Positions 1 to 64,000 of a stretch of 64,000 nucleotides of DNA are shown piece by piece. The stretch comes from Gemmataceae bacterium (GTDB lineage: Bacteria > Planctomycetota > Planctomycetia > Gemmatales > Gemmataceae), in contig JBJMQT010000091.1 of NCBI GenBank assembly GCA_045802525.1, positions 11,110 through 75,109 of the forward strand, written 5' to 3'. The position numbers and the translations under genes were made by a program. The notes beneath the pieces were generated by a model that saw only the letters and a program-made list of their open reading frames with translations, did no database searches and had not been told where the DNA came from. Position 1 is the first letter of the stretch. Each line of letters opens with the position of its first letter.

Positions 1-177
1 ACAATTGGCTGCTTGACTGTCGAAACTATGCACAAAGCCCGGGCTCGTGTCCTGGCCATTGAAGCGGGAAAGACGATCGTGCTCGATCAGGCCCAGACCG
101 TGGCGCTGGCGGATAAATACGGCATTAGCATTGTCGCGCTTGACGACTCGGCAGTTTGTGTCGATTCTGTCAATTGA
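1..177 (+). CDS. C-terminal fragment of an LpxI-like (DUF1009) protein; the gene continues left of the window
   Basis: Frame 1 is open from base 1 to TGA at 175-177. It is absent from the ORF track because it has no start in the window. The translation TIGCLTVETMHKARARVLAIEAGKTIVLDQAQTVALADKYGISIVALDD resembles the conserved LpxI/DUF1009 C-terminus (recalled by eye, no search). Confidence 0.45.
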   Translation, partial: TIGCLTVETMHKARARVLAIEAGKTIVLDQAQTVALADKYGISIVALDDSAVCVDSVN

Positions 178-650
178 ACTGATTACGCGGGACGGTGTGC
201 TGGCCAGTTCCAGGCATAGTGGGTACTCGGATTGCGTTCCCTATGGTAGATGAGCGTTCCTTATAACCGTTTACAGACCAGCATATTAATCATCTTGTTT
301 CCAGAGCCATTTCGTTCCACGCGTTGCCCCATAAAATACGTTTCATTTCGTTCACTTGTTTAGTGCCAAGGACTTACGTCAAACCGGGTGTGTCGGTGAA
401 ACGAAATGAAACGAAACTGGCTATGGTAGTAGACTAGATCCAAATGTTCTGTCGAGCAGTGCACGGAGACTAAGTCCGTCGCAAGAGCGCCCGCAGAAAA
501 AACAGAGAAGCGTGCGCGTAAGGCACGCAAGCCAAAGCATATAGAAGTGTGCATGCCTCAGAAGCCGTTATAATGGGCTAGGTTATAATCATCTCATTGC
601 CCGGATGGTTCAGGGAGCTTATCTGGCATCCCGGGAAACAGGCTCGATAC

Positions 651-2141
651 ATGGGCACGATGGTATTCCAGATTCCGAAGGGCTTATCGGCTGAGGCCGT
701 CGGAGAGTTGGCCCGCGCCTGTGTAGCCGGCGGCCCGGACAATATGCCGTGGCCGACTGACGTGCAGCTTGAAGACGGGCGGTTGGTGGTCCGCCGCAAT
801 GTCGATGAAAGCGGCTATTTGGTTGCCTGTTGGGAAGTCGAAAACGCCGGCTGGTTGATGGGCGCGACCGCCACGCTGATGGAAAGGCCCGAACCCTACT
901 GGTTGCCCGTTGAACTAGCCCGAGGTAAAGTTAATCAATTGCGCGGCCAAGAGGCGGACTGGCGTGCCGGCGGACTTCAGGTTCCGCCTCCCCTTTCCCA
1001 GATGATCCACCAGTGCTCCTTGACCTTCGGCCAGGCCGTCACTTCCGGCTCCTTTGATGAAGCGGCTGGCCAAGCCCAGGCAACTTTAAAGCTCGCTTAC
1101 CAAGCTTCGGATGAACTGGTCCGGCTTTACACCGATCAGGTCTTCCAAATCCGCAGTCAGCGGCAGGCGCGTCTGGACACTTTGCTGGGTTGCCGGCTCA
1201 GCCGAGCGCTTCCTAATGGACCGCGCACGGCGGCTTTTACGGGTGCGTTCAACAGCGCTTGCCTGGCGGTGCCCTGGAGCGATCTAGAACCGGAATCGGG
1301 GAACATGCGTTGGGAGATCTTGGACGACCTCATTAAGTGGGCCGAAGACCAACAACTTAATATCACGGTAGGTCCTCTCGTCGATTTTGCTGCCTCGCGC
1401 TTACCGTCCTGGCTGTGGCTCTATGAACGGGATTTGGCAGGCTTGGCCGGCTTCATGTGCGGCTTTGTCGAAACGGCTGTGAAGCGGTATCGAGGCCGTG
1501 TCCGGAGTTGGCAACTGACCGCGGCCAGCAATTGTGCTGCGCTGTTGTCTTTAGGTGAGGACGAATTGCTTTGGCTGACTGTGCGTTTGACCGAAGCCGC
1601 CCGCCAAGTGGATCCGGCCCTTGGGCTCATCTTGGGGATAGCCCAGCCCTGGGGCGAATACATGGCTCTCGAGGATCGCACGCACTCGCCGTTTATGTTT
1701 GCGGATACGCTGGTGCGGTCCGGGTTGAATTTGGCTGCCTTGGACGTGGAAGTAGTCATGGGCGTTACTCCCCGAGGCAGCTATTGTCGCGATGTTCTTG
1801 AGTTGTCAAGGCTAATCGATCTTTACGCCCTCCTGGGAGTGCCGTTAAGAGCCACCCTCGGCTACCCGGCGTCGCGCGCCCACGACCCCGCCGGCGATCC
1901 GGAAATTCGAACGGGAGCGGGACGTTGGAAGGCCGGGTTCACGCCCGAAATTCAAAACTCCTGGATTGAGACATTCGGAAGCCTGGCAATGTGCAAGCCG
2001 AGCGTTCAGGCGGTTCATTGGATTCATGACACCGACGCCGAAACTCATCTCTTTCCTAATTGCGGGCTTGTTGATGCCGAGGGCAAAGCACGCCCGGGCT
2101 TGCACGCATTCCGCCGTCTCCGGGAAGAACATCTCCACTAG
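651..2141 (+). CDS. Hypothetical protein, possibly a TIM-barrel glycoside-hydrolase-like fold
   Basis: Long ORF (track 597..2141, TTG start). The first ATG is at 651 (MGTMVFQIPKGL). Composition is protein-like. I recognised no catalytic motif, so the function is a guess. Confidence 0.6.
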   Translation: MGTMVFQIPKGLSAEAVGELARACVAGGPDNMPWPTDVQLEDGRLVVRRNVDESGYLVACWEVENAGWLMGATATLMERPEPYWLPVELARGKVNQLRGQEADWRAGGLQVPPPLSQMIHQCSLTFGQAVTSGSFDEAAGQAQATLKLAYQASDELVRLYTDQVFQIRSQRQARLDTLLGCRLSRALPNGPRTAAFTGAFNSACLAVPWSDLEPESGNMRWEILDDLIKWAEDQQLNITVGPLVDFAASRLPSWLWLYERDLAGLAGFMCGFVETAVKRYRGRVRSWQLTAASNCAALLSLGEDELLWLTVRLTEAARQVDPALGLILGIAQPWGEYMALEDRTHSPFMFADTLVRSGLNLAALDVEVVMGVTPRGSYCRDVLELSRLIDLYALLGVPLRATLGYPASRAHDPAGDPEIRTGAGRWKAGFTPEIQNSWIETFGSLAMCKPSVQAVHWIHDTDAETHLFPNCGLVDAEGKARPGLHAFRRLREEHLH

Positions 2142-2223
2142 GCCAAAGCACAGCAGCATCGGCAAATGCGACCTATAGTTAGGCAAGAGCTTCATTTTCT
2201 TGGACGCCGCTTTGCCGTTGACT

Positions 2224-3744
2224 ATGGTCGCCAAATTCTCCACCTGGTTGCCGACTAATAATTGGGTGCGCTTTTTGTTCGCGCCCCTTCTGGTCTTCAT
2301 CGCCACCTCAGTAGACCGCAATTATCAAACCGACTTCTGGCATCACCTGGCTCGTGGCCAAGCGATGGCCGAGCAAGGCCGGCTTGTCAATGAGGACTTA
2401 TTTACTTACACCGTCGCCGGCGCTTCGTTTCAGGATGCCAACTGGTTTACACAGCTTATCTATCACTATGTCTTTGGGGAGGGCGGATTGCCTTTGGTCC
2501 AACTGGTTAACTCAATTGTTTTGGCGCTCGTCATGGCAGTCGTGGTCGGGCTTTCTCTCCGGTCGTCGCGATCGTTTATCGTTTCCGCGGGTATGGGGAT
2601 TTTCGCCTTTCTGGGCTTGTGGCAGTTGTTGATCATTCGGCCCCAGACTTTTTCGCTTTTGCTTTTTGTCCTGATCTACACCATTCTCGAATTCGCGCAG
2701 CGCCGCCGTTCGTTGTTGGTCTTGCCGCCGCTATTGATGGCAGTCTGGGCCAATATGCATGGGGGATTTCCCATTGGGCTAGTCTTGGTTGGCAGCTATG
2801 TGCTGGCCGCATTCTGGGATAGTTGGCGAGTTGAAGGAAAGAACTTTTGGTGCAACGGAAAGATCTGGTGCTTTGCCCTTTGTCTGCTGGCCTGCATAGC
2901 CGCAACCCTAATTAATCCCTATGGGTGGCGGGTCTACGAGTATGTCGGAGTGACCTCGTCAGTAGCCAACGCGCGGCGAATTGATGAATGGCTGCCGCCC
3001 GGATTGCAACTCTTTGCCGGAAAAGTCTGGGTGGCATCAGTCCTATTGGTTTTGCTGCTCTTCGCGCTGCCAGGTCGCCGACCGAGAGCAACCGAAACTT
3101 GCTTGGTCCTTTGTTTCTTGCCGCTTTCCTGTGGTTCCATTCGTATGGTCGCTTGGTGGCTGCTTATCATGGCGCCCATTGCGGCTGGGCTCATTATGGA
3201 CAACGTACGGGGCTACTTTACGTTTGCTGAAAAGCCGGAAGGTCCCTGCCGCAGCGCGGCAATTACCGTCCTTGTATTGGGAATTGTGGCCTTCTCCTGC
3301 GTGCCGGCCCTTGAAAACTACAATCCCGTCTTGAACTGGCTCGGTCGAAACAAGCGAACGGAAGATGATCTGTACGTTTTGGCATCCAAGCTAAGACATG
3401 ACGAAGGGCGGGGAAGAATTTTCAGCCGTTTCGAATGGGGCGAGTATCTGGGCTGGTCGCTAGCTCCTCGATACAAAATCTTCATGGACGGGCGCATCGA
3501 GATCTTTCCCGATAACGTCTGGCAAGACTTTTCGGCGATCACGCGCGGCCGCGCCGACTGGGAAAGGATCCTCGATCGCTACGGGGTTGATTATCTCATC
3601 TTGGATTCTTCGGGATTCAATGCCGATTTGCTGCCGCAGGTGCGCGAGTCGAACGGGTGGGAAGAAACGGCCTCTTCAGGAAACGCCATTCTGTTTCGCA
3701 AACGGCCGCCCAGTCAAGCACTCGCCGGGGCACGGTCTCCTTAG
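2224..3744 (+). CDS. Polytopic membrane protein, GT-C-like glycosyltransferase candidate
   Basis: ORF 2200..3744 with the first ATG at 2224. There are more than 10 hydrophobic segments followed by a soluble C-terminal domain. This architecture is typical of ArnT/PMT-like GT-C enzymes, but the family is not verified. Confidence 0.6.
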   Translation: MVAKFSTWLPTNNWVRFLFAPLLVFIATSVDRNYQTDFWHHLARGQAMAEQGRLVNEDLFTYTVAGASFQDANWFTQLIYHYVFGEGGLPLVQLVNSIVLALVMAVVVGLSLRSSRSFIVSAGMGIFAFLGLWQLLIIRPQTFSLLLFVLIYTILEFAQRRRSLLVLPPLLMAVWANMHGGFPIGLVLVGSYVLAAFWDSWRVEGKNFWCNGKIWCFALCLLACIAATLINPYGWRVYEYVGVTSSVANARRIDEWLPPGLQLFAGKVWVASVLLVLLLFALPGRRPRATETCLVLCFLPLSCGSIRMVAWWLLIMAPIAAGLIMDNVRGYFTFAEKPEGPCRSAAITVLVLGIVAFSCVPALENYNPVLNWLGRNKRTEDDLYVLASKLRHDEGRGRIFSRFEWGEYLGWSLAPRYKIFMDGRIEIFPDNVWQDFSAITRGRADWERILDRYGVDYLILDSSGFNADLLPQVRESNGWEETASSGNAILFRKRPPSQALAGARSP

Positions 3745-3809
3745 TGGCAACAGTCAAATCGCACCAGGATTGTTAATTCGCCGCTTTTGAACACGACTTT
3801 GAGCGGCCG

Positions 3810-5273
3810 CTAACCCTTGATCACTCCAATCGGGCGCATGCGTGCTACCTTGCGCGACAGTCCGGCGCGATCAACGACCGACACAACCTCATCAACATTT
3901 TTGTAAGCCTTCGGTTGCTCCTCGGCTAAGCCGCGATGGCTTTGGGCGCGGGCGATAACCCCTCGTGCTTCCAGTTCCTTATCGATTCGCCGACCGGCGG
4001 CTTCCTTGACGGCCGCGGTGCGGCTCATCGCTCGGCCGGCGCCATGGCACGTTGTGCCGAACGTGCGTGCCATGCTGCCTGCCTGGCCGACAAGCACCCA
4101 ACTGGCCGTACCCATATCGCCGGGAATGATTACCGGCTGGCCAATTTTGCGATAGAGATCGGGGATCTCCGGATGGTCGGGCGGAAACGCGCGCGTCGCT
4201 CCTTTGCGATGGACCCAAACTTTTTTGCGTTTTTTGTCGATCGTGTGTTCCTCGAACTTGGCGATGTTATGGCACACATCGTAAATCAGGTTCATCTGTA
4301 GTTCTTGCCATGAACGGCCAAATAGCCCGGCGAACACTTCCCGAGCCTGATGCATGAGCAACTGGCGATTGCACCAGGCAAAATTGGCCGCGGCCCGCAT
4401 GGCGCCGATGTATTTCTGTCCCTCGGGACTGTTGACAGGCGCGCACGCCAGTTGGCGGTCGGGTAATTCAATGCCATATTTTTCCGGCGCCTTGCGCAGG
4501 AGCGCCAGAGCGTCATCGCAAACTTGATATCCCAAACCGCGCGAGCCGCTGTGGATCATCACGCACACCATGTCCTTCTCGAGGCCCATGGTGGAAGCCG
4601 TCTGCTCGTCAAAAACGTGATCGACGATTTGAACTTCCAGAAAGTGATTGCCTGAGCCAAGAGTTCCACATTGTTCCGCGCCGCGGCTCTTGGCGCGATC
4701 GCTTACCGAGTCGGGATCCGCGCCTTCCAACTGTCCTTCGGCCTCGGTGAAGTGAATATCATTCTGTGTCGCAAGGCCGCGCTTGATCAAAAAGCGCGAG
4801 CCGTCCGCGAGAACATGGTCCAGTTCCTTTCGGTCAAACTTATATTTTCCCGAGCGGCCCACGCCGGTTGGCACACTTCGAAATAAAGCCTCGATTAACG
4901 GACGCAGATGAGCTTTGACGTCGCGATAAAAAAGGTTGGTCCGCATCAGGCGGACGCCGCAATTGATGTCATATCCAACACCCCCCGGGGAAATGACGCC
5001 GCCTTCCTCCGGGTCGGTAGCGCAGACGCCGCCAATGCAGAACCCGTAGCCCCAGTGAATATCGGGCATGGCAAGGCTGGCGTGCTGAATGCCTGGGAGA
5101 AAGGCGACGTTGGCGACTTGCTCCGGCGCCTGGTCTTTTTGGATGGCGGGCAACAAGCGCTCATCGCAGAAAATCAGACCATCGACGCGCATGCCTTGCT
5201 TATAACTGCGTGGAATGCGATAGCAACATTCATCGACCTGTTCGAGCGGGCCGTGGTAGGAATCTTTAGCCAT
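3810..5273 (-). CDS. rtcB: RNA-splicing ligase RtcB (3'-phosphate/5'-hydroxyl RNA ligase)
   Basis: 487 aa with hallmark RtcB blocks: GYDINCGVRL, GSGNHFLEVQ, HSGSRGLG, CHNIA, HRKGATRAF, GTTCHGAGR. Confidence 0.95.
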   Translation of the reverse strand: MAKDSYHGPLEQVDECCYRIPRSYKQGMRVDGLIFCDERLLPAIQKDQAPEQVANVAFLPGIQHASLAMPDIHWGYGFCIGGVCATDPEEGGVISPGGVGYDINCGVRLMRTNLFYRDVKAHLRPLIEALFRSVPTGVGRSGKYKFDRKELDHVLADGSRFLIKRGLATQNDIHFTEAEGQLEGADPDSVSDRAKSRGAEQCGTLGSGNHFLEVQIVDHVFDEQTASTMGLEKDMVCVMIHSGSRGLGYQVCDDALALLRKAPEKYGIELPDRQLACAPVNSPEGQKYIGAMRAAANFAWCNRQLLMHQAREVFAGLFGRSWQELQMNLIYDVCHNIAKFEEHTIDKKRKKVWVHRKGATRAFPPDHPEIPDLYRKIGQPVIIPGDMGTASWVLVGQAGSMARTFGTTCHGAGRAMSRTAAVKEAAGRRIDKELEARGVIARAQSHRGLAEEQPKAYKNVDEVVSVVDRAGLSRKVARMRPIGVIKG

Positions 5274-5317
5274 GGTCTATCCTCTTCGGAGCCGGTCAAC
5301 AAGCCGGCCGGGGACCA

Positions 5318-5737
5318 TCATATATCAACAATGACTTCGGCCAGCCAACCGTCAGCGACTTGTTCCACGAGCAGCCCATGATAAGTGATCGCTTTCACTT
5401 CATGAGCCAGGACATGGCGGCCTCGGTCTAGCGGTTCCCCCCAAACGCCGGCCGACAATGCGAGGCCGGCGACATGCACTTCGAACTTCACAAGCAATAA
5501 ATGTTCCGCATCAAAGCGATAAAGCAATTCCCGCAACCAATCGAATAGAAGAAACTCCAAATCGTCAGCCGCTACCTGGATTTCGAGCTTTTGTCGTGGT
5601 TCGATTGACTCGGGATTATCCACCATGACGGCTGTCAGGGCCCGGGCCGCTTCGCTGAACAAAGTATTCAAATCACCCGCGCGAATACGCAGACCAAGGT
5701 CCGCCGTGTGATCGAAAGTTTCAAACATGCCGTCCAT
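5318..5737 (-). CDS. Archease (RtcB activator)
   Basis: 139 aa. The N-terminus MFETFDHTADLGLRI and the C-terminal KAITYHGL...VIVDI are typical of archease. It lies immediately upstream of rtcB on the same strand. Confidence 0.85.
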   Translation of the reverse strand: MDGMFETFDHTADLGLRIRAGDLNTLFSEAARALTAVMVDNPESIEPRQKLEIQVAADDLEFLLFDWLRELLYRFDAEHLLLVKFEVHVAGLALSAGVWGEPLDRGRHVLAHEVKAITYHGLLVEQVADGWLAEVIVDI

Positions 5738-5849
5738 GGTAACGCGTCACTCGGTTGGGAGGTACATCCCTGACACCGAAAGGTCCGATGGGGTTCGATA
5801 GGGATTTAGCTAGGTCTTTTATTGGGAAGACCGAGAAAGATTGGCATGC

Positions 5850-6169
5850 CTAGAACGGGGAAGGAGTAGGGTCCTCAAATTCCGCATTCATCATCGACCT
5901 GGCAAGCTCCTTTGGGCTGAGACATAGTAAGAGGTTTATTTGCGTCAGAGTGTCTTCGGGCAATTGGTCTAAAATCGCCCAGAGTTGGGAGTCACGCTCA
6001 GTGAGCTTAAGGTCTGAAAATGCAGGGTCAATCACCCGAATGCGAATAGAAGCAGGATTGTATCTGTAAACATCGACCTTTGCGTCGGGATGATCGGCCA
6101 AATAGTTTCGCTCGAGAAGGTTGCGAATTTCGCGGACTGATTTATCCTCCTTTTTTTCCTTGCGATCAT
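5850..6169 (-). CDS. Small protein of unknown function; the reading frame is broken at an A7 tract (frameshift, slippage or homopolymer error)
   Basis: The track ORF 5850..6101 starts at TTG with no RBS. A good RBS (GGGAGG at 6177-6182, then 7 nt, then ATG at 6167-6169) lies upstream but is one frame off. The two frames meet at an A7 run (T7 on the plus strand, 6151-6157). A -1 slip or one extra A gives a continuous 106-aa product, MIARKKKEDKSVREIRNLLERNYLADHPDAKV... Confidence 0.4.
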
Positions 6170-6214
6170 CTTATAGCCTCCCTTTGGCCCAACCAAGAAT
6201 CTGCTTTGTCGCAT

Positions 6215-6586
6215 TCAGAAAATCTTCCGCTTCTTTTCTTTAATCGCACCAGGGTCATAGCGCAACTCCGTTTCCCACCATGTTGCCTTCGCCAGTTGCG
6301 GCGCGATGGCGGCAGGGAGAATACAATGCCTTCGATAAAGCTGCCGTTTCAGCCAATCAAAGTCATGGGCCCTGGCGCCGCGAAAGGAATTCATCGTGCC
6401 TTGGTTTTTCGATAACGGCTCATTGGATAGTATCAAGGCTTTGAGAATACATTCAACGGCATAACCGCTCAGATAGACTGCCGCGGTCGTATAGGCACTC
6501 ATATTAAGTAGGAATTCAGCTTCTTCGTACCGGTGAAAAGCTGCTCTTAGGAATCGAAGAGTCTCTCTTGCCGCTCGACCCGCCAT
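6215..6586 (-). CDS. HEPN domain protein (putative RNase-type toxin fold)
   Basis: 123 aa. It has the HEPN-like helix signature GYAVECILKAL and an Rx4H motif RGARAH (6365-6382) followed by DFDWLKRQL. It starts 11 nt after the fabH stop. No MNT nucleotidyltransferase partner is adjacent. Confidence 0.7.
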   Translation of the reverse strand: MAGRAARETLRFLRAAFHRYEEAEFLLNMSAYTTAAVYLSGYAVECILKALILSNEPLSKNQGTMNSFRGARAHDFDWLKRQLYRRHCILPAAIAPQLAKATWWETELRYDPGAIKEKKRKIF

Positions 6587-6597
6587 CTATTCACCGC

Positions 6598-7620
6598 TTA
6601 CCACCGAAAGACCGCCGTTCCCCACGTCAATCCAGCGCCAAAACCGCTCAGGATGATGAGGTTGTCAGGCTTAACGCGCCCTTCGGCCACTGCTTCGTCG
6701 AGGGCCAAAGGCACAGAGCCGGCGGAGGTGTTGCCGTAGCGATCCAAGTTGTTAAAAACCCGGCTGCGCGGGATGTGAAGGACGTCCAGGGCGGCATTGA
6801 CGATGCGAATGTTGGCCTGATGAGGAAGGAAGAGGTCAATCTGATCGGAAGTTAGGCCGGCCGCTTTGAGAACATCTTGAACGGTGTCGCATAGAATGGC
6901 CACCGCCCATCGGAAAACGGCTCGGCCGTCCATGTGCATGTACTGGAGCCCCTTTTCCAGGATTTCCGGCGTGGCCGGCAAGCGGCTGCCTGTTGCCGGG
7001 CGACTCAGTAAATCGCCGCCGCTGCCGTCGGCGCCCATGCTGTAGCTGACCAGCCCCTGATCGGGCCGGCCGCGTGTCAAAAGAACGGCGCCGGCCCCGT
7101 CGCCGAACAGCGGGTACGTCTTGATATCATCGGGGTTGATAACGCGGGAGTTGCAATCGCCGCCAATGATCAAGGCCAGATCGCTGGCGCCCGAGACAAT
7201 ATAGGCCGCGCCGGTAATTAAAGCGTACATGAAACCGGCACAGGCCGCTTCGACTTCGATGGCCGGGCAATTCAGCTTGAGCCGGTCTTGGACCAGGCAG
7301 GCCGTCGAAGGAAAGGCCATGTCCGGCGTGAACGTCGCCAAAATAAGCAGATCGATGTCCTTGGGATTGACCCGTGCGGTTTCAAGGCAACGCTTAGCGG
7401 CTTCGTGGCAGAGGTCGCTCGTGGCTTGATGCGCCAGGGCATGGCGGCGCTCCATGATGCCGGTGCGCTTGACGATCCAGTCCGAATCGAAACCCAGCCG
7501 GTGATGAAGGTGATCGTTGGTGACGACGGCGTCGGGGACGTAGCTGCCGGTGCCGATGATGCGCACGCCGGTGAGACTGCGACAGCGAGGACGCGGCTGC
7601 GGAGGTCGTTCGTCGCTCAT
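6598..7620 (-). CDS. fabH: 3-oxoacyl-ACP synthase III (KAS III)
   Basis: 340 aa with active-site contexts AACAGF (Cys), HQANIRI (His) and GNTSAGS (Asn). The overall FabH length and layout fit. Confidence 0.9.
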   Translation of the reverse strand: MSDERPPQPRPRCRSLTGVRIIGTGSYVPDAVVTNDHLHHRLGFDSDWIVKRTGIMERRHALAHQATSDLCHEAAKRCLETARVNPKDIDLLILATFTPDMAFPSTACLVQDRLKLNCPAIEVEAACAGFMYALITGAAYIVSGASDLALIIGGDCNSRVINPDDIKTYPLFGDGAGAVLLTRGRPDQGLVSYSMGADGSGGDLLSRPATGSRLPATPEILEKGLQYMHMDGRAVFRWAVAILCDTVQDVLKAAGLTSDQIDLFLPHQANIRIVNAALDVLHIPRSRVFNNLDRYGNTSAGSVPLALDEAVAEGRVKPDNLIILSGFGAGLTWGTAVFRW

Positions 7621-7794
7621 GGATCTACCGACGCCAGGGCGCTTATTGACGCAAGAAGAGGCTGCCTACCACGTCACTATATTAATGCGTCTACGGGAGT
7701 CGCCTTTGCATTAGATAGGCAGTATATCGCCCTTTTTGTCCTTCGGCCAGCAAGATGAAACCCGCGAAAGGCTCCCCTCGACTAGGCGACGCGT

Positions 7795-9156
7795 CTACTC
7801 GCTTCTTTCAAAGCCCCTCGCATACCGCGCCATGGCGCTGACGGCATGCTGGGCGTAATCAATGCGAAGGTTGCCGTCCTGCTGGGAAGCATGAAAGCCT
7901 CCAATCAACTTCGTGCGATACCAGTCGGCGAAATGGCGCGTATTGCTTTGTGTGTATTGCAGACGCATTACGAATTGCAGGGCAAGTTCCGCAGAGGCCG
8001 TATAGCGGTCGGCGCGCTTGGGATCCCCCATCTGGTGAGCGACCCGGCAACCTTCTTCGAGGCACTCGGCGATGGATGCTGTCGTAATATCGGGCGCTTG
8101 TTCGACTATCTTACCGTCCTGAAAACCCATGAAGCCGCCCCACCAATCAGGATGGCGCGGATCGAGATGATCGAATTGAAGTCCACACAACCAATCGTCA
8201 ATCTCGACAACGGCATGGGCGAACAGTTTTTCCTTGGTCTGCAAGTAAGCTTCCGTAAAAGCTGCCACTAGATAAGAGGCATACAACAAGTTCCTTTGTT
8301 TCTTCCAGGTCGATGTATAGAAAGCGCACCCTCGCCGCAGGACATCTGTTTTCCACGCCGCCGGATTATGATGCTGGCTAAGGGCAAGGCCATAAAGCGC
8401 AACCGCAGCTGCATAGGCTTCGGCCTCGCCTTGTTTCCCGGTGGACGGCGCCTCGTCTTGTCCGTCCAGACAAAACAAGGAGCCGTTTGACCGTGCCTGG
8501 CGGCGGATAAAGCTGCACAACTGTTCGGATTGTTCCAGAAGGTCTTTCTGAGGGGCAGGCAACGCATTGATGGCCAGCACCAGGATTCCGGCTGCCCCGA
8601 GCCGATTCAGGAGAGCGGAGGGCAAGCTCGTATACCGCACTCTTGAATCCTTATCATCGACCTTGGTTTCGCTCAGGAGCAACACAACCGCCTGGGTCGC
8701 TCGCGCGGCATAGCGATCTTCGCCCGTCAGATGCGCGGCCCGCGCCAAGGCGAAAACCGCACCCGCTTGATGCATAAAATGATTGCCGTCGAGATCGGTA
8801 TTGAGAGCGGGGTTGTACCCCGGCAAGAACTGGCCATCGACGGCGTTCATCCGAAACAGCCAATCGCCGCCGCGTCGGGCGCTTAGTAAAATCTGCTCGC
8901 GCAATGGCGATGTGGCCGTGGCTTCGTTTGACTTTTCTTTCTTATCCTTGGCGGGGATGAGCGGAATAGGGGCGCTGCCTCCATCGGGCGATTCATCGGC
9001 GCCTGAAGCTGCGGGAAAGTCGGTCTGTCCTAGTCTTGTGTTGCCCGGCGCATTTTTGCGTGGAGAAGCGACCTGACCCTGGGTCAGAGACCATGTCGCT
9101 AGAGCGCCAACGGCAACGACCAGGAATACGGTCATCCAGACCAATCGATTGTGCAT
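7795..9156 (-). CDS. Membrane-anchored/secreted hypothetical protein
   Basis: ORF 7795..9276. The best start is ATG at 9154-9156, preceded by GGGAGG plus 7 nt, giving MHNRLVWMTVFLVVAVGALA (signal/anchor). No domain was recognised with confidence. Confidence 0.6.
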   Translation of the reverse strand: MHNRLVWMTVFLVVAVGALATWSLTQGQVASPRKNAPGNTRLGQTDFPAASGADESPDGGSAPIPLIPAKDKKEKSNEATATSPLREQILLSARRGGDWLFRMNAVDGQFLPGYNPALNTDLDGNHFMHQAGAVFALARAAHLTGEDRYAARATQAVVLLLSETKVDDKDSRVRYTSLPSALLNRLGAAGILVLAINALPAPQKDLLEQSEQLCSFIRRQARSNGSLFCLDGQDEAPSTGKQGEAEAYAAAVALYGLALSQHHNPAAWKTDVLRRGCAFYTSTWKKQRNLLYASYLVAAFTEAYLQTKEKLFAHAVVEIDDWLCGLQFDHLDPRHPDWWGGFMGFQDGKIVEQAPDITTASIAECLEEGCRVAHQMGDPKRADRYTASAELALQFVMRLQYTQSNTRHFADWYRTKLIGGFHASQQDGNLRIDYAQHAVSAMARYARGFERSE

Positions 9157-9381
9157 GGCCGGGCCTCCCTGCCCAAAATCTGAATGCAGATTATGCTTCG
9201 CGTCGGTCCCTGGCCGAGATAGGCAAAGGCCGTGCTCAGGTATCGTGTTATACCCGCAAGAGCACAAGCGGATCAAGGGAGCCGCACGGCGACGAATCTC
9301 AAAGAATAGGGTATCTGAAAGAAATGGGCGGAGAGCAGTTATAGAGTCTCCGCTGGTATCGGAAGCCGCTTAACAACCAAG

Positions 9382-9750
9382 CTAGCTCGCGGGAGTGCCA
9401 GGATTGGACGTTTCTGCCGTAGCGGCAGGCGGTTCCATTCCAGGAAGGAGGATATTCCTAACCTGAACTTCGGTATAAGGCTGACGATGCCCTTTCAAAC
9501 GGCGATAATTCTTGCGCCGCCGGAAATGCCCGATGTACAGCTTTTCGGTGGGATGGTCGATTACCTCGGTCAAGACCCGCATACCTGCAAGCAAAGGTTG
9601 CCCGATACGGACATCCTCGCCATTTTGGTAGAGCAGCACTTGCTCAAACGCCACTCGAGCGCCCGGTTCCGCGTTGCGATAGTCTACACGCACGCGATCC
9701 CCTTCACTAACCCGGTATTGCCGCGACCCATCGGTAAACACAGCGTACAT
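9382..9750 (-). CDS. rplU: 50S ribosomal protein L21
   Basis: MYAVFTDGSRQYRVSEGDRVRVD...GHFRRRKNYRRLKGHRQPYTEVQV is the canonical L21 pattern. No rpmA follows it. Confidence 0.95.
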   Translation of the reverse strand: MYAVFTDGSRQYRVSEGDRVRVDYRNAEPGARVAFEQVLLYQNGEDVRIGQPLLAGMRVLTEVIDHPTEKLYIGHFRRRKNYRRLKGHRQPYTEVQVRNILLPGMEPPAATAETSNPGTPAS

Positions 9751-9840
9751 TGCTCACTCCGACTTGATGTTTCCAAGGAAAAAGCATTTTTAGCAGGCCG
9801 AAGCCCCGTTGACCAGACCTCTTGTGATGCCGGTCCGCAC

Positions 9841-10380
9841 TTAAGACTCTCCGGAAAGGAGGTCCACTGCGGCACGGAGGCTTCGGTGGCTTTCGAAGAA
9901 TCGCTGAGCCAGGCTGTCTACGAGCGTGAGAAAGGCATAAAGATCGTCCATTCGGCTTAGGCAGTCCTTGGCTTTAGCGCCCAAGCTGTCATCCTCCAAT
10001 TCCTCGCGGCAGCGCCTCAAGGTGTTTACGATGGGATCGATCTCGCGGCGTTTTCGTTGAGCGGCTACCAGCGTGAACATTTCCCAGATGTCGTGCAGCG
10101 ATTCGAAGTACTCACGCCGATCGCCACGCCGATGGACGCGCCGGACCAAACCCCACTCCACCAGTTTACTTAAGTTCATGCTGACATTGCCGCGTGAAAT
10201 CGCTAGGCGCAGCATAATGTCATCCATCGACAAGGCTTCGCCGGTGATAAAGAGAAGCCCATGGATTTGCGCCATGGTAGGGCTGACGCCCCATAGCGAA
10301 CTCATGGTTCGCCAGAGATCGACAAAACGATCTTCGATTTCAACTAGACGTTTCAACGCGTTGGTTTTTCCAACTTTCAC
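9841..10380 (-). CDS. GbsR/MarR-type winged-helix transcriptional regulator
   Basis: 179 aa. The block WGVSPTMAQIHGLLFITGEALSMDDIMLRLAISRGNVSMNLSKLVEWGLVRRV matches the GbsR/MarR wHTH pattern. Confidence 0.7.
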   Translation of the reverse strand: MKVGKTNALKRLVEIEDRFVDLWRTMSSLWGVSPTMAQIHGLLFITGEALSMDDIMLRLAISRGNVSMNLSKLVEWGLVRRVHRRGDRREYFESLHDIWEMFTLVAAQRKRREIDPIVNTLRRCREELEDDSLGAKAKDCLSRMDDLYAFLTLVDSLAQRFFESHRSLRAAVDLLSGES

Positions 10381-10558
10381 TTGTTTTATTTCCTTTAGGA
10401 AAGGCTGAAACCATCGTAAGAGAGCAAGGGGAGGTAATCAAGGCAACAATCGTTTCGGCACAATGGTTTGCCTCCAGTATGCAGAAACCAACGGGCCGCT
10501 AAATCCCTAAGCGCCCATGCGGCTTGACGATCCGCCAAAGGCCGGTAGATTGCCAACT

Positions 10559-11203
10559 ATGGCGCAAGTGCGAATCAAAATCTGCGGAATAACCAATGCA
10601 GCCGACGGTTTAGCGGCGGCTCGATTAGGCGCCGACGCGATCGGCCTTAACTTTTTTCCTGCTTCGCCCCGCTATATTGACCTGGCAAAGGCGCAGGCAA
10701 TTTTGCGAGAATTGCCGCCGTTCTTGGCCGTAGCCGGGGTATTTGTGAACGAACCTCTATCGGATATGGTGGGCAAGGGGAACCAATTAGGCCGTCTTAG
10801 CATAATTCAATGGCACGGAACCAGTCAGGCGCCCGGGAGTTCACATCCCTTTCGCTTAATTTCGGCCTTCTCTGTCAGAGACCGCAGCGACCTCGACCGT
10901 ATCGATAGTTATCTTGATGCGTGCCGGCAGCGTGAAATGGTCCCTGATGCGCTTATGTTCGACGCCTACGACCCGGTTCAATTTGGAGGAACCGGCCACA
11001 TCGCTCCCTGGGGACTGCTCTCGGATTACCGCCCCGGTCTGCCCGTTATTCTGGCTGGCGGATTGACTGCGGACAACGTGGTCGAGGCCATTCGCATCGT
11101 CCAGCCTTACGCAGTGGACGTTGCCACCGGGGTCGAAAGCCGGCCAGGAATTAAAGACCACGGGAAGATCGCCCGCTTTATCGAACGAGTCCGATCCATA
11201 TAA
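10559..11203 (+). CDS. trpF: N-(5'-phosphoribosyl)anthranilate isomerase
   Basis: MAQVRIKICGITN...GADAIGLNFF..SPR... and a C-terminal LAGGLTADNV...DVATGVE are typical TrpF blocks. The track start 10517 is an upstream alternative. Confidence 0.85.
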   Translation: MAQVRIKICGITNAADGLAAARLGADAIGLNFFPASPRYIDLAKAQAILRELPPFLAVAGVFVNEPLSDMVGKGNQLGRLSIIQWHGTSQAPGSSHPFRLISAFSVRDRSDLDRIDSYLDACRQREMVPDALMFDAYDPVQFGGTGHIAPWGLLSDYRPGLPVILAGGLTADNVVEAIRIVQPYAVDVATGVESRPGIKDHGKIARFIERVRSI

Positions 11204-11241
11204 CGATCTCCTCAGGCAAACCCCATGGGGTAGCGCCCTAA

Positions 11242-11281
11242 AACGAATGGCGAGCCCGGTAGAACGAATGGCGAGCCCGGT
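11242..11281. repeat. Tandem duplication: 19-nt AACGAATGGCGAGCCCGGT x2, period 21
   Basis: Exact copies at 11242-11260 and 11263-11281, in the trpF-ahcY spacer. Confidence 0.9.
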
Positions 11282-11338
11282 TGCGTGAGCACCGGGAGTT
11301 GTCCAGCAGACGCGCCTTGGCAAATCGAAACTGGTTAA

Positions 11339-12697
<1,359 letters not shown>

Positions 12698-13177
12698 GGA
12701 CGAGCGATTTACGCAAATCGCGGCAGATATTACGCCGGAGGCGTAAGCGGCCCGGCCTACTTGCCGGCCTGGTCTGCACCAGCGCCCGGTTCGGCCCGCT
12801 CTCGAACAATAGACCGAACCACCATGAGGACTTTACCGAGCTTATTCTGCCCGCTCCCGTCGGTGCCGCAGCCCCAATAATAATCGCCAGCATTCTCCAC
12901 GGTTAAATCTCGTTCCTGTAATGACAAAGCCCTTCGACGTTCTCGCCGAAAGGCTTGTCTCGAAGAATAGTCGCGGCGACTAGACGCCGTTAGAACTTTT
13001 CTGATCGGGTTACGCGATTGGGAGGCCCGATTGCGGCGCGTTCTCGATAAGGAACCAGCTGGCGACCATCCGTAGCGCTCAGCTACGCTGACGGGGCCGC
13101 CTCCAATGCTCTTGAAGCCCGAAAAATCAGGATGGTGGCCCCGGCCGGTTTCAGCCGTTGGTTATGCCCTGGCCTTT

Positions 13178-13996
13178 CTACGGCTCCAGACGAATGACTT
13201 TTCCGGGATGACCGAAGCTGGACGCGCAGTGCTGGATACGAATCTGCTGTTCGGCTGTCATTCCGATCGTCTGCCCATGCTTGAGCACGGGGCCATTCTC
13301 CAGCAAATAGTACATGATGTTGAGTAACCACTCCCGCAACTCGCCAGGCTCCATGTCGATGCTGGGGATTTCCATCTCCATGTGCCCGAGGCATGCTAGG
13401 CCCGTCGTAAACAAACCCGTAGTGCCATCCTTATTCCGCCACGCCCTGAGATCGACCCACAGATAAAGGGGCGGCGCTTCGGGCGAGATGATTTTCTCCG
13501 CCATGTCAACAAAGACAGGCGGGGACAGGATAAGGGCAGCCTCCCCCCAGTACACAGCCATCACGCCGGTTTGCTTGGCAGCCAGTGCCGTAACGGCAGT
13601 TAAGATCAGCCGACGCCGCACGGGATCGGCAGCACCCCCCGTCATCGTAATGAGTAGGTGCGATCGATGCTTCTTGACGTTTTCGATTGGCGGCCGGGGG
13701 GGCCACATCCAAGTGGTGGCGAGGGGACCTTCCAGGTCATTCGCTGGATACGGGACTGGCATCACGGCCAACGCGAAAAACTCATCGCCGACATCGAAAC
13801 TGAACACCCCGCCATCGCCGCGTTGGATGTTTGAAACGGATTTCCCCGCTATCTTCTTCCTTGCCGCTTCCTTCAGAAAAGCATCGACAGGGAATGATTC
13901 TCCCTCCAGCAATAGCACACTGATGATGGGCGAGCCAGTTCCCAGCTTGCCCTTCTTGAATGAGTCAGCCCGTTTCTTCTTGAAAAAACCGAACAT
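13178..13996 (-). CDS. Hypothetical protein (DUF4261-like by recollection)
   Basis: 272-aa clean ORF starting MFGFFKKKRADSF. The family assignment comes from memory only. Confidence 0.5.
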   Translation of the reverse strand: MFGFFKKKRADSFKKGKLGTGSPIISVLLLEGESFPVDAFLKEAARKKIAGKSVSNIQRGDGGVFSFDVGDEFFALAVMPVPYPANDLEGPLATTWMWPPRPPIENVKKHRSHLLITMTGGAADPVRRRLILTAVTALAAKQTGVMAVYWGEAALILSPPVFVDMAEKIISPEAPPLYLWVDLRAWRNKDGTTGLFTTGLACLGHMEMEIPSIDMEPGELREWLLNIMYYLLENGPVLKHGQTIGMTAEQQIRIQHCASSFGHPGKVIRLEP

Positions 13997-14330
13997 ATCA
14001 TCCTCGCGTCGGGCCAGATCACGGTAGAGTTAGTGCATAATAACTGGTGATTATGTTATAAGACCTCGTGGATAATAGTGGGCCCGCAAAAGCTCTTGAA
14101 TGACTGACTGCTCATTCATCAGCAACATGGGGAAATACGGTCGCGCGAGCAGGTTTCGTTTTCGATGCCGCCGGAGGGACAGCGGCGGCTGGTTGCGTCG
14201 GCGCCAGATAGCTATGCCAGAGCCAGACGCCGGCACGCGCTCGGCGAGCTGCTCGGGTCGAAACAGTTGGAAGTCTTGGCACGAAGGAATGGATGCAGGG
14301 GCGTTCATGGGCATCTTCATTTCAAGGATC

Positions 14331-14436
14331 GTTTCTGTGCAATAATTGGCGTTTCTGTGCAAAAAGCGTCATTTCTGTGCAACCAGAGAGGTGTGTGGTT
14401 TGCACAGCAATTTGCACGCAAACGGCACAACAGAAA
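14331..14436. repeat. Iteron/operator-like array of the motif TTTCTGTGCAA
   Basis: Three exact direct copies at 14332-14342, 14352-14362 and 14372-14382, with an exact 20-bp period. Inverted degenerate copies follow: TTGCACAGCAA at 14400-14410 (10/11), TTGCACGCAAA at 14412-14422 (9/11), and GGCACAACAGAAA at 14424-14436. Confidence 0.85.
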
Positions 14437-14710
14437 GAAATTGTAAGCGGGGCGGGTGGTGGGGTTCAAACTCGGTACGAGCAACTGCGCGTGTCGGCGC
14501 CAGCCTGGACGCTCCGCGTCGCGTGACCGTCCCCGCCTTGCGCTCTTTCGGTCGCTTTAAGTGTCATTGATCAAAGGCGGCCAACGTCGGACCAAGGCGG
14601 CCAACACGTTGGCCGCCTTTGTTTGGCTGCCTAGGACGCTCCTTGAGGCGCTCTCGTTCCACAGTGCAAAAAGAGATGTGCTTGAGACGTCTGTTGAGCT
14701 GAGTCTTTAG

Positions 14711-14785
14711 TCGGGGCAAGAGGATTTCGATCCTCCGACCTCTTGATCTGAATCTAAGCGCTCTATCAGGATGAGATTTGACGCG
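14711..14785 (-). pseudogene. Decayed tRNA-Pro-like sequence (tRNA pseudogene or integration scar)
   Basis: Hand alignment to the tRNA-Pro at 15084-15157 gives about three-quarters identity over about 66 nt. The shared blocks are TCGGGGC, AGGATT, TCTTG and AAGCGCTCT. The 3' acceptor ...TGCCCCGA is retained, but the 5' acceptor strand does not pair, the D-stem has a mismatch and the T-loop is 6 nt. Confidence 0.5.
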
Positions 14786-14793
14786 GCTTATTA

Positions 14794-15051
14794 TTACGGT
14801 TTGAAGCCGATCTTCTCGCGAACGGCCTCCGGCAGGCGTTCAAGGATTCGACCGTGCTCGTTCAGGACACGGATGATTTCCGCCATCTGGCCTTCAATGC
14901 GAGCAAACCGCTCCGTGCTTTCCCGGTCCAGTTTCAAACGCAGGCGCTCCGATTCGGCCAGTTGCGTGACAAACGCGGCTTGATTGTTAATGAGCGTGGC
15001 GATGGCTTGTTCGAGATCGCTATGGCCATTCTCGGCTGTTTTTTTAGTCAC
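14794..15051 (-). CDS. Small coiled-coil hypothetical protein
   Basis: The N-terminus of track ORF 14794..15129 reads through the tRNA-Pro gene, so that part is spurious. An internal GTG at 15049-15051 gives an 85-aa helical protein ending ...RILERLPEAVREKIGFKP. The RBS is weak. Confidence 0.4.
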   Translation of the reverse strand: MTKKTAENGHSDLEQAIATLINNQAAFVTQLAESERLRLKLDRESTERFARIEGQMAEIIRVLNEHGRILERLPEAVREKIGFKP

Positions 15052-15083
15052 GGTCGCCGTTTCCAAACGAAAACGAAAGTTAT

Positions 15084-15157
15084 TCGGGGCGACAGGATTC
15101 GAACCTGCGACTTCTTGGTCCCAAACCAAGCGCTCTGCCAGGCTGAGCTACGCCCCG
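15084..15157 (-). tRNA. tRNA-Pro (anticodon TGG)
   Basis: The reverse complement CGGGGCGTAGCTCAGCCTGGCAGAGCGCTTGGTTTGGGACCAAGAAGTCGCAGGTTCGAATCCTGTCGCCCCGA folds as a canonical cloverleaf. It has a 7-bp acceptor stem, a GCTC/GAGC D-stem, a CTTGG/CCAAG anticodon stem with loop TTTGGGA, and a TTCGAAT T-loop. CCA is not encoded. Confidence 0.95.
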
Positions 15158-15214
15158 ATATTGGCATGTGTAGCCTAGCGGAATCGCTGCGCGACGGCAA
15201 TTGTGAGTGGGTGG

Positions 15215-15381
15215 CAGGGAGACAGGGAGACAAGGAGACAGGGAGACAAGGAGACAAGGAGACAAGGAGACCTCAGCCTGGATTGTCTCCTTGTCTCCCT
15301 ATCTCCTTGTCTCCCTGTCTCAGCATTTTTGTGTCTTCGTGAGCTGTCTCCCTGTCTCCTTGTCTTCTTGTCTCCTTGTCT
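15215..15381. repeat. Octamer microsatellite arranged as a long palindrome plus a duplicated arm
   Basis: (GGAGACAR)x7 at 15215-15270, a 12-nt spacer CTCAGCCTGGAT, then (TGTCTCCY)x5 at 15283-15320 followed by AGCAT. A second (TGTCTYCY)x5 + AGCAT block lies at 15344-15386. The array lies between the 5' end of tRNA-Pro and the parB stop. Confidence 0.9.
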
Positions 15382-15417
15382 CAGCATCTCAGTTTCTTCC
15401 TGATCTCACTCCCGCCT

Positions 15418-16278
15418 CTACCTCCGCAGGGCCTCCAGCAGGCGTTCGAAGTCGTCATTGGAACTGAACGTGAGAATGATTTGGCCTTTGTCCTCGGCGC
15501 GCAAACGAATTTCGACGCGCGTCGCTAACTTTTGCCTTAGTTCCTCTTCGATTCCTAAGATGTGAGCGGTCTTTTCGATGGATTCCTTTTCAGTCCCGTT
15601 GGAATTTGAAGCCGGCGGTTCCTGGTTAAGGGGTTGCTTAATCAGTGACTCGGTGGCGTGGACCGACAGGCCGCGCGCGATAATCTCATGGCAGAGGCGC
15701 ACCTGGCGCTCGGGATCCGCCAAGCCTTTGAGGAGCTTGGCATGCCCGGTGCTTACTTGCTGACGACGCACGGCATCTTGCACTTGGCCGGGCAGGTCGA
15801 GCAAGCCCACCAAATTGGTAATGGTCGTGCGCGCCAGGCCCAGGCGCACGGCCAATTGCTCGTGGGTTAATCCGAAGAGGTCCAAGTGTTCCTTGAAGCC
15901 TTGGGCCTTTTCAATGGGGTTGAGGTCGGCGCGCTGAATGTTTTCGACAAGCGCCGCCTCCAGCACTTGCTGATCATTGAAATCGACAACGTGGACGGGT
16001 ACAGAATCCAAACCGGCCGCCCGTGCCGCCCGCAGGCGGCGCTCGCCGGCGATCAATTGGAAATGGCCGTCCACCCGGCGAACGACCAGCGGCTGCAGGA
16101 CGCCATGGGCCCTGATGCTATCGCTCAATGACGCTAATTCTTCCTCATCAAAAGAGCGGCGCGGCTGATAAGGGTTGTGGTCGATTTGCTGGAGAGGGAT
16201 TTGGCTTTGATTCTCCGGTTCGGCCGGCATGCTGAGTAGGGCATCGAGGCCTCTTCCCAGGCGGTTCTTCTTTTCCAT
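15418..16278 (-). CDS. parB: Chromosome partitioning protein ParB/Spo0J
   Basis: 286 aa with RLGRGLDALL, IDHNPYQPRR, GVLQPLVVR, LIAGERRLRAA and ENIQRADLNPIE, which are the canonical ParB boxes and HTH. No parA is adjacent. Confidence 0.9.
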   Translation of the reverse strand: MEKKNRLGRGLDALLSMPAEPENQSQIPLQQIDHNPYQPRRSFDEEELASLSDSIRAHGVLQPLVVRRVDGHFQLIAGERRLRAARAAGLDSVPVHVVDFNDQQVLEAALVENIQRADLNPIEKAQGFKEHLDLFGLTHEQLAVRLGLARTTITNLVGLLDLPGQVQDAVRRQQVSTGHAKLLKGLADPERQVRLCHEIIARGLSVHATESLIKQPLNQEPPASNSNGTEKESIEKTAHILGIEEELRQKLATRVEIRLRAEDKGQIILTFSSNDDFERLLEALRR

Positions 16279-16395
16279 GGGGTTGCATCCTGCGTTTTTC
16301 TTATAGAACGCGGTCCATCAGAGATGAACGGGATTCTAACATTGAGACGAGCTGACGAACAAGCCAGGGTTAAGCCGGGCAAGCTCCGCGCAGAT

Positions 16396-16411
16396 TGTTC
16401 CATGTGGAACG
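16396..16411. promoter_or_regulatory. parS-like palindrome TGTTCCATGTGGAACG
   Basis: The 14-bp core GTTCCATGTGGAAC is a perfect palindrome. It resembles the canonical parS TGTTNCACGTGAAACA and lies 118 nt upstream of the parB start. Confidence 0.6.
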
Positions 16412-16453
16412 GCCTGGACGATTGGACGGATAATGCGCATGGCCGCAGTGACG

Positions 16454-16469
16454 CGTTCCACGTGGAACG
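16454..16469. promoter_or_regulatory. parS-like palindrome CGTTCCACGTGGAACG
   Basis: Perfect 16-bp palindrome with the CACGTG centre characteristic of parS. It lies 58 nt from the first copy. Confidence 0.65.
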
Positions 16470-16484
16470 TGCCGAGGAGACCGG

Positions 16485-18644
16485 TTACCGGGGCATCTTC
16501 AAAGGAACTAGCCGGCTGTACGACTCGTCGGGCTTAGCGTCCGGCATGCGGTCCGGATCGGCGCCCAAAGTGAAAGAAGGATTGAGCAACAGCTCCGTGG
16601 CATCTTTATCTTCCTGCCGGCGGTGAGCGAAGTTGATGCGGACCTTGGACCAGTCGGCAAAGAGTTTTCGCCCAATGGCGACCTCGACGCACCAAGCTCC
16701 GCGCTCGGAGGCCACGGCTGATTTCCAGCGCGAGTCCGCTAATTCGTCGAAGTCGTCATCGCTGGCATAGCGAACGTTTGCCGGGGAGACAATGAAAGTG
16801 CGCGAGCGTTTACCGTCGGACAATAGGATCCGCACATGCTCATTGAAGAGCAGCAGCCGGCTGCCTTCCACGTCCTTGGCCGCCATTTTTGTAAGGACTT
16901 TGGAATCGGGGTCATCAAGCCGGAAGGCGATATAGAACCATTCATCATCCGTTCCTGCCCAGACCGTATCGCCTCGGCCGCCCCTGGGCGGCAATCCCAG
17001 AAGACACTGGCCCGCGCCTTTCCAGCAGGACTCATCCAGTTTGCCGTTCACTTTGATGGCTGCGTCCACCCGGTGCACTTCTAACTGCTCGGGCCCGGAC
17101 AGAACCCAAGGCGTGGCTTCAACGGTTCGATTGCGGAACTTGCCCTCATCGAAAACAATTGCCAGAGCGGGATTCGAGTTAACCGGCCCTGCGGCGACCT
17201 CTGCTTGCAACGGGATCTCCAAGGCCTGGCCAGGTTCAATCTTGAAAGGCGTCTCTTCCTGCTTCAGCTTCCAACCCTTAGCAGGCTTCCAGATAAACCG
17301 GCCACTAAGTGGGCCGCTGAACCGGGTCGGCGTCTTTATGACTTGATCGATTACCGTCACATCGTTTCTCAGTAAGCGAATTGGTTCGGCGCTGGTCAAC
17401 GCCTGGCGAAGGAAATGCCGAAATTGCTCCATTTCGAAAGAACAGAACTCTTCAGGCTCGGTCGGATCCTTGGTAAGGACATAGTGGTCAATTTCCTTGC
17501 CAGCAATGTCTGTCGCGACAATGGTCACCTTATCTCCGTCGAAATCAAAGAGGGTGAAATGATGGGCCGACTTCTCCTTGGCGACATAGTCCCGGGCGAC
17601 CGAGCGGTACAGGCTCGCCCCCCCGCCGGCGCTGGTCAAAAAGAGAACGCCGGCTTGCGGCTTTTCCCGAACATATCCCATGCGATAGTTGCGCGCATAA
17701 AAGTGATCGTGGCCCGTAAGGACGGCGTCGATATGGCTCGTGGGATCGACTAGCAGAGGCGCCCAATCCCAGCGCAGGGCATTGATGGGCCGAGTGGCAT
17801 GGGCGCTGAACAAGGGATGGTGAAAGATGACAAAGGTCCAAGTCGCGTCGCGCTCTTGCTTAAAATGTTCCTGCGCCCAATGGTACTGCTGTGAATCCCG
17901 CCCCTTGGCAATCCAGGCGTTGCTGTCCAGGCATACGAGATGGGCATTGGCGTAATCGAGTCCGAAATAGTGCTCATTGCCGGGAAGCGCCATGTACGAG
18001 AAATAGTTTTCCGAGTCGCGTTCGTGGTTGCCGATCGTGCTCACCCAGGGCACTGAGTGGGCGATCGGTTCCAGCGGCTCGAAGAACTCACGACGCCAAC
18101 TCTCATGATTGCGGCCGTTGGTAACGATGTCGCCGGTGTGCACAATGAGGTCGACGTTTGCTTTAGCGATCTGCTCGACGACTTTGCGATGGATTGCGGA
18201 ATTTGTTCGTGAGTCGCCATAGAGCGCCATCCGCCAACGCTTGGTGCCGGCGGGAGGCGCGGTTCGGAAACTGTATACGTCCGACTTTAGGTCGCCGCTT
18301 ACGGCGCGGTAGAAGTAAGTCGTTCCCGGCATCAACTCCTTTAGCCTTAGTTCATGAAGCTTCGCCCGGCCTTCAACCACCTCTTCACTGCCCAGCTCCT
18401 TGGTCAGTCCATATTCGACTCGGCTCGGCAAGCGGCGGTCGGTTTCCCACATGATGGTCATGCCGGTTGTCGTGGGCAATTGGAGATAAGGCAACACCAG
18501 AAACGAGGGCTCATCGCCTGTCGGGTCGTCCGGCAAGGAATGGCCGAGGGCCAGGCTAAGGGTTCCCACGACCAACAGGAGTAGTGGCAGGCCGGACTTG
18601 GTTGTCCGCGAGGAACAACGGAACCGCAATCTAGGGGCAGGCAT
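16485..18644 (-). CDS. Secreted metallophosphoesterase, purple-acid-phosphatase-like, with a C-terminal extension
   Basis: 719 aa with a signal peptide. The metallophosphoesterase motifs are GDSRTN, HTGDIV, GNHE, FHHP and GHDHFY. The C-terminal extension is about 300 aa and beta-rich. Confidence 0.85.
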   Translation of the reverse strand: MPAPRLRFRCSSRTTKSGLPLLLLVVGTLSLALGHSLPDDPTGDEPSFLVLPYLQLPTTTGMTIMWETDRRLPSRVEYGLTKELGSEEVVEGRAKLHELRLKELMPGTTYFYRAVSGDLKSDVYSFRTAPPAGTKRWRMALYGDSRTNSAIHRKVVEQIAKANVDLIVHTGDIVTNGRNHESWRREFFEPLEPIAHSVPWVSTIGNHERDSENYFSYMALPGNEHYFGLDYANAHLVCLDSNAWIAKGRDSQQYHWAQEHFKQERDATWTFVIFHHPLFSAHATRPINALRWDWAPLLVDPTSHIDAVLTGHDHFYARNYRMGYVREKPQAGVLFLTSAGGGASLYRSVARDYVAKEKSAHHFTLFDFDGDKVTIVATDIAGKEIDHYVLTKDPTEPEEFCSFEMEQFRHFLRQALTSAEPIRLLRNDVTVIDQVIKTPTRFSGPLSGRFIWKPAKGWKLKQEETPFKIEPGQALEIPLQAEVAAGPVNSNPALAIVFDEGKFRNRTVEATPWVLSGPEQLEVHRVDAAIKVNGKLDESCWKGAGQCLLGLPPRGGRGDTVWAGTDDEWFYIAFRLDDPDSKVLTKMAAKDVEGSRLLLFNEHVRILLSDGKRSRTFIVSPANVRYASDDDFDELADSRWKSAVASERGAWCVEVAIGRKLFADWSKVRINFAHRRQEDKDATELLLNPSFTLGADPDRMPDAKPDESYSRLVPLKMPR

Positions 18645-19183
18645 GAATTTGCCGGTTGAATAAAGAAATGGAAGCCTTGTTGGGGGGTTGACACAGAGCC
18701 ATTCTCATTGGCCCTTGCCGGCAAGTCAAATAAGAAGCTGGCGGCTTGCCGCGCTTCATGCGCCTTAAATCTCGGATCCTAATCGATGCCGCGATTATGA
18801 AGCCAGACCAATTACCTTGTGGATTTCCTTAGGCAGCACGCCAGGGATTGCTCTTTTTCCGCGCGGCCAAATTGGGGTATGATCCCGCTCGTCGACGTCG
18901 GAACCGTCGGCGACGGCCACGGAAGGCCACGGAAGAAGAGGCACGGATGATTCGACTCCTCAGCGCTTGGAGTCCAGGGCCGACGGCTCCGGAATCTAGC
19001 GGAGTCCGCTGCCCGGGCGTCCATAGCCCGGCGGACGTCTCATCCCGGGAAACACCCGCTTTCATTTCCACCTCGCGCTCATCCCGGCAACCTCCACGTT
19101 TTTCCACCACGAGGCCTTTGCCGTTCGCGGTCCGTGCCTGGTAATCCTTACTCCCCCCTCTTGTCGGAACGGAACCGAAAAAC

Positions 19184-20254
19184 ATGACTCGCGATCCCAT
19201 TCTCTTTCGGGTCGATGGTACGTCTCGCGTCGGCTGGGAGCATCTTTCTCGGTGTTTGATCTTGGCGGCGGCCCTGCAGCGGCGGCGGCGCCCGACGTAT
19301 TTTCTATCCCAGCTCGACCCTGCCTCGCTGGCTTTGAACATTAAGCGCGGCGGCAACAATTGGCTCGAAGCCGATTGCCCCGCGGGTTCTGATGAGGATT
19401 TAGAAGAGACCGTCCAGGAGATACGCCGGCTTGGCCCGGCGGCCGTGATAGTCGATGCCAGTGACATAACCGAGAATTATCTTGAAAAGCTGCGGCGCAC
19501 GGGCGCGACGGTCGTCTCGATGGACAATACAGCCAACATTCACTTTCCTTCACACCTGCTCATTAATCCCCTCTTGGCCCCTGGAAAAGAAAGCTACGAA
19601 TTTGTTGCCGACGCGCAAATCCTCTTAGGCAACCGCTATGCCCTTGTTCGCCCTGAGGTGCGCCGCGTCAGACCGGTGCGCGCCCAGGAACCGCCCCAGC
19701 CGTTTCGCGCCATGGTAAGCTTGGGCGATCACGATCCCAATCACCAGTCTGTTGCCTTAACCAAGCTGCTTCTTAATTGTCCGCGCGTGGCTCGCGTGGA
19801 TGTGATTGTGCGATCCCATCATCCCGATTTGCCGCAGTTGCAATCCTTGATGAAGACTTGTCCCGACCGGCTGGAGATTGCCATGGAGCCGGCTGAAATC
19901 ATGATGCGTCTGACCCGGTGCCATTTCGCGCTCTCGGCGGGCAATACCTGGTCGCTCGAATTGGCCTGTGTCGGCATTCCGCAACTTGTCATCGTTCAAG
20001 CCGAGACTTACTGGCCGTCCGCCCAGCGCCTGGAGGAAGAAGGCGCGGCCCAATGTCTGGGTTGGCATGCCAATGTTTCGGCCCAAACCATTCGCCAGGC
20101 TGTCCAAAATCTCTTGACGGACGACCTCGAACGCCAGGCGATGTCGCGCTGCGGCCGTCAACTCATCGATGGCCGTGGTCCTGATCGTCTAGTGACCGCG
20201 CTGGAAATACTCCTGCATCCGTCTCGCCAGGTGGAATTCAGCGAAGCCGCGTGA
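19184..20254 (+). CDS. PseG-like UDP-sugar hydrolase / GT28-type glycosyltransferase family protein
   Basis: 356 aa. The N-terminus ILFRVDGTSRVGWEHLSRCLILAAAL matches the PseG-type motif (FR.D......G.GH..RCL.LA). The assignment is family-level only. Confidence 0.6.
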   Translation: MTRDPILFRVDGTSRVGWEHLSRCLILAAALQRRRRPTYFLSQLDPASLALNIKRGGNNWLEADCPAGSDEDLEETVQEIRRLGPAAVIVDASDITENYLEKLRRTGATVVSMDNTANIHFPSHLLINPLLAPGKESYEFVADAQILLGNRYALVRPEVRRVRPVRAQEPPQPFRAMVSLGDHDPNHQSVALTKLLLNCPRVARVDVIVRSHHPDLPQLQSLMKTCPDRLEIAMEPAEIMMRLTRCHFALSAGNTWSLELACVGIPQLVIVQAETYWPSAQRLEEEGAAQCLGWHANVSAQTIRQAVQNLLTDDLERQAMSRCGRQLIDGRGPDRLVTALEILLHPSRQVEFSEAA

Positions 20255-20257
20255 TTT

Positions 20258-20416
20258 GTTCGTTGTCGGTTGTTCGTTGTTCGTTGCAGCGCCGGATGGC
20301 TCGTTTTTGGCTGAGCGCTGGGCAAAAGTTTGATAGACGCGCTGTCAGAATGGTATCCTTGGACCTAAAACGGGCCTCGGAATATCACAAACGCCAACGA
20401 ACAACTGACAACGAAC
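20258..20416. repeat. 22-nt inverted repeat built from GTTCGTT-type heptamers, bracketing the whole pseG-like/polX spacer
   Basis: The left arm is GTTCGTTGTCGGTTGTTCGTTG (20258-20279). The reverse complement of the right arm (20395-20416) is GTTCGTTGTCAGTTGTTCGTTG, a 21/22 match. The right arm ends 2 nt before the polX ATG. Confidence 0.85.
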
Positions 20417-20418
20417 CC

Positions 20419-22176
20419 ATGGACAAAGAACAAGTCGCCGTCATCTTGGACGAGATTGGCACCTTGCTGGAATTGCAGGGTGAAAACTCCTTTCGCTGCC
20501 TGGCCTATAAGAATGCGGCGCGAGCCATCGGGCAAATGGAAGGCGACCTTGGCGAGGTTATTGCGGTGGGCAAGCTCGGTGAGATTCACGGCATCGGCGA
20601 AACGCTTCAAGAAAAAATAACAACCCTTGCAAAAACGGGCCATTTGGCGTTTTACAAAGACCTGCGCGCCAAGGTTCCTCCTGGCCTGCTCGACATGCTT
20701 CGCATACCCGGCCTGGGACCTAAAAAAGCCAAGGTCTTGCATGATCAACTTGGCATTAAGAGCGTTGAAGAACTCAAGAAGGCATGCGAGGAGGACCGCG
20801 TTGCGGAATTGAAAGGCTTTGGGGCTAAGACGCAAAAGAAAATCCTCGAGGGCATCGGGTTTCTCAAGGAAGGCAGCGGCCGATTTCGGCTGGACCAGGC
20901 TCTTTTGTTGGCCGAATTCATCCTTGAGGAGATGAAAAAAGGCCCCGGCATCCAGCGCATCGAGCTTTGCGGAAGCATGCGGCGTCGGAAAGAGACGATC
21001 AAGGACATTGACGTCCTGATTAGTTCGAATGATCCCAAACCGCTCATGGAGCGGTTCATTTCCCTAAAGGGCGTTCAGCACATCGTTGGCCACGGAGAAA
21101 CCAAGTCGAGTATTGTCTTAGCTCGTGGATTAGGGAGCGATCGGGTCGTAATGAATGCCGACCTGCGCGTCGTCGCCGATAAAGCATTTCCGTTTGCGCT
21201 CAATTATTTCACGGGCAGCAAGGAGCACAATGTGGCCTTACGGGGCCTGGCCCTGGCTCGTGGCTACAGGCTAAACGAATACGAGCTATCCGGACCCAAA
21301 GGCACGGTGCCTTGCAAAAACGAAGTGGAGTTCTATCGCTTCTTCGGAATGGACTACATCGAGCCGGAATTGCGCGAAAACACCGGCGAGCTGGATGCCG
21401 CCGCAAGACATGAACTGCCTCAGCTTGTCCAGTCCAAGGATATCCAGGGTGTCTTTCACTGCCACACAAACTGGAGCGATGGCGCCAACTCGCTCGAGGA
21501 AATGGCCCGGGCGGCTCGCGACCTGGGCTTCAAATACTTCGGATTCGGCGATCATTCCCAGTCCCTCACGATTGCCAACGGCCTGACGCCTGAGCGCGTT
21601 AAGAAACAACATCAAGAAATTGACGCTTTGAACAAGAAACTGAAAGGCATCAAGCTCTTTAAGGGCATTGAGTGCGATATTCTCGCCGATGGGCGCATGG
21701 ACTTTGACGATGAGGTGTTGGCTAGCTTCGATTACGTCGTAGCCAGCGTGCATAGTCATTTCAAACAATCGCGTGAAGAGATGACCGCACGCATTGTTCG
21801 AGCCATTTCTAATCCGCATGTGACTATGCTGGGACACGCCACAGGCCGTTTGCTGCTGCGCCGCGAAGGCTATGCGGTGGATCTCGAAGCCGTTCTCCAA
21901 GCCGCGGCCAGGCATGGCACGATGGTGGAAATTAATGCTCATCCTGCCCGTTTGGACATAGACTGGATCCACTGCAAGCGCGCCCGGGCGCTTGGCGTAA
22001 CGTTAGTAATTAATCCCGACGCGCACAGCACGGAAGAAATCGGCCTTTACCGCAATGGGGTGGACGTGGCCAGGCGGGGCTGGCTTGAGAAGAAAAATGT
22101 TTTCAATACGAGAACGGCACAACAAGTAATTAAAGACCTGGCTTCAATTAAAGAAAGGCGTTCCAAAAATCGCTAG
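20419..22176 (+). CDS. polX: Family X DNA polymerase with a C-terminal PHP domain (PolX)
   Basis: From ATG 20419: MDKEQVAVILDEIGTLLELQGENSFRCLAYKNAARAI (8-kDa/HhH domain), GIGETLQEKI, CGSMRRRKETIKDIDVL (nucleotidyltransferase domain), and PHP motifs FHCHTNWSDG...GFGDHS...SVHS. The 56 upstream codons in the track ORF look non-coding. Confidence 0.9.
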   Translation: MDKEQVAVILDEIGTLLELQGENSFRCLAYKNAARAIGQMEGDLGEVIAVGKLGEIHGIGETLQEKITTLAKTGHLAFYKDLRAKVPPGLLDMLRIPGLGPKKAKVLHDQLGIKSVEELKKACEEDRVAELKGFGAKTQKKILEGIGFLKEGSGRFRLDQALLLAEFILEEMKKGPGIQRIELCGSMRRRKETIKDIDVLISSNDPKPLMERFISLKGVQHIVGHGETKSSIVLARGLGSDRVVMNADLRVVADKAFPFALNYFTGSKEHNVALRGLALARGYRLNEYELSGPKGTVPCKNEVEFYRFFGMDYIEPELRENTGELDAAARHELPQLVQSKDIQGVFHCHTNWSDGANSLEEMARAARDLGFKYFGFGDHSQSLTIANGLTPERVKKQHQEIDALNKKLKGIKLFKGIECDILADGRMDFDDEVLASFDYVVASVHSHFKQSREEMTARIVRAISNPHVTMLGHATGRLLLRREGYAVDLEAVLQAAARHGTMVEINAHPARLDIDWIHCKRARALGVTLVINPDAHSTEEIGLYRNGVDVARRGWLEKKNVFNTRTAQQVIKDLASIKERRSKNR

Positions 22177-22179
22177 CGT

Positions 22180-23448
22180 CTAGGTTGCTCGATACTTCGG
22201 ATTAGTCTTGAGGAACTGCTTCACTCGATCTGTCCGATTTACTACTTCGGCAAAAAACGCCACGGCCTTTTTAAGTCTGTCATCAGGTTCCGCGCAACTG
22301 AAGCGTAGGAATCCCTGGCCTGCTTCGCCGAAACATTCACCGCCTAGACAAGCCACGCCGAAATTGTCATCGGCAGCTTCCAGCAGAAACATCGCCAACC
22401 CGTGCGATTTGATTCCCAGGCGCCGGCAAATCGCGGAAACGTCTGGAAAGGCATAGAAGGTTCCCGCCGGCATCAACACTTTGACGCCCTCGACCTTGCG
22501 AAGTTCCTCCACTAAAACAGCGACCTTCTTCTCGAATCGGCGCATCACCTCGTCGCGTTCGGCAGCGTCATGCTCCAGCGCCGCCTGGCCGGCCCATTGC
22601 GTGATGGGCGGCACGCAGGAAAGCGATGTGTTAATCATTTTCCCAAGCACGTCTACGACGCGCGGATTAGAAATCGCGTACCCGAGTCGCCAGCCGCTCA
22701 TGCTATACGATTTGCTGAACGTGTAGACCGCTATCGCTTGATCGAGCATCCCTGGCTCGGCTAGCAAGGGATGATGCTTGCCAGTCCAGGCCATGTGGCA
22801 ATAGGGCTCGTCGCTGAAGACGGCAATATTCTTACCTCGAACGAGCCTAGCTAAATTGTGCAAGTCGTCGGTCGTGGCCACGCCGCCGGTCGGATTGTGC
22901 GGAGAATTGAGAAAGATCGCCTTGGCGCGCAGCGTGGACGCAATGAACCGCTCCACGTCGGACAGGTTGGGTCGGAAGTCGTCTTGTTGGCGCAGCGGAC
23001 TGTACACCGGCACAGCGCCGCGCCGCTCGATGTTAGGCCCGTAGGTTGGAAAATGCGGCGTGAAGACGAGCACCGCATCGCCGGGATCGAGAAATGCTTC
23101 GCAGAAAAACTGCTCAAACACCTTGGCGCCTGGACCAATGACGACATTTTCCGGAGTCAAGTCCACGCCGAATTCTTGCCGATAATTCTGGGCGACCGCT
23201 TCGCGAAACGAGGGCAAACCTAACGACGCGCAATAGTGCGTGGCATTGCTCTCTATGGCTTTGATGCCAGCCTTGCAAGCGCTTGAAGTGCTGGGAAACG
23301 GACTATCGCCGATTTGGAGCTCGACGACGTCCTTCCCTTGAGCCTTCAACTTTTTGGCGACCGCTAATACGTCGAATGCCGTTTCTGCGCTAAGCCCTCG
23401 TGAGAATTGACTCAGCGCCGGAATTACAGAAGCGGCGGTTTGGTTCAT
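22180..23448 (-). CDS. Class I/II pyridoxal-phosphate-dependent aminotransferase (AspC-like)
   Basis: 422 aa with NSPHNPTGG, SDEPY, and FSKSYSMSGWRLGY (the PLP-lysine motif). Confidence 0.85.
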   Translation of the reverse strand: MNQTAASVIPALSQFSRGLSAETAFDVLAVAKKLKAQGKDVVELQIGDSPFPSTSSACKAGIKAIESNATHYCASLGLPSFREAVAQNYRQEFGVDLTPENVVIGPGAKVFEQFFCEAFLDPGDAVLVFTPHFPTYGPNIERRGAVPVYSPLRQQDDFRPNLSDVERFIASTLRAKAIFLNSPHNPTGGVATTDDLHNLARLVRGKNIAVFSDEPYCHMAWTGKHHPLLAEPGMLDQAIAVYTFSKSYSMSGWRLGYAISNPRVVDVLGKMINTSLSCVPPITQWAGQAALEHDAAERDEVMRRFEKKVAVLVEELRKVEGVKVLMPAGTFYAFPDVSAICRRLGIKSHGLAMFLLEAADDNFGVACLGGECFGEAGQGFLRFSCAEPDDRLKKAVAFFAEVVNRTDRVKQFLKTNPKYRAT

Positions 23449-23578
23449 GGCCTAGAAAAGCAACTAAGAGTGGAAAACGAATGCAACGACATGGCTTTAA
23501 CGTCTTGTCTTACATGATAGAAATCTAGGCATCTTTACTTAAGAGGAAGCAAGGTCGAACCGGAAACTGGACAGCAAC

Positions 23579-24325
23579 TTATTGCTTCGCCGCAATGGCC
23601 TGCGCTAAGGGGCGCACAACGGCGGGGATAATGTGCGCATCCACCAAGTCTTGGCACACCTTGCGCTGATTGGTATACGATTCTCCCCAAGTCTTAAACG
23701 GCTGACGGCCCCAGTATTGCCGCACGGTAAAATACACGCTGATAGGCGCTTCGGGAAACTGACCCGTTCGGACTTGATACGCATTCGTGCGGGTTTCAAT
23801 GCTGAGTCGGCATTGCAGCCGGCAATTTTCGTCCAGGGCCAGCATCAACGAAGGTTCGTAATTAATTACCCGGCTGCCGGGCATCTGTAGGAGATTTTCC
23901 AACGTCGTATTTAGGCCCAGGGCTTCCGCAACAACTTCATCGTGATTGCCTCCGAACGTGAAATCAAAGGCGAATACGACGTCCAGCGCTTCGCAATCAA
24001 GGGCACTGAGGTCCAGATGATACGGAACCAGCTCCAGGACATGCTGGTGCTGCTCGTCCGCCACTTCTAGGTTGGCCGGATTGACGTAACCGGCGGAAAC
24101 ACGGCGCTGCTCGAGCGTGACCCAGCGGTAACTGCCTTGCTCGCGGTCTTCCTCCAACACATATTCGCCCGATTCACGATGATCGAAATCGGTCATTGTG
24201 GGATAGGTTTTGCGGAGGCTATCGAAGAAATGAAGGATCGTTTCGCGGCCTTCGGGTAGATCCATCTTGGTGTTGAGATATACATAGACTCCGAAGTCAT
24301 CACATAAGGAGCTATACGGGTTCAT
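23579..24325 (-). CDS. Hypothetical protein
   Basis: Clean 248-aa ORF with a balanced composition. No motif was recognised. Confidence 0.6.
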   Translation of the reverse strand: MNPYSSLCDDFGVYVYLNTKMDLPEGRETILHFFDSLRKTYPTMTDFDHRESGEYVLEEDREQGSYRWVTLEQRRVSAGYVNPANLEVADEQHQHVLELVPYHLDLSALDCEALDVVFAFDFTFGGNHDEVVAEALGLNTTLENLLQMPGSRVINYEPSLMLALDENCRLQCRLSIETRTNAYQVRTGQFPEAPISVYFTVRQYWGRQPFKTWGESYTNQRKVCQDLVDAHIIPAVVRPLAQAIAAKQ

Positions 24326-24564
24326 CGCCTTCCCCTCAAACCGCGCCAGGATTGGCCCTCATCGGCCCGAGAACGCTCTCGACCTAGCTACCTCCATTGT
24401 TCGGCTTTTGCGGGCGAAGTGCAAGTCCGGTGCCGCCATTTCTTTGGGTCCGGCCCTACAGGACTACAGGTTTAACCCACCTGCCATTTCCACGATCAGA
24501 AACCAGCCGCGTTATCGCTTCTTCTATCATGGCAATGCTTTGCGGATTTCGGAGTAATCCGCCA

Positions 24565-24616
24565 ACAAAAAATCCCCGAAGAGGTTCTCGTCCATTGGGC
24601 CGAGATTCTGCGGGGT
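24565..24616 (-). terminator. Rho-independent terminator candidate for 24643..24975
   Basis: On the minus strand: CCCCGCAGAATCTCGG...CCTCTTCGGGG followed by ATTTTTTGTT. An inner TCTCG/CGAGA stem is also present. Confidence 0.45.
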
Positions 24617-24642
24617 TTTGTTCGAATTTGCCGTCGAAAGGA

Positions 24643-24975
24643 TTAAGCCGTTTGAGCGAGCTTGGCTTTGCTAGGAACGCTCAAATTCGTCTGGTGCAAC
24701 CAGCGGCCGGCATCGGCCGCGCCTTGCCAGCGCTGCAAAGAGATGGCCTTCACCCGTTCGCGCTCCTCATCATCCAAAAGTTCAAAGTAAGCGGAGGCGA
24801 ACCCGGCCCGGACTTGCGTGGAAGAGCGGCCCAGATAGACCAGCAGTTCGCTGCGGTCTTCAAACACGGCCATGGCCCGCCATCCTTGGGGCTTGGCTTC
24901 AGTCTGGTAAATCACGGTCTGACCCTCCTTGGTCAAGCGGGGTAATGCGAAGTCTGCTAAGAGTGACGAGAACAC
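24643..24975 (-). CDS. Hypothetical protein
   Basis: 110-aa ORF with a GTG start, followed by a terminator-like hairpin. No motif was recognised. Confidence 0.5.
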   Translation of the reverse strand: MFSSLLADFALPRLTKEGQTVIYQTEAKPQGWRAMAVFEDRSELLVYLGRSSTQVRAGFASAYFELLDDEERERVKAISLQRWQGAADAGRWLHQTNLSVPSKAKLAQTA

Positions 24976-25070
24976 CAGCTGCGGTCAAGATCAATGTGCG
25001 CAAAAAACCGGCGGCTCCGACTTACCGGATCTTTGGTAGGTTTTGCAGGTGGCAAGACGCGGTATAGAAA

Positions 25071-25394
25071 TCAATAGCGCTCTCCGTAGCCGCCGCGTTC
25101 ACCGCCCCCGCGTCCATAGCCGCCCCCGCCGCTCCGTTCCTCGCGGGGGCGAGCCTCGTTCACGGTAAGGGGGCGCCCCTTGAAGTCAAAACCATTCAGC
25201 TCCTCGACAGCTTTTTGAGCTTCCGCATCGCTTTCCATTTCCACGAAACCAAAGCCACGCGATCGACCCGTTTCGCGATCCGTAATGACCTGAGCGCGGG
25301 CGACTTTGCCGTGTTCTTGAAATAGAGCCAGCAGATCGTCGGCCGTTGCATCCCAAACCAGATTGCCCACATAGATGTTCTTCGCCATCGCCAC
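25071..25394 (-). CDS. RRM-type RNA-binding protein with a Gly/Arg-rich tail
   Basis: RNP-2 is IYVGNL and RNP-1 is RGFGFVEM. The C-terminus is RSGGGGYGRGGGERGGYGERY. Confidence 0.9.
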   Translation of the reverse strand: MAMAKNIYVGNLVWDATADDLLALFQEHGKVARAQVITDRETGRSRGFGFVEMESDAEAQKAVEELNGFDFKGRPLTVNEARPREERSGGGGYGRGGGERGGYGERY

Positions 25395-25771
25395 ACCTTT
25401 CCGTGCCTATCCCGTATGGGCGGCAGCATCGAAAAAAGCTAAAAAATAAGATTCCCGAAGCCCCAAGAGCGCTCCAGGAAATTGCGCCCAGCGCTAGCCC
25501 GGGCCAAAGGCCGGCGGCCCTACCTTCTCGGAATCTTTCGGGGGAATTGCACGGAAAAGCGCCAAACCGTCGAAGAGCGAGGAGGAGGAGTGAGGTCAAC
25601 TGGGACCGGGCAGTTATTTCTCCCTGATAGACAAAAACCGACTTGCCATCAGGTTGAAATTATATACTGACCGCAATTCATATTTCCAAGAGAAATTCCG
25701 CCGGTTTCTACATTGTGTTTCAAAGGAACTGAGGCTTGGGCCGTGCCAAACGCAAACTCGCTCCACTTCGC

Positions 25772-26572
25772 CTAAAACATCGCTAAGCAACTTTCCAAAA
25801 GGTCGGCCAATCGTTGGCTCTGCCAAGAAGCCGTCGCCAACACTTCTTCATGGTTAATTGGCGCCTGGCTTAGGCCGGCTGCCCGATTGGTGATGCAGGA
25901 AATCCCCAGGCATTCCAGCCCGGCATCAAAAGCGGTCTGAACCTCGCGCGCGGTCGACATACCCACGGCATCAGCGCCCATGCTATTCAAGGCACGAATT
26001 TCTGCGGAGGTCTCATAACAGGGCCCGGTCACGGCGCCATAGACGCCTTCATAAAGCTCCATTTTTTGGCTGCAAGCAGCTTGCTTTAGAATGCCTAACA
26101 GACGCGCCGAATAGGGGGAAGGCCTTTCTGTCCCTAAACCACCCGGTCCGCTAAGCCGCCAACAGTAGGGCTTAGTCCACTCAATATGATCGCGGATCGC
26201 CATGAAGCTGCCCGGGACAAGGCTTTCGTGTATTCCACCAGCCGCGTTGGTGAAGACCAGCAGCGAAATACCTAGATATTGCGCCGTTACGACGGGCAAG
26301 ACGACCTTACGCCACGAATGCCCCTCATAGCAATGGAGTCGACCTTCAAAGACTAGAACCGGCCGGCCCAGCCAGACGCCCAAAGTTAGACAGCCCTTGT
26401 GTCCATCAATGGAAGTAGGAGCCATTTCGGGAATTTCGTTGAATGGTATGCTTTGCGGATTTGTTAAGCGGTCGGCCACGGCGCCCATTCCGGACCCGAG
26501 AATGAAACCAATGGATGGCCGCGCCAGGCGAACGGCTTGAACCCATTGGGAGAAAGTGGCCGCCTGATTCAT
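25772..26572 (-). CDS. Purine nucleoside phosphorylase (trimeric PNP/MTAP family)
   Basis: 266 aa with ILGSGMG, EGRLHCYEG, TNAAGG, GPCYETSAEIR and GADAVGMSTAREV. Confidence 0.85.
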   Translation of the reverse strand: MNQAATFSQWVQAVRLARPSIGFILGSGMGAVADRLTNPQSIPFNEIPEMAPTSIDGHKGCLTLGVWLGRPVLVFEGRLHCYEGHSWRKVVLPVVTAQYLGISLLVFTNAAGGIHESLVPGSFMAIRDHIEWTKPYCWRLSGPGGLGTERPSPYSARLLGILKQAACSQKMELYEGVYGAVTGPCYETSAEIRALNSMGADAVGMSTAREVQTAFDAGLECLGISCITNRAAGLSQAPINHEEVLATASWQSQRLADLLESCLAMF

Positions 26573-27315
26573 GAGCCTTCCGCGTCAGCGAGGGAACCGG
26601 TTAATGCCAGTCCCTTGGCACGAGCGGCTTGAATAATAAGGTCTGCACAAGCCTCCTCGCCCAAAAGCCGCGAATTGACGATCAAATCGTACCTCGCCAA
26701 ATCGGACTCATCGTGATGGAAATGTTTGGCCAGGAACTCGGCCCTTTGCTCATCACGGCTGCGAACCAGTTCCCGGGCTTCGTCTTGGGTCATGCGCAGC
26801 CACTGGGCCATATAGCCGACGCGATCCGCGGCCGGCGCCACTACGCGCACATGCAGCGTGCTAATCTGCGGCAAGAGGTGGCCAGCTCCCCGGCCAATAA
26901 AGACGACGTGTCCTTTGACCCCGATCGCCAAAATAATCCTGGCCAGCTCTACGATGCCCGGATCGTTACTGAGCCCTTCCTCTTTTTGTAAATACTCCAG
27001 GCGATCTTCTACCCACGCAGCCGCGGCGGGTTGCAGCCGGTCCAAGATTTCGCGGCGAACGTTTTCCTCGCGGAGAATGTATTCGAGCAGTTCCTGACTA
27101 TAAACTTCCCATCCCATTTGCCGGGCAACTCTCTTGCCCAACGTGCCGCCGCGCGCCCCGGACTGCCGACTTACAGCAATGGACAAAGCACTCGGTAAAG
27201 CGGGCGTGCGCCGTTCCGACGGTGATTCGCCACGGAATCCGTGCGGAGGACCCTCAGTGCCTCCTTCGGCGTTGTACTCGTCGAAAACTTTGAAGGTATA
27301 GTTTGGGTTCATCAA
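26569..27315 (-). CDS. Cytidylate-kinase-like family protein
   Basis: 248 aa. IAVSRQSGARGGTLGKRVARQMGWEVYSQELLEYI resembles the Cytidylate_kin2-type N-terminus. It overlaps the downstream PNP gene by 4 nt (ATGA). Confidence 0.6.
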   Translation of the reverse strand: MMNPNYTFKVFDEYNAEGGTEGPPHGFRGESPSERRTPALPSALSIAVSRQSGARGGTLGKRVARQMGWEVYSQELLEYILREENVRREILDRLQPAAAAWVEDRLEYLQKEEGLSNDPGIVELARIILAIGVKGHVVFIGRGAGHLLPQISTLHVRVVAPAADRVGYMAQWLRMTQDEARELVRSRDEQRAEFLAKHFHHDESDLARYDLIVNSRLLGEEACADLIIQAARAKGLALTGSLADAEGS

Positions 27316-27333
27316 TCTACCGTTCCGACGGTT

Positions 27334-28332
27334 TCAGTCCACCGCGACATACTCGGATCGGGAAAAAAGCCCCATGCCTAGCACTACCAGAACCATTGTA
27401 GTCAAAGCCAATATCCAGCAGGCAGTAGGCCCCTCCACCGGCAGGTATACCGACGGACTTTCCGGCCTTACTTCATAATCTTGGCCCGCGTCGAACATCA
27501 TGCAGCGAACATAGAAACTGATGCTCAGCCGCTTGAGGTACCCAGGCATATTACCCATCCACACTTCCAAAAAGAAAGCGTAGACGAGAGAGACTATTGC
27601 AGGCCGTTTGAAAAACGAGCCTATCAAATGAAAAAGGGCGGTAAAAGCCAGCGTTCCGCATAAAATTGCCGGCCAAAATAGCGACAGAGCCAGCGCTCCG
27701 GGTCGCCCGCCGACACAACAAATCCAAGCGAAGCCTCCCAGAGTCAATCCCAGGCTCCAGGGGAGCTGGGCCAGGTACTTTGCTAAGTAGATGCCGGGCC
27801 GGGACAGCGGCCGCGTTAACAACCACACCATGCTGGTTCCTTCGCGCTCACTGGCCATCGCCTGTGTCGCGAAGCTAAGACTCCAAATGGGTAAGAGAAA
27901 ACTCACCAGAATCGAGAATATGACCGTATTTGAAAAGACGTAGAACTCCGACCGATCCATGCCGAAGCGGATGCTCGCCAGCATGGCTTGTTGCAGGGCC
28001 ATTACCGATGGAACGCCGGGCGATGCGGCGCGAGCGATTGACGCCTCCAATAGGACGGTCAGCTCCTTGAAGTCCAACGTCCCGTCCCGGCGCGAAATGC
28101 GCCAATTATTCATATTCCAGCGATCGGTCGCGGTGAATATCCACACCAGGGCTACCGCCAAACCCAGTAAAGCGCATGCGATAAAAGCCATTTCGCGCAT
28201 GCGCGCCTGCCGCTGAATGCTGAGCCAGATCAGGTAGAACCAGGCGCGAAGCGTTGAAGGCCGATCAAATTGTGTCGACGTCGATTCGTCGAGATGTCGA
28301 GGTGAAGAGACGACACGGTGGTCGGGGCGCAT
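27334..28332 (-). CDS. ABC-2-type permease-like membrane protein
   Basis: 332 aa with about 6 hydrophobic segments. It lies directly downstream of an ABC ATPase. Confidence 0.6.
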   Translation of the reverse strand: MRPDHRVVSSPRHLDESTSTQFDRPSTLRAWFYLIWLSIQRQARMREMAFIACALLGLAVALVWIFTATDRWNMNNWRISRRDGTLDFKELTVLLEASIARAASPGVPSVMALQQAMLASIRFGMDRSEFYVFSNTVIFSILVSFLLPIWSLSFATQAMASEREGTSMVWLLTRPLSRPGIYLAKYLAQLPWSLGLTLGGFAWICCVGGRPGALALSLFWPAILCGTLAFTALFHLIGSFFKRPAIVSLVYAFFLEVWMGNMPGYLKRLSISFYVRCMMFDAGQDYEVRPESPSVYLPVEGPTACWILALTTMVLVVLGMGLFSRSEYVAVD

Positions 28333-28480
28333 GAATGAACTCTCTTGCCGGTTTTGGTAGAAATCGGTCGGACCCTGGCCCTAAGGGTCAAGCTGGCGTT
28401 CTGGTGGGTTTAACAGCTTTACCACGGTGGTCTTGTGCCCGATAAAAATGACCCTATTGCCTAAGACCGTGATGGGCCCG

Positions 28481-29557
28481 TCAGGCTTCGCGATTGCCAC
28501 CGAGTAAGTAGCCAAGAATGGCTCGCGCGGAATCGTCCAGGGTTTCCAGGCAACGAATGTCGTAACCCTCGTCGAGCACTAAACCATTGAAATCCTTGAA
28601 GAAGCGCCGCGGGTTTTTGGCCCGAACGATGATGGGCCCCTCGTCAATGAGTTCGACTCCTACGACGTCAGGCATTGCCAGCAAAGCGCCTCCAAGTTCG
28701 CGAGGCCGGTCGGCTTCAATTCGTATCGACAACGGGTGATCGTCCAACAAATCGCGGATCTGAGTTAAAGTGCCGACCGCCGCGATTCGACCGTGAGCCA
28801 TGATGGCGACATGGTCGGTGAGTTTCTCTAATTCGTCTAGTTCGTGGCTGGACGCCAATAGGCATTTACCCTCCTGGGCCAGGCGAAGAAATAAGTCGAT
28901 GAGTTCGGCGCGGCCAACCGGGTCGATGCCGCTAAGCGGCTCATCCAGTACGAGCAATTCGGGATCGTGAATCAAGGCCTGGGCAAGCTTGATGCGTTGC
29001 CTCATGCCTTTGGAGTAGCCGCGCAGTCGGCGGTCGGCGCGGTCCTCCATTTGCACCAGTTCCAGGGCAGCCTCCGTACGGCGGCGGGCTTCTTGTTTGG
29101 GATAACCGCAAAGCCGAGCCATGCACTCGACAAACCGGCGACCCGACATTTCCTCGTAAAAAGAATCCACTTCGGGACAGTAACCAACCAGGCGCTTGGC
29201 CGCTACGCTCCAGGCGTCCTGTCCTCTAACATGGACGGACCCCAGGTCGGGCCGAAGTTGTCCCGTTGCTAAACGCAACAGGGTGCTTTTGCCCGCGCCG
29301 TTGGCGCCGACCAAACCCGTAATGCCGGAACGCAACTCGAGGGTCACCTGATTCACCCCAATCACCGGTCCGTACCATTTGGACACGCGCTCAAACAGGA
29401 GCAAGGGCGCGCCTTGGGCGGGACGCGCAAACGGAACCGCAGTCCGTGTATCGTTTTCTTCAACGAAAGACATCGGGCTGCGGCCAGCGGGCAAATCTAA
29501 CGTATGATCTCGACGGCTCGAATCCGCCGAATCAAGTAGATCAGGCAAATCAGGCAT
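28481..29557 (-). CDS. ABC transporter ATP-binding protein
   Basis: Walker A GANGAGKST, signature YSKGMRQR, Walker B LLVLDEP. The start at 29557 has AGGAG 4 nt upstream. The alternative ATG at 29473 would avoid the overlap with the upstream permease. Confidence 0.9.
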   Translation of the reverse strand: MPDLPDLLDSADSSRRDHTLDLPAGRSPMSFVEENDTRTAVPFARPAQGAPLLLFERVSKWYGPVIGVNQVTLELRSGITGLVGANGAGKSTLLRLATGQLRPDLGSVHVRGQDAWSVAAKRLVGYCPEVDSFYEEMSGRRFVECMARLCGYPKQEARRRTEAALELVQMEDRADRRLRGYSKGMRQRIKLAQALIHDPELLVLDEPLSGIDPVGRAELIDLFLRLAQEGKCLLASSHELDELEKLTDHVAIMAHGRIAAVGTLTQIRDLLDDHPLSIRIEADRPRELGGALLAMPDVVGVELIDEGPIIVRAKNPRRFFKDFNGLVLDEGYDIRCLETLDDSARAILGYLLGGNREA

Positions 29558-30426
29558 ACGGCTCCTAAGAAAATCGCTGCCTCATACCAGCGTGGCTGGG
29601 CGCCCGGGCTTAAACGCCAGCGGGGAATCCGTAAACACGAAGCCCCTAGCAAATAAGTGCTATTCCAAAGATCTATTAAGCGCCAGCGCGGATGGTAATG
29701 CAACCGGTCCACCAACACCGAAGCGATAAACCGGCAAAAAACGAATAGCGTGGCCCAACCCATGATCAAAGGCACTGTCCGACGCAACCACGTCGCGGCC
29801 GCAATGATAATCACGCTCAAAGAAAGTGTAAGAATCAGTCCATATCCCAGGATGCCCAAAACCAGGTATCCCGATTGCCAAAAATACTCCTCTTCGAGCA
29901 TTCCGTATTCAAAGAACAAGATAAGGGCCGGCAGCGTTGTCATCAGGTTGATGAAGACGCCAATGGCCAGGCCTTTGCCCAGCAAATAATGCCAGCGCGA
30001 AATCGGTTTGGCCAAATAGAAAGGCAAGCTGCCGTATTGGATGTCGTTGCCGATCAGAAGGGATCCCGCCAAAGCGAGCACCATCATGACCGTGTAGCCT
30101 TGATACCAAAAGAAGTTCGCATAGGTGACATCTTTGCCGTTAAGCTTCAGATTTTCGCCTAGCTGCTTAACCAGGACTCGTGGGTTTTCCTTCATCCCTC
30201 CGACAATGCGAACTTCCTGATCGCCCGCCTGCGACGAAGCCCAGGAAAGCGTGTACTGGCCGAAGAAGAAGAGGAGGAAGATCATCAATCCGAGGATATA
30301 GGTCGCCCAGAAAAGCTTTCGGCGAAACATCATTTGCAGCGCCACGCGGCCAATCGGCCAAATGCCCATGCCGGGACCGTGAAGGGTCCCTCGCCAAGGT
30401 CTATAACGCAGCAAATGGACTGTCAT
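29497..30426 (-). CDS. ABC-2-type permease-like membrane protein
   Basis: ATG at 30424-30426 (MTVHLLRYRPWRG). The protein has multiple TM segments and sits between the two ATPase genes. Confidence 0.65.
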   Translation of the reverse strand: MTVHLLRYRPWRGTLHGPGMGIWPIGRVALQMMFRRKLFWATYILGLMIFLLFFFGQYTLSWASSQAGDQEVRIVGGMKENPRVLVKQLGENLKLNGKDVTYANFFWYQGYTVMMVLALAGSLLIGNDIQYGSLPFYLAKPISRWHYLLGKGLAIGVFINLMTTLPALILFFEYGMLEEEYFWQSGYLVLGILGYGLILTLSLSVIIIAAATWLRRTVPLIMGWATLFVFCRFIASVLVDRLHYHPRWRLIDLWNSTYLLGASCLRIPRWRLSPGAQPRWYEAAIFLGAVCLICLIYLIRRIRAVEIIR

Positions 30427-30514
30427 TGTTCCTCTTGAGAGATCACGGCCCTCGGTGTCATTTAGGAAGCAGAAGAGTGCCATTGACTTAGGAATCTGGC
30501 CGGGCTCGGCGTGG

Positions 30515-30589
30515 GTGGCCGCGGCTGAGGTACTCCGAAGCCCCGGATTTTCCCGTACCGGGCCTCCATAGTACTTCAGCCGCAGCCAC
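30515..30589. repeat. Large intercistronic hairpin (20-nt arms)
   Basis: GTGGCCGCGGCTGAGGTACT (30515-30534) pairs with AGTACTTCAGCCGCAGCCAC (30570-30589). 18 of 20 positions are complementary, and the loop has an inner CCCGG/CCGGG stem. It lies between the ATPase stop (30604) and the permease start (30426). Confidence 0.75.
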
Positions 30590-30603
30590 TTAACTCCTCG
30601 GGC

Positions 30604-31647
30604 TTAATCATCTTGCAATCCCACTTTGCCAGCGTCGTTCTTACTCTCAGCCAATACTCGGTGAAACAATTCGTCCAAGTCTTCATCATCCGGCTGCAAG
30701 CCGCGCAGCAGAATGCCGTGATGATCGGCAAGGGTGAAGAAATTTCTCGTTACCCAGCCTTCCGGCACTGCCACGCGCAGATTGCCTTCCTGATTGTCGT
30801 GGACGATCCGAGCGCCTTCAAGACACAAGTCCTCGATAAATGCCTTGGATTCGCCCTCGATCTGCAATCGGTAACGATCCTGCCGTCGAGTGCGGAGGCT
30901 GGCCACCTTGCCTTGTTGCAGGACGCGGCCATGATCGAGGATAACCACGGTGTCGCACACGCGCTCTACGTCGCCCAGGAGATGTGTGGAAAGAATCATC
31001 GACTTGCCATGGTCTCTGCCCAGCGCGGCCAGCAGATGAAGCATGGCCTCCCGGCCAGCCGGATCAAGTCCGCTCGTAGGCTCGTCGAGCAAGAGAAGAG
31101 GCGGATCGTGAACCAAGGCCTGAGCCAGCTTGATGCGCTGTTTCATGCCGGTCGAGTATTCCTCCAATTTGCGATAGCGGGCGTCTTCCAGCTCCAAATA
31201 GGTCAAAACTTCGTGGGCCCGCCGTTGGGCCTCGCGTCGGGACATCCCATAGAGTTCCCCGGCCAGGCTGACATACTCAGAACCGCGCAATCCCGGAAGG
31301 AGCGCGTCTGCCTCCGGCATGTAGCCGATGGAGCGGCGCAAGACGACGCCTGCCGAGCCGAGTTTGTGGCCCAGGACAGAGCCCGATCCGGAGGAAGGTG
31401 GGATCAAACCCAAAAGAATCTTAAGAAGGCTAGATTTACCGGCGCCATTGGGTCCCAGCAAACCAATGCGTCCAGGCGGAAGCCGCAAATTGATTCCGGA
31501 CAGAGCCTGGAATTTGCCATAGAAGCGGGACAGGTCGCGGAGTTCCAGAAGGGAGTCGACGGACTCGTTAGCCGAGGCGGCAATTTCCATCTCTACGACA
31601 TCCACTCTTATCTCCTGGCCGCTGCTCGACAAGATCTTCAAATCCAA
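30604..31647 (-). CDS. ABC transporter ATP-binding protein
   Basis: Walker A GPNGAGKSS, signature YSTGMKQR, Walker B LLLLDEP, plus a C-terminal accessory domain. Confidence 0.9.
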   Translation of the reverse strand: MDLKILSSSGQEIRVDVVEMEIAASANESVDSLLELRDLSRFYGKFQALSGINLRLPPGRIGLLGPNGAGKSSLLKILLGLIPPSSGSGSVLGHKLGSAGVVLRRSIGYMPEADALLPGLRGSEYVSLAGELYGMSRREAQRRAHEVLTYLELEDARYRKLEEYSTGMKQRIKLAQALVHDPPLLLLDEPTSGLDPAGREAMLHLLAALGRDHGKSMILSTHLLGDVERVCDTVVILDHGRVLQQGKVASLRTRRQDRYRLQIEGESKAFIEDLCLEGARIVHDNQEGNLRVAVPEGWVTRNFFTLADHHGILLRGLQPDDEDLDELFHRVLAESKNDAGKVGLQDD

Positions 31648-31772
31648 ACCATTTTAGCAGGCCGCGGCAAGGGGTATCGCGCTCCAGCCAATTTTATGGT
31701 TGCGAACACGACACAGCCGCGACCTTTAGGCAGGGATTCCGTCAACGGTCCCTAATAGTCGCGGCTCTGACA

Positions 31773-32972
31773 TTACGTCGTGTAATCCGCATTAAGGTGA
31801 ACGTACTCAGGTGTTAGATCGCAGGTCCACACGGTGGCTTGGCCGGATCCAAGCGTAAACCGGAGCAGAAAAGTAATGGCGCGATTGTTCTTGATATAGG
31901 CGGAAGCGGTGGCGGCATCAAAAGGCAACGGCGCGCCGGCCTGATAGACAGGAATGTCCCCGAGCCAAAGGGACAATTGCACTTCTTGAAAATCGACGCC
32001 GGCATAGCCGGCGGCCGATACAATTCGGCCCCAATTGGGATCGGCCCCATAAATAGCTGTCTTGACAAGCGGGCTATCGGCCACGGCGCAGCCAATTTGG
32101 CGCGCTTCTTCGTCGTCGCGCGTGCCTTCCACTTGAATGGTGACTAGATGCGTGGCCCCCTCGGCATCGCCGGCAACGGACATGGCCAAGTCGCGACAAA
32201 CCCCCGTGGCGGCGCTCTCGAAAGCAGCCAGGGCTTCCCCCTGCCAAGGAGGGCCGGCGCCGTTGGCAAGGAAAATCAGCGAATCGTTGGTGCTCGTGTG
32301 GCCTTCGACACGGACGCAATTAAACGTTTGATTGGCTGCCGAGGCCGCCAAATTGACCAACCCTTCGACCGCTACAGGGGCGTCGGTCAGCACAAAGGCC
32401 AGCAGCGTGGCCATATTCGGCCCGATCATGGCCGCGCCCTTGGCCAAGCCGGTGACGCGCGCCGTGCCGAGGTTCGTTTGGATTTGCCGTGTCGATACCT
32501 TGATATGCGTGTCCGTCGTGAGGATAGCATGGGCGGCGTGTTCAAAAGCGATGGACGAGCTCTGAAGTTCCTTGGCTGCCTGGCGTATTCCCTCCTCGAT
32601 ACACGGCATGGGCAATGGGCGGCCGATGACCCCGGTCGAGCACACGAGCACCTGCTTAGCCTCGCAGTCCAGCGACTGGGCGGCGACGTCCGTCATGCGT
32701 CGAGCGTCGTCCAGACCTCGTTGTCCGGTACAGGCGTTGGCGTTACCCGAACAAATCACGATGCCCCGGACATCCGAGGCGGGCAGCCGCTGGCGACAGA
32801 TCTGAACGGGCGCCGCCACAATGCGATTCTGCGTAAAGACGCCCGCCGCCGTTGCCGACCGATCGCTCACCAACAGAGCGAGATCGCGCCGATCGGGTTC
32901 AGGCCGAATGCCGCAGTGAAGTCCGGCAAATCGATAACCCTGGGCAAGTTGCCAGTCGGGCATGTATTCCAT
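31773..32972 (-). CDS. argJ: Bifunctional glutamate N-acetyltransferase / amino-acid acetyltransferase ArgJ
   Basis: 399 aa with LTTDT, the autoprocessing context PNMATLLAFV, and the C-terminal VHLNADYTT. Confidence 0.9.
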   Translation of the reverse strand: MEYMPDWQLAQGYRFAGLHCGIRPEPDRRDLALLVSDRSATAAGVFTQNRIVAAPVQICRQRLPASDVRGIVICSGNANACTGQRGLDDARRMTDVAAQSLDCEAKQVLVCSTGVIGRPLPMPCIEEGIRQAAKELQSSSIAFEHAAHAILTTDTHIKVSTRQIQTNLGTARVTGLAKGAAMIGPNMATLLAFVLTDAPVAVEGLVNLAASAANQTFNCVRVEGHTSTNDSLIFLANGAGPPWQGEALAAFESAATGVCRDLAMSVAGDAEGATHLVTIQVEGTRDDEEARQIGCAVADSPLVKTAIYGADPNWGRIVSAAGYAGVDFQEVQLSLWLGDIPVYQAGAPLPFDAATASAYIKNNRAITFLLRFTLGSGQATVWTCDLTPEYVHLNADYTT

Positions 32973-32991
32973 CCTGCGTGTATGCTTTCAG

Positions 32992-35364
32992 TCAGCGCTT
33001 AAGTGCATACAAGACAATCGCGCTCGCCAACCGGACGGCGCTTTCGTGGTCGTGGCCCAAGCATTCGGTTGAAGCGTGTTTCTCCAAGGCGCAGCCGATG
33101 TCGTACTTACTGTAGATGACGACCCAGCGGCCGTCGATCTTTATCCCTTCGAGCGCGGGCTCGACGACCGGGTAGCCGACGGAAAGGGCTTTGTTGCCCG
33201 CGATATCCCGCCGGCAGCGCACTTTTTCGATGGCCGTGCCGTTTAGGTCAGCGCTGTACAGCTCATCGCGCAGCGGAATCGGTTCCATGTCCTTGCCGAA
33301 TACGGCTCTGATGAACTCGCGAAACGATTTATCAAAGTTCTTCGAGCCGCAGCACGCATCGGCAAACAAAAGCCCGCCGGCCTTTTCTAAGTTGAAGCGC
33401 AACGTTTCCATGGCCCTCTTGTTAGGCATGTCGAAGCTGTTGCGGCCGTGCATATAAAGCAGCTTGAAGTCGATCAGGTTGGCGTCGTTGAAGGCCAATT
33501 GTTCCGCTTTGATCGACACCTTGGCGCCGCGTTTGGCTAGCTCGCGCATGAGGTTGGGCATGGCGTTCTTTGCGGGCTGCCAATCGCCGGTATGTTTCAG
33601 TTGCGCGACTTTCAGATAACTCTTCGGCGGCTCCTTGCCGTCGTCGCGGAGAATGTCGGTCTCATGCAAACGCGGCTGAGGCGGCTCCATGCCCGTGGCG
33701 TAGGCGATGATGTTGGCGCCGATTTGGAAGGCGATTTTGGCATCGTCCTCGAATCGGTTGGATTCCCACTGGCACGACAGATCATGCGGAATGTAGACAA
33801 GCACAGTCTTGCAGCCGTAGTTGAGGCCCCACAATTCCACTTTGGCAGGGTCGACCAAAAACTTGCCGGAAGCTCGGTAGATAGGATGCTCCGGCGATAG
33901 CCGGGTGAGCTTGTAATCGGGAAATAGTTTTTCCTCCACAAGCCGGCGGAATCCTCGGTCAAACCCTGGTTGGCCGCAACAGGCTTCGGCGATAATGAAA
34001 CCGCCCTCCTCGACGTACTTTTGCAGCATTTCGATTTCTTTTTCTTCAAACTGTGGCGCATGGTGGCCGTTGAAATAGACGATAGGCGATTGCAACAACT
34101 CCGCCGCCAGGTCCTCGGAACCTTGGACACCCGACCTCTTGTAGTCAAAGATTTGCCAGCCCAGCGGTATTCGTTTGAAGATTTCGCGGCTGGTGAAGTC
34201 GACCAAATGGCGAACGTCGTTACGGTCGTTGTTCCAATCGTCCTGCGTGATGCGGCCGCCGCCCAGATTCGCCGCATGGGTCAACTTGCTGATGAGAATG
34301 GGCGTGCGCCCTTTGGAAAGAAACAGCAGGCCAAAGCAGGTGTTGACCAGGGAGGACCCTTCGAAGGGGGGCTGCCCTTTCCAGCTCCCATCCTTGGCAT
34401 CCTGCGCCTCGACGAGGAATTCGCAGCCCTCGCGATACCAATCGTGGTTGCCGATGAAGCGGAGTCCCGAGAGCCGGCCGGCCCGCTCCAAGCCGTAAAG
34501 GTAGTAATAGAGAACGATCTGGTTGGCGAAACGGACCTGGGTGAAGTCCTTGGGCCCGGGCAAATGCAGAGAAAGCCAATTGAGCGCTTTCTTAACCTCT
34601 TCGCTTTCCTTGTAAACGCCGCAGTCTTTCCAGGTCCCATTTCCCAGAGGCTTCTCCCGCCCGGCATTGAGATCCATGCCGGTTATGATCAATCCGCACA
34701 GGCCGGCGGTTGTCATGGTCAGCGTGGCGGGTTCCCGGGGGTCCGGGTGATACCCCCAACCGCCGTCCCTGGTCTGCGTGCGCACGTAAAAGTCGCGAAT
34801 TTCTTGCAAGTCTTTTTTGTCTACCGTCGCGCCGGCTTGCAAGGCTTCGTGAAGCCCCAAAAGGACGTACTGCGTATTGGAATTGTTGCGAGCCGACCCA
34901 TCGTTCTTGTGGTAAGACCACCCCTGGAGCTGGCCTCCGTCGTAAACGCGGGCGTCGAGCATCCATTTGACATTTTCCTGGATACGGATCTTATCACGCC
35001 CCTGAGCCTGGCCCGCGTGCGCTAAGACCATCGTTTGCAGACCGACGGTGTAGGTTTGGTCGTTGGGCAAACTATTGCGAATATAATCGAGAGCTTTTTC
35101 AAGGAGCGGGTCGTCCGGCGGCACCCCGGCGGTCAGAAGAGCCAGCGTCGCTAAGCAGGTCGGCCCGCCTTTCCGCGGCACGCCATAGATGTCCGATTCC
35201 CAGTTCCCGTCTTTTGCCTTGCTCTTGATAAATGCCTTGGCACGCTCGATGGCCTTGTCAACTTTCTTGACAAGCGGTTCGGGTTTTCGATCCGCGGCGA
35301 GAGTCCGGGGGACTTGGCAAACAACAATGGCAAGCGCGACGAGGGTAAACGTGGTCCACCGCAT
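32992..35364 (-). CDS. Large secreted protein: N-terminal prenyltransferase/terpene-cyclase-like repeats plus C-terminal DUF4159-like modules
   Basis: 790 aa with the signal peptide MRWTTFTLVALAIVVCQVPRTLAA. It has repeats with GGWGYHPD/GSWKG signatures and two C-terminal segments with AEACCG/ADACCG motifs. The family names come from memory. Confidence 0.6.
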   Translation of the reverse strand: MRWTTFTLVALAIVVCQVPRTLAADRKPEPLVKKVDKAIERAKAFIKSKAKDGNWESDIYGVPRKGGPTCLATLALLTAGVPPDDPLLEKALDYIRNSLPNDQTYTVGLQTMVLAHAGQAQGRDKIRIQENVKWMLDARVYDGGQLQGWSYHKNDGSARNNSNTQYVLLGLHEALQAGATVDKKDLQEIRDFYVRTQTRDGGWGYHPDPREPATLTMTTAGLCGLIITGMDLNAGREKPLGNGTWKDCGVYKESEEVKKALNWLSLHLPGPKDFTQVRFANQIVLYYYLYGLERAGRLSGLRFIGNHDWYREGCEFLVEAQDAKDGSWKGQPPFEGSSLVNTCFGLLFLSKGRTPILISKLTHAANLGGGRITQDDWNNDRNDVRHLVDFTSREIFKRIPLGWQIFDYKRSGVQGSEDLAAELLQSPIVYFNGHHAPQFEEKEIEMLQKYVEEGGFIIAEACCGQPGFDRGFRRLVEEKLFPDYKLTRLSPEHPIYRASGKFLVDPAKVELWGLNYGCKTVLVYIPHDLSCQWESNRFEDDAKIAFQIGANIIAYATGMEPPQPRLHETDILRDDGKEPPKSYLKVAQLKHTGDWQPAKNAMPNLMRELAKRGAKVSIKAEQLAFNDANLIDFKLLYMHGRNSFDMPNKRAMETLRFNLEKAGGLLFADACCGSKNFDKSFREFIRAVFGKDMEPIPLRDELYSADLNGTAIEKVRCRRDIAGNKALSVGYPVVEPALEGIKIDGRWVVIYSKYDIGCALEKHASTECLGHDHESAVRLASAIVLYALKR

Positions 35365-35550
35365 GGACGGCTCCTTGAAAGAATCGGTGAGCGGGTGGCG
35401 TAAGCCCCCTGACGATGATTGAATGCCCTAATCAGGGAGTTTGCGCCGCCCGCTCACCTGTGAAGTCATTGTCCCCGGTTGTTTCCTCTCTGCCAAGGGA
35501 ACAAATCGCTGGCCGCCAAGTCCATTACAGGCTAAGATGCCCATGCTCAT

Positions 35551-35632
35551 CGCTAGGGGTGTCCGCCTTTGGAAGCGGGCTGAGAGTAGACCCTGGGACC
35601 TGATCCGGCTCATACCGGCGTGGGGAAGCGAG
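35551..35632 (+). promoter_or_regulatory. TPP (THI-box) riboswitch upstream of thiC
   Basis: CTAGGGGTGTCCGCC...GGGCTGAGAGTAGACCCTGGGACCTGATCCGGCTCATACCGGCGTGGGGAAGCG matches the conserved GGGGUGC..GCUGAGA..ACCC..ACCUGAUCYGGNUMAUACCRGCG..GGGA core. Confidence 0.9.
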
Positions 35633-35740
35633 ACGGCGTCATGCCTTTGAAATCATTTCCAGGGCGTTTTCGCTCCTCAACTTCCCGCCGAGTTTTCGCC
35701 TTGTCCCTTCGCCATTGTTCGCCCTTGGCCTGCACGATGA

Positions 35741-37093
<1,353 letters not shown>

Positions 37094-37113
37094 TGGCGGC
37101 GTGAGGGTCGTTG

Positions 37114-38214
37114 ATGGCAGCCGGATTTGCCAATGCGTTGATGTTCATCTCGCTCATGCTCGCGGGCGTGGTCGTGGGCTTCATTGTCATTTCCTATGCC
37201 GCGCATTGTTTCCTACTGATTATCGAAGATACGGCTGCCGGCAACGACGAAGTCATTTGGCCTGAAGAGCCGCTCTACGATTGGATCATGAAGGGCTTTT
37301 ACCTTGTTGCGGTAGTCGCCATCTGGCTGGCGCCCCTGGGCGTTATCGCCCGGATTCTCAAAGTGAACGGAGCTTCGCAGCCGCTGTTTCTCTCCTGGCT
37401 GGGCCTGGCCATTGCCCTTTTGTGGTTAATGTTTCCCATCAGCCTTTTTTCCGCCATGAGCGCTCAATCGCGCTGGGTTTTGCTGCGCTGGACCATTCTT
37501 CGCGAATTGGCGCGCGTCTCGGGCGCCTTGCTGACTCTCTACTTCGCGAGCGGCCTTCTATTGGCAGCTCTCGTTGGGCTGGGATATCTGACGGTCGAAG
37601 GAGGACGACTTTGGCTGCTGGTTTTCCTCGGGCCCATGGCTTCGTGGGGTTTATTGGTTTACGGACGCCTCCTGGGCCGGCTTGCTTGGCAACTGGAACA
37701 ACTTAAACCGCGCAAGAAAAAGAAATCGGCGAGCAAACCGAATCTGCCCAAAGGATATGCCGCGGACAGCACCGATCCTTGGAAAGGACCGCCCAAGCGA
37801 CGTAAACGTAAGAAAATACCGGAGCCCGAGCCGGCGCCCCGACAGAAAGCTAAACCTGCACTAGAAGGCTATGCAATCTCATCGGAGCCCCTTCCAGCCC
37901 ACCCCACAGACATTCCTTTAGACGGTTATGCCGCAGTCGGCTATGAAACGGTGCCGGTCCGTCACGATCCCGAGGAAGAACGCGAACTGGCAAAACGAAA
38001 CGCGGAGGGCCGAGAAATTCCACAACCTTCGGCCCTTCAAATGCAATTAGCCCAACGCACGAAGCTGCCCCCGCCACCGAACAAGCCCATGTTCAGCGGC
38101 GTGTACAACTTCCCCTTTTATCCGACGACTCTTCAAGCCTTTGTCAAACTCGGCCTGGGTTTCTACGCCATGGGCGCCATCATGATGGCCGCTCGCAATT
38201 TCTTGCCCTGGTAG
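37114..38214 (+). CDS. Membrane protein with a Lys/Pro-rich linker, unknown function
   Basis: About 5 TM segments, then KPRKKKKSASKPNLPKG...PPKRRKRKKIPEPEP, then a C-terminal TM. Confidence 0.6.
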   Translation: MAAGFANALMFISLMLAGVVVGFIVISYAAHCFLLIIEDTAAGNDEVIWPEEPLYDWIMKGFYLVAVVAIWLAPLGVIARILKVNGASQPLFLSWLGLAIALLWLMFPISLFSAMSAQSRWVLLRWTILRELARVSGALLTLYFASGLLLAALVGLGYLTVEGGRLWLLVFLGPMASWGLLVYGRLLGRLAWQLEQLKPRKKKKSASKPNLPKGYAADSTDPWKGPPKRRKRKKIPEPEPAPRQKAKPALEGYAISSEPLPAHPTDIPLDGYAAVGYETVPVRHDPEEERELAKRNAEGREIPQPSALQMQLAQRTKLPPPPNKPMFSGVYNFPFYPTTLQAFVKLGLGFYAMGAIMMAARNFLPW

Positions 38215-38462
38215 CCGCCAATTTGCGGAATGGTCGACTTTGTGGAATGAGCGCGATTGTCCGGCGTTAAATAAGGGGTAACCTTTTTGTGGGTAATCTT
38301 TTTGTAAATCTTGTTGGCATTCTGGTCGCCGTTCGTCCATGATTTAGCTTGTGGATCACCTTTTCACGGCAAGGGAGTGCGGACGGTCGTTTGCGGCTTC
38401 AGGCTTGCAAATACGAACCTTATTTTTGCGGTCCGCGTTCTCGCCTCCTGGAGGGTCTCCTC

Positions 38463-39986
38463 GTGGGTGGCAGCATTTCTGATTCGCTCGATAAAGTCGA
38501 TCCGGGCATGGCGTGGTCGCCCTGGCAGCCCGACAAAGCAAACCCCTTCGATCTAAAGTGGGCCGGCCATCTCTATCGGCGCACGACGTTCGGCGTCGGC
38601 TTCGACAAACTGCGCGCGGCCGTCGATATGGGCTTTGAAGCCACGCTCGACGAAATCTTGAAAGGCGAGGTCGGCGTCGCCAACGATTATTACACGCGCG
38701 AGCGCATGGCTCTTAAGATGTTCGAAGAGCGGCAGATGATGCCTGGGGAGATGCAAGACCCGTTCGAGCTTCAGGTGTGGTGGTTTACTCTTCTTTTCAA
38801 CACGCTGCATCCGCTGCGCGAGAAGATGACGCTCTTTTGGCACAATCATTTTTGCTCGAGCATCGCCAAGGTAAAAAACGGCAAGCTCATGCTCTTGCAA
38901 AACATGCTCTTGCGAAAATACGCTTTGAGCAAGTTCGGCCCGTTTCTTCAAGCCATGACGGCCGATCCGGCTCTGCTCATTTACCTCGATTCAAACGACA
39001 ACAAGAAAGGCAATCCCAACGAGAACTATGCCCGCGAGGTCATGGAACTCTTCAGCCTGGGCGTAGGCAATTACACCGAGCAGGACATCCGTGAGGCGGC
39101 CCGCGCTTTCACCGGCTGGCACACCGAAGGCGAAGAATTCTACTTTAATGCCCGCGAGCATGATCGCGGCGTCAAGAAATTCCTCGGCAAGGAAGGCAAC
39201 TGGAAGGGCGACGACATCGTTCGCATTATTTTGCAGCAGCCGGCGGTTGCAGATTTCATCGTGCGTAAGACGTATCGCTTTTTGGTAAGCGAGATCGATC
39301 CACCGGCGGCGCTGTTGGCTCCTTTGGCCGAATCCTTCCGCAAGAGCAATTACGACATCGCATTGCTGGTGAGCACCATCCTGCGATCCCGGCTCTTTTT
39401 CTCCGACCATGCTTACCGCAAACGCATTAAGAGCCCGGTTGAATTCGTGGTTGGGACGGTCAAAACCTTCATGTTCGGCGACTGGCCCGTGCCGGAGAAC
39501 GCGCTGGTGACCAAGCTGGAAGCCATGGGCCAACTGATCATGGCGCCGCCCAACGTCAAGGGGTGGCCGGGCGGCACGACTTGGCTTAATACGTCAACGA
39601 TCCTGGCCCGCCACAATTTCGCTTATGTCGCTTCCTCGGGATTTTGGCCGGAAAACACACGCAACGGCAGCTTCCTCGACCGCATTGTTCCCGAAGAGGA
39701 AAAGAAAGAGACCCCCTCCGACGACCCGCCGCGCTTTGAAGAAGAGCCGGATCCGCCCGGCAAATCTGATGTTGCAACGTACCTAAGAAATCTTAAGATT
39801 CGAGATCCCGAACTTGTCGTGAAGCGACTCTTGGACCTTCTGCTGCAAGGGCCGGTAAGTGAGAAATCACACCGGGCCTTGGTTGCCTTTTTGAGCGAGG
39901 GCAAGCCACAGGGCCGGTACCACAGTACCCGTGTCCGCGATACAGCGCATGCGATTATGACTATGCCGGAATATCAGTTGGCTTAA
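38463..39986 (+). CDS. DUF1800 domain protein
   Basis: It has the HLYRRTTFG motif near the N-terminus, is DUF1800-sized, and is followed by a DUF1501 gene (the usual pair). The start is uncertain: GTG at 38463 after a GGAGGG-like RBS, or ATG at 38508. Confidence 0.8.
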   Translation: MGGSISDSLDKVDPGMAWSPWQPDKANPFDLKWAGHLYRRTTFGVGFDKLRAAVDMGFEATLDEILKGEVGVANDYYTRERMALKMFEERQMMPGEMQDPFELQVWWFTLLFNTLHPLREKMTLFWHNHFCSSIAKVKNGKLMLLQNMLLRKYALSKFGPFLQAMTADPALLIYLDSNDNKKGNPNENYAREVMELFSLGVGNYTEQDIREAARAFTGWHTEGEEFYFNAREHDRGVKKFLGKEGNWKGDDIVRIILQQPAVADFIVRKTYRFLVSEIDPPAALLAPLAESFRKSNYDIALLVSTILRSRLFFSDHAYRKRIKSPVEFVVGTVKTFMFGDWPVPENALVTKLEAMGQLIMAPPNVKGWPGGTTWLNTSTILARHNFAYVASSGFWPENTRNGSFLDRIVPEEEKKETPSDDPPRFEEEPDPPGKSDVATYLRNLKIRDPELVVKRLLDLLLQGPVSEKSHRALVAFLSEGKPQGRYHSTRVRDTAHAIMTMPEYQLA

Positions 39987-40055
39987 GAAGGTAGCCCGCG
40001 ACTCCGTCGCGGCCTTCCGCCGCAGAGCGGCCGGCTACTCTAAGGAGACTCGATC

Positions 40056-41300
40056 ATGCTCGACCGCCGTACTTTCCTGGCCCGCACGCTTCAAGGCTCG
40101 TCGCTGCTTGCATTGGGCGGCGTGGTGCCCCAATTCCTTGCCAACACAGCTCGGGCTGCTGAAGTCGGCAAGGATTCGGTCCTGGTCGTTATTGAAATGA
40201 CCGGCGGCAATGACGGACTCAATACCGTCATTCCGTATGCGGATGATATCTATCAAAAGGCGAGACCGACCCTACGTTTTGCCAAAGACAAAGTTATAAA
40301 AGTTGATGATTACATCGGCCTGCATCCGGCCATGAAAGCGTTCGGCACCATGTTGCAGAATCAATCGCTGGCAATTGTGCAGGGCGTCGGCTATCCCAAC
40401 CCCGACCGCTCGCATTTCGAGTCCATGGACGTTTGGCAGTCGGCCGATCCGTTGCGCAAGATCGGCACCGGCTGGATTGGCCGCAGCACCACGGACTTGC
40501 AGGATAAAAAAGGCAATGTCCCCGTGGTTCAGCTCGGGCCCAATCGCCTCCCTTTGGCCCTGCAAGGCTCATCGGCCGGCGTGGTGAGCATCAATAACGA
40601 GCAAGCCTATATTCTGGATCTCGGCAAGGGCGACGCCGAACGCAAACAAGCTCGCCGCAAACTCATTCAAGACCTTGCCGAACCCGGCCCATCCGGCAAA
40701 GCCGACGACCTGCTTCAGTTCATTCAGCGCCGCCAAATCCAAACCTACAGCACGCTGGACCGCCTGCGCGACATTTTGAAAGAAGACAAGAAAGCCGACC
40801 AGAATGTCCCGGCCACGCCGCTGGGGCAAAAGATGGCGTTGATCGCCCGGCTGATTGCCAAGGGGTTTGGCACTCGCGTCTTTTACGTCATGATCGACGG
40901 CTTCGACACCCATTCCGGACAAGCCGAAGAGCAACAGAGGCTGCTGACCGAACTTTCGGACGCGGTAAACTTCCTTTTCACCCGTCTTAAGGAAACCGGC
41001 CATGACAAACGCGTGCTGGCGATGACGTTTTCGGAATTCGGCCGTCGCGTTCATGAAAACGGCAGCAAGGGAACCGATCACGGGGCCGCCTCTTGTTTGT
41101 TGGTGGCCGGTCCGGCGGTGAAGGGCGGCCCGATTACCAAACACCCCAGCTTGGCCGACCTCGACGCCGGCGATCTCAAGCACAACACCGACTTCCGCAG
41201 CCTCTACGCCACGCTGCTCGACCAATGGCTAAACGTCGACAGCAAGACCGTGCTGGGCTCAAAATTCAACCACTTGGAGCTGTTGCGGAATAAGCTGTAA
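40056..41300 (+). CDS. DUF1501 domain protein (sulfatase-like fold) with a Tat signal
   Basis: MLDRRTFLARTLQGSSLLALGG...ARA is a twin-arginine-type leader. GGNDGLNTV, DGFDTH and TDHG are typical DUF1501 blocks. Confidence 0.85.
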   Translation: MLDRRTFLARTLQGSSLLALGGVVPQFLANTARAAEVGKDSVLVVIEMTGGNDGLNTVIPYADDIYQKARPTLRFAKDKVIKVDDYIGLHPAMKAFGTMLQNQSLAIVQGVGYPNPDRSHFESMDVWQSADPLRKIGTGWIGRSTTDLQDKKGNVPVVQLGPNRLPLALQGSSAGVVSINNEQAYILDLGKGDAERKQARRKLIQDLAEPGPSGKADDLLQFIQRRQIQTYSTLDRLRDILKEDKKADQNVPATPLGQKMALIARLIAKGFGTRVFYVMIDGFDTHSGQAEEQQRLLTELSDAVNFLFTRLKETGHDKRVLAMTFSEFGRRVHENGSKGTDHGAASCLLVAGPAVKGGPITKHPSLADLDAGDLKHNTDFRSLYATLLDQWLNVDSKTVLGSKFNHLELLRNKL

Positions 41301-41375
41301 AGCTTTGGGCGACTGTAATTCCCATACCCTGAGACGCCATCAAAAGCGCCGCCGCAATGGTAGTGAAAAACGACA

Positions 41376-41410
41376 GGCCCTCCTGAAGGATCTTCAGGAG
41401 GACCTTTTGG
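41376..41410 (+). terminator. Rho-independent terminator after the DUF1501 gene
   Basis: Perfect 10-bp stem CCTCCTGAAG/CTTCAGGAGG (41379-41388 / 41392-41401) with loop GAT, followed by ACCTTTTGG. Confidence 0.6.
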
Positions 41411-41687
41411 TTAGCTGTTCGCGTTTCCGGCGCTGCTTGCTTTCCACAAAGTAGAATCGGCATAAACTTTCCTGCTTTTCTGCCGCTTTAATAAGCAGCT
41501 TGTAGCCATTGCCAATCCTTATGGTGCATCTATAGCAACTCCACCTCCTTTCCTGCTTCTCCTACGCATTTCAATTGCGTTTCTCAGCCTCATCCCAGAC
41601 AATGCTGGCTAACTAGAGAACCCTGCCGGACGGCCCGGGAGCTGTCTAGCTCGACCGGCGGATTGCCTGTCCCTTTAAGGTCAAGTC

Positions 41688-43310
41688 ATGCCCATTCGTT
41701 TTGTCTGCTTTGCCTGTGGCAGGCATCTAGTGTCAAAGGACAATAAGGCCGGCAGAAGTACGCGGTGCCCCGGTTGTGGTGACCTTGTAACTGTGCCGCC
41801 TACCGTCATTAGTGCCGATGTGAACTCAGTGTTTGAGAAATTAGACCTCCAAACGATTCTTGCCCCGCCCTTGGTGAAAGCAAATACTGCCGAGGTAAGG
41901 ACCGACAACGTCTCGAAAACGTCCACGCATTACGGGCCACATTCTGGAATGACGCCTCCCGTTAATATCACACCGCCAGCACAGGCTTCGCCAGGGCATC
42001 CGCAATCCAACGGAACGGGCTCCAAGGCTTTTATTCTTCCCGCGGCCTGGGCTTCAGTCGGGGGCGGGGTATTGGGTGTTGTCGGTTTGCTAGTCACCCT
42101 TATCCTTTTTCGTGGTGGGAAGCCTGAAGCCCGCGTCGCCCCTGAACCCGAAAACAATTCTGGGAATTCCTTGCACGCCGATTCTGGAAGCTCTCACCTT
42201 TCAGGCGCGTTTTCTGCCGACGCGATATTTGCGAAAGCCTCGCCTAGTGTGGTTCGGATCGAGGTCCATGACCGGGCTTCGCGTTCATTGGCGCAAGGCT
42301 CTGGATTCGTAGTTTCCGAAGAGGGGCTAATCGCCACGAACCATCATGTGATAGAGGGTGCGTATTCCGGCAAGGTAATCTTCGGCGATGGATCGACCTT
42401 TCCGATCGTTGCGGCTGCTGGATATGACCTCGAGTCAGACGTGGCCCTCCTTAAAATCAAGGGCCCCAGGTTCCCCGCCCTTGCTCTGGCAGCAAACGAA
42501 ATAATCCCCATTGGCAAAAAGGTCTTCGCAATAGGCAGTCCAATAGGTTTGACAAATACGCTTAGCGAGGGATTGGCGAGCGGCCACCGACAGATTGGCA
42601 GCTCTTTCAAACTTATTCAGACCACTGCACCCATCAGCCATGGATCCAGCGGTGGCCCCTTGCTTTCGGATAATTGCAAGGTCCTTGGAATAACAACCCT
42701 TAGCTTCTCAGAAGGGCAGAATCTTAACTTTGCAGTACCGGCTGAAAGGATTGCGAAATTAATCGCCTCCCATTCCAACGACACGACTTTAGCCGAGGCT
42801 GGCAGCCGAAGATTACAACATGCTCAGCATCGACCGATTGAAATGCCTACTGCGCCCGAATCCGAAGGCTGGACCAAAGAGGAAAAAGAGAACCTCGGCC
42901 ATTTCTTTCGCTCGATGAATCGACAAGTTAAAGCCTATAAGCTTTTTTATCAGGCTTTGAAAGATAAGACGACAAATACGGCAGAACGGAATGCTGAAAT
43001 TGAGGACGCCCTGAATGCAGCCTCCGAGGAGGCGAGACTTGTAAAGCCAAAGGCACTAGACAAAGCTCACCCCGATATGCCTCGTATGTTTCGCGAAACG
43101 TTTCTCCGGGAACTCGATCTTGCAAGAATTGCGATGGCCGGACTTACCTCCAAGAGCAAGGAAGAACGTGACCAACTTAGCGAACCGGTTAGGGAGTTCG
43201 TCTCGCGTTCTGAAGAGCGCGACAAATGGTGGAACGCGCATCGCTTCGACCTTGACATACCCGACGATGTTCCCTTTTGGGATGCTAAGAGGTCCGATAT
43301 TGATTGGTGA
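41688..43310 (+). CDS. Zn-ribbon / single-TM / trypsin-like (S1C) serine protease with a helical C-terminal extension
   Basis: The N-terminus CFACGRHL...CPGCG is a double-CxxC ribbon, and the TM segment is AWASVGGGVLGVVGLLVTLILF. The catalytic contexts are ATNHHV (His), DVALLKI (Asp) and GSSGGPL (Ser). The last 170 aa or so are unassigned. Confidence 0.8.
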   Translation: MPIRFVCFACGRHLVSKDNKAGRSTRCPGCGDLVTVPPTVISADVNSVFEKLDLQTILAPPLVKANTAEVRTDNVSKTSTHYGPHSGMTPPVNITPPAQASPGHPQSNGTGSKAFILPAAWASVGGGVLGVVGLLVTLILFRGGKPEARVAPEPENNSGNSLHADSGSSHLSGAFSADAIFAKASPSVVRIEVHDRASRSLAQGSGFVVSEEGLIATNHHVIEGAYSGKVIFGDGSTFPIVAAAGYDLESDVALLKIKGPRFPALALAANEIIPIGKKVFAIGSPIGLTNTLSEGLASGHRQIGSSFKLIQTTAPISHGSSGGPLLSDNCKVLGITTLSFSEGQNLNFAVPAERIAKLIASHSNDTTLAEAGSRRLQHAQHRPIEMPTAPESEGWTKEEKENLGHFFRSMNRQVKAYKLFYQALKDKTTNTAERNAEIEDALNAASEEARLVKPKALDKAHPDMPRMFRETFLRELDLARIAMAGLTSKSKEERDQLSEPVREFVSRSEERDKWWNAHRFDLDIPDDVPFWDAKRSDIDW

Positions 43311-43506
43311 AAGCCTCCTCCGCCTTAGCATACCTAAGATACGCCCCACCACTCCCCCAGCCAGTCGGCTTATTTCCAAAGCGGCTCTGTTGCTTACAAT
43401 GCAACAAACGGGACGGCGGGAGTCACGACTGGTCGGCCTGCCTTCGTGGGTAGTAGCGTACTCGATGTCGGCGAGGCTCTGGCGCTTCCCGCTAAGAGCG
43501 TGTGAC

Positions 43507-44169
43507 ATGGCAAAGAACCAGGACCAACCTACGCGCCACTCCTTCGATGACCACAGCGCCAGCACTCAAAACGGCTGGACCTACCAGCTTGCCGGGTTCC
43601 TGAATCGATGTATGGAAATCCGACCCAGCGAATTCAATAAGCGTTTCAAGTATCTTGTCAAATATCTCAACGCCGCTGGGTGTCCGGGCTACAGTGACTG
43701 GCTGTGCGGTAACCCGGAAGCACCGCCATCTGACCCTACCCCTGAGGTCGAGACGGCCGCGCTGAAAGCAATCCTTAGAGAATTCGACAGCGTTTACGAC
43801 AACCCTACGATGCCAATACTCCCGCCCGATAAGGTCAACGAATTAGGACTATTGCGATCGCGCGCGGTCCGTGCTCTGAAGGCTCGGCTACGGCAACTGG
43901 AAGCCAAGGATTCGCTAGCAATGCTTCCAACGGCTGACTATCCCTCCTTCACGAAAGAGGACTTGAAAATCATTAAGGCCCTCAAGGAAAGCGATCCCGT
44001 GGCCATGAACCAGTACGATTTGGAGGGAAAGGCAAAGTTAAGCCGGCGCACCATCGGACCCCGGTTGGAAACTCTTTCCCATAAGGGGCTTGTCCACTAT
44101 CCACATGGAAAGCGTAAGGGTGCTGCCTTGACTCCGCTCGGAAAAATCACCGCCTCATCGTTCGAATAG
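43507..44169 (+). CDS. Hypothetical protein with a C-terminal winged-helix DNA-binding domain
   Basis: Track ORF 43120..44169 overlaps the protease gene. The first ATG after the protease stop is 43507 (MAKNQDQP...). The C-terminus LKIIKALKESDPVAMNQYDLEGKAKLSRRTIGPRLETLSHKGLVHYP looks like a MarR/ArsR-type wHTH. Confidence 0.5.
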   Translation: MAKNQDQPTRHSFDDHSASTQNGWTYQLAGFLNRCMEIRPSEFNKRFKYLVKYLNAAGCPGYSDWLCGNPEAPPSDPTPEVETAALKAILREFDSVYDNPTMPILPPDKVNELGLLRSRAVRALKARLRQLEAKDSLAMLPTADYPSFTKEDLKIIKALKESDPVAMNQYDLEGKAKLSRRTIGPRLETLSHKGLVHYPHGKRKGAALTPLGKITASSFE

Positions 44170-44383
44170 GCTATAGAGCCGTAGTTGCACACTATTTGCG
44201 CCTAACTTTCCCGCAAGCATTTCTGCCGCGTGTCATTATTGTCATAACGACGGCGCAAACGCTGCTCAATTGCTCAGAGGAATAGCGGTCGGCAGTCGTG
44301 TTGGGATACTAAGACTTCTTTTATCTTAAAAGTCCGCCGACCTCTTAATTCCCTCTTTTTCTATTTTTCTGGGAGTTCAATCA

Positions 44384-45157
44384 ATGCAAATAGTAAAATG
44401 GAAACGAAGTGAAGTACCCCCCGCAGACATTCTGAGTGCAGCTAAGACGATACCGCTGCGCGATGCCCATATGTCGCATTTTCTTGACGAAAAATGGCTG
44501 CCTGCTGAAAAATACCTTGAGTGGGCAAGGCGGGGGCTGCAAATCAAGGACGACATGGGGCTCGATATTGCCGTGTGCTTTGCGAAACGGTCCGTGTGCC
44601 GACGAGTTGACTCTCTTATCCTAAAAAACCATTTACGTAGCTGTTTGCACAAAAAGTATCCTGAGAAGATCAAAGCTCTTTGCGATATAGGCATTCCGAT
44701 TCCAGACATAGTCCAAAGCTGGATCATCGGCCCAAGAAATCAGTTAGAACACAAATATGAAACGGTAAGGAACAATAATGGCCAAGGGGCTATCGAAATT
44801 GCCGACCTATTCATTCGTGCGACGGATGAGGAGGAGAAAAGAGGTTGCATATTCGCGGTTGGATGGAACGTGTTAGGTGGAATGCAATTCGGTTCTGATA
44901 CTGAAATGGTCGTCCAATTTCGTGAGTTTCATTCCAATCCCATGTTGTTTCTGGACATTTTTGAAGAGCCGGAAAAGGCGAAGATTGTTATCCCGCTGGA
45001 AGGCGAGATTATTCTTGCACCAATGAGTGAATTCAGTATTCTTGAAGAAATCGAATTGGCAAATCTGCTTCGACAGCACTACTCCCTTCCAGGTCGATCC
45101 GAAAGGAAGATTCCCGTTCATTTCTATTTGGAAATCAAGCGACAAGGCCAATTTTGA
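44384..45157 (+). CDS. HEPN-like protein (RNQLEH motif) with an uncharacterised C-terminal domain
   Basis: 257 aa, with GGGAG 8 nt upstream of the ATG. An Rx4H motif PRNQLEHKY lies at 44734-44752 after a helical N-terminal region. The gene is clearly AT-rich: the 60-nt line starting at 44881 has 24 G+C. Confidence 0.55.
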   Translation: MQIVKWKRSEVPPADILSAAKTIPLRDAHMSHFLDEKWLPAEKYLEWARRGLQIKDDMGLDIAVCFAKRSVCRRVDSLILKNHLRSCLHKKYPEKIKALCDIGIPIPDIVQSWIIGPRNQLEHKYETVRNNNGQGAIEIADLFIRATDEEEKRGCIFAVGWNVLGGMQFGSDTEMVVQFREFHSNPMLFLDIFEEPEKAKIVIPLEGEIILAPMSEFSILEEIELANLLRQHYSLPGRSERKIPVHFYLEIKRQGQF

Positions 45158-45453
45158 GTGTAGTTAGTTAGCGCTGGCTGGCCTAGAGGTTTGGCTGTCA
45201 GGTTTCGAAGCACCTCTACCACTCTCTTCGTTGGAACTATTAAAGGTGGAGACATTACTTTCATCAAGAGTTCGTCGACCTCGATTATTCGATAATACTC
45301 TGTCTGACGGATGAGACGGCCAATCTCTCTGGCGGACAGGCCGCCGGTGACCCAACGACCGGAAAAACTCCCGGCGCTAAGGCGACGAGGCTCACCCTAT
45401 CAGGAACCAGAGAAAGTTGCGGAAGAAGTTGTAGAGAAATGATCTACCGAACG

Positions 45454-45491
45454 AAAGGCCCTCCTGGTTCACTGTTCCCAGGAGGGCCTTT
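45454..45491 (-). terminator. Rho-independent terminator after 45518..46711 (possibly bidirectional)
   Basis: Perfect 12-bp stem AGGCCCTCCTGG/CCAGGAGGGCCT (45456-45467 / 45478-45489), extendable by AA/TT. On the minus strand it is followed by TTTCGTT. Confidence 0.6.
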
Positions 45492-45517
45492 GACTTGGCG
45501 GTCGCAATCCGCGAAGC

Positions 45518-46711
45518 TCAGTCCTTTTTGACCTGTCCCACCACGAGCGTAACCGGCTCGCCCTTATAGAGCAGCTTGGACTTCAATTCAAATCCCTTGT
45601 TCAAGGGACGGTACTCAAACGGCCCGGCGCCGAATGGGTCCTTAATGTCGTTGACCTTGTCTTGACCGCCTTGCACAATCGCGAGCGCGGCCTTGAATAG
45701 CGCTATCTGGGTCTGAAGCCGGCGTTCGCCTGGAACAAAGTTGTTCATGTTCGGCAGCAGATATTCCGCGAGCGGGTTGGCGGCTTTCGCTTTCTTAACA
45801 AACTCCGGATATTGGGCGTCGAATTCTTTCGGGGGGAGACTCACCAACTTGGTCAGTTGATCGAACAAGGGCAACAGTCCTTCAAGGGCCTTGGTGGCCT
45901 CCTCGTAATTTTTGATGGTGTTCACCGAGTCCCGGTTTGGACCCCGGCCCTCAGCGCTGGAAATGATGGCGTCGAAGACCTCGTTCCATACTTCTTGCCA
46001 GGCGCCCGGTTTTTGCTGTTCGGCGGTTTTGATCCTTTGGAGGAGCCACGCCGGCCCCACTTCCTTTTCCCTACGGACGATTTGCTGAATCGTCGGCGCG
46101 GCCGGCAATCGATCCAGGTCGGCGGCGGCGTTTTCGGGAAGTCCTGATTTCGATTCCGGCAGGTAAGGTGCCGCTGCCTCCATCGCCATCCTTTCGATTC
46201 GGTAACCCACCAGCCTGGTAATGAAAGTTTCGGCCATTTCCACGTGCCGGCCCAGATAGAACACGGCGGTTACGTCGGTCCAACCGGATTTCCAGCGACC
46301 TTGCTTAAACTCATGCCGGGCGTGCAGGGCGGTCAAGCGCGCGAGGGTCAGCGCTTTGCCCAGAAAGGGCATACGCAGCCATATGCCGTCGTCGTAATCC
46401 AAACTCCAATCGCAGCGTTGCAGCTTCGCCGCGCGCCCCAAATATTCCCGGCTAGGCTCCCCCTTTTCGATGAGCTTGAGCGCCGCCGCATCCAAAGGCA
46501 CTTTATTCCAGTCCTCGAGGAGCTTTTCCTGGTCCTTGTCCAGGTTCGGCAGCAGGGCAAAGGCTTGCCAATACTTCATCGCCGCATTGGCGCCCAGGTC
46601 CGTTGCGTTGGGGCGGTTCTCCTTATCGCCCCTCCCCGTCTGGCCCCCAGCGACAGTAGGCGTGAGCAAGGCCAGGGACAGAATCAACGCCGCGAAGCTT
46701 CGATACCGCAT
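45518..46711 (-). CDS. Secreted hypothetical protein, last gene of the ECF sigma operon
   Basis: Signal peptide MRYRSFAALILSLALLTPTVAGG. Its start overlaps the stop of the anti-sigma gene (TAATG). Confidence 0.65.
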   Translation of the reverse strand: MRYRSFAALILSLALLTPTVAGGQTGRGDKENRPNATDLGANAAMKYWQAFALLPNLDKDQEKLLEDWNKVPLDAAALKLIEKGEPSREYLGRAAKLQRCDWSLDYDDGIWLRMPFLGKALTLARLTALHARHEFKQGRWKSGWTDVTAVFYLGRHVEMAETFITRLVGYRIERMAMEAAAPYLPESKSGLPENAAADLDRLPAAPTIQQIVRREKEVGPAWLLQRIKTAEQQKPGAWQEVWNEVFDAIISSAEGRGPNRDSVNTIKNYEEATKALEGLLPLFDQLTKLVSLPPKEFDAQYPEFVKKAKAANPLAEYLLPNMNNFVPGERRLQTQIALFKAALAIVQGGQDKVNDIKDPFGAGPFEYRPLNKGFELKSKLLYKGEPVTLVVGQVKKD

Positions 46712-47148
46712 TAGTCATCTCCTAATAGTTCGTGCAATTCCGCGTTTGACCAGTTGAAAGAATGAATGCGCATCTGCTCGGGGTTGGCCTCCGCAGCGCT
46801 ATGAGCTTCCCTGTCGATCAGGGCCTCGAGTTCTTCGGGCGACCGGGCGAGAGCGCACTGGTAATCCAGAAGCGTGGGTTCGACCTTCTCTTCCGCGAGG
46901 GGCAAAACGTCACGGACAACAATCGGTTCGGGACGGACGTCGCGGCCGGACTGGCGCCAGAGAATGATCGCCGCCGCCAAGCAAGCAGCGGCCAAGCCGC
47001 CGGCCAGAGCAAGCCGCCACACCGGGGGAAACCTCCTGGGCGAAGCATCGACCAGCCGCTCGGCGACGCGCCGGCGCAACCGGGGTGATACTTCACAAGG
47101 CCGCAAAGCCGATAATTCGATTTCCAGGGGGTCAGGAGCATCATTCAT
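46711..47148 (-). CDS. Putative anti-sigma factor (single TM)
   Basis: 145 aa with the central TM WRLALAGGLAAACLAAAIILW. It overlaps the sigma gene by 4 nt (ATGA), in the classic position after an ECF sigma gene. Confidence 0.6.
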   Translation of the reverse strand: MNDAPDPLEIELSALRPCEVSPRLRRRVAERLVDASPRRFPPVWRLALAGGLAAACLAAAIILWRQSGRDVRPEPIVVRDVLPLAEEKVEPTLLDYQCALARSPEELEALIDREAHSAAEANPEQMRIHSFNWSNAELHELLGDD

Positions 47149-47642
47149 GGAATCGACTCCTCAGCCAATTGCTCGCGCAACTTGGCCAGAGCATAACGGT
47201 AGCGGGACGCGGCGGTGTTGGCGGAGATTCCCAGAGCCTCGGCGATCTGCGGAAACGATAAACCGCCCCAGATCTTCATCGCCAGCACCTCGCGCTGGTT
47301 TTCCGGGAGAAGCAACATGGCGTCGGCGATGGCAGTACGGCGTTCATCTTTCTCTAACGAACCGGCGAACAACGGCGCCCTTTCGGGGCGGGCGACCATC
47401 GCTTCTCGCCTAGACTGCCTCAGCCGATTGCGCTGCCAGTCCAGAGCACAATGCTTCATGCAGGCGTAGAGGTAAGCGGTTGGGTCCTTGGCTCGCTCTC
47501 TGGAGCGCCAGAAGCGGACAAAGGCTTCTTGGACAACATCCTCGGCATCCGCGCGGCTGGGCGCCCATTGCCGCGCCAAGAGGACCAGCACGGGCCCGTG
47601 CTTGTCGAGCCAAACTGCCCATTCGTCACGAGCGCCCGCCAT
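47145..47642 (-). CDS. ECF-type RNA polymerase sigma factor (sigma-70 family)
   Basis: Region 2 is DAEDVVQEAFVRFW, and the region 4 HTH is LSFPQIAEALGISANTAASRYRYALAKLR. Confidence 0.9.
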   Translation of the reverse strand: MAGARDEWAVWLDKHGPVLVLLARQWAPSRADAEDVVQEAFVRFWRSRERAKDPTAYLYACMKHCALDWQRNRLRQSRREAMVARPERAPLFAGSLEKDERRTAIADAMLLLPENQREVLAMKIWGGLSFPQIAEALGISANTAASRYRYALAKLREQLAEESIP

Positions 47643-47921
47643 GGACTACCTTTGGAAGCCGGAGTAGGTTCTCTGTAATCAAGACGCCGCCGTGGCGGCA
47701 ATCTGTCTGTAAGGCCCCCACGAAAACACTCCAAAACAGACCCGTGGAAAGCATTTGTGAGCTTTGGTGCCTTTTCGTGGCTTCTGAAGCTCTCGGCACG
47801 TGACCCTCTGGCCCAAGTGACCCACCCTCTGGTCCCGCCAACACTGCGCCACAGGGTGATCAATAATTGAACACCTGATGTCGACTTGCGCGCTTTCGTT
47901 GTCTTGGGCGTCGCTCCTTCC

Positions 47922-47985
47922 AAGGTGGCCAACGTCGGCCTCGAAGGTGGCCAGCGTCGGACAAAGGTGGCCCCGCATTGGCCTG
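47922..47985. repeat. Three tandem 20-22-nt units of AAGGTGGCCARCGTCGG-type motif
   Basis: Units start at 47922, 47944 and 47964. A related tandem pair (AAGGCGGCCAACGTCGGACC / AAGGCGGCCAAC...) occurs at 14574-14619. Confidence 0.6.
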
Positions 47986-48121
47986 GCCCCCTTTGATTTT
48001 GAGAAGCTTTGGGGGCCTAAACCTTCAACGCGGTCCCGCCCGCCGAGGAGCTAAACGCGATTTATTGGGTTATGAAATGAACCGTCAAATCGAATTAATG
48101 AAACGAAACCGCTGTCGAAGC

Positions 48122-48742
48122 TCATTGACTGCCAATTTCATCTCTTGCTCCCTGTGCTGATAGTGGCCGGTGCGAAATAACCGGCTCGATCCGGCGGTCC
48201 GGGACTAGCCAGATCACGGCTACAAGGCAGTACAGGGCACAGGCAATCCAGGGATGGATGAATGCCGCTAGAATAGCAACCAAGTATATGGCCACAGATG
48301 CCTTCCCTTTGAAATCGTTTCCGATCGCCGTCGCGATGGTAGATTCGCGACCGTGGTGCCCGATCAAGACACGCACGAGGATGTAGTAGGCCAGCCCTGA
48401 AAAAAGCAGGACCGTTCCATACGTGGCAACGGGCCAGGTGGCAAAGTGGCTCACTCCCAACCAGTTGGTGACAAAGGGAACAAGGGAAAGCCAAAACAAA
48501 AGATGGAGATTCGCCCAGAGGACACGGCCATTGACATGCTGTGTGGCCTGGAACAAGTGATGGTGGTTGTTCCAGTAAATGCCAACGTGAACAAAGCTCA
48601 GCATGTAACTCAGAAGCGTCGGGAGAAGAGGAGCCAACGAGACAATGTCCGATCCCTGCGGAGCTTTCAGATCGAGCACCATGATCGTGATAATGATTGC
48701 CAACACGCCATCACTAAATGCTTCCAACCGGCCTTTCTTCAT
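48122..48742 (-). CDS. TMEM175/DUF1211 family potassium-channel-like membrane protein
   Basis: The N-terminal RLEAFSDGVLAIIITIMVL motif is the family hallmark. The protein has 6 TM segments. Confidence 0.8.
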   Translation of the reverse strand: MKKGRLEAFSDGVLAIIITIMVLDLKAPQGSDIVSLAPLLPTLLSYMLSFVHVGIYWNNHHHLFQATQHVNGRVLWANLHLLFWLSLVPFVTNWLGVSHFATWPVATYGTVLLFSGLAYYILVRVLIGHHGRESTIATAIGNDFKGKASVAIYLVAILAAFIHPWIACALYCLVAVIWLVPDRRIEPVISHRPLSAQGARDEIGSQ

Positions 48743-48881
48743 TGAGGGGGGCCCTCAGGCTTATTCTGCTTTCATGCGGGCGCACCGTGATGTGGCTCCG
48801 TCGCGGCATAGATATTCTGCCGCGTCTCGCGCTGTTGGCTGGTCGGACAAGTTAAGTATCCAAAAAGCGACCGAGACTCGA

Positions 48882-50180
48882 TCACTTCTTGATCGCTTTT
48901 TCCGCCTCCTGCACTTTGTCCTCAATGAGTTTTTCATCCTCTTTACTCAGGCCAACTTGGCGGACAATAACGCCCTGGTGATCAATGAGGTAAAGGGTAG
49001 GCCAACCGGTTACGTTCCATTGCGAAGCAATGGGGCCATCCGTTGAGCCCTCGTCCCAGAAAGAACGCCAGGTCAGCTTTTCCTTGACCGAAACGCTCTT
49101 CACCAATTCGCGACTCGGATCACTGTTGATGCCGAGGATGACAAAGGGCTTGCCTTGAAACTTTTCCACGAGCGACCGCTCGTGTGGGTACATCGCCTGG
49201 CAAGGGCCTCACCAGTGTCCCCAGAAATCAAGGAGGACAACCTGGCCCTTGTAATCGCTCAGCTTTAACGGCTTACCCTCTATGTCTTCACCAGTGATCT
49301 CCGGGACCGGCTTGCCGGGTTGAAGCTCACGCCACTGGAATAGTTGCCGCTTGGCTAAGTCTCCTAGAGTGAGGGTCTTATCGCCGCGTACGATGGTCGC
49401 TCCGGAGTAGTCTTTGTCCTTGGTAATTTTCTCGAGAAGCTCCTCGGCCCGCTTTTTCTGTCCGACTTTGTCGCCCTTTCGAATATCGGCGATTGCTTCT
49501 GTGCCGTAATTCTTCTCAAAACTTTCAAGTTGTTTGGCGTCCGCTTTCTTCAGGAAATCCACCATGTCGGCCCGAGCGTCTAGAAGAAGGGCCAATGAAT
49601 AAGCTGCCTGGGACTGGACTTTTTTATCGGGATGCTTCGCCAATATTGTCTCAGCCAGTTCATTTGCCTTCGCATCGAAGAATTCGTGGCTAAGGGTCAT
49701 ACACAAACGGCCGATGCCGGGGTTATCGAAATGGTCTTTAATCAGAGCCGCTTTAGCGCGAGCGAAGGGCGTAGTCGTTTGATTGGGAGGCCGGCTCGAA
49801 TTGCGGACCGCCCAAATCAAGCCGTCGAACGCGGCGGGATCTTTTGGATTCTTTTCGGCGACGTCAACAACTAAGGCAGCATAGGCTTCCCGATCCGGCA
49901 TAAGCTCATAGAGCTTTTCTTGGTCTAGATCGGATTTGGCCGCCTCAAGTTTCTTGCGAAGAGCGGAAATAGCGCCCTCGCATTCTTTGATGAGAGCCTT
50001 GATTTGCTCGCCCGGTTTGCCGGGCGGCAAGGTCGGCTTGGTTGGCGGCTTCGGCGCTTCAGTCTGCACCTTGGCCGATTCCTTCTCCCGTGGCTCGTCG
50101 GCCGGTGCTGGCCCGCATGCCGCTAAAATGATCCAACCCGTCCAGCAACAAAAACGCATGGCAACCTTCCTTAGTCCCAT
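48882..50180 (-). CDS. TlpA/ResA-like thioredoxin-fold protein with in-frame TGA at the redox motif (W-U-G-P-C): candidate selenoprotein
   Basis: Track ORFs 49209..50180 and 48882..49193 are in the same frame, separated only by TGA (49209-49211) plus 5 codons. The read-through translation is ...YKGQVVLLDFWGHW-[TGA]-GPCQAMYPHERSLVEKFQGKPFVILGINSD..., which aligns with the canonical ...FWATWCGPCRAEMP... motif. The N-terminus is lipoprotein-like (MRFCCWTGWIILAAC). Confidence 0.8.
49167..49184 (-). promoter_or_regulatory. SECIS-like hairpin downstream of the in-frame UGA
   Basis: In the mRNA sense: CACGAGC-GGUC-GCUCGUG, a 7-bp perfect stem with a GGUC loop. It starts 24 nt after the UGA. An outer pairing CUUGCC...GGCAAG flanks it. 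Confidence 0.6.
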
Positions 50181-50345
50181 CGGCGCGATCGCCTTGGATT
50201 TTCAAAAAGTATTAGGTTGGTCGGTAATCGTGGCTACCCAGGGCTGGTGGTAGGGCCGAGAGAGCCTAACCTATCAGGACACGGAGTCCGAGTGAATCGC
50301 GAAACCCACCGATTCCCTTCGGTCGAATGGGCTGTGGAGAGTTTT

Positions 50346-51107
50346 TCATCCTTTTGGCTCCTGCGACCGTTGTCCTTCCAAAACCTCGCGCCAAAAGGCG
50401 GGTCGACCGCGGTAGGCGGCCTGGTAAGTCATTTCAAGCGGCACGCGGATGTATCGATCCCAGCCTATAAGCAAAGGCATTTCAGGCAAAGCATCGCCAA
50501 CGGTCAGATGCTCTAAATACACTTCCGGAGCCGAACCGCCCGCGTAGGCAGCCAGGGTGAATGGTTCTGCTGCAGGCAAATCGTAAGGTTCGTTATCGAG
50601 ATATTCCCAGACCGCCCCGTGCATGCCGGCCGGGTCGAAGCGGCCCGGCGGAAACAGGTCCACTAAAAGCAGATGGATTCCAAGGTCAAGAGCAGCGACC
50701 ACTTTGCCGACGAATTCCTGCACATGTTCGGCCCGGTCCTTGTTGGCGGGTGACACCATCTCGATCAGCGCGATCAGCCGATGCCCGCTGACATGGCGGA
50801 TAGCGAGCGTACGGCGCAGACGGCGCAGGCTGCCGGCACTCTTGAGCTTCCGGCGAACCTTGGGCGGCGCCTCCGCGAGAATCAGTCCGCCGCTTTCTGG
50901 AGGCAATGGCGGCAAGGCGGTCTCGGGAGTTGTTGCGTAGAGGGCTAGCAAGTCCGCCACAAATTTCCCGGCATGCTGCTCCGTTAAGGCGTAATATCCC
51001 TGTGGAAGAAGGCCGCCATTGAAGGCGTTGGCAAGTTCCAGGACCCACGCGTTGTGGAAATCGTGAAAAATCCCTGCCTCCACGCGGGTCCAGTCATGAA
51101 CAGGCAT
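50346..51107 (-). CDS. DUF4058 family protein
   Basis: The N-terminus MPVHDWTRVEAGIFHDFHNAW is characteristic of DUF4058 (from memory). Confidence 0.7.
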   Translation of the reverse strand: MPVHDWTRVEAGIFHDFHNAWVLELANAFNGGLLPQGYYALTEQHAGKFVADLLALYATTPETALPPLPPESGGLILAEAPPKVRRKLKSAGSLRRLRRTLAIRHVSGHRLIALIEMVSPANKDRAEHVQEFVGKVVAALDLGIHLLLVDLFPPGRFDPAGMHGAVWEYLDNEPYDLPAAEPFTLAAYAGGSAPEVYLEHLTVGDALPEMPLLIGWDRYIRVPLEMTYQAAYRGRPAFWREVLEGQRSQEPKG

Positions 51108-51275
51108 AGAGAAACCTCAGCCCCGGCCGCTCAGTTGCAATGAAGATTAGGATAAGGTATGGCAGCCGGGTCTTACAAGCAAACATGCTAATTAAACGCT
51201 AGTGCGTACGGTCTTCCGGCAGTGAGACTCCTAATCAAGAAACGCTAGGTCTAGCGAGCGATCCTTCTTTCTCGG

Positions 51276-52469
51276 ATGAGGCAATTCATGCAGCACGAAG
51301 CTATCCCAGGCGTGGATTCTACAATGGCGCCTTTGCCAGGCCGGCTTCGCGAAGTCTGCTGGGTCTTCCTTCGGTTAGGCTTTACTGCTTTCGGCGGGCC
51401 GGCGGCTCATATCGCGCTCATGGAAGACGAATTCGTGCGCCGGCGTCATTGGTTGACGCGCGAAAAGTTTCTGGATCTGCTCGGCGCCACCAACCTGATT
51501 CCGGGTCCGAATTCCACTGAGATGGCGATTCATCTGGGTTACTTGCGCGCGGGCCGGCTCGGACTCGTTATCGCGGGAACGTGTTTTCTATTGCCGGCGA
51601 CGCTGCTGGTAATGGGACTCGCGCGGGCTTATGTCTCCTACGGTTCCACTTGGGAAAACAGCCCATTGCTCTATGGTCTCAAGGCCGTGGTCATTGCCGT
51701 TATCGCCCAGGCGCTTTGGAACCTCGGCCGGTCAGCGATTCGGTCGCCTTTGATTCTGCTTGTGGCCTTCGTCGCGGCCGGGTTTAACGCTTTTCACGTT
51801 CATGAATTGGCGGTCTTATTCGGGGCGGGATTTGCCGTTTTGCTTTGCCGGGAATTTAGACGTCCTCAAAAAACCGGCCCTGCGCCTGCCTTGTTCCTGC
51901 CTACACTGCCGCTGGCCGTCACCGGCGTCGGCGCGACCGGGGCAGGCATTGGTCTTGGAACTCTGTTTTTGATCTTCCTCAAGATCGGCGCCTTCCTCTT
52001 TGGCAGCGGCTACGTGCTCCTGGCTTTTCTAAGAGCGGACTTGGTGGAGCGGGGCGGTTGGTTAACCGAGCAGCAACTGTTCGACGCCATCGCCGCCGGC
52101 CAGGTGACGCCGGGGCCGGTATCAACGACCGCGGCATTTATCGGCTACGTCCTGCTCGGTCCGCTCGGAGCGCTGGTTGCGACGATCGGCATTTTTCTTC
52201 CGGGATTTGTATTCGTGGCTTTGAGCGGACCGTTGATTCCGCGGATACGCCGGTCCAGAGGGGCGGGGGACTTTTTGGACGGTGTGAACGCCGGCGCATT
52301 AGCGTTGATGGCCGTGGTCACCTGGCAGCTCGGAACGAAGGCGTTAATCGATGTGCCGACCTGGGCGATGGCCCTAGTGAGTCTGGTGATTCTGGTGCGC
52401 TATCGGATTAATTCGGTCTGGTTAATGGCCGTGGGCGGTTTGCTGGGAATGGCTTGGAAAGCTGTCTGA
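51276..52469 (+). CDS. chrA: Chromate transporter (CHR family)
   Basis: FLRLGFTAFGGPAAHIALMEDEFVRRRHWL and a second internal repeat FGSGYVLLAFL...GQVTPGP, showing the duplicated CHR domains. Confidence 0.85.
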   Translation: MRQFMQHEAIPGVDSTMAPLPGRLREVCWVFLRLGFTAFGGPAAHIALMEDEFVRRRHWLTREKFLDLLGATNLIPGPNSTEMAIHLGYLRAGRLGLVIAGTCFLLPATLLVMGLARAYVSYGSTWENSPLLYGLKAVVIAVIAQALWNLGRSAIRSPLILLVAFVAAGFNAFHVHELAVLFGAGFAVLLCREFRRPQKTGPAPALFLPTLPLAVTGVGATGAGIGLGTLFLIFLKIGAFLFGSGYVLLAFLRADLVERGGWLTEQQLFDAIAAGQVTPGPVSTTAAFIGYVLLGPLGALVATIGIFLPGFVFVALSGPLIPRIRRSRGAGDFLDGVNAGALALMAVVTWQLGTKALIDVPTWAMALVSLVILVRYRINSVWLMAVGGLLGMAWKAV

Positions 52470-52507
52470 CACAGATTGTAGATAAGGAACAGAATCAATT
52501 AAACGGG

Positions 52508-53119
52508 TTAATTCTTCTTGGCTATTTCGAGAAAACGTCCGCCGTTTTCGAATAGGTCGTCGCCGACGGAGCAGGTCCACAAGATGCGAGCCACGAACCG
52601 GGCGGGTTCGCCGCCTTCCACGTCCGGAACGATGACGACGACCTTCTGCCCCAAAAGCCGGTGGGTGCCGACAAGCCGTATGCCGGTCGCCGATAGGTCG
52701 CGGCTGAGCAAGTTCAATTCTTGCCCTTCTTCGGTGTGGATCTTGACCGGCTGAATGAAATCGAGCCGATCCTGCTCGCGCCGTTCGACTAACTTGGCCG
52801 CCTTCTTGTAATGGCGAATGATGCGGCGAACGGACTGATGGATAGCCTGCTGGAGTCTTTGCTCCTGCTGCATGCGGAAACTAATGGAGGGCACGAAATA
52901 ATAGCGTCCCCGGCGGAGGTTCAGCGCCGGTTCAGCTTGGGCAATAACTTCCTTCCAACGAGAGGCCGGCAATCCCGCGCTGATCAATTCTTCACGGATC
53001 TCCCGCGGCACGGTGTACCCCTGTTGTTGCGCCCGTCGAACGACTGACGCTGCCACTTCTTGCAAGGCGCTCCAAACGTTGGGAGATCCATTCACGGGGG
53101 ATGCCATCAACGGGGACAC
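52508..53119 (-). CDS. PilZ-domain protein (c-di-GMP receptor candidate)
   Basis: The C-terminal region has RREQDR (RxxxR) and DLSATG (D/NxSxxG) at the spacing expected for PilZ. Confidence 0.6.
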   Translation of the reverse strand: MSPLMASPVNGSPNVWSALQEVAASVVRRAQQQGYTVPREIREELISAGLPASRWKEVIAQAEPALNLRRGRYYFVPSISFRMQQEQRLQQAIHQSVRRIIRHYKKAAKLVERREQDRLDFIQPVKIHTEEGQELNLLSRDLSATGIRLVGTHRLLGQKVVVIVPDVEGGEPARFVARILWTCSVGDDLFENGGRFLEIAKKN

Positions 53120-53243
53120 TTATTACTCGCTTCGGCCGCTAAATCGGCACGTCAAGAGGTACGGAATGGGGCCTGTACGACTCTAGCATTAATCCAGGGC
53201 CTAAGTCGGCCTGACCGAATTTTGTTGCCTGGAAAGAATCCCA

Positions 53244-53843
53244 TTACTTTATCTTGGCAACATGCCAATCGTCCAACTTGGCCAGCGCCAGGCGGGCCGC
53301 TTCTTCTTCCGAAGAGCATTGGACATCAATCCGATGATTGTGATCGGGTTGTTCGGCGGGCAGCAAGCAAATGAGTTTGCAGCTGCCTTCGGGCATGAAT
53401 TCGACGTGAAAACAACTCGCTCCGGCGTCGCGAAAGCGCCGCTGCACAGGGCTCCAGTCAAACGCTTCAACCGGTACTTTCATAGACGCAATGCCCAATT
53501 CTTCCGGGGAAGGCAAGAGTACTGTAGCCGGCCGGGTTTCCTTGGGCTTGGTACGCCCGGGCAAAGGCGGATCGTCCGCTTTGCCGCGGGCTACGCGTGG
53601 TTGCGGATTCACGGCCGTTTTGACAGCCTGGAGCCGAGGAATCGACTGAGCATTTGCTTGAGCACGGGGATTTTGGCCAGTCGCGCCGGCATAGTTTGGA
53701 TTAAGGAAGACCGGCGAACCGCCGATCAAGGGGGTGGGACACCCCGCCGGCGGTCAGCCGGCTCCACTGCGCGGCGGCACGGCGCCGATCCAAAGTGCGG
53801 CGCCGATCGACCCCAAGGCAAACAAGAGCGCGTCCTTGCGCAT
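53244..53843 (-). CDS. Hypothetical exported protein interrupted by in-frame TGA (53754-53756): selenoprotein candidate, readthrough or pseudogene
   Basis: AGGAGGA (53853-59) + 9 nt + ATG (53841-43) opens MRKDALLFALGSIGAALWIGAVPPRSGAG-[TGA]-PPAGCPTPLIGGSPVFLNPNYAG..., in the same frame as track ORF 53244..53729. That track ORF has only a TTG start and no RBS. Confidence 0.4.
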
Positions 53844-54183
53844 GGCGGGGAGTCCTCCTGGTCGCGCCAAGCCGGCGATTTGGGTCGGGCCCGGCGCGAT
53901 TCTTGGAAACGAACTTGCGCATCCTTTTCGCAGACGACAATCCCTTGTCGTTCCGAAAGAGCTCGCAAGAAAAAGGGCACAAAGGCGAGTCGGCGAGGGG
54001 GTCAAGCGCGGGTGTGAGACGGGCGAAAAGCAAGTTACCACGAGCGGGTGCGGCATGCACCGTTTAATCTGACGGGCGGAAATGTATCAGAGGCCCGCGT
54101 TCGTGAAAAGCCCAGAATAATAAGTCGGGTGGGATGCACAATTTACAACATTTTCGGAAGGTTTTACAATGGCTTGTTGAAAG

Positions 54184-55563
54184 TCATGAATGGGATCCGA
54201 CCGATTGCATGAGCTTTTCTTGAAAGGCCCTTTTAACGACGCCTCTTCTTAAGGTCCCAAGCACCCAGAAGCCGATCGGGAATGTAATGAGGCAACCGGG
54301 AGGAATCGGCAGCATCGCAAAGAGGGAACAGAGCACGACTAAGCCGCGAGCCTGGAGGTGCATCATTTTCTTGGCGCCTTGAATCATGGTGACTCCCATG
54401 CCTGCGAGCACCAGTAGGAAGACCAAGCCCATTTGGGTAAAATCGCGAAATACGAACACCAATCCTATTAGGCTGACCACGCAATTCAGCCGCCCCGCCC
54501 ACAGCAAAGCGTTGGCAGAGGGTTGTACCTCTGCTTCGATTAGAGCCAGATCCACCCCTCTTCTTGCTTTACGAGGAATGTCGGCAGGGACGACTTCGGG
54601 GAGCGCCTGGGTGGTCAGGGTTTCTACCGCTGTTTTCACATCACTAATCCGCTGATAACGGCGGTCCGGCTCCGTTTCCAGGGCGCGCAAAACGATTGTA
54701 TCAATGCGCGAATCGACCTTGGCTTTCCGCGAAGGCAACGGGAAATTGCCGCGCGGCAATTGGCCGGTCAACATCTCATACAGAACCACTCCCACGGAAT
54801 AAATGTCAGCGCGATGGTCCAGGGCCAGCGGATTATCCATCTGCTCGGGCGCCATGTAGTGCATCGTGCCCATGATCTGCCAAGGGCCCGTAAGCGTGTA
54901 ATCGTTGGTCTTGGGACCGAGCAGTTTGGCAATGCCGAAATCGGCAATTTTCACGCGCCCTTTCTTGTCCACCAGGATGTTTTCCGGCTTAATGTCCCGG
55001 TGGATCACTCCATCGTCATGGGCAAATTGCAAGGCGTCGCAGATCTGTGGAACCAGTTTCAAAGCGTACTCAGGGGCCACGTTTCCGGCCTTCATCAACT
55101 GACGAAGGTTGGCCCCGTCAACGAACTCCATAACGAAATGATAGAGGCCGTCGGTTTGCCCAAAATCGTAGACGGTGACGATGCCCGGATGACTGAGCTT
55201 GGCAAGGGCGCGGGCTTCACGCGTAAAGCGCTCCGCGAAAGCGCTATCACGGCCGGCCTCGGCAGGCAGGATCTTTAGAGCTACCAGACGATCCAGCGCC
55301 GGCTGACGGGCTTTGTAAACCGCGCCCATGCCGCCCAGGCCGAGCAGGCCCAGGATCTCCAAATTGGGAAAGCGAGGGGCCAGTTCGGCTGGCGCCGGGG
55401 CGGCAAAGAGCGTGCGTTGGCTGGAGGTTTGAACGTCGCTACCGAGTGGTGTGGCCGCAGTGGCAGTTACTCCCAAATAGGGTTGGCATTTGGGACATAG
55501 GTCTTCGGGGGCGGCGGCGTCTAGTTCTGCCTGGCATCCTCGACACTGCTTAACCTGAGGCAT
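54184..55563 (-). CDS. Ser/Thr protein kinase with an N-terminal Zn-ribbon and a C-terminal TM region
   Basis: CRGCQAEL...CPKC, GGMGAVYKA, HRDIKPENIL, DFGIAK and YMAPE, with about 4 C-terminal TM segments. The start is ATG 55563 (track 55602). Confidence 0.9.
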   Translation of the reverse strand: MPQVKQCRGCQAELDAAAPEDLCPKCQPYLGVTATAATPLGSDVQTSSQRTLFAAPAPAELAPRFPNLEILGLLGLGGMGAVYKARQPALDRLVALKILPAEAGRDSAFAERFTREARALAKLSHPGIVTVYDFGQTDGLYHFVMEFVDGANLRQLMKAGNVAPEYALKLVPQICDALQFAHDDGVIHRDIKPENILVDKKGRVKIADFGIAKLLGPKTNDYTLTGPWQIMGTMHYMAPEQMDNPLALDHRADIYSVGVVLYEMLTGQLPRGNFPLPSRKAKVDSRIDTIVLRALETEPDRRYQRISDVKTAVETLTTQALPEVVPADIPRKARRGVDLALIEAEVQPSANALLWAGRLNCVVSLIGLVFVFRDFTQMGLVFLLVLAGMGVTMIQGAKKMMHLQARGLVVLCSLFAMLPIPPGCLITFPIGFWVLGTLRRGVVKRAFQEKLMQSVGSHS

Positions 55564-55608
55564 GCCGGCATCCCCTCTGACCAACGTGCGAAAAATGCTC
55601 AAACAATA

Positions 55609-57030
55609 CTATGACACAATGCCTTTGACGAGTTCGCCGAACACATCGGTCAAGCGCATATCGCGGCCGCCAAATCGATAAGTCACCTTCTTATGATCCA
55701 ATCCTAGCAGATGGAGCATGGTGGCATGAAGATCGTGCATGGGCACTTTATCTTCAATCGCATGATAGCCGTAGTCGTCGGTGGCGCCATGGATATGGCC
55801 GGCCTTGACGCCGCCGCCGGCCAGCCACATGGTGTAGCCGAAGGGGTTGTGGTCGCGGCCATCGCTGCCTTGCGCCATAGGCGTTCTGCCGAATTCGCCG
55901 CCCCAAAGGACCAAGGTCGAATCGAGAAGACCGCGCGATTTTAGGTCTTTGAGCAGACCCGCGATGGGTTTATCCACGGCGCGGGCGTTGGATTCGTGGC
56001 CGCCCTTTAGGTTACTGTGCTGGTCCCAGCGATCGTGGCCGAGATTGGAACAGAGCAGTTCGATGAACCGGACGCCTCGTTCGATCAAACGGCGAGCAAT
56101 CAAGCATTGGCGGCCAAAGATCTCCGTCTTTTGGTCATCGATTCCATAGAGGTCCTTCGTGGCGTCGGTTTCTCCTTTCAGGTCCATCAGGTCCGGCACG
56201 GCGGTCTGCATGCGAAACGCCAACTCATAATTCGCAATGGCGGCTTCCAGCTTGTCGCCGCCGCCGCTGCGCTTCATTAAACCGCGATCGAGCTTTTGCA
56301 TGAGACCGAGCTTGCCTTGCTGTAACTTCGCGGTTGATTCGCTGGACTTCAGATCAGCAACGGGAACGTTGCCGCGCTGAAAAAGCGAACCCTGATAAGA
56401 CGCAGGCAAAAAGCCGCTGTTGAAGCAGTCGAGGCCGCCGGGCGGAATCATCCCGCTATGAAGCACGATGAAACCAGGCAGGTTCTTGCACTCCGAACCC
56501 AGGCCGTAAGTAACCCAAGAACCCATGCTGGGCCGGCCCTGCTGGGTGCTCCCTGAATGCAAGAAATAATTGGCGTTGGTGTGGACGGACGATTCCGAAA
56601 CCATCGAACGGATGAGGCAAAGGTCATCGGCGCACTGACCGACGTTTGGAAACAGGTCGCTGACCGGAATGCCGCTCTTGCCATAGTTTTTGAATTTCCA
56701 GGGCGACTGCAGCACCGTGCCGACGTTGTTGAATTGCGTCGGTTCGACTTTAACTTTGATAGGCTGGCCGTGTTCCTTGGCAAGCCGCGGCTTGGGATCG
56801 AACGTGTCCATTTGCGAAGGACCGCCGTCCATGTACAGGAAAATGACGTTCTTCGCCTTAGCTCTATAGTGGGGTGACTTCGGCGCTAGTGGATCTTTGT
56901 CGGCAGGGCTAGCTCCGTAAGCCGGGTCGCCGAGGAGCGCCGTGAGAGCTAGAGCGCCGAAGCCATTGGCACACTGGGCCAGCATTTCACGGCGAGACAG
57001 TGGCGGTCGCACGAAATTGTTGCAATGCAT
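55609..57030 (-). CDS. DUF1501 domain protein (sulfatase-like) with a Tat-type leader
   Basis: The leader is SRREMLAQCANGFGALALTALLG. DGGPSQMDTFDPKP, GGEFGRTP and DGRDHNP are typical DUF1501 blocks. Confidence 0.85.
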   Translation of the reverse strand: MHCNNFVRPPLSRREMLAQCANGFGALALTALLGDPAYGASPADKDPLAPKSPHYRAKAKNVIFLYMDGGPSQMDTFDPKPRLAKEHGQPIKVKVEPTQFNNVGTVLQSPWKFKNYGKSGIPVSDLFPNVGQCADDLCLIRSMVSESSVHTNANYFLHSGSTQQGRPSMGSWVTYGLGSECKNLPGFIVLHSGMIPPGGLDCFNSGFLPASYQGSLFQRGNVPVADLKSSESTAKLQQGKLGLMQKLDRGLMKRSGGGDKLEAAIANYELAFRMQTAVPDLMDLKGETDATKDLYGIDDQKTEIFGRQCLIARRLIERGVRFIELLCSNLGHDRWDQHSNLKGGHESNARAVDKPIAGLLKDLKSRGLLDSTLVLWGGEFGRTPMAQGSDGRDHNPFGYTMWLAGGGVKAGHIHGATDDYGYHAIEDKVPMHDLHATMLHLLGLDHKKVTYRFGGRDMRLTDVFGELVKGIVS

Positions 57031-57050
57031 GACGTCGCTCTAAGGCTTGC

Positions 57051-57605
57051 TCACTCAAAAAACCGGGCAATGTCAATGCTAAACCCGTCTAGAATCCCCG
57101 GAAAACTTAACACATCTCCTGGCTTTAGAATGCATTCCACCTCGTCAGCGCGATAGACCGCTAAATGATTGGATTGGGAGTCCAAAACACAAACGACCAG
57201 GACTCCGGCTTTTTGGAATTCAGCCACTTTGGCAAGAATTTCCGCCCGTCGATCGCGCGGCGACCGGACCTCGAAGAGGATTTCGGGCGCTTGCTCAGAA
57301 TAACCCTCAGGGAGGGGCCCCTTAGGAAGTCGACTATAGCTATAGTAAGCGACATCGGCTCCGCGGACGGTATCGGGACCATGTTCAGTCACAATGCCCG
57401 AATCGTTGCTTACAATTCGACCCGAAGGGTGATCTTCCAAGAACCTTGAGAGGATATACACAATCCTGGCACAATGAAAACCATGCCGCGTCGAGGGCAT
57501 ATTCATTGGCACGATCCTTCCCCCGACCAATTCGGTTGGATAACCCCGATCCGGAAGAACACGGTATTCCTCGACCGTGAGGAGTTTTTCAGCTGCAATG
57601 CTCAT
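57051..57605 (-). CDS. Uma2-family (DUF820) putative restriction-endonuclease-like protein
   Basis: LTVEEYRVLPDRGYPTELVGGRIV...D..VY......P...PEILFEV.SP is the typical Uma2 pattern. Confidence 0.8.
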   Translation of the reverse strand: MSIAAEKLLTVEEYRVLPDRGYPTELVGGRIVPMNMPSTRHGFHCARIVYILSRFLEDHPSGRIVSNDSGIVTEHGPDTVRGADVAYYSYSRLPKGPLPEGYSEQAPEILFEVRSPRDRRAEILAKVAEFQKAGVLVVCVLDSQSNHLAVYRADEVECILKPGDVLSFPGILDGFSIDIARFFE

Positions 57606-57618
57606 GGAATCCCTCTCC

Positions 57619-60600
57619 TCAATTAATAAAGATGAATTCCTTGGCGTTCATCATCACATGACAGAAATCAGTCCAGGCACGAGGATCCTGGTCATTGCCA
57701 TATTCCTTAGCCTGATCGGCGAGAAATTCGAGTGCATCGCCAATCTCGGCCTCGCTGGGTTCTCTTCCAAACGCGGACAGGTACATGCTCTTTATTCTTT
57801 GAGTCGGCGTCAGATCTTTTTCCGACAGGACGCGTTTTGCCCAAACGCTCGCTTGTTGAATCACGAAAGGGTTATTCATCAGGGCGAGTGCCTGGGCCGG
57901 TACATTGGAAACGCTTCGTCTGCCCATCGTCGTAAAGGGAATAGGGAAGTCAAAGGCGAGGAACATGGGCGTCAGGAAATTGCGGCGGACCTTGATGTAG
58001 ATGCTGCGACGGCCGTCGCCGTCGAGCGGACCGGAAGCGGGCCGGCCTCGACCGATCATAAACTCTGTCAAATAGGGAGTGACGCTGGGGCCATAGAGTT
58101 TCTTGTCCAGCCTTCCCGATACGGCTAAAATCGCATCGCGCATGCATTCCGCCTCCAGACGTTGAATCGGCATTCGGTGAAGCAACTTGTTCTGCGGATC
58201 GGCTTCTTGCTCCTTTGCCGAGCCCTGACTGGCCATGCGATAGGTGCTAGAAAGCACCATCATGCGGTGCATTTTCTTGATCGACCAACCGTGGCGGATG
58301 AATTCAGTTGCCAGGTAATCAAGCAATTCGGGATGAGTCGGCTCCTGGCCCTGGGCGCCGAAGTCGTCGGGAGTGCGGACGATTCCCTCGCTAAAATGGT
58401 GCTTCCAAAGGCGGTTGACCATGACCCGGGCGAGCAAAGGCTTTGCTCGGTTCACCAGGCGCCGGGCTAGCTCCAGGCGGCCGCTCCCCGATTCCGGCCG
58501 TGACTGATCGGCCCCCGCGAAAACTTCCAGAAACCGGCGTGGGGCTTCTTCTCCCAGGTTTTTGTAATTGCCGCGAATAAAGATCCGCTCGTCGATCCCC
58601 GTGCCGTCGGTCATCGCCATGACCCGGCGCGGCGTGGGAAGCTGTTTTTCTAATTCTTGCCATCGATTGATAATAGAAGCGAAATGGTCGCGGTCTTCCT
58701 GGTCGTTGGAAGGGTCGGCAGTTCCTTTGTCCCATCCGCTGCTCAGTAAGGCGTTGAGCAGGCCGATTCGCTCATTGCAGTCCTCCAGCGCCGCCAGCTT
58801 GCCTGACTGCCACTGGTCAATGATCTCTAGGAAAAGGTTCTGTAATGCCTCTTTTAGCTTTATTCTTGTATCGGTCGAAGGGTCTTCTAAGAGCCTCATG
58901 AGCAACGGATTCGGAGCATCAGCCGTGATGCCTTTGTCGCTCAGTAGGATGCGGTCAACCGCGACATAGCCGTCCCCGTCGCCGAGAAACTCGATGTAGG
59001 CATTGTGGCCTTTCCACATGCTGACATTTTGCACCGCCCAATAAGGCCGGTCATTCTGAGCGTAAAAGGTCAAGCCGCCATAAATTGGTTCTTGGATGCG
59101 TTGGAAGCCATCGATGATCAGATTGACGCGTACTGCCTGGCCGGCAAGATGGTAGAGGATATGGCTTTTCTCAATGCGGAAAGTTTGGGAGCGTAACGCG
59201 CCTTGGAGCCGTCCGGACACTAGCCCGCTGTGAACAAGGCCTTCGCGGCATACACGGCGCACCGGCATAGAATCATCCGGCCGCAAGTCGATCTGGCCGA
59301 AGTGCGCGGGCTTTTCTCCGAATGCCTCGCCGGTGATAAACCAGTTCTTATAGCCCGGCTTGGCAAAGCTTTCGAAAGAGGTCGCTTGGCTCTCAAACTT
59401 CGCAGCCCGTTCTTTCTCGGCCTTCCAGCGCTCGAGCATCTCGGTCTTCTTGGCAGCGAAGTGATTATCATCCGCGGCCACGAGTTCCAGTAACGGTCTA
59501 ATGGCTGGGTCTGCCTTGGCCGGATCGCCTGCTTTTTGTACTTGCGATTTCAGCGAACGCGCCGTCACCGCTATCGCCATAGGGTCGAGTTCTCGGCGCA
59601 CTTCGTGAAGCCGGCTGATGAGGTCTTTCGTCGGCTTGGGATCGTCAATGAAGGCGCGCTGGTACCGGGAACTCTCCAGGCATCCCATTAGCGAGTAGTA
59701 ATCCTTTGTCGGCACCGCATCGAACTTGTGATCATGGCAGCGCGCGCACGCTAAGGTCATCCCGAGGAAAGTCTTGCCGAAAACATCAATCTGGTTGTCA
59801 ATGCGGTCGGCCATATCTTGGCGCACTTCAACCGGTGAATGCACGGACTCGCCCAGGAACCAAAAGCCGGTGCCGATGATTGATTCGTTAAAATGCTCTT
59901 TAGGATGGCGACGCGGCTTCGGTAGGAGATCGCCGGCAATATTTTCAATGATGAATCGGTCATAAGCCACGTCATCGTTGAGCGCTCGAATCACGTAATC
60001 GCGGTATTCGAAGGCTTCCGGCATCTCGAAATCAAACTCGTGCCCGGCACTTTCTCCATAGCGCACCAAATCGAGCCAGTGCCTGGCCCATCGTTCGCCG
60101 TAATGGGGCGAGGCGAGCAAACGGTCCACTACCTTTTCGTAGGCTTGGCCGGAGTCGTCTGCCAAGAAGTCCTTAATTTCTTGGGGAGTGGGCGGCAATC
60201 CAATCAAGTCAAAGGTGACGCGCCGCAGCCAGGTACGTTTTTCCGCTGGTCGAGCCTGCTTCAGTCCGTTGCATTCGAGCTTGGCGAGAATAAAGCGGTC
60301 CAGATCATCGCGCGGCCAATCGGCTCGTTTGGCGCTCGGAGCAGGGACGGTCTTAAGTGGCTGCAAAGACCAGTGCCTGGACCGTTCTTTGAGATTGAAC
60401 GGTTTTATAGCATTGTCGCCGGCCCCTGTTCCATGGTCCGCCGGCCAGGGTGCGCCGATTTTGACCCACTTTGTTAGCTCGGCAATGGCCTTGTCGGGCA
60501 ACTTACTTTTCGGCGGCATTTTGATATCGCCGTTGTAGCGAATCAGTTCGATGAGAAGACTCTTCTCGGCATCGCCAGGTTTGACGGCCGGGCCGCTGTC

Positions 60601-60843
60601 GCCGCCTTTAATCAGCCCCGCTTCGGTTTCTAGCACCAGCCCGCCCTTATGTTTGGCGGCGTTATGGCACGATAGACAATTCGCAGCGAGCAAAGGGCGA
60701 ATTGTTTTTTCGAAGAATTCGACCCCTTCCGGATTGGTCTCGCCGGCCCATGCGGTCGGGGTAGCCATAACTGTCCCAATTAGGAACATGGCCAGCTTGA
60801 GCGGCGGGAAGACCAAGGACCGACGAAGCATCGCTAACTCCAT
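57619..60843 (-). CDS. PSCyt / DUF1549 / DUF1553 multidomain protein (planctomycete cytochrome-c-domain protein)
   Basis: More than 1000 aa with a signal peptide. It has the heme-binding-type motif CLSCHNAAKHKGGL and the large DUF1549...DUF1553 architecture. The start is uncertain: ATG 60843, 60831, or track 60891. Confidence 0.85.
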   Translation of the reverse strand: MELAMLRRSLVFPPLKLAMFLIGTVMATPTAWAGETNPEGVEFFEKTIRPLLAANCLSCHNAAKHKGGLVLETEAGLIKGGDSGPAVKPGDAEKSLLIELIRYNGDIKMPPKSKLPDKAIAELTKWVKIGAPWPADHGTGAGDNAIKPFNLKERSRHWSLQPLKTVPAPSAKRADWPRDDLDRFILAKLECNGLKQARPAEKRTWLRRVTFDLIGLPPTPQEIKDFLADDSGQAYEKVVDRLLASPHYGERWARHWLDLVRYGESAGHEFDFEMPEAFEYRDYVIRALNDDVAYDRFIIENIAGDLLPKPRRHPKEHFNESIIGTGFWFLGESVHSPVEVRQDMADRIDNQIDVFGKTFLGMTLACARCHDHKFDAVPTKDYYSLMGCLESSRYQRAFIDDPKPTKDLISRLHEVRRELDPMAIAVTARSLKSQVQKAGDPAKADPAIRPLLELVAADDNHFAAKKTEMLERWKAEKERAAKFESQATSFESFAKPGYKNWFITGEAFGEKPAHFGQIDLRPDDSMPVRRVCREGLVHSGLVSGRLQGALRSQTFRIEKSHILYHLAGQAVRVNLIIDGFQRIQEPIYGGLTFYAQNDRPYWAVQNVSMWKGHNAYIEFLGDGDGYVAVDRILLSDKGITADAPNPLLMRLLEDPSTDTRIKLKEALQNLFLEIIDQWQSGKLAALEDCNERIGLLNALLSSGWDKGTADPSNDQEDRDHFASIINRWQELEKQLPTPRRVMAMTDGTGIDERIFIRGNYKNLGEEAPRRFLEVFAGADQSRPESGSGRLELARRLVNRAKPLLARVMVNRLWKHHFSEGIVRTPDDFGAQGQEPTHPELLDYLATEFIRHGWSIKKMHRMMVLSSTYRMASQGSAKEQEADPQNKLLHRMPIQRLEAECMRDAILAVSGRLDKKLYGPSVTPYLTEFMIGRGRPASGPLDGDGRRSIYIKVRRNFLTPMFLAFDFPIPFTTMGRRSVSNVPAQALALMNNPFVIQQASVWAKRVLSEKDLTPTQRIKSMYLSAFGREPSEAEIGDALEFLADQAKEYGNDQDPRAWTDFCHVMMNAKEFIFIN

Positions 60844-61496
60844 GATTCCGGCATGGCGGGAACGCGTTCTCAGTGAGCATTCGGTATGCAAGGCGGCATC
60901 AAGCCCTGGCGGGAGAGTCGCTTATGATTGTAGCCATAAATCTCTTATGACTCCACCAGCAATCAAATTCCTTCTTGGTCAAGCTTTGTCTCGAAACGAG
61001 ATGGGCACATCAACCTGCACATGGGAAGCTGGTTGACCTCCGAGCGATGGCCGGATTGCGCGACCGCAATAGTCACTACCCGCAAAGGCCATGCAATCGG
61101 TTCCCTGCTCGTCCCGTTCCTGTCTAGCGGCAGTTGCGTCCCTACGCGGAGGGGTCTATATTTACACGATGCAATGAATTTCTTGCTTTGCCCGGCCCTT
61201 TTGACTCGGCGACCGGCGTTCCTCGGTGGAGCGGCCCCCATAACGCCTTTCGGGGACCGGACAAAGGATAATTGTATCGCCTGTGATAATGGTTTAATTT
61301 TGCCGGTGAGCAAAGCCATGCTCTTGTGAACCGCCGGCTCGATGGCTACGCTATCTTTCATAGGTTGGCGGCCTAAACGCTGCCGCCTAAGGCCTTTGGG
61401 TCGGCAACGGCTGTTCCGAAAGGGCGCCCCCATCGGTTTTACGGTCCCGTTGCCTCGATCCATGGCGGCAAACGACTGAAAGAATGAGGTGGCCCC

Positions 61497-62255
61497 ATGG
61501 CCTTATCTCTGAACATCGGCACTTGCACGTTGCTCGGCAATTACCGGGAAAACAACGAAGACTCCATCGACGTCAAGCAGTTTCCCGACATGACCGTGTT
61601 GATGGTGGCTGACGGCATGGGCGGCCAGGCGGCAGGTGAAATCGCCAGTAAGCGGGCCGTGGAAATCGTGCCCCGCGAACTCAAGAAGAATATTGTCGGC
61701 GCCGTTGGCAATGAGGAAACCAAGACCATCATTCGCAAGGCGATCGTTCAGGCCAACGAAGAAATCATGGCTATGGCCGCTCTGGATCGCGACCTGAAAA
61801 ACATGGGAACCACCGTGGTCATGGCGGTCTGGCGCAAGGGCAGCGCCGTTATGTATGTCACGGGATTGGGCGACAGCCGTTGCTATCTCATCCGCACCAA
61901 GAAAATCGAGCAGCTTACAGTCGATCACTCCATCGCCCAAGCTCTGGTCGAAGCCAAGACCATCTCCGCCGCTGAAGCTAAGACCCATCGTTATCGCAAC
62001 GTCCTCTGGAAATACCTCGGTTCCAACGAAGTCGGCGAAGGGCCGGAAGTGAAAGTCATTCAACTGATGGCGGACGACCGCTTTGTGCTGTGCACCGACG
62101 GCTTGAGCGGCGTTGTCAACGACGAGCAATTGTTAAACTTTGTCAAGGACCAGACGGATGTGCAAATTTGTGCCGACGGATTGGGACAACTGGCGCTCGA
62201 CTCCGGGTCGCGCGACAATGTTTCCTGCATCGTCTTTGATGTCGTGGAGAAATAG
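61497..62255 (+). CDS. PP2C-family Ser/Thr protein phosphatase
   Basis: NEDS, VADGMGG, GDSRCY, LCTDGL and GSRDNVS. Confidence 0.9.
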   Translation: MALSLNIGTCTLLGNYRENNEDSIDVKQFPDMTVLMVADGMGGQAAGEIASKRAVEIVPRELKKNIVGAVGNEETKTIIRKAIVQANEEIMAMAALDRDLKNMGTTVVMAVWRKGSAVMYVTGLGDSRCYLIRTKKIEQLTVDHSIAQALVEAKTISAAEAKTHRYRNVLWKYLGSNEVGEGPEVKVIQLMADDRFVLCTDGLSGVVNDEQLLNFVKDQTDVQICADGLGQLALDSGSRDNVSCIVFDVVEK

Positions 62256-62256
62256 T

Positions 62257-62991
62257 TTAGAGATAGGCCGCGTTGGTCGGCTTAATGATCAATTCCGGCA
62301 CCGACGCATGCGGGGGCAGTGTCGCTACGAATAAGACTGCCGCCGCTACATCTTCCGGCTTCAAGATTTGACTCAAATGTTCGCGGCTTAACGGCGTCGG
62401 CCGGTCCTTCAAGATCGGCGTGTCTACCTCGCCGGGATAAATATTGCAAAAGCGCACGCCACTGTCTTTCTCCTCGGCGCCCAGGCACAGCCCCAGTCCC
62501 GTCATGCCGTGTTTCGCCGCCACATAGGCTAAACCTCCCAGCGGCGTCGCCCGTTTTCCGGATATGGAATTGATATTGATGACAAGGCCATTGCGGCGCT
62601 CCACCATGCCCGGAACGACCGCATAAATACAGTAGAAGGCGCCGTCCAGATTGGTGCGCACGACCTTTTGCCATAGTTCGGGAGTCAACTCGCGAAAGGG
62701 CCGCTGCTTGATATTGAGGCCCGCATTGTTCACCAAGATCGTTATGGGGCCGAAATGGTCGGTGACGCGCTTCGCCAGCGTTACTACTTGATTGAGGTCG
62801 CTGACATCGCAAGGACTAAAGAAAAGGCGATCTCCTCCGTCCAATTCCTTGGTGGCTCGCTTGAGCTTGCCCTCATCCCGCCCGGCGATCGCGACTTTCG
62901 CTCCATCGCGCAGAAAGAGCCGCGCGGTTTCCAAGCCGATGCCGCTGCCGCCGCCCGTCACCAGGGCCACCTGATTCGCTAATCGGCTCAT
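62257..62991 (-). CDS. Short-chain dehydrogenase/reductase (SDR)
   Basis: TGGGSGIG (cofactor binding), NNAG and YVAAKHG (YxxxK). Confidence 0.9.
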   Translation of the reverse strand: MSRLANQVALVTGGGSGIGLETARLFLRDGAKVAIAGRDEGKLKRATKELDGGDRLFFSPCDVSDLNQVVTLAKRVTDHFGPITILVNNAGLNIKQRPFRELTPELWQKVVRTNLDGAFYCIYAVVPGMVERRNGLVININSISGKRATPLGGLAYVAAKHGMTGLGLCLGAEEKDSGVRFCNIYPGEVDTPILKDRPTPLSREHLSQILKPEDVAAAVLFVATLPPHASVPELIIKPTNAAYL

Positions 62992-63124
62992 CGTGTTATG
63001 CCTCTAGTTCCCACGCTCCCCCCGGGACAGGCAGAGATCATCTTCGATTGTGCGGAGCAGGCCCTTGATGGTATGTTGCCTTATAGTATGTGAATTTCTT
63101 GCCCTGGAAAGGAATGACCCCTCT

Positions 63125-64000
63125 ATGAATGCCGATTTGCGCCGCCGAACCGATGAGGTGATTAGCCGTTTGACACATCTCCGGGACAGTCTTTGACATT
63201 CCCACCAAAGCGAAGCTGCGCGACGCCCTGAACGCGCGGATGGGCGAACCAACTTTCTGGGAAAATCCTGAAAAAGCCCAACAGACCATTCAACAGCTCA
63301 AGCCACTGAACGGTCTTTTGAAACCGTTCGAGGAATTGCAAGGAGCAAGCCACGATTTGGAAGTCCTCGCGGAGTTCGCGACCGAAGATCCTACCCACGA
63401 CCGGGAGCTGGAAGAGGAACTAGGCCGAATCGAAAAACGGCTCGATGAATTTGAGCTCCAAGCCATGCTCAGCGGCCCGCAAGACGCCAGCAATGCGTTT
63501 TTGCGCATCCAGGCCGGCACCGGCGGCACGGAAGCCTGCGACTGGGCGCAAATGCTCATGCGGATGTACGGTCGCTGGGCCGAGCGCCATGGCTACACGG
63601 CCGACATCGTTGATGAACTGAGAAACGAAGAAGCCGGCATCCGCAGCGCCACCTTGCATGTCGTCGGGGACTACGCCTACGGCAACCTACAAAGCGAAGC
63701 CGGCGTCCATCGGCTTGTTCGCATCAGCCCGTTTGACGCCAACGCCAAGCGGCAGACGTCGTTCGCCGCCGTGGACGTGATGCCGGAAATCGACAGCAGC
63801 ATCGAGATTGAACTGCGCTCCGATGAACTGGAACGTCAAACTTTTCGCAGCGGCGGCCCCGGCGGCCAGCATCAAAATAAAACGGAGAGCGGCGTTCGCT
63901 ATATTCACAAACCGACCGGCATCGCCGCCGAGAGTCGCAGTGAACGCAGTCAGCACAAAAACGACGCCATGGCCCTCTCTCAACTCAAGGCCAAGCTCTA
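63125..64000 (+). CDS. prfB: Peptide chain release factor 2, with programmed +1 frameshift; 3' end beyond the window
   Basis: Frame 0 runs from ATG 63125 to CTT (63191-93), then TGA (63194-96). The +1 frame from 63195 reads DIPTKAKLRDALNARMGEPTFWENPEKAQ...RISPFD (SPF)...SGGPGGQHQNK (GGQ). The gene is absent from the ORF track because it runs off the edge. Confidence 0.9.

Follow-up and report, generated by a model that had tools for sequence, protein, structure and literature searches.

Does a low-GC interval that encodes a protease, a winged helix-turn-helix (wHTH) protein and a protein with a HEPN-type motif represent one conflict or defense system, or separate genes that came to lie side by side? 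The sequence-only reading of the window, by which we mean the entire 64-kb stretch of DNA analyzed here, had favored a horizontally acquired three-gene module. We consider it fairly probable that the segment at ~41.3-45.5 kb, which belongs to a Gemmataceae genome, is an acquired mosaic islet with three independent cargo genes, of which the HEPN gene encodes a conflict-type RNase that acts solo and is probably controlled by its own accessory domain. The features of the islet are collected in Table 1.

Table 1. Features of the islet and its edges (positions in the window)
Feature	Position	Strand	Evidence or remark
Left copy of 21-nt direct repeat, GTTGCGGAATAAGCTGTAAAG	41282..41302	+	Repeat comparison
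Left hairpin (DUF1501 terminator), left islet edge	41368..41412	.	Shared 17-mer copy at 41369-41385
Protease gene, 540 aa	41688..43310	+	ORF call, Pfam and structure-sequence matches
Protease Zn ribbon	41706-41777	+	CxxC motifs at residues 7 and 27
Protease TM segment	~42042-42116	+	One hydrophobic segment, residues ~119-143
Protease domain	~42207-42785	+	Trypsin_2 and HTRA1 matches
Protease helical tail	~42798-43307	+	Conserved in relatives
Orphan wHTH gene, 220 aa	43507..44169	+	ORF call from internal ATG, the same start as NCBI's
C-terminal wHTH, residues 146-217	43942-44157	+	Profile matches
Stem-loop and T-rich tract in wHTH-HEPN spacer	44287..44375	+	Fold z = -2.4 for the 214-nt spacer
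HEPN gene, 257 aa	44384..45157	+	ORF call, alignment, AlphaFold2, Foldseek
HEPN core, residues 41-152	44504-44839	+	AlphaFold2 model
PRNQLEHKY, Rx4H catalytic-type motif, end of helix 3	44732-44758	+	Sequence, alignment, model
Right copy of 21-nt direct repeat, GTTGCGGAAGAAGTTGTAGAG	45416..45436	+	Repeat comparison
Right hairpin, right islet edge	45450..45491	.	Perfect 14-bp stem

Composition and edges of the islet

The fall in base composition had been noted together with hand counts of G+C on single lines (24/60, 31/60 and 44/60), which proved exact on recount, and windowed GC and tetranucleotide computation bore it out. The islet (41411-45453) has a GC content of 0.513 as against 0.563 in the window, and only 3 of 1200 equal-sized windows were as low. 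The lowest-GC 4-kb stretch contains all three co-directional genes, found where they had been placed, and tetranucleotide distance peaks in the 4-kb window from 42001 (z = 4.6, the largest value in the 64 kb). The fall is uneven across the genes: the HEPN gene, with a GC content of 0.455, deviates strongly from 39 other genes (z = -5.2; GC3, z = -4.6) and the protease gene deviates in GC3 (z = -3.2), whereas the wHTH gene, at 0.543, is not atypical (z = -1.3 and -1.0).

The interval is indeed flanked by two similar hairpins (41368-41412 and 45454-45491), which have the stretch AACGA[C/A]AGGCCCTCCTG in common (16 of 17 positions); none of 2000 shuffles matched the hairpin score. Within the 64 kb, the 10-mer GGCCCTCCTG is confined to these hairpins, with three occurrences against 0.17 expected, two of them being the two arms of one hairpin. 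The right hairpin can terminate transcription in both directions, that of the HEPN gene and that of the convergent gene at 45518-46711. The flanks also contain a 21-nt direct repeat, whose copies are identical at 18 of 21 positions, a score matched by 1 of 2000 shuffles. Its left copy spans the 3′ end of the DUF1501 coding sequence, final codons and stop, and its right copy is a decayed duplicate of that gene end, stop codon included. The 21-nt and 17-nt repeats, which may be att-like, are collinear, but gapped alignment did not chain them. Horizontal acquisition, as originally proposed, is supported by the foreign composition and, more tentatively, by the collinear bracketing repeats that include the copy of the DUF1501 end. 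The insertion would have taken place just 3′ of the DUF1501 gene, whose final codons and terminator would thereby have been duplicated; the duplicate, since decayed, would now lie at the distal edge of the islet.

Could the interval instead be native DNA, its GC dip being ordinary gene-to-gene variation and the likeness of the hairpins a convergence of GC-rich terminator stems? The native-like composition of the wHTH gene agrees with this explanation, as does the score of the flanks in a gapped alignment, only marginally above that of the best unrelated match (19.5 versus 17.5). Also, the islet contains neither an integrase or recombinase gene, by ORF and domain search, nor a tRNA, the sole tRNA of the window lying at 15083-15158. 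No empty insertion site was found in any close relative searched. Against it stand the lowest 4-kb GC and the most deviant tetranucleotide usage of the 64 kb, a hairpin 10-mer restricted to these two sites and a second, collinear repeat that duplicates the DUF1501 stop region. Furthermore, four relatives that have the conserved sigma / anti-sigma / 397-aa gene trio carry different DNA past its 3′ end. We therefore regard native origin as very unlikely and treat the interval as an acquired islet.

Fold, motif and family of the 257-aa protein

The 257-aa protein had drawn attention by its PRNQLEHKY sequence, taken for a HEPN Rx4-6H motif. Its AlphaFold2 model, built with a 59-sequence alignment (pLDDT 95.9, pTM 0.92), comprises the helices H1 (41-53), H2 (57-81), an insert (92-101), H3 (108-124) and H4 (130-146/148-152), together with an accessory alpha/beta domain composed of residues 1-37 and 155-257. 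In Foldseek, the top PDB matches were all minimal HEPN proteins (1wty, 2q00, 2hsb, 1wwp, 1wol and 7ae9), with probabilities of up to 0.99, target TM values of 0.70-0.72 and an rmsd of ~3 Å over 119-126 columns, but with weak E-values (0.3-0.5). For fold and motif position we used the definition of HEPN in PMC3710099, which the modeled topology fits: the motif lies at the end of helix 3 with N directly after R, helix 2 carries an acidic residue, an inserted helix separates H2 from H3, and H4 has a kink. R118-N119-Q-L-E122-H123 closes H3, with N119 as the polar residue after R, and D76 is located in helix 2. In the 59-member alignment N119, H123, Y125, D76 and W47 are invariant and R118 and E122 are conserved in at least 90%; R-N-x-x-E-H-x-[YF] is kept in 127 of 129 relatives covering that region. 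The motif was therefore not only located but is kept family-wide, within a HEPN fold modeled by AlphaFold2 and matched by Foldseek. These predictions support membership of the protein in the HEPN superfamily; because no sequence-profile match was obtained, the assignment is one by fold and motif only.

Members of this family are predicted HEPN-fold proteins and probably RNases. Two copies of the protein would dimerize via their HEPN domains and thereby form a composite, metal-independent RNase site. The accessory domain (37 residues from the N-terminus and 100 from the C-terminus) might keep the enzyme off until a trigger arrives, such as phage infection, and the active enzyme would then cut cellular or invader RNA. 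No structural match was obtained for the accessory domain, so that its role as a sensor is purely inferred.

Database searches recovered 869 family representatives at E≤1e-3 and 92 at E≤1e-30, so that the family comprises at least 869 clusters at a 50% identity cutoff. Among the 59 full-length members that were aligned, none gave a meaningful Pfam, NCBIfam or PADLOC score (a Pfam HepT-like match in one of them had E = 0.19); no PDB-sequence profile link to any known HEPN family was found, and no PADLOC model fits the HEPN protein. This is a sizeable, previously unannotated family of stand-alone HEPN proteins of ~257 aa. At 18 of 23 other loci, the family gene is lower in GC than its flanks (Wilcoxon p = 6e-4), which, like the kinds of gene found next to some members, hints at mobility.

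Some of the family's neighbors are DUF433/DUF5615 toxin-antitoxin pairs, DNA methylases, an HNH nuclease, a tyrosine integrase, an IS66 transposase and a DRT9 reverse transcriptase. The conflict-type setting proposed earlier thus holds in part, in that toxin-antitoxin, restriction-modification, integrase and IS genes do adjoin some members, but not as regards a three-gene module. About half of the neighbors, however, are housekeeping genes, such as those for ThiC, GyrA, peptidases and ABC transporters, which would suit a HEPN fold with a non-conflict role, for instance in RNA processing or nucleotide/ligand binding, with low GC as a family-specific bias. The same reading could appeal to the missing antitoxin partner and PADLOC match, and to the finding that plasmid, phage and IMG/VR collections yielded no family members. 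Nevertheless, HEPN domains without catalytic activity have typically lost the Rx4-6H motif (PMC3710099), which is nearly universal here, and the patchy distribution without synteny, the several loci next to conflict-type or mobile genes and the GC below that of the flanks at most loci also argue against it. We consider a non-conflict role unlikely, and a conflict-type RNase remains the reading that we prefer.

The protease, the wHTH protein and the case for a joint system

Gene 1 encodes an HtrA-like S1C serine protease that is anchored in the membrane and belongs to a Planctomycetota subfamily. Every part recognized beforehand was confirmed: the double-CxxC ribbon, one TM segment, the S1C triad (H220, D251 and S321, the last in GSSGGP) and a helical tail of ~170 aa (residues 371-540), which matched no Pfam family. 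The protein matched Trypsin_2 of Pfam at E = 9.4e-26 and HTRA1 structures at E = 2.4e-28. The triad is invariant in aligned relatives. Relatives P0008 and P0013 retain the Zn ribbon, and P0006-P0010 and P0026 retain the tail. The protease resembles HtrA, DegP and DegS in its protease domain (E = 2e-28 to 1e-19) and its conserved His-Asp-Ser triad, but differs from them in that it gives no PDZ match and instead carries a cytoplasmic Zn ribbon at its N-terminus, a single TM segment and the helical tail. NCBI's call for this gene is only 453 aa long, as against 540 aa here. The closest relatives of the protease lie in what look like integrative elements: HTH_17 excisionase-type genes occur nearby in 3 of 4 contexts examined, and individual contexts contain a DUF3987 gene, an integrase-like protein or Rad52 alongside. 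No HEPN gene stands beside these relatives in the contexts examined.

Gene 2 encodes a predicted lineage-specific wHTH DNA-binding protein. Among 5.8 billion proteins it matched only itself and, as had been recognized, its C-terminal winged helix is the only recognizable part; the N-terminal 145 residues gave no profile or structure-sequence match. Residues 146-217 match the CARF3/Csa3 models of PADLOC at 1.3e-5, and Pfam matches (HTH_11 and HVO_A0261_N) are weak. The CARF3/Csa3 alignment is limited to the last ~70 positions of the models, their wHTH part; we rejected identification of the protein as a Csa3 or CARF-wHTH regulator, since no CARF domain matches at the N-terminus.

Do the three genes act jointly as a new defense system? 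Their shared orientation, the single compositionally odd interval and the similar hairpins bracketing it would be consistent with such a system, and the protease scores against PADLOC RT-Protease_XI (1.5e-14), though via the generic trypsin fold only. The proposed module nonetheless failed on neighborhood conservation: neither the protease nor the wHTH gene is present at 44 other HEPN-family loci, no neighbor family recurs across 38 loci, the wHTH protein is an orphan, and the closest protease homologs keep other company. The intergenic gaps (196 nt between protease and wHTH genes, 214 nt between wHTH and HEPN genes), together with the differing GC and GC3, indicate separate origins of the genes. 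In addition, since the single TM segment follows the Zn ribbon, the protease domain would lie outside the membrane, whereas the HEPN protein would be cytoplasmic. Joint action of all three genes is, in our judgment, extremely improbable.

A narrower proposal is that the wHTH and HEPN genes form a toxin-antitoxin or regulator-effector pair, by analogy with known combinations, in which the wHTH protein would repress or neutralize the HEPN RNase. In its favor, the genes are direct neighbors on the same strand, the wHTH region is similar to the C-terminal wHTH of Csa3/CARF3, a preprint describes HEPN and wHTH proteins together in type IX retrons (bioRxiv 10.64898/2026.07.14.738597), and a solo toxin requires some control. 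This pairing is at odds, however, with the lack of any homolog of the wHTH protein, with the count of adjacent wHTH homologs at other family loci (0 of 44), where the upstream neighbors are mutually unrelated, and with the sharp contrast in GC between the two genes. Their spacer contains a terminator-like hairpin, the stem-loop of Table 1, a possible terminator that would part the wHTH and HEPN transcription units, and the islet has neither a reverse transcriptase nor an Rfam RNA. A dedicated pair thus appears quite unlikely, and we return to independent cargo genes with a solo HEPN effector.

Comparison with known HEPN systems

HepT and the minimal HEPN proteins (HEPN-MNT type VII; PF05168 and PF01934) provide the best structural matches to the four-helix core. 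Like HepT, the 257-aa protein has an RNxxxHxY-type motif ending helix 3 and one HEPN domain per chain, so that both need to dimerize; unlike HepT, it is about twice as long and has the extra alpha/beta domain. An adjacent MNT nucleotidyltransferase gene was found neither in the islet nor at 44 other loci, and none was among the 25 most frequent of 66 Pfam families from 93 family neighbors. We rejected the identification as a HepT/MntA type VII toxin-antitoxin, given that there is no adjacent MNT gene and no significant Pfam match. AbiV, AbiU2, AbiD/F, the AbiA C-terminal domain and the other clades of Anantharaman et al. 2013 belong to the same superfamily, and many are encoded by solo or small genes located in variable regions; the RNase function of Abi-type HEPN proteins was predicted from Rx4-6H (PMC3710099). 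Their Pfam models matched 0 of 59 members of the present family, which therefore falls outside all these clades at the profile level.

Type IX retrons, as the preprint describes them, consist of a reverse transcriptase, an ncRNA, HEPN and wHTH, the last two being dual effectors (bioRxiv 10.64898/2026.07.14.738597), and resemble the islet in that a wHTH gene adjoins a HEPN gene. The islet, however, contains no reverse-transcriptase ORF and no Rfam match at E≤0.1, hence no retron ncRNA, and its wHTH protein is an orphan; we rejected this identification too.

ApeA provides anti-phage defense as one protein, in which a HEPN domain is coupled to a sensor domain; it forms a homodimer and needs no partner gene (bioRxiv 10.64898/2026.03.20.713152). 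It differs from the 257-aa protein in its length (~600 aa) and its C-terminal HEPN domain, the HEPN core being nested here between the N- and C-terminal portions of the accessory domain. That core is central, and the Apea-HEPN models of PADLOC and Pfam match 0 of 59 members; the protein is thus not ApeA itself. What the two would share is an architecture in which a single chain joins one HEPN RNase domain, as predicted here, to a domain of unknown function. By analogy, ApeA is the closest functional counterpart, and the 257-aa protein may act in an ApeA-like manner as a single-protein conflict or defense effector.

Fold and conservation of the HEPN family

The third gene of the low-GC islet encodes a 257-aa protein carrying the motif PRNQLEHKY, for which a HEPN assignment had been proposed from the sequence alone; the structural model, the Foldseek matches and the conservation of the motif all support that assignment. 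A word-indexed homology search found 2 relatives only, which on its own would have implied a near-orphan protein. With an exhaustive HMMER profile search the number rose to 869 cluster representatives (clustering at 50% identity, E ≤ 1e-3), including 92 at E ≤ 1e-30, and most of these representatives are 250–270 aa long. We aligned 59 full-length members, which are 27–44% identical to the window protein, with one at 24%. W47, D76, N119, H123 and Y125 (numbered on the window protein) are invariant in this alignment, and conservation is 90% or higher at R118, E122, K68, D191 and F217. The motif R-N-x-x-E-H-x-[YF] was present in 127 of the 129 relatives covering the region (125 with Y, 2 with F); the two exceptions have G instead of R.

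AlphaFold2 supplied with the 59-sequence alignment produced a model with a pLDDT of 95.9 and a pTM of 0.92, whereas a 3-sequence alignment was useless (pLDDT 44). The best PDB matches of the model in Foldseek were all minimal HEPN proteins (1wty, 2q00, 2hsb, 1wwp, 1wol and the HEPN toxin 7ae9), with probabilities up to 0.99, target-normalised TM scores of 0.70–0.72 and an rmsd of ~3 Å over 119–126 columns, at E-values of just 0.3–0.5. When set against the published definition of the HEPN fold (PMC3710099), the model agreed on every point compared. The motif lies at the end of helix 3 (residues 108–124), with the polar N directly after the R, and the invariant acidic D76 lies within helix 2 (57–81); an additional helix (92–101) is placed between helices 2 and 3, and helix 4 is kinked (130–146/148–152). 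On account of the structure matches, the agreement of the model with the definition and the conserved motif, we accept the predicted HEPN fold and catalytic-type site for this protein.

A second domain, modelled from residues 1–37 and 155–257, consists of beta-strands and three or four helices. Foldseek gave no structural match for this accessory domain in PDB or BFVD, and nothing was found in the viral structures of BFVD. Fused MNT-HEPN proteins exist (PMC13000451); an MNT-like nucleotidyltransferase was considered for the accessory domain and, judging from the alignment, in which the conserved GS...DxD-type motif is absent, rejected. Pfam, NCBIfam, PADLOC and PDB sequences linked no described HEPN clade to any of the 59 members, and the family profile matched PDB sequences only by chance (6kn5, E=0.87). 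Pfam likewise had no family for distant relatives sharing only the HEPN core, and the longer members (P0128, P0145, P0151 and others) contain no informative fused domains. Neither tblastn against plasmids and phages nor an IMG/VR scan found anything for the family, and every member examined carries the label 'hypothetical protein'. What is new here is a HEPN family without prior annotation, together with an accessory domain without a structural match. One family gene, located downstream of a Fic gene at locus L002 (10001–10745), is broken: residues 37–165 and 209–257 align in different frames and the middle is missing, which would make it a pseudogene unless the nanopore-derived contig carries an indel error.

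Composition and boundaries of the islet

The window is part of a metagenome-assembled Gemmataceae (Planctomycetota) genome, as stated in the NCBI names of two of its proteins. The three co-directional ORFs described earlier are all present, with a DUF1800/DUF1501 gene pair on one side of the islet and a convergent gene for a 397-aa protein on the other.

Positions of features in the window
Feature	Position	Strand	Type
Gene 1 (protease)	41688–43310	+	ORF
Gene 2 (wHTH)	43507–44169	+	ORF
Gene 3 (HEPN)	44384–45157	+	ORF
Left hairpin	41368–41412		hairpin
Right hairpin	45450–45491		hairpin
21-nt repeat	41282–41302; 45416–45436		collinear repeat
23-nt repeat	41467–41489; 41548–41570		imperfect direct repeat
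90-codon frame	45124–45395	−	open frame
Sigma/anti-sigma/397-aa trio	45518–47642	−	three genes
206-aa protein	48122–48742	−	gene
tRNA-Pro (TGG)	15083–15158	−	tRNA gene

The claimed drop in G+C and atypical composition were borne out, as were, exactly, three G+C values counted by hand. The interval 41411–45453 has a GC of 0.513 against a window mean of 0.563, a value this low was seen in only 3 of 1,200 equal-sized windows, and the 4-kb tetranucleotide distance across the 64-kb window is highest at the islet (z=4.6). The dip is not uniform: the HEPN gene is an extreme outlier (GC 0.455, z=−5.2; GC3 z=−4.6), the protease gene is moderately low (GC3 z=−3.2) and the wHTH gene is inside the native range (z about −1). 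The composition of the islet is foreign, and that the interval is native DNA, as the wHTH gene might suggest, is in our estimate very doubtful, an estimate that partly overlaps those for the other readings.

Both of the similar flanking hairpins reported from the sequence are real, and their common stretch reaches 16/17 nt; GGCCCTCCTG is confined to the two hairpins within the 64 kb (0.17 expected). The best window-wide match of the right hairpin region is the left hairpin (score 31; next unrelated site, 25). A 21-nt repeat collinear with the hairpin repeat has 18/21 identities, a match equalled in 1 of 2,000 shuffles; its left copy comprises the last codons and stop of the DUF1501 gene, and the right copy likewise ends in a stop codon. 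Permissive gapped scoring left the repeat segments unchained, with the margin down to 19.5 vs 17.5. The sequence is suggestive, short of proof, of a ~4.1-kb insertion that duplicated or replaced the DUF1501 3′ end and terminator.

The 397-aa secreted protein, which has no Pfam family, is encoded together with an ECF sigma factor (165 aa) and an anti-sigma-like protein (145 aa), a trio kept in four other Planctomycetota genomes (L003–L006). Synteny of the trio runs precisely as far as the 3′ end of its 397-aa gene, beside the islet; in these four relatives, which were located via the 397-aa neighbour and are 40–57% identical, it goes no further and no empty site was found. One of these loci, L004, has an additional convergent paralogue of the 397-aa gene (11295–12386).

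The ORFs and a tRNA scan of the window revealed no integrase and no tRNA inside the islet; the sole tRNA gene of the window is distant. The 23-nt repeat (CTTTCCTGCTT.TC...CGC.TT, 78% identical) sits in a pyrimidine-rich 277-nt spacer 5′ of the protease gene. The 90-codon frame contains GGLSAREIGRLIRQTEYYRIIEVDELLMKVMSPPLIV and shares sequence with the 3′ end of the HEPN gene. Upstream of an internal TTG it offers no start codon that could be used. It is possibly what is left of a gene and looked like a helix-turn-helix remnant, but no Pfam family matches it. For the 206-aa protein, Pfam gives a match to the TMEM175 potassium-channel family (E=8.7e-32).

The three genes in other genomes

Gene 1 encodes a protease whose S1C domain is of the HtrA type; the H220/D251/S321 triad is invariant, and a PDZ domain is absent. 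NCBI calls a 453-aa protein from an internal ATG (residue 88). Because the homologues P0008 and P0013 conserve the N-terminal CxxC...CxxC zinc ribbon encoded upstream, within 41688–41948, we favour a 540-aa reading; translation probably starts at 41688, which would leave the deposited annotation too short and without the cytoplasmic domain. A conserved domain (W-T-x-E-D-K-x-N-L...H-P-D-L-P...F-P-D-E-V-P) makes up the 170-aa tail, which has no Pfam family and for which an IMG/VR scan found nothing.

Four genomic contexts of the closest protease relatives were inspected. An HTH_17 excisionase-type gene occurs in three of them, single contexts also contain a DUF3987 gene, an integrase-like protein, Rad52 or a serpin gene, the fourth contains a second paralogue of the protease as well as an ECF sigma factor, and none has a HEPN gene. 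The region housing P0008, the closest full-length homologue (L049, 3598–13554), resembles an integrative element. It encodes Rad52, an HTH_17 excisionase-type protein, an HTH_3 protein, an AAA-like protein of 615 aa, a serpin and a 434-aa protein whose matches to N-terminal domains of integrases are weak. From these contexts, the protease subfamily looks like integrative-element cargo, with which its low GC3 in the window agrees.

The 220-aa wHTH protein matched only itself among 5.8 billion proteins. Its last 72 residues, a winged helix and its only recognisable part, align with the wHTH segment at the C terminus of CARF3/Csa3 models (1.3e-5; Pfam HTH matches are weak); nothing supports a CARF domain or other sensor.

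In the 44 other HEPN-family loci that we collected, tblastn detected no copy of the protease or of the wHTH protein. An all-against-all comparison of neighbours found no recurrent partner apart from near-duplicate contigs, and PADLOC matched none of the 59 members. The sequence-only reading had joined the three genes into one module, and a true three-gene system can be given very little credence: co-directional genes in one low-GC islet resembled a system but proved to be unrelated cargo, a caution for genome scanning. A wHTH-HEPN pair is quite unlikely; the two genes are neighbours, but of the intergenic gaps (196 and 214 nt) theirs is the 214-nt one, with a hairpin and then a T-rich tract. 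Comparison across genomes shows that the islet holds three unrelated pieces of cargo and that the HEPN gene occurs solo.

The neighbours at HEPN-family loci are mixed and include XRE-type HTH proteins, DNA methylases (N6_N4, Eco57I-type), an HNH nuclease, an RHS protein, a tyrosine integrase, an IS66 transposase and a DRT9 reverse transcriptase; others are ordinary housekeeping genes. A non-conflict role for the HEPN protein is unlikely, a judgement that partly overlaps those on the other readings. DUF433 antitoxin-like genes lie directly downstream of family genes, on the opposite strand, at three unrelated loci (L007, 3967–4272; L028, 1225–1808, where a DUF5615 PIN-like toxin gene forms a pair with it; L031, 1258–1542), and 3 of 34 loci are too few to make them partners. 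At 18 of 23 loci the family gene is below its flanks in GC (mean difference −4 points; p=6e-4), which fits an independently moving gene.

Proposed action and comparison with known systems

Single-HEPN proteins must dimerise (bioRxiv 10.64898/2026.03.20.713152). The gene 3 protein would dimerise through its HEPN domain, and two sets of R118, N119 and H123, assisted by D76, would build a metal-independent RNase site. The islet contains no tandem repeats or Rfam RNAs able to act as an RNA antitoxin. Because no antitoxin gene accompanies gene 3, the enzyme would have to be restrained, either through its accessory domain or through low expression, until a trigger frees it. Taken as a package, the fold, the solo habit, the foreign islet and a dimeric, self-restrained RNase form a reading that we hold to be probable, if by no wide measure.

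More tentatively, the ~257-aa family could possibly constitute a new anti-phage or abortive-infection system made up of a single gene. A structurally novel alpha/beta domain round the HEPN core would sense infection and set the dimeric RNase free, and no antitoxin would take part. Since the family is almost confined to uncultured soil and sediment bacteria, such a system would have escaped existing defence catalogues. Annotation pipelines would gain a family for which Pfam, NCBIfam and PADLOC have no model.

To the HEPN RNases that serve as effectors of Cas13, Csm6, RNase L, HepT and ApeA, our reading, if true, would add a minimal sensor-plus-RNase design: a compact solo HEPN protein of 257 aa that carries a regulatory domain of its own. 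ApeA, a single-protein system, likewise works by restraint followed by release upon a trigger, and by analogy we propose the same for gene 3.

Follow-up and report, generated by a model that had tools for sequence, protein, structure and literature searches.

Two adjacent genes annotated in GenBank on the minus strand of this DNA are, judging from the sequence, almost certainly one gene, and this gene very probably encodes a predicted exported two-domain thiol-disulfide oxidoreductase with selenocysteine (Sec) as nucleophile in the motif U-G-P-C, whose insertion would be directed by a SECIS. The window, by which we mean the whole stretch of 64,000 nucleotides that was analysed, comes from a metagenome-assembled genome of a Gemmataceae bacterium. 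A mis-split selenoprotein with a SECIS had been suggested by a sequence-only reading of the window, and this suggestion was supported by the conserved TGA, the open frame behind it, a hairpin found only in the Sec forms, and the two GenBank proteins. The features are as follows.

50180 (or 50159)..48882, minus strand: whole candidate gene, one frame with the TGA at 49211-49209 as sole interruption
49212..50180, minus strand: 5' coding part (from the ORF list and translation), with ...LLDFWGHW as last residues; it holds the predicted signal peptide, then an N-terminal domain of ~230 aa that is all-helical, and the opening strands of the thioredoxin fold
49209..49211, minus strand: in-frame UGA, candidate Sec codon, in the place of the nucleophile, which is the first residue of the redox motif U-G-P-C
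48885..49208, minus strand: 3' coding part, GPCQAMYPHERSLV... to ...EKAIKK, the remaining ResA/TlpA-type thioredoxin fold including the resolving Cys
49167..49184, minus strand: putative SECIS core of 18 nt, CACGAGC-GGUC-GCUCGUG, inside the codons His-Glu-Arg-Ser-Leu-Val (stem CACGAGC 49184-49178, loop GGUC 49177-49174, stem GCUCGUG 49173-49167)
49149..49204, minus strand: outer pairing CUUGCC (49204-49199) / GGCAAG (49154-49149) in the minimum-free-energy fold
48882..48884, minus strand: true stop of the gene, also TGA

The 323-aa ORF (50180..49209) and the 103-aa ORF (49193..48882) lie in the identical frame of the minus strand, and nothing separates them except the TGA at 49211..49209 and the codons GGC CCT TGC CAG GCG, just as the sequence-only reading had it. 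Translation through the TGA gives ...LLDFWGHW-U-GPCQAMYPHERSLV.... In GenBank, the 5' part from M8 is MFL5243326.1, named “TlpA family protein disulfide reductase”, and the 103-aa piece from the Met at 49193 is MFL5243325.1, named “peroxiredoxin family protein”. The single fused frame proposed earlier stood, but the proposed length of 432 aa probably did not: the GenBank call and the closest homologues begin at the equivalent Met, so the start codon is likely the second ATG at 50159 (MRFCCW...), which would give a product of 425 aa. TGA also terminates 10 of the 30 long ORFs of the window, and no SECIS-like hairpin was found 3' of the terminal TGA at 48882..48884. Since UGA works as a normal stop codon for other genes of the window and terminates even this gene, its recoding must hinge on local context.

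At the UGA column of homologous loci, the combined tally was TGA in 111 loci, which stem from metagenomes and from genomes of Planctomycetota and Verrucomicrobiota, and TGC or TGT in 30. Counted by source, the metagenome loci had TGA in 50 cases and TGC/TGT in 12, and the genome loci had TGA in 60 and TGC/TGT in 20. Neither TAA nor TAG was present in any of the homologous loci tallied. The alignment with the Cys homologue P0007 (49% identity) was unbroken across the UGA, and X stood opposite the first C of WCGPC, which means that Cys occupies this column in full-length homologues. The earlier claim that the stop falls on the nucleophilic Cys column was thus borne out. The public record is split, and gene callers have truncated many homologues at this column too: of the best 120 protein homologues, 44 stop exactly at ...FWG.W (identity 39-77%). 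Since TGA is one base away from TGC or TGT and the window is from a metagenome-assembled genome, one could think of a nonsense change or a miscalled base in an ordinary Cys-type TlpA-like gene, that is, a pseudogene or an assembly error. But this TGA is shared by 110 further independently assembled loci with roughly 30-77% protein identity, the frame past it is open and has coding periodicity, and a dedicated RNA hairpin is retained solely in the TGA forms. The probability of a pseudogene or an error appears vanishingly small, and these loci refute it in practice.

Every Sec form stays open past the TGA ([GP]PC..M.PHERSLV...). The entropy at codon positions 1/2/3 of the Sec forms was 0.36/0.45/0.83 bits 5' of the hairpin and 0.82/0.43/1.32 bits 3' of it, so the third position was the most variable one downstream of the TGA, which is a coding-type periodicity. 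Two real products, with the helical domain ending at the UGA and the C-terminal 103 aa started at a conserved ATG (49193), would agree with the presence of this ATG five codons past the UGA in 48 of 49 Sec forms and with the two genes called by both GenBank and IMG. But the codons between UGA and ATG are conserved as protein and vary synonymously (Cys in 49/49, Pro in 48/49), which is unexpected for an untranslated spacer. Met at the same column is also frequent in Cys homologues, so ATG 49193 is probably a mere family residue. Moreover, two products would cut the thioredoxin fold through its active site and leave the hairpin without a role. We give two products a very slim chance, and a single protein read through the UGA remains the preferred reading.

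The sequence-only reading had described a perfect 7-bp hairpin with a GGUC loop 24 nt past the UGA, and we confirmed its coordinates and fold; the distance from the UGA is 24 nt for the stem and 31 nt for the loop. The rules for bacterial SECIS elements are a loop of 3-9 nt, a stem of 4-16 bp, G in loop positions 1-2, a UGA-to-loop distance of 16-37 nt, and an energy at or below -7.5 kcal/mol (PMC13188914), and the hairpin agrees with all of them (loop GGUC, 7-bp stem, 31 nt, and -10.5 kcal/mol when folded alone). On single-sequence grounds, the hairpin is weak evidence. The energy of the 86-nt single-sequence fold was not unusual (z = -0.33), and the window has 9 perfect hairpins with 7-bp stem and 4-nt loop vs about 5 in shuffles. 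Across both strands of the window, CACGAGC-GGUC-GCUCGUG is the sole hairpin that combines a GGUC loop with a stem of 6 bp or more. Searching the hairpin region against Rfam gave no match at gathering threshold and only noise at a permissive E-value, and we know of no Rfam model for bacterial SECIS elements. What lifts the hairpin far above chance is its conservation in 111 homologous loci.

The GGTC loop was found in 104 of 111 Sec forms but in 0 of 30 Cys forms, and at least 6 of the 7 stem pairs were formed in 106 of 111 Sec forms, while none of the Cys forms (0/30) had 7/7 pairs. The hairpin is missing even in Cys forms that still encode HERSLV, e.g., CAC GAG CGC TCC CTC GTC. The synonymous sites in the hairpin codons of Sec forms are fixed (CGG 48/48, TCG 48/48, and CTC 47/48), whereas the conserved Pro, Gly, and Leu codons flanking the hairpin use 3-6 synonyms, and the codon entropy was 0-0.64 bits inside the hairpin vs 1-2 bits in the flanking conserved codons. 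Across 49 distinct Sec forms, 98.3% of the inner-stem cells were paired. Three stem pairs were double-changed in the 49-sequence alignment, each in one single sequence, and these compensatory changes replace amino acids: GAA..UUC (Leu to Phe), GAC..GUC (His to Asp), and CAU..AUG (Val to Met). The covariation support comes from these three pairs, and the hairpin varies very little. A few TGA forms (loci L072, L134, L137, L145, and L154) lack the canonical hairpin. Judged from these alignments, the hairpin is evidently selected as RNA, beyond the need of the protein, with covariation and in TGA forms only.

The CUUGCC/GGCAAG pairing that the sequence-only reading had drawn around the hairpin did appear, together with the 7-bp hairpin, in the minimum-free-energy fold, but it was not conserved. 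Across homologues, 68% of its cells were paired, vs 98.3% for the inner stem, two of its pairs could not form in at least about half of the sequences, and RNAalifold did not predict it from the homologue alignment. We dropped it from the element, of which it is probably not a conserved part. RNAalifold also placed the UGA in a small 5' helix; conserved codons account for this helix and it lacks covariation, so it was not kept either.

The downstream piece had been taken as the rest of one thioredoxin fold, and domain analysis agreed with this. With U written as C, the best Pfam match was AhpC-TSA (PF00578; 68.3 bits, cut-off 26), followed by Redoxin (PF08534; 53.4 bits, cut-off 26.6) and Thioredoxin_8 (PF13905; 50.8 bits, cut-off 27). 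These matches, at residues 287-415 and above gathering scores, show that the domain straddles codon 324, which is the UGA. The redox motif is of CxxC type at the N-terminus of helix 1, W-U-G-P-C here and WCGPC, WCPPC, or WCVAC in homologues. For the structure, AlphaFold models of the Cys homologue P0007 and of the N-terminal fragment were made, and fold matches were searched by Foldseek. The P0007 model superposed on 4nmu, 3fw2, ResA (1st9, 1su9), and TlpA (4txo); the target TM-scores were 0.8-0.89 for the closest thiol-disulfide oxidoreductases and 0.63 for TlpA. The N-terminal fragment was modelled with a mean pLDDT of 85 and helices at 56-259; Pfam gave no family for this helical domain at E below 0.01, and the comparison with PDB folds gave nothing significant, the best E being 0.19 with TPR-like and BamD-like helical repeats.

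The NCBIfam subfamily model of ResA (NF002854) scored 68.6 bits vs a cut-off of 170, and the TlpA equivalog (NF047696) scored 54.5 bits vs 230. These scores are far under the cut-offs, so the protein would be an orthologue of neither ResA nor TlpA, and its likeness to them holds at fold or superfamily level only. The model of the ResA-like WAxxUGC motif-containing selenoprotein (NF041054) reached 34 bits vs 300, and the motif here is FWGHW-U-GPC. The GenBank name of the 103-aa fragment, peroxiredoxin, was rejected as well: the protein is without peroxidatic PxxxTxxC/U, and its active site is thioredoxin-like W-U-G-P-C. The literature also keeps TxxU Prx apart from UxxC Prx-like proteins (PMC13188914; PMC1088965). 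Homologues have signal peptides, with the start Met equivalent to 50159. A lipoprotein was considered from the “LAAC” lipobox, but the closest homologues do not keep the lipobox and have ordinary signal peptides, so we predict only export and no lipoprotein.

If the UGA is read, selenium need not in principle be involved: near-cognate tRNA-Trp or tRNA-Cys, Cys on tRNA-Sec, or a local reassignment could do it, with the hairpin merely slowing termination. Stop-codon read-through stimulated by a downstream structure exists in bacteria, and this speaks for such a reading. But the UGA lies exactly on the catalytic Cys column, which is the signature of a Sec/Cys pair (PMC1794560, PMC1088965), and 17 relatives have UGA at both Cys columns (UxxU), where Trp or another near-cognate residue would destroy the redox motif. 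In addition, an apical GGUC is shared with the E. coli fdhF SECIS, which is likewise an in-coding hairpin just 3' of the UGA; the element here differs in its perfect 7-bp stem and in a loop 31 nt past the UGA vs 18 nt in fdhF. In the fdhF stem, SelB binding depends on a bulged U. Finally, one species of the Gemmataceae has a complete set of sel genes. We consider selenium-free read-through to have a slim chance, and insertion of Sec at this UGA is the reading we prefer.

The species in question is Gemmata obscuriglobus, in which selA, selB, selC, and selD have been reported (PMC4807772 Table S8). For the present Gemmataceae organism, Sec decoding is probable, with sel gene support at the level of the family. 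The sequence-only reading had seen no sel genes in the window, and tblastn with E. coli SelA/SelB/SelD likewise found no selA, selB, or selD within these 64 kb or in the flanks of 160 related loci, 80 from genomes and 80 from metagenomes. ARAGORN, run on the window and on the 80 genome loci, found no tRNA-Sec. A translational-GTPase match at locus L021 was rejected as SelB, since its sequence looks like BipA/TypA instead. Locus L088 had a weak GTPase-domain match only.

For SelB binding, actual Sec insertion, export, redox direction, and substrate, we infer the following. The UGA at 49211-49209 would be recoded co-translationally, with the in-frame hairpin CACGAGC-GGUC-GCUCGUG 24 nt downstream acting as a bacterial SECIS. 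Its GGUC loop may be bound by SelB carrying Sec-tRNA(Sec), by which Sec would be brought to the ribosome paused at the UGA, and after the insertion of Sec, translation would run on until the true stop codon (48884-48882). Outside the cytoplasm, the mature protein may be a reductant that forms a selenenylsulfide with the resolving Cys, and the Sec enzyme could be more reactive than its Cys homologues.

The window gene belongs to a known kind, because UxxC TlpA-like/Prx-like selenoproteins have been described, planctomycete candidates included (PMC13188914, PMC1088965, PMC4807772 Table S9). The Sargasso Sea metagenome gave the first predictions of thiol-disulfide isomerase-like selenoproteins (CDD cd02966, UxxC; PMC1088965), which are also in a 2026 review (PMC13188914). 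They share with the present protein the TlpA-like fold, Sec as the first residue of UxxC, widespread Cys homologues, and prediction by the same logic of Sec/Cys pair plus SECIS, whereas the protein here adds the ~230-aa N-terminal helical domain and the predicted signal peptide; the likeness of the planctomycete clade to their representative, MGB1650493.1, is one of description. Prx-like thiol:disulfide oxidoreductase selenoproteins (PF00578) are UxxC or UxxU with 1-2 Sec (PMC13188914, PMC1794560). PF00578 is also the best Pfam match here, the motif is UxxC and not the peroxiredoxin TxxU, and UxxU forms with two UGAs occur among the relatives of the window gene too; however, that family, likened here by description only, has been described mainly from Deltaproteobacteria (Geobacter, Desulfotalea, Syntrophus). 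From planctomycete P1, candidates for split selenoproteins of the “thiol-disulfide isomerase-like thioredoxin” and AhpC/TSA kinds were listed (PMC4807772 Table S9). They come from the same phylum, as two adjacent annotated genes with Cys at the UGA column in their closest database matches, but bSECISearch found no SECIS in the two P1 isomerase-like candidates (PMC4807772), while the SECIS here is strongly conserved; this likeness is also by description. The extracytoplasmic Cys-type proteins ResA, TlpA, CcmG/DsbE, and Etrx have the same fold, the W-C/U-x-P-C motif, and a signal peptide, and they differ in that the first Cys is replaced by Sec here and a helical domain is added.

Since this kind of selenoprotein was already known, our result is mainly an annotation fix, and the current understanding of Sec decoding is unchanged. 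Merging MFL5243326.1 and MFL5243325.1 would correct the proteome and mark this Gemmataceae organism as one that probably uses selenium, and the result points to an abundant, predicted exported selenoenzyme family in Planctomycetota and Verrucomicrobiota. The hairpin is also a clear case of an RNA signal freezing codons and the overlapped peptide (HERSLV), and the short near-invariant hairpin and the natural UxxU variants may be compact test cases for SelB-SECIS recognition. A bolder idea, which we regard as possible but unlikely, is a distinct and uncatalogued PVC (Planctomycetota-Verrucomicrobiota) subfamily with signal peptide, novel helical-repeat domain, and Sec-TlpA fold, frequent tandem arrays, an 18-nt SECIS near-invariant across phyla that dictates HERSLV, and UxxU relatives with one hairpin for two UGAs 9 nt apart. 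If this were true, these proteins would rank with the most common selenoproteins that soil and aquatic planctomycetes have, and the 18-nt hairpin would be a natural minimal SECIS module.

We also scanned the window for further selenoprotein genes, taking every in-frame TGA flanked by open frame on each side; this gave 90 candidates, and a redox context together with a hairpin occurred only at 49209..49211. Nearly all of the other in-frame TGA candidates were off-frame artefacts or gene junctions.

The gene lies on the minus strand of the window as one reading frame with a single break:

50180 to 48884-48882, minus strand: whole reading frame, from ATG to terminal TGA, read from the sequence
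50159, minus strand: alternative ATG, the likelier start codon
50180..49209, minus strand: upstream ORF, 323 aa
49211-49209, minus strand: internal TGA, the sole break in the frame
49193..48882, minus strand: downstream ORF, 103 aa

The ORF list agreed with the sequence-only reading in that the 323-aa and 103-aa ORFs share a frame and just the TGA and the codons GGC CCT TGC CAG GCG lie between them; translation across the internal TGA gives ...KLSDYKGQVVLLDFWGHW-U-GPCQAMYPHERSLVEKFQGKPFVILGINSD.... The sequence fused from both pieces, with Cys put in place of the internal TGA, matched Pfam AhpC-TSA at 68, Redoxin at 53 and Thioredoxin_8 at 51 bits, all over residues 287-415. The domain therefore spans codon 324 and each piece alone is an incomplete fold, so the downstream piece is, as had been proposed, the rest of the same fold. 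In GenBank the N-terminal half is MFL5243326.1, a 316-aa "TlpA family protein disulfide reductase", and the C-terminal half is MFL5243325.1, a 103-aa "peroxiredoxin family protein"; their common source is a 75,795-bp contig of a Gemmataceae metagenome-assembled genome (MAG). The 103-aa fragment was called separately in JGI and ENA assemblies too (cluster members P0122 and P0123, with identities of 90% or more). The true gene end, 108 codons past the internal TGA, is also TGA, and TGA terminates 10 of 30 long ORFs in the window, which excludes genome-wide UGA reassignment; since UGA is otherwise a stop, recoding must hinge on local context.

The fused sequence, used as a protein query, found 555 relatives, and 44 among the best 120 of them (39-77% identity) stop exactly at ...LDFWG[HDNFY]W, the point where full-length relatives have WCGPC, WCPPC or WCVAC. 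The nearest full-length Cys homologue, P0007 (49% identity), aligned unbroken over the stop and placed its first Cys of WCGPC on the X of the query, as the suggested check for Cys at the UGA column had anticipated. We then fetched homologous DNA from 80 metagenome loci and 80 loci of species-representative genomes: the codon at this column was TGA (Sec form) in 50 and 60 of them, and TGC/TGT (Cys form) in 12 and 20, respectively. A lone "TAA" row among the genome loci was rejected as an off-target regex match in a non-coding frame. The stricter combined tally was 111 TGA forms, the window counted in, and 30 Cys forms, with no TAA or TAG at the column in any of them. That this TGA recurs in 110 independent loci rules out a nonsense mutation or a sequencing error as the source of the stop.

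Carriers were mostly Planctomycetota (Gemmataceae, Pirellulaceae, Planctomycetaceae, Phycisphaerae), with some Verrucomicrobiota. Anatilimnocola sp. NA78, the sole complete isolate genome listed, and a MAG labelled Gemmata sp. had the Cys form. Sec- or Cys-form loci were also found in MAGs labelled Akkermansia muciniphila, Deltaproteobacteria, Bacillota, Acidobacteriota and Vicinamibacterales (L084, L118, L125, L140, L143, L159); mis-binning, mislabelling or horizontal transfer may lie behind this, and the last would fit a SECIS, the hairpin directing Sec insertion, that is nearly identical across phyla. Sec-form genes were often in tandem (loci L012, at 1750 and 2274, L092, L103, L104 and L123; proteins P0062, P0080, P0084 and P0119), which gave chimeric called "proteins" that start at the Met behind the Sec codon of one copy and finish at the TGA of the following one. 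One Sec-form locus (L032:3504-3530) had an extra in-frame TAG seven codons past the TGA (...GPCRAM*AHERSLV), and may be a pseudogene or contain a sequencing error.

Every Sec form continued in frame past the TGA as [GP]-P-C-R-A-M-Y-P-H-E-R-S-L-V-.... Entropy at codon positions 1, 2 and 3 was 0.36, 0.45 and 0.83 bits from the UGA to the hairpin and 0.82, 0.43 and 1.32 bits past it, a pattern that indicates translated sequence in the gene's frame. From the UGA to the internal ATG the amino acids were kept (Cys 49/49, Pro 48/49) while third positions varied, which speaks against a separately initiated downstream gene. Two separate products are unlikely: they would divide the active site between them, the spacer is conserved at the protein level, and the hairpin would be left without a role.

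The hairpin of the sequence-only reading was found in place, with its stem, its GGUC loop and its onset 24 nt past the UGA:

49204-49199 and 49154-49149, minus strand: outer pairing CUUGCC / GGCAAG, surrounding the hairpin in the window sequence
49184-49178, minus strand: 5' stem CACGAGC
49177-49174, minus strand: loop GGUC
49173-49167, minus strand: 3' stem GCUCGUG

The single sequence does not convincingly lift this hairpin above chance. The 86-nt fold had z = -0.33 against dinucleotide shuffles, and the window held 9 perfect hairpins with 7-bp stem and 4-nt loop versus about 5 in shuffled sequence. On either strand of the 64 kb no other hairpin combines a GGUC loop with a stem of 6 bp or longer, and this loop follows an in-frame TGA at a distance of 31 nt. 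The case for more than chance rests on comparison with relatives. Synonymous sites were analyzed in 49 distinct Sec-form sequences. The hairpin lies within the six codons His-Glu-Arg-Ser-Leu-Val, whose synonymous positions were almost fixed (CGG 48/48, TCG 48/48, CTC 47/48, GAG 46/48, CAC 46/48; codon entropy 0-0.25 bits, with Val at 0.64 bits), whereas adjacent conserved Pro, Gly, Leu and Arg codons used three to six synonyms (1.2-2.1 bits). The stem was paired in 98.3% of alignment cells, and two-sided changes kept pairing in 3 of 7 stem pairs at the price of an amino acid: GAA...UUC in L038 and L105 (Leu to Phe), GAC...GUC in L062 (His to Asp) and CAU...AUG in L064 (Val to Met). The GGTC loop was present in 104/111 Sec forms and at least 6 of 7 pairs in 106/111, but neither loop nor full stem occurred in any Cys form (0/30 each), even in those encoding HERSLV (among them L065, CAC GAG CGC TCC CTC GTC, and L120). 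With the Cys forms as a natural control, the hairpin is under selection as RNA. The outer pairing, also part of the earlier claim, is present in the window but was rejected as a conserved pairing, with 68% of cells paired across homologues and no prediction by RNAalifold. A few TGA forms (L072:1867, L134:10606, L137:10159, L145:5034, L154:10507, L129, L133) were without the canonical CACGAGC-GGUC-GCUCGUG, their peptides including HEKALV, HEREMV, HERELV and HEKTLV; they may use another loop or hairpin, or be decaying copies.

The bacterial SECIS model asks for a loop of 3-9 nt with G within its first two positions, a stem of 4-16 bp, a UGA-to-loop distance of 16-37 nt and an energy of at most -7.5 kcal/mol (PMC13188914). 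The window hairpin (4-nt loop beginning with GG, 7-bp stem, 31 nt, -10.5 kcal/mol) agrees with every one of these rules. The hairpin after UGA codon 140 of E. coli fdhF (K-12 record) has the same GGUC apical loop, but 18 nt downstream of the UGA instead of 31 nt. In 17 of 17 metagenomic homologues of one set, TGA stood at both Cys columns (L016, L019, L024, L025, L030, L031, L036, L051, L053, L054, L056, L057, L059, L074, L075, L076, L080), giving ...DFWS-x-x-TGA-L-T-TGA-RAQWPHERSLV, a UxxU motif (e.g. L016:1131-1142). The hairpin is the same in them and keeps its register, so two UGAs 9 nt apart would share one SECIS; PMC13188914 gives UxxU among the motifs of Prx-like selenoproteins. UGA read-through without selenium is unlikely and hard to square with the Cys column, a loop of SECIS type and these UxxU relatives.

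No selA, selB or selD was found in the 64-kb window or any locus flank, and no tRNA-Sec in the window or the 80 genome loci. Support for Sec decoding in the organism is indirect: Gemmata obscuriglobus, from the same family, and Isosphaera pallida have been reported with selA, selB, selC and selD (PMC4807772, main text and Table S8). SelB with Sec-tRNA(Sec) would bind the GGUC hairpin and insert Sec at the UGA. The frame is single, the UGA falls on the nucleophilic Cys column, the TGA and downstream coding are conserved, and so is a covarying SECIS-type hairpin. The original observation is confirmed, and with 111 TGA forms, continued coding and a hairpin kept as RNA, the gene is very probably a mis-split selenoprotein gene with a downstream SECIS.

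In the AlphaFold model of P0007 (mean pLDDT 93), ~200 N-terminal residues form an all-helical domain and a thioredoxin fold comes after it. That fold superposed on Bacillus ResA, Bradyrhizobium TlpA, Chlorobium DsbE and several Bacteroides thiol-disulfide oxidoreductases (target TM-scores 0.8-0.89 at the closest matches, 0.63 with TlpA). The N-terminal fragment of the window protein was likewise modelled as a helical repeat (mean pLDDT 85). The helical domain had no Pfam match and no significant PDB match (best E = 0.19, TPR-like or BamD-like resemblance). A signal peptide was found in the window protein and nearly all homologues; the lipobox "LAAC" was not conserved in homologues, so we infer export alone. 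The full-length protein would have ~425 aa and be exported, and may act as a reductant via a selenenylsulfide between U and Cys of U-G-P-C, with the helical domain as a putative substrate or partner adaptor. NCBIfam scores were well under the ResA and TlpA cut-offs, and 34 versus 300 bits for NF041054 (WAxxUGC selenoprotein family), which indicates a TlpA-like superfamily member orthologous to none of these; the clade with the helical domain may be a separate subfamily. UxxC selenoproteins of TlpA-like thioredoxin fold are established predictions (PMC13188914, PMC1088965), and in 2016 split selenoprotein candidates of the "thiol-disulfide isomerase-like thioredoxin" and AhpC/TSA types were listed for Planctomycetes (PMC4807772 Table S9). 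Thus the gene adds to a known selenoprotein type; its novelty is modest and its chief value is annotation correction.

Gene context gave no operon clue to the substrate, the neighbours being unrelated to selenium or cytochrome maturation: the genes at 48122-48742 (-), 50346-51107 (-), 51276-52469 (+) and 55609-57030 (-) include a TMEM175-type K+ channel, DUF4058, a chromate transporter and the planctomycete-typical DUF1501. The second gene downstream of this selenoprotein gene (47145-47642, minus strand) encodes an ECF sigma factor. Some distant homologues of ~730 aa (P0070, P0075) have sigma-70 region 2 and region 4 domains beside the TlpA-like domain within one called protein; they may be genuine fusions or the result of merging two gene calls. 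The window also contains a TPP riboswitch at 35545-35643 (+) (Rfam RF00059, 63 bits, over the gathering score).
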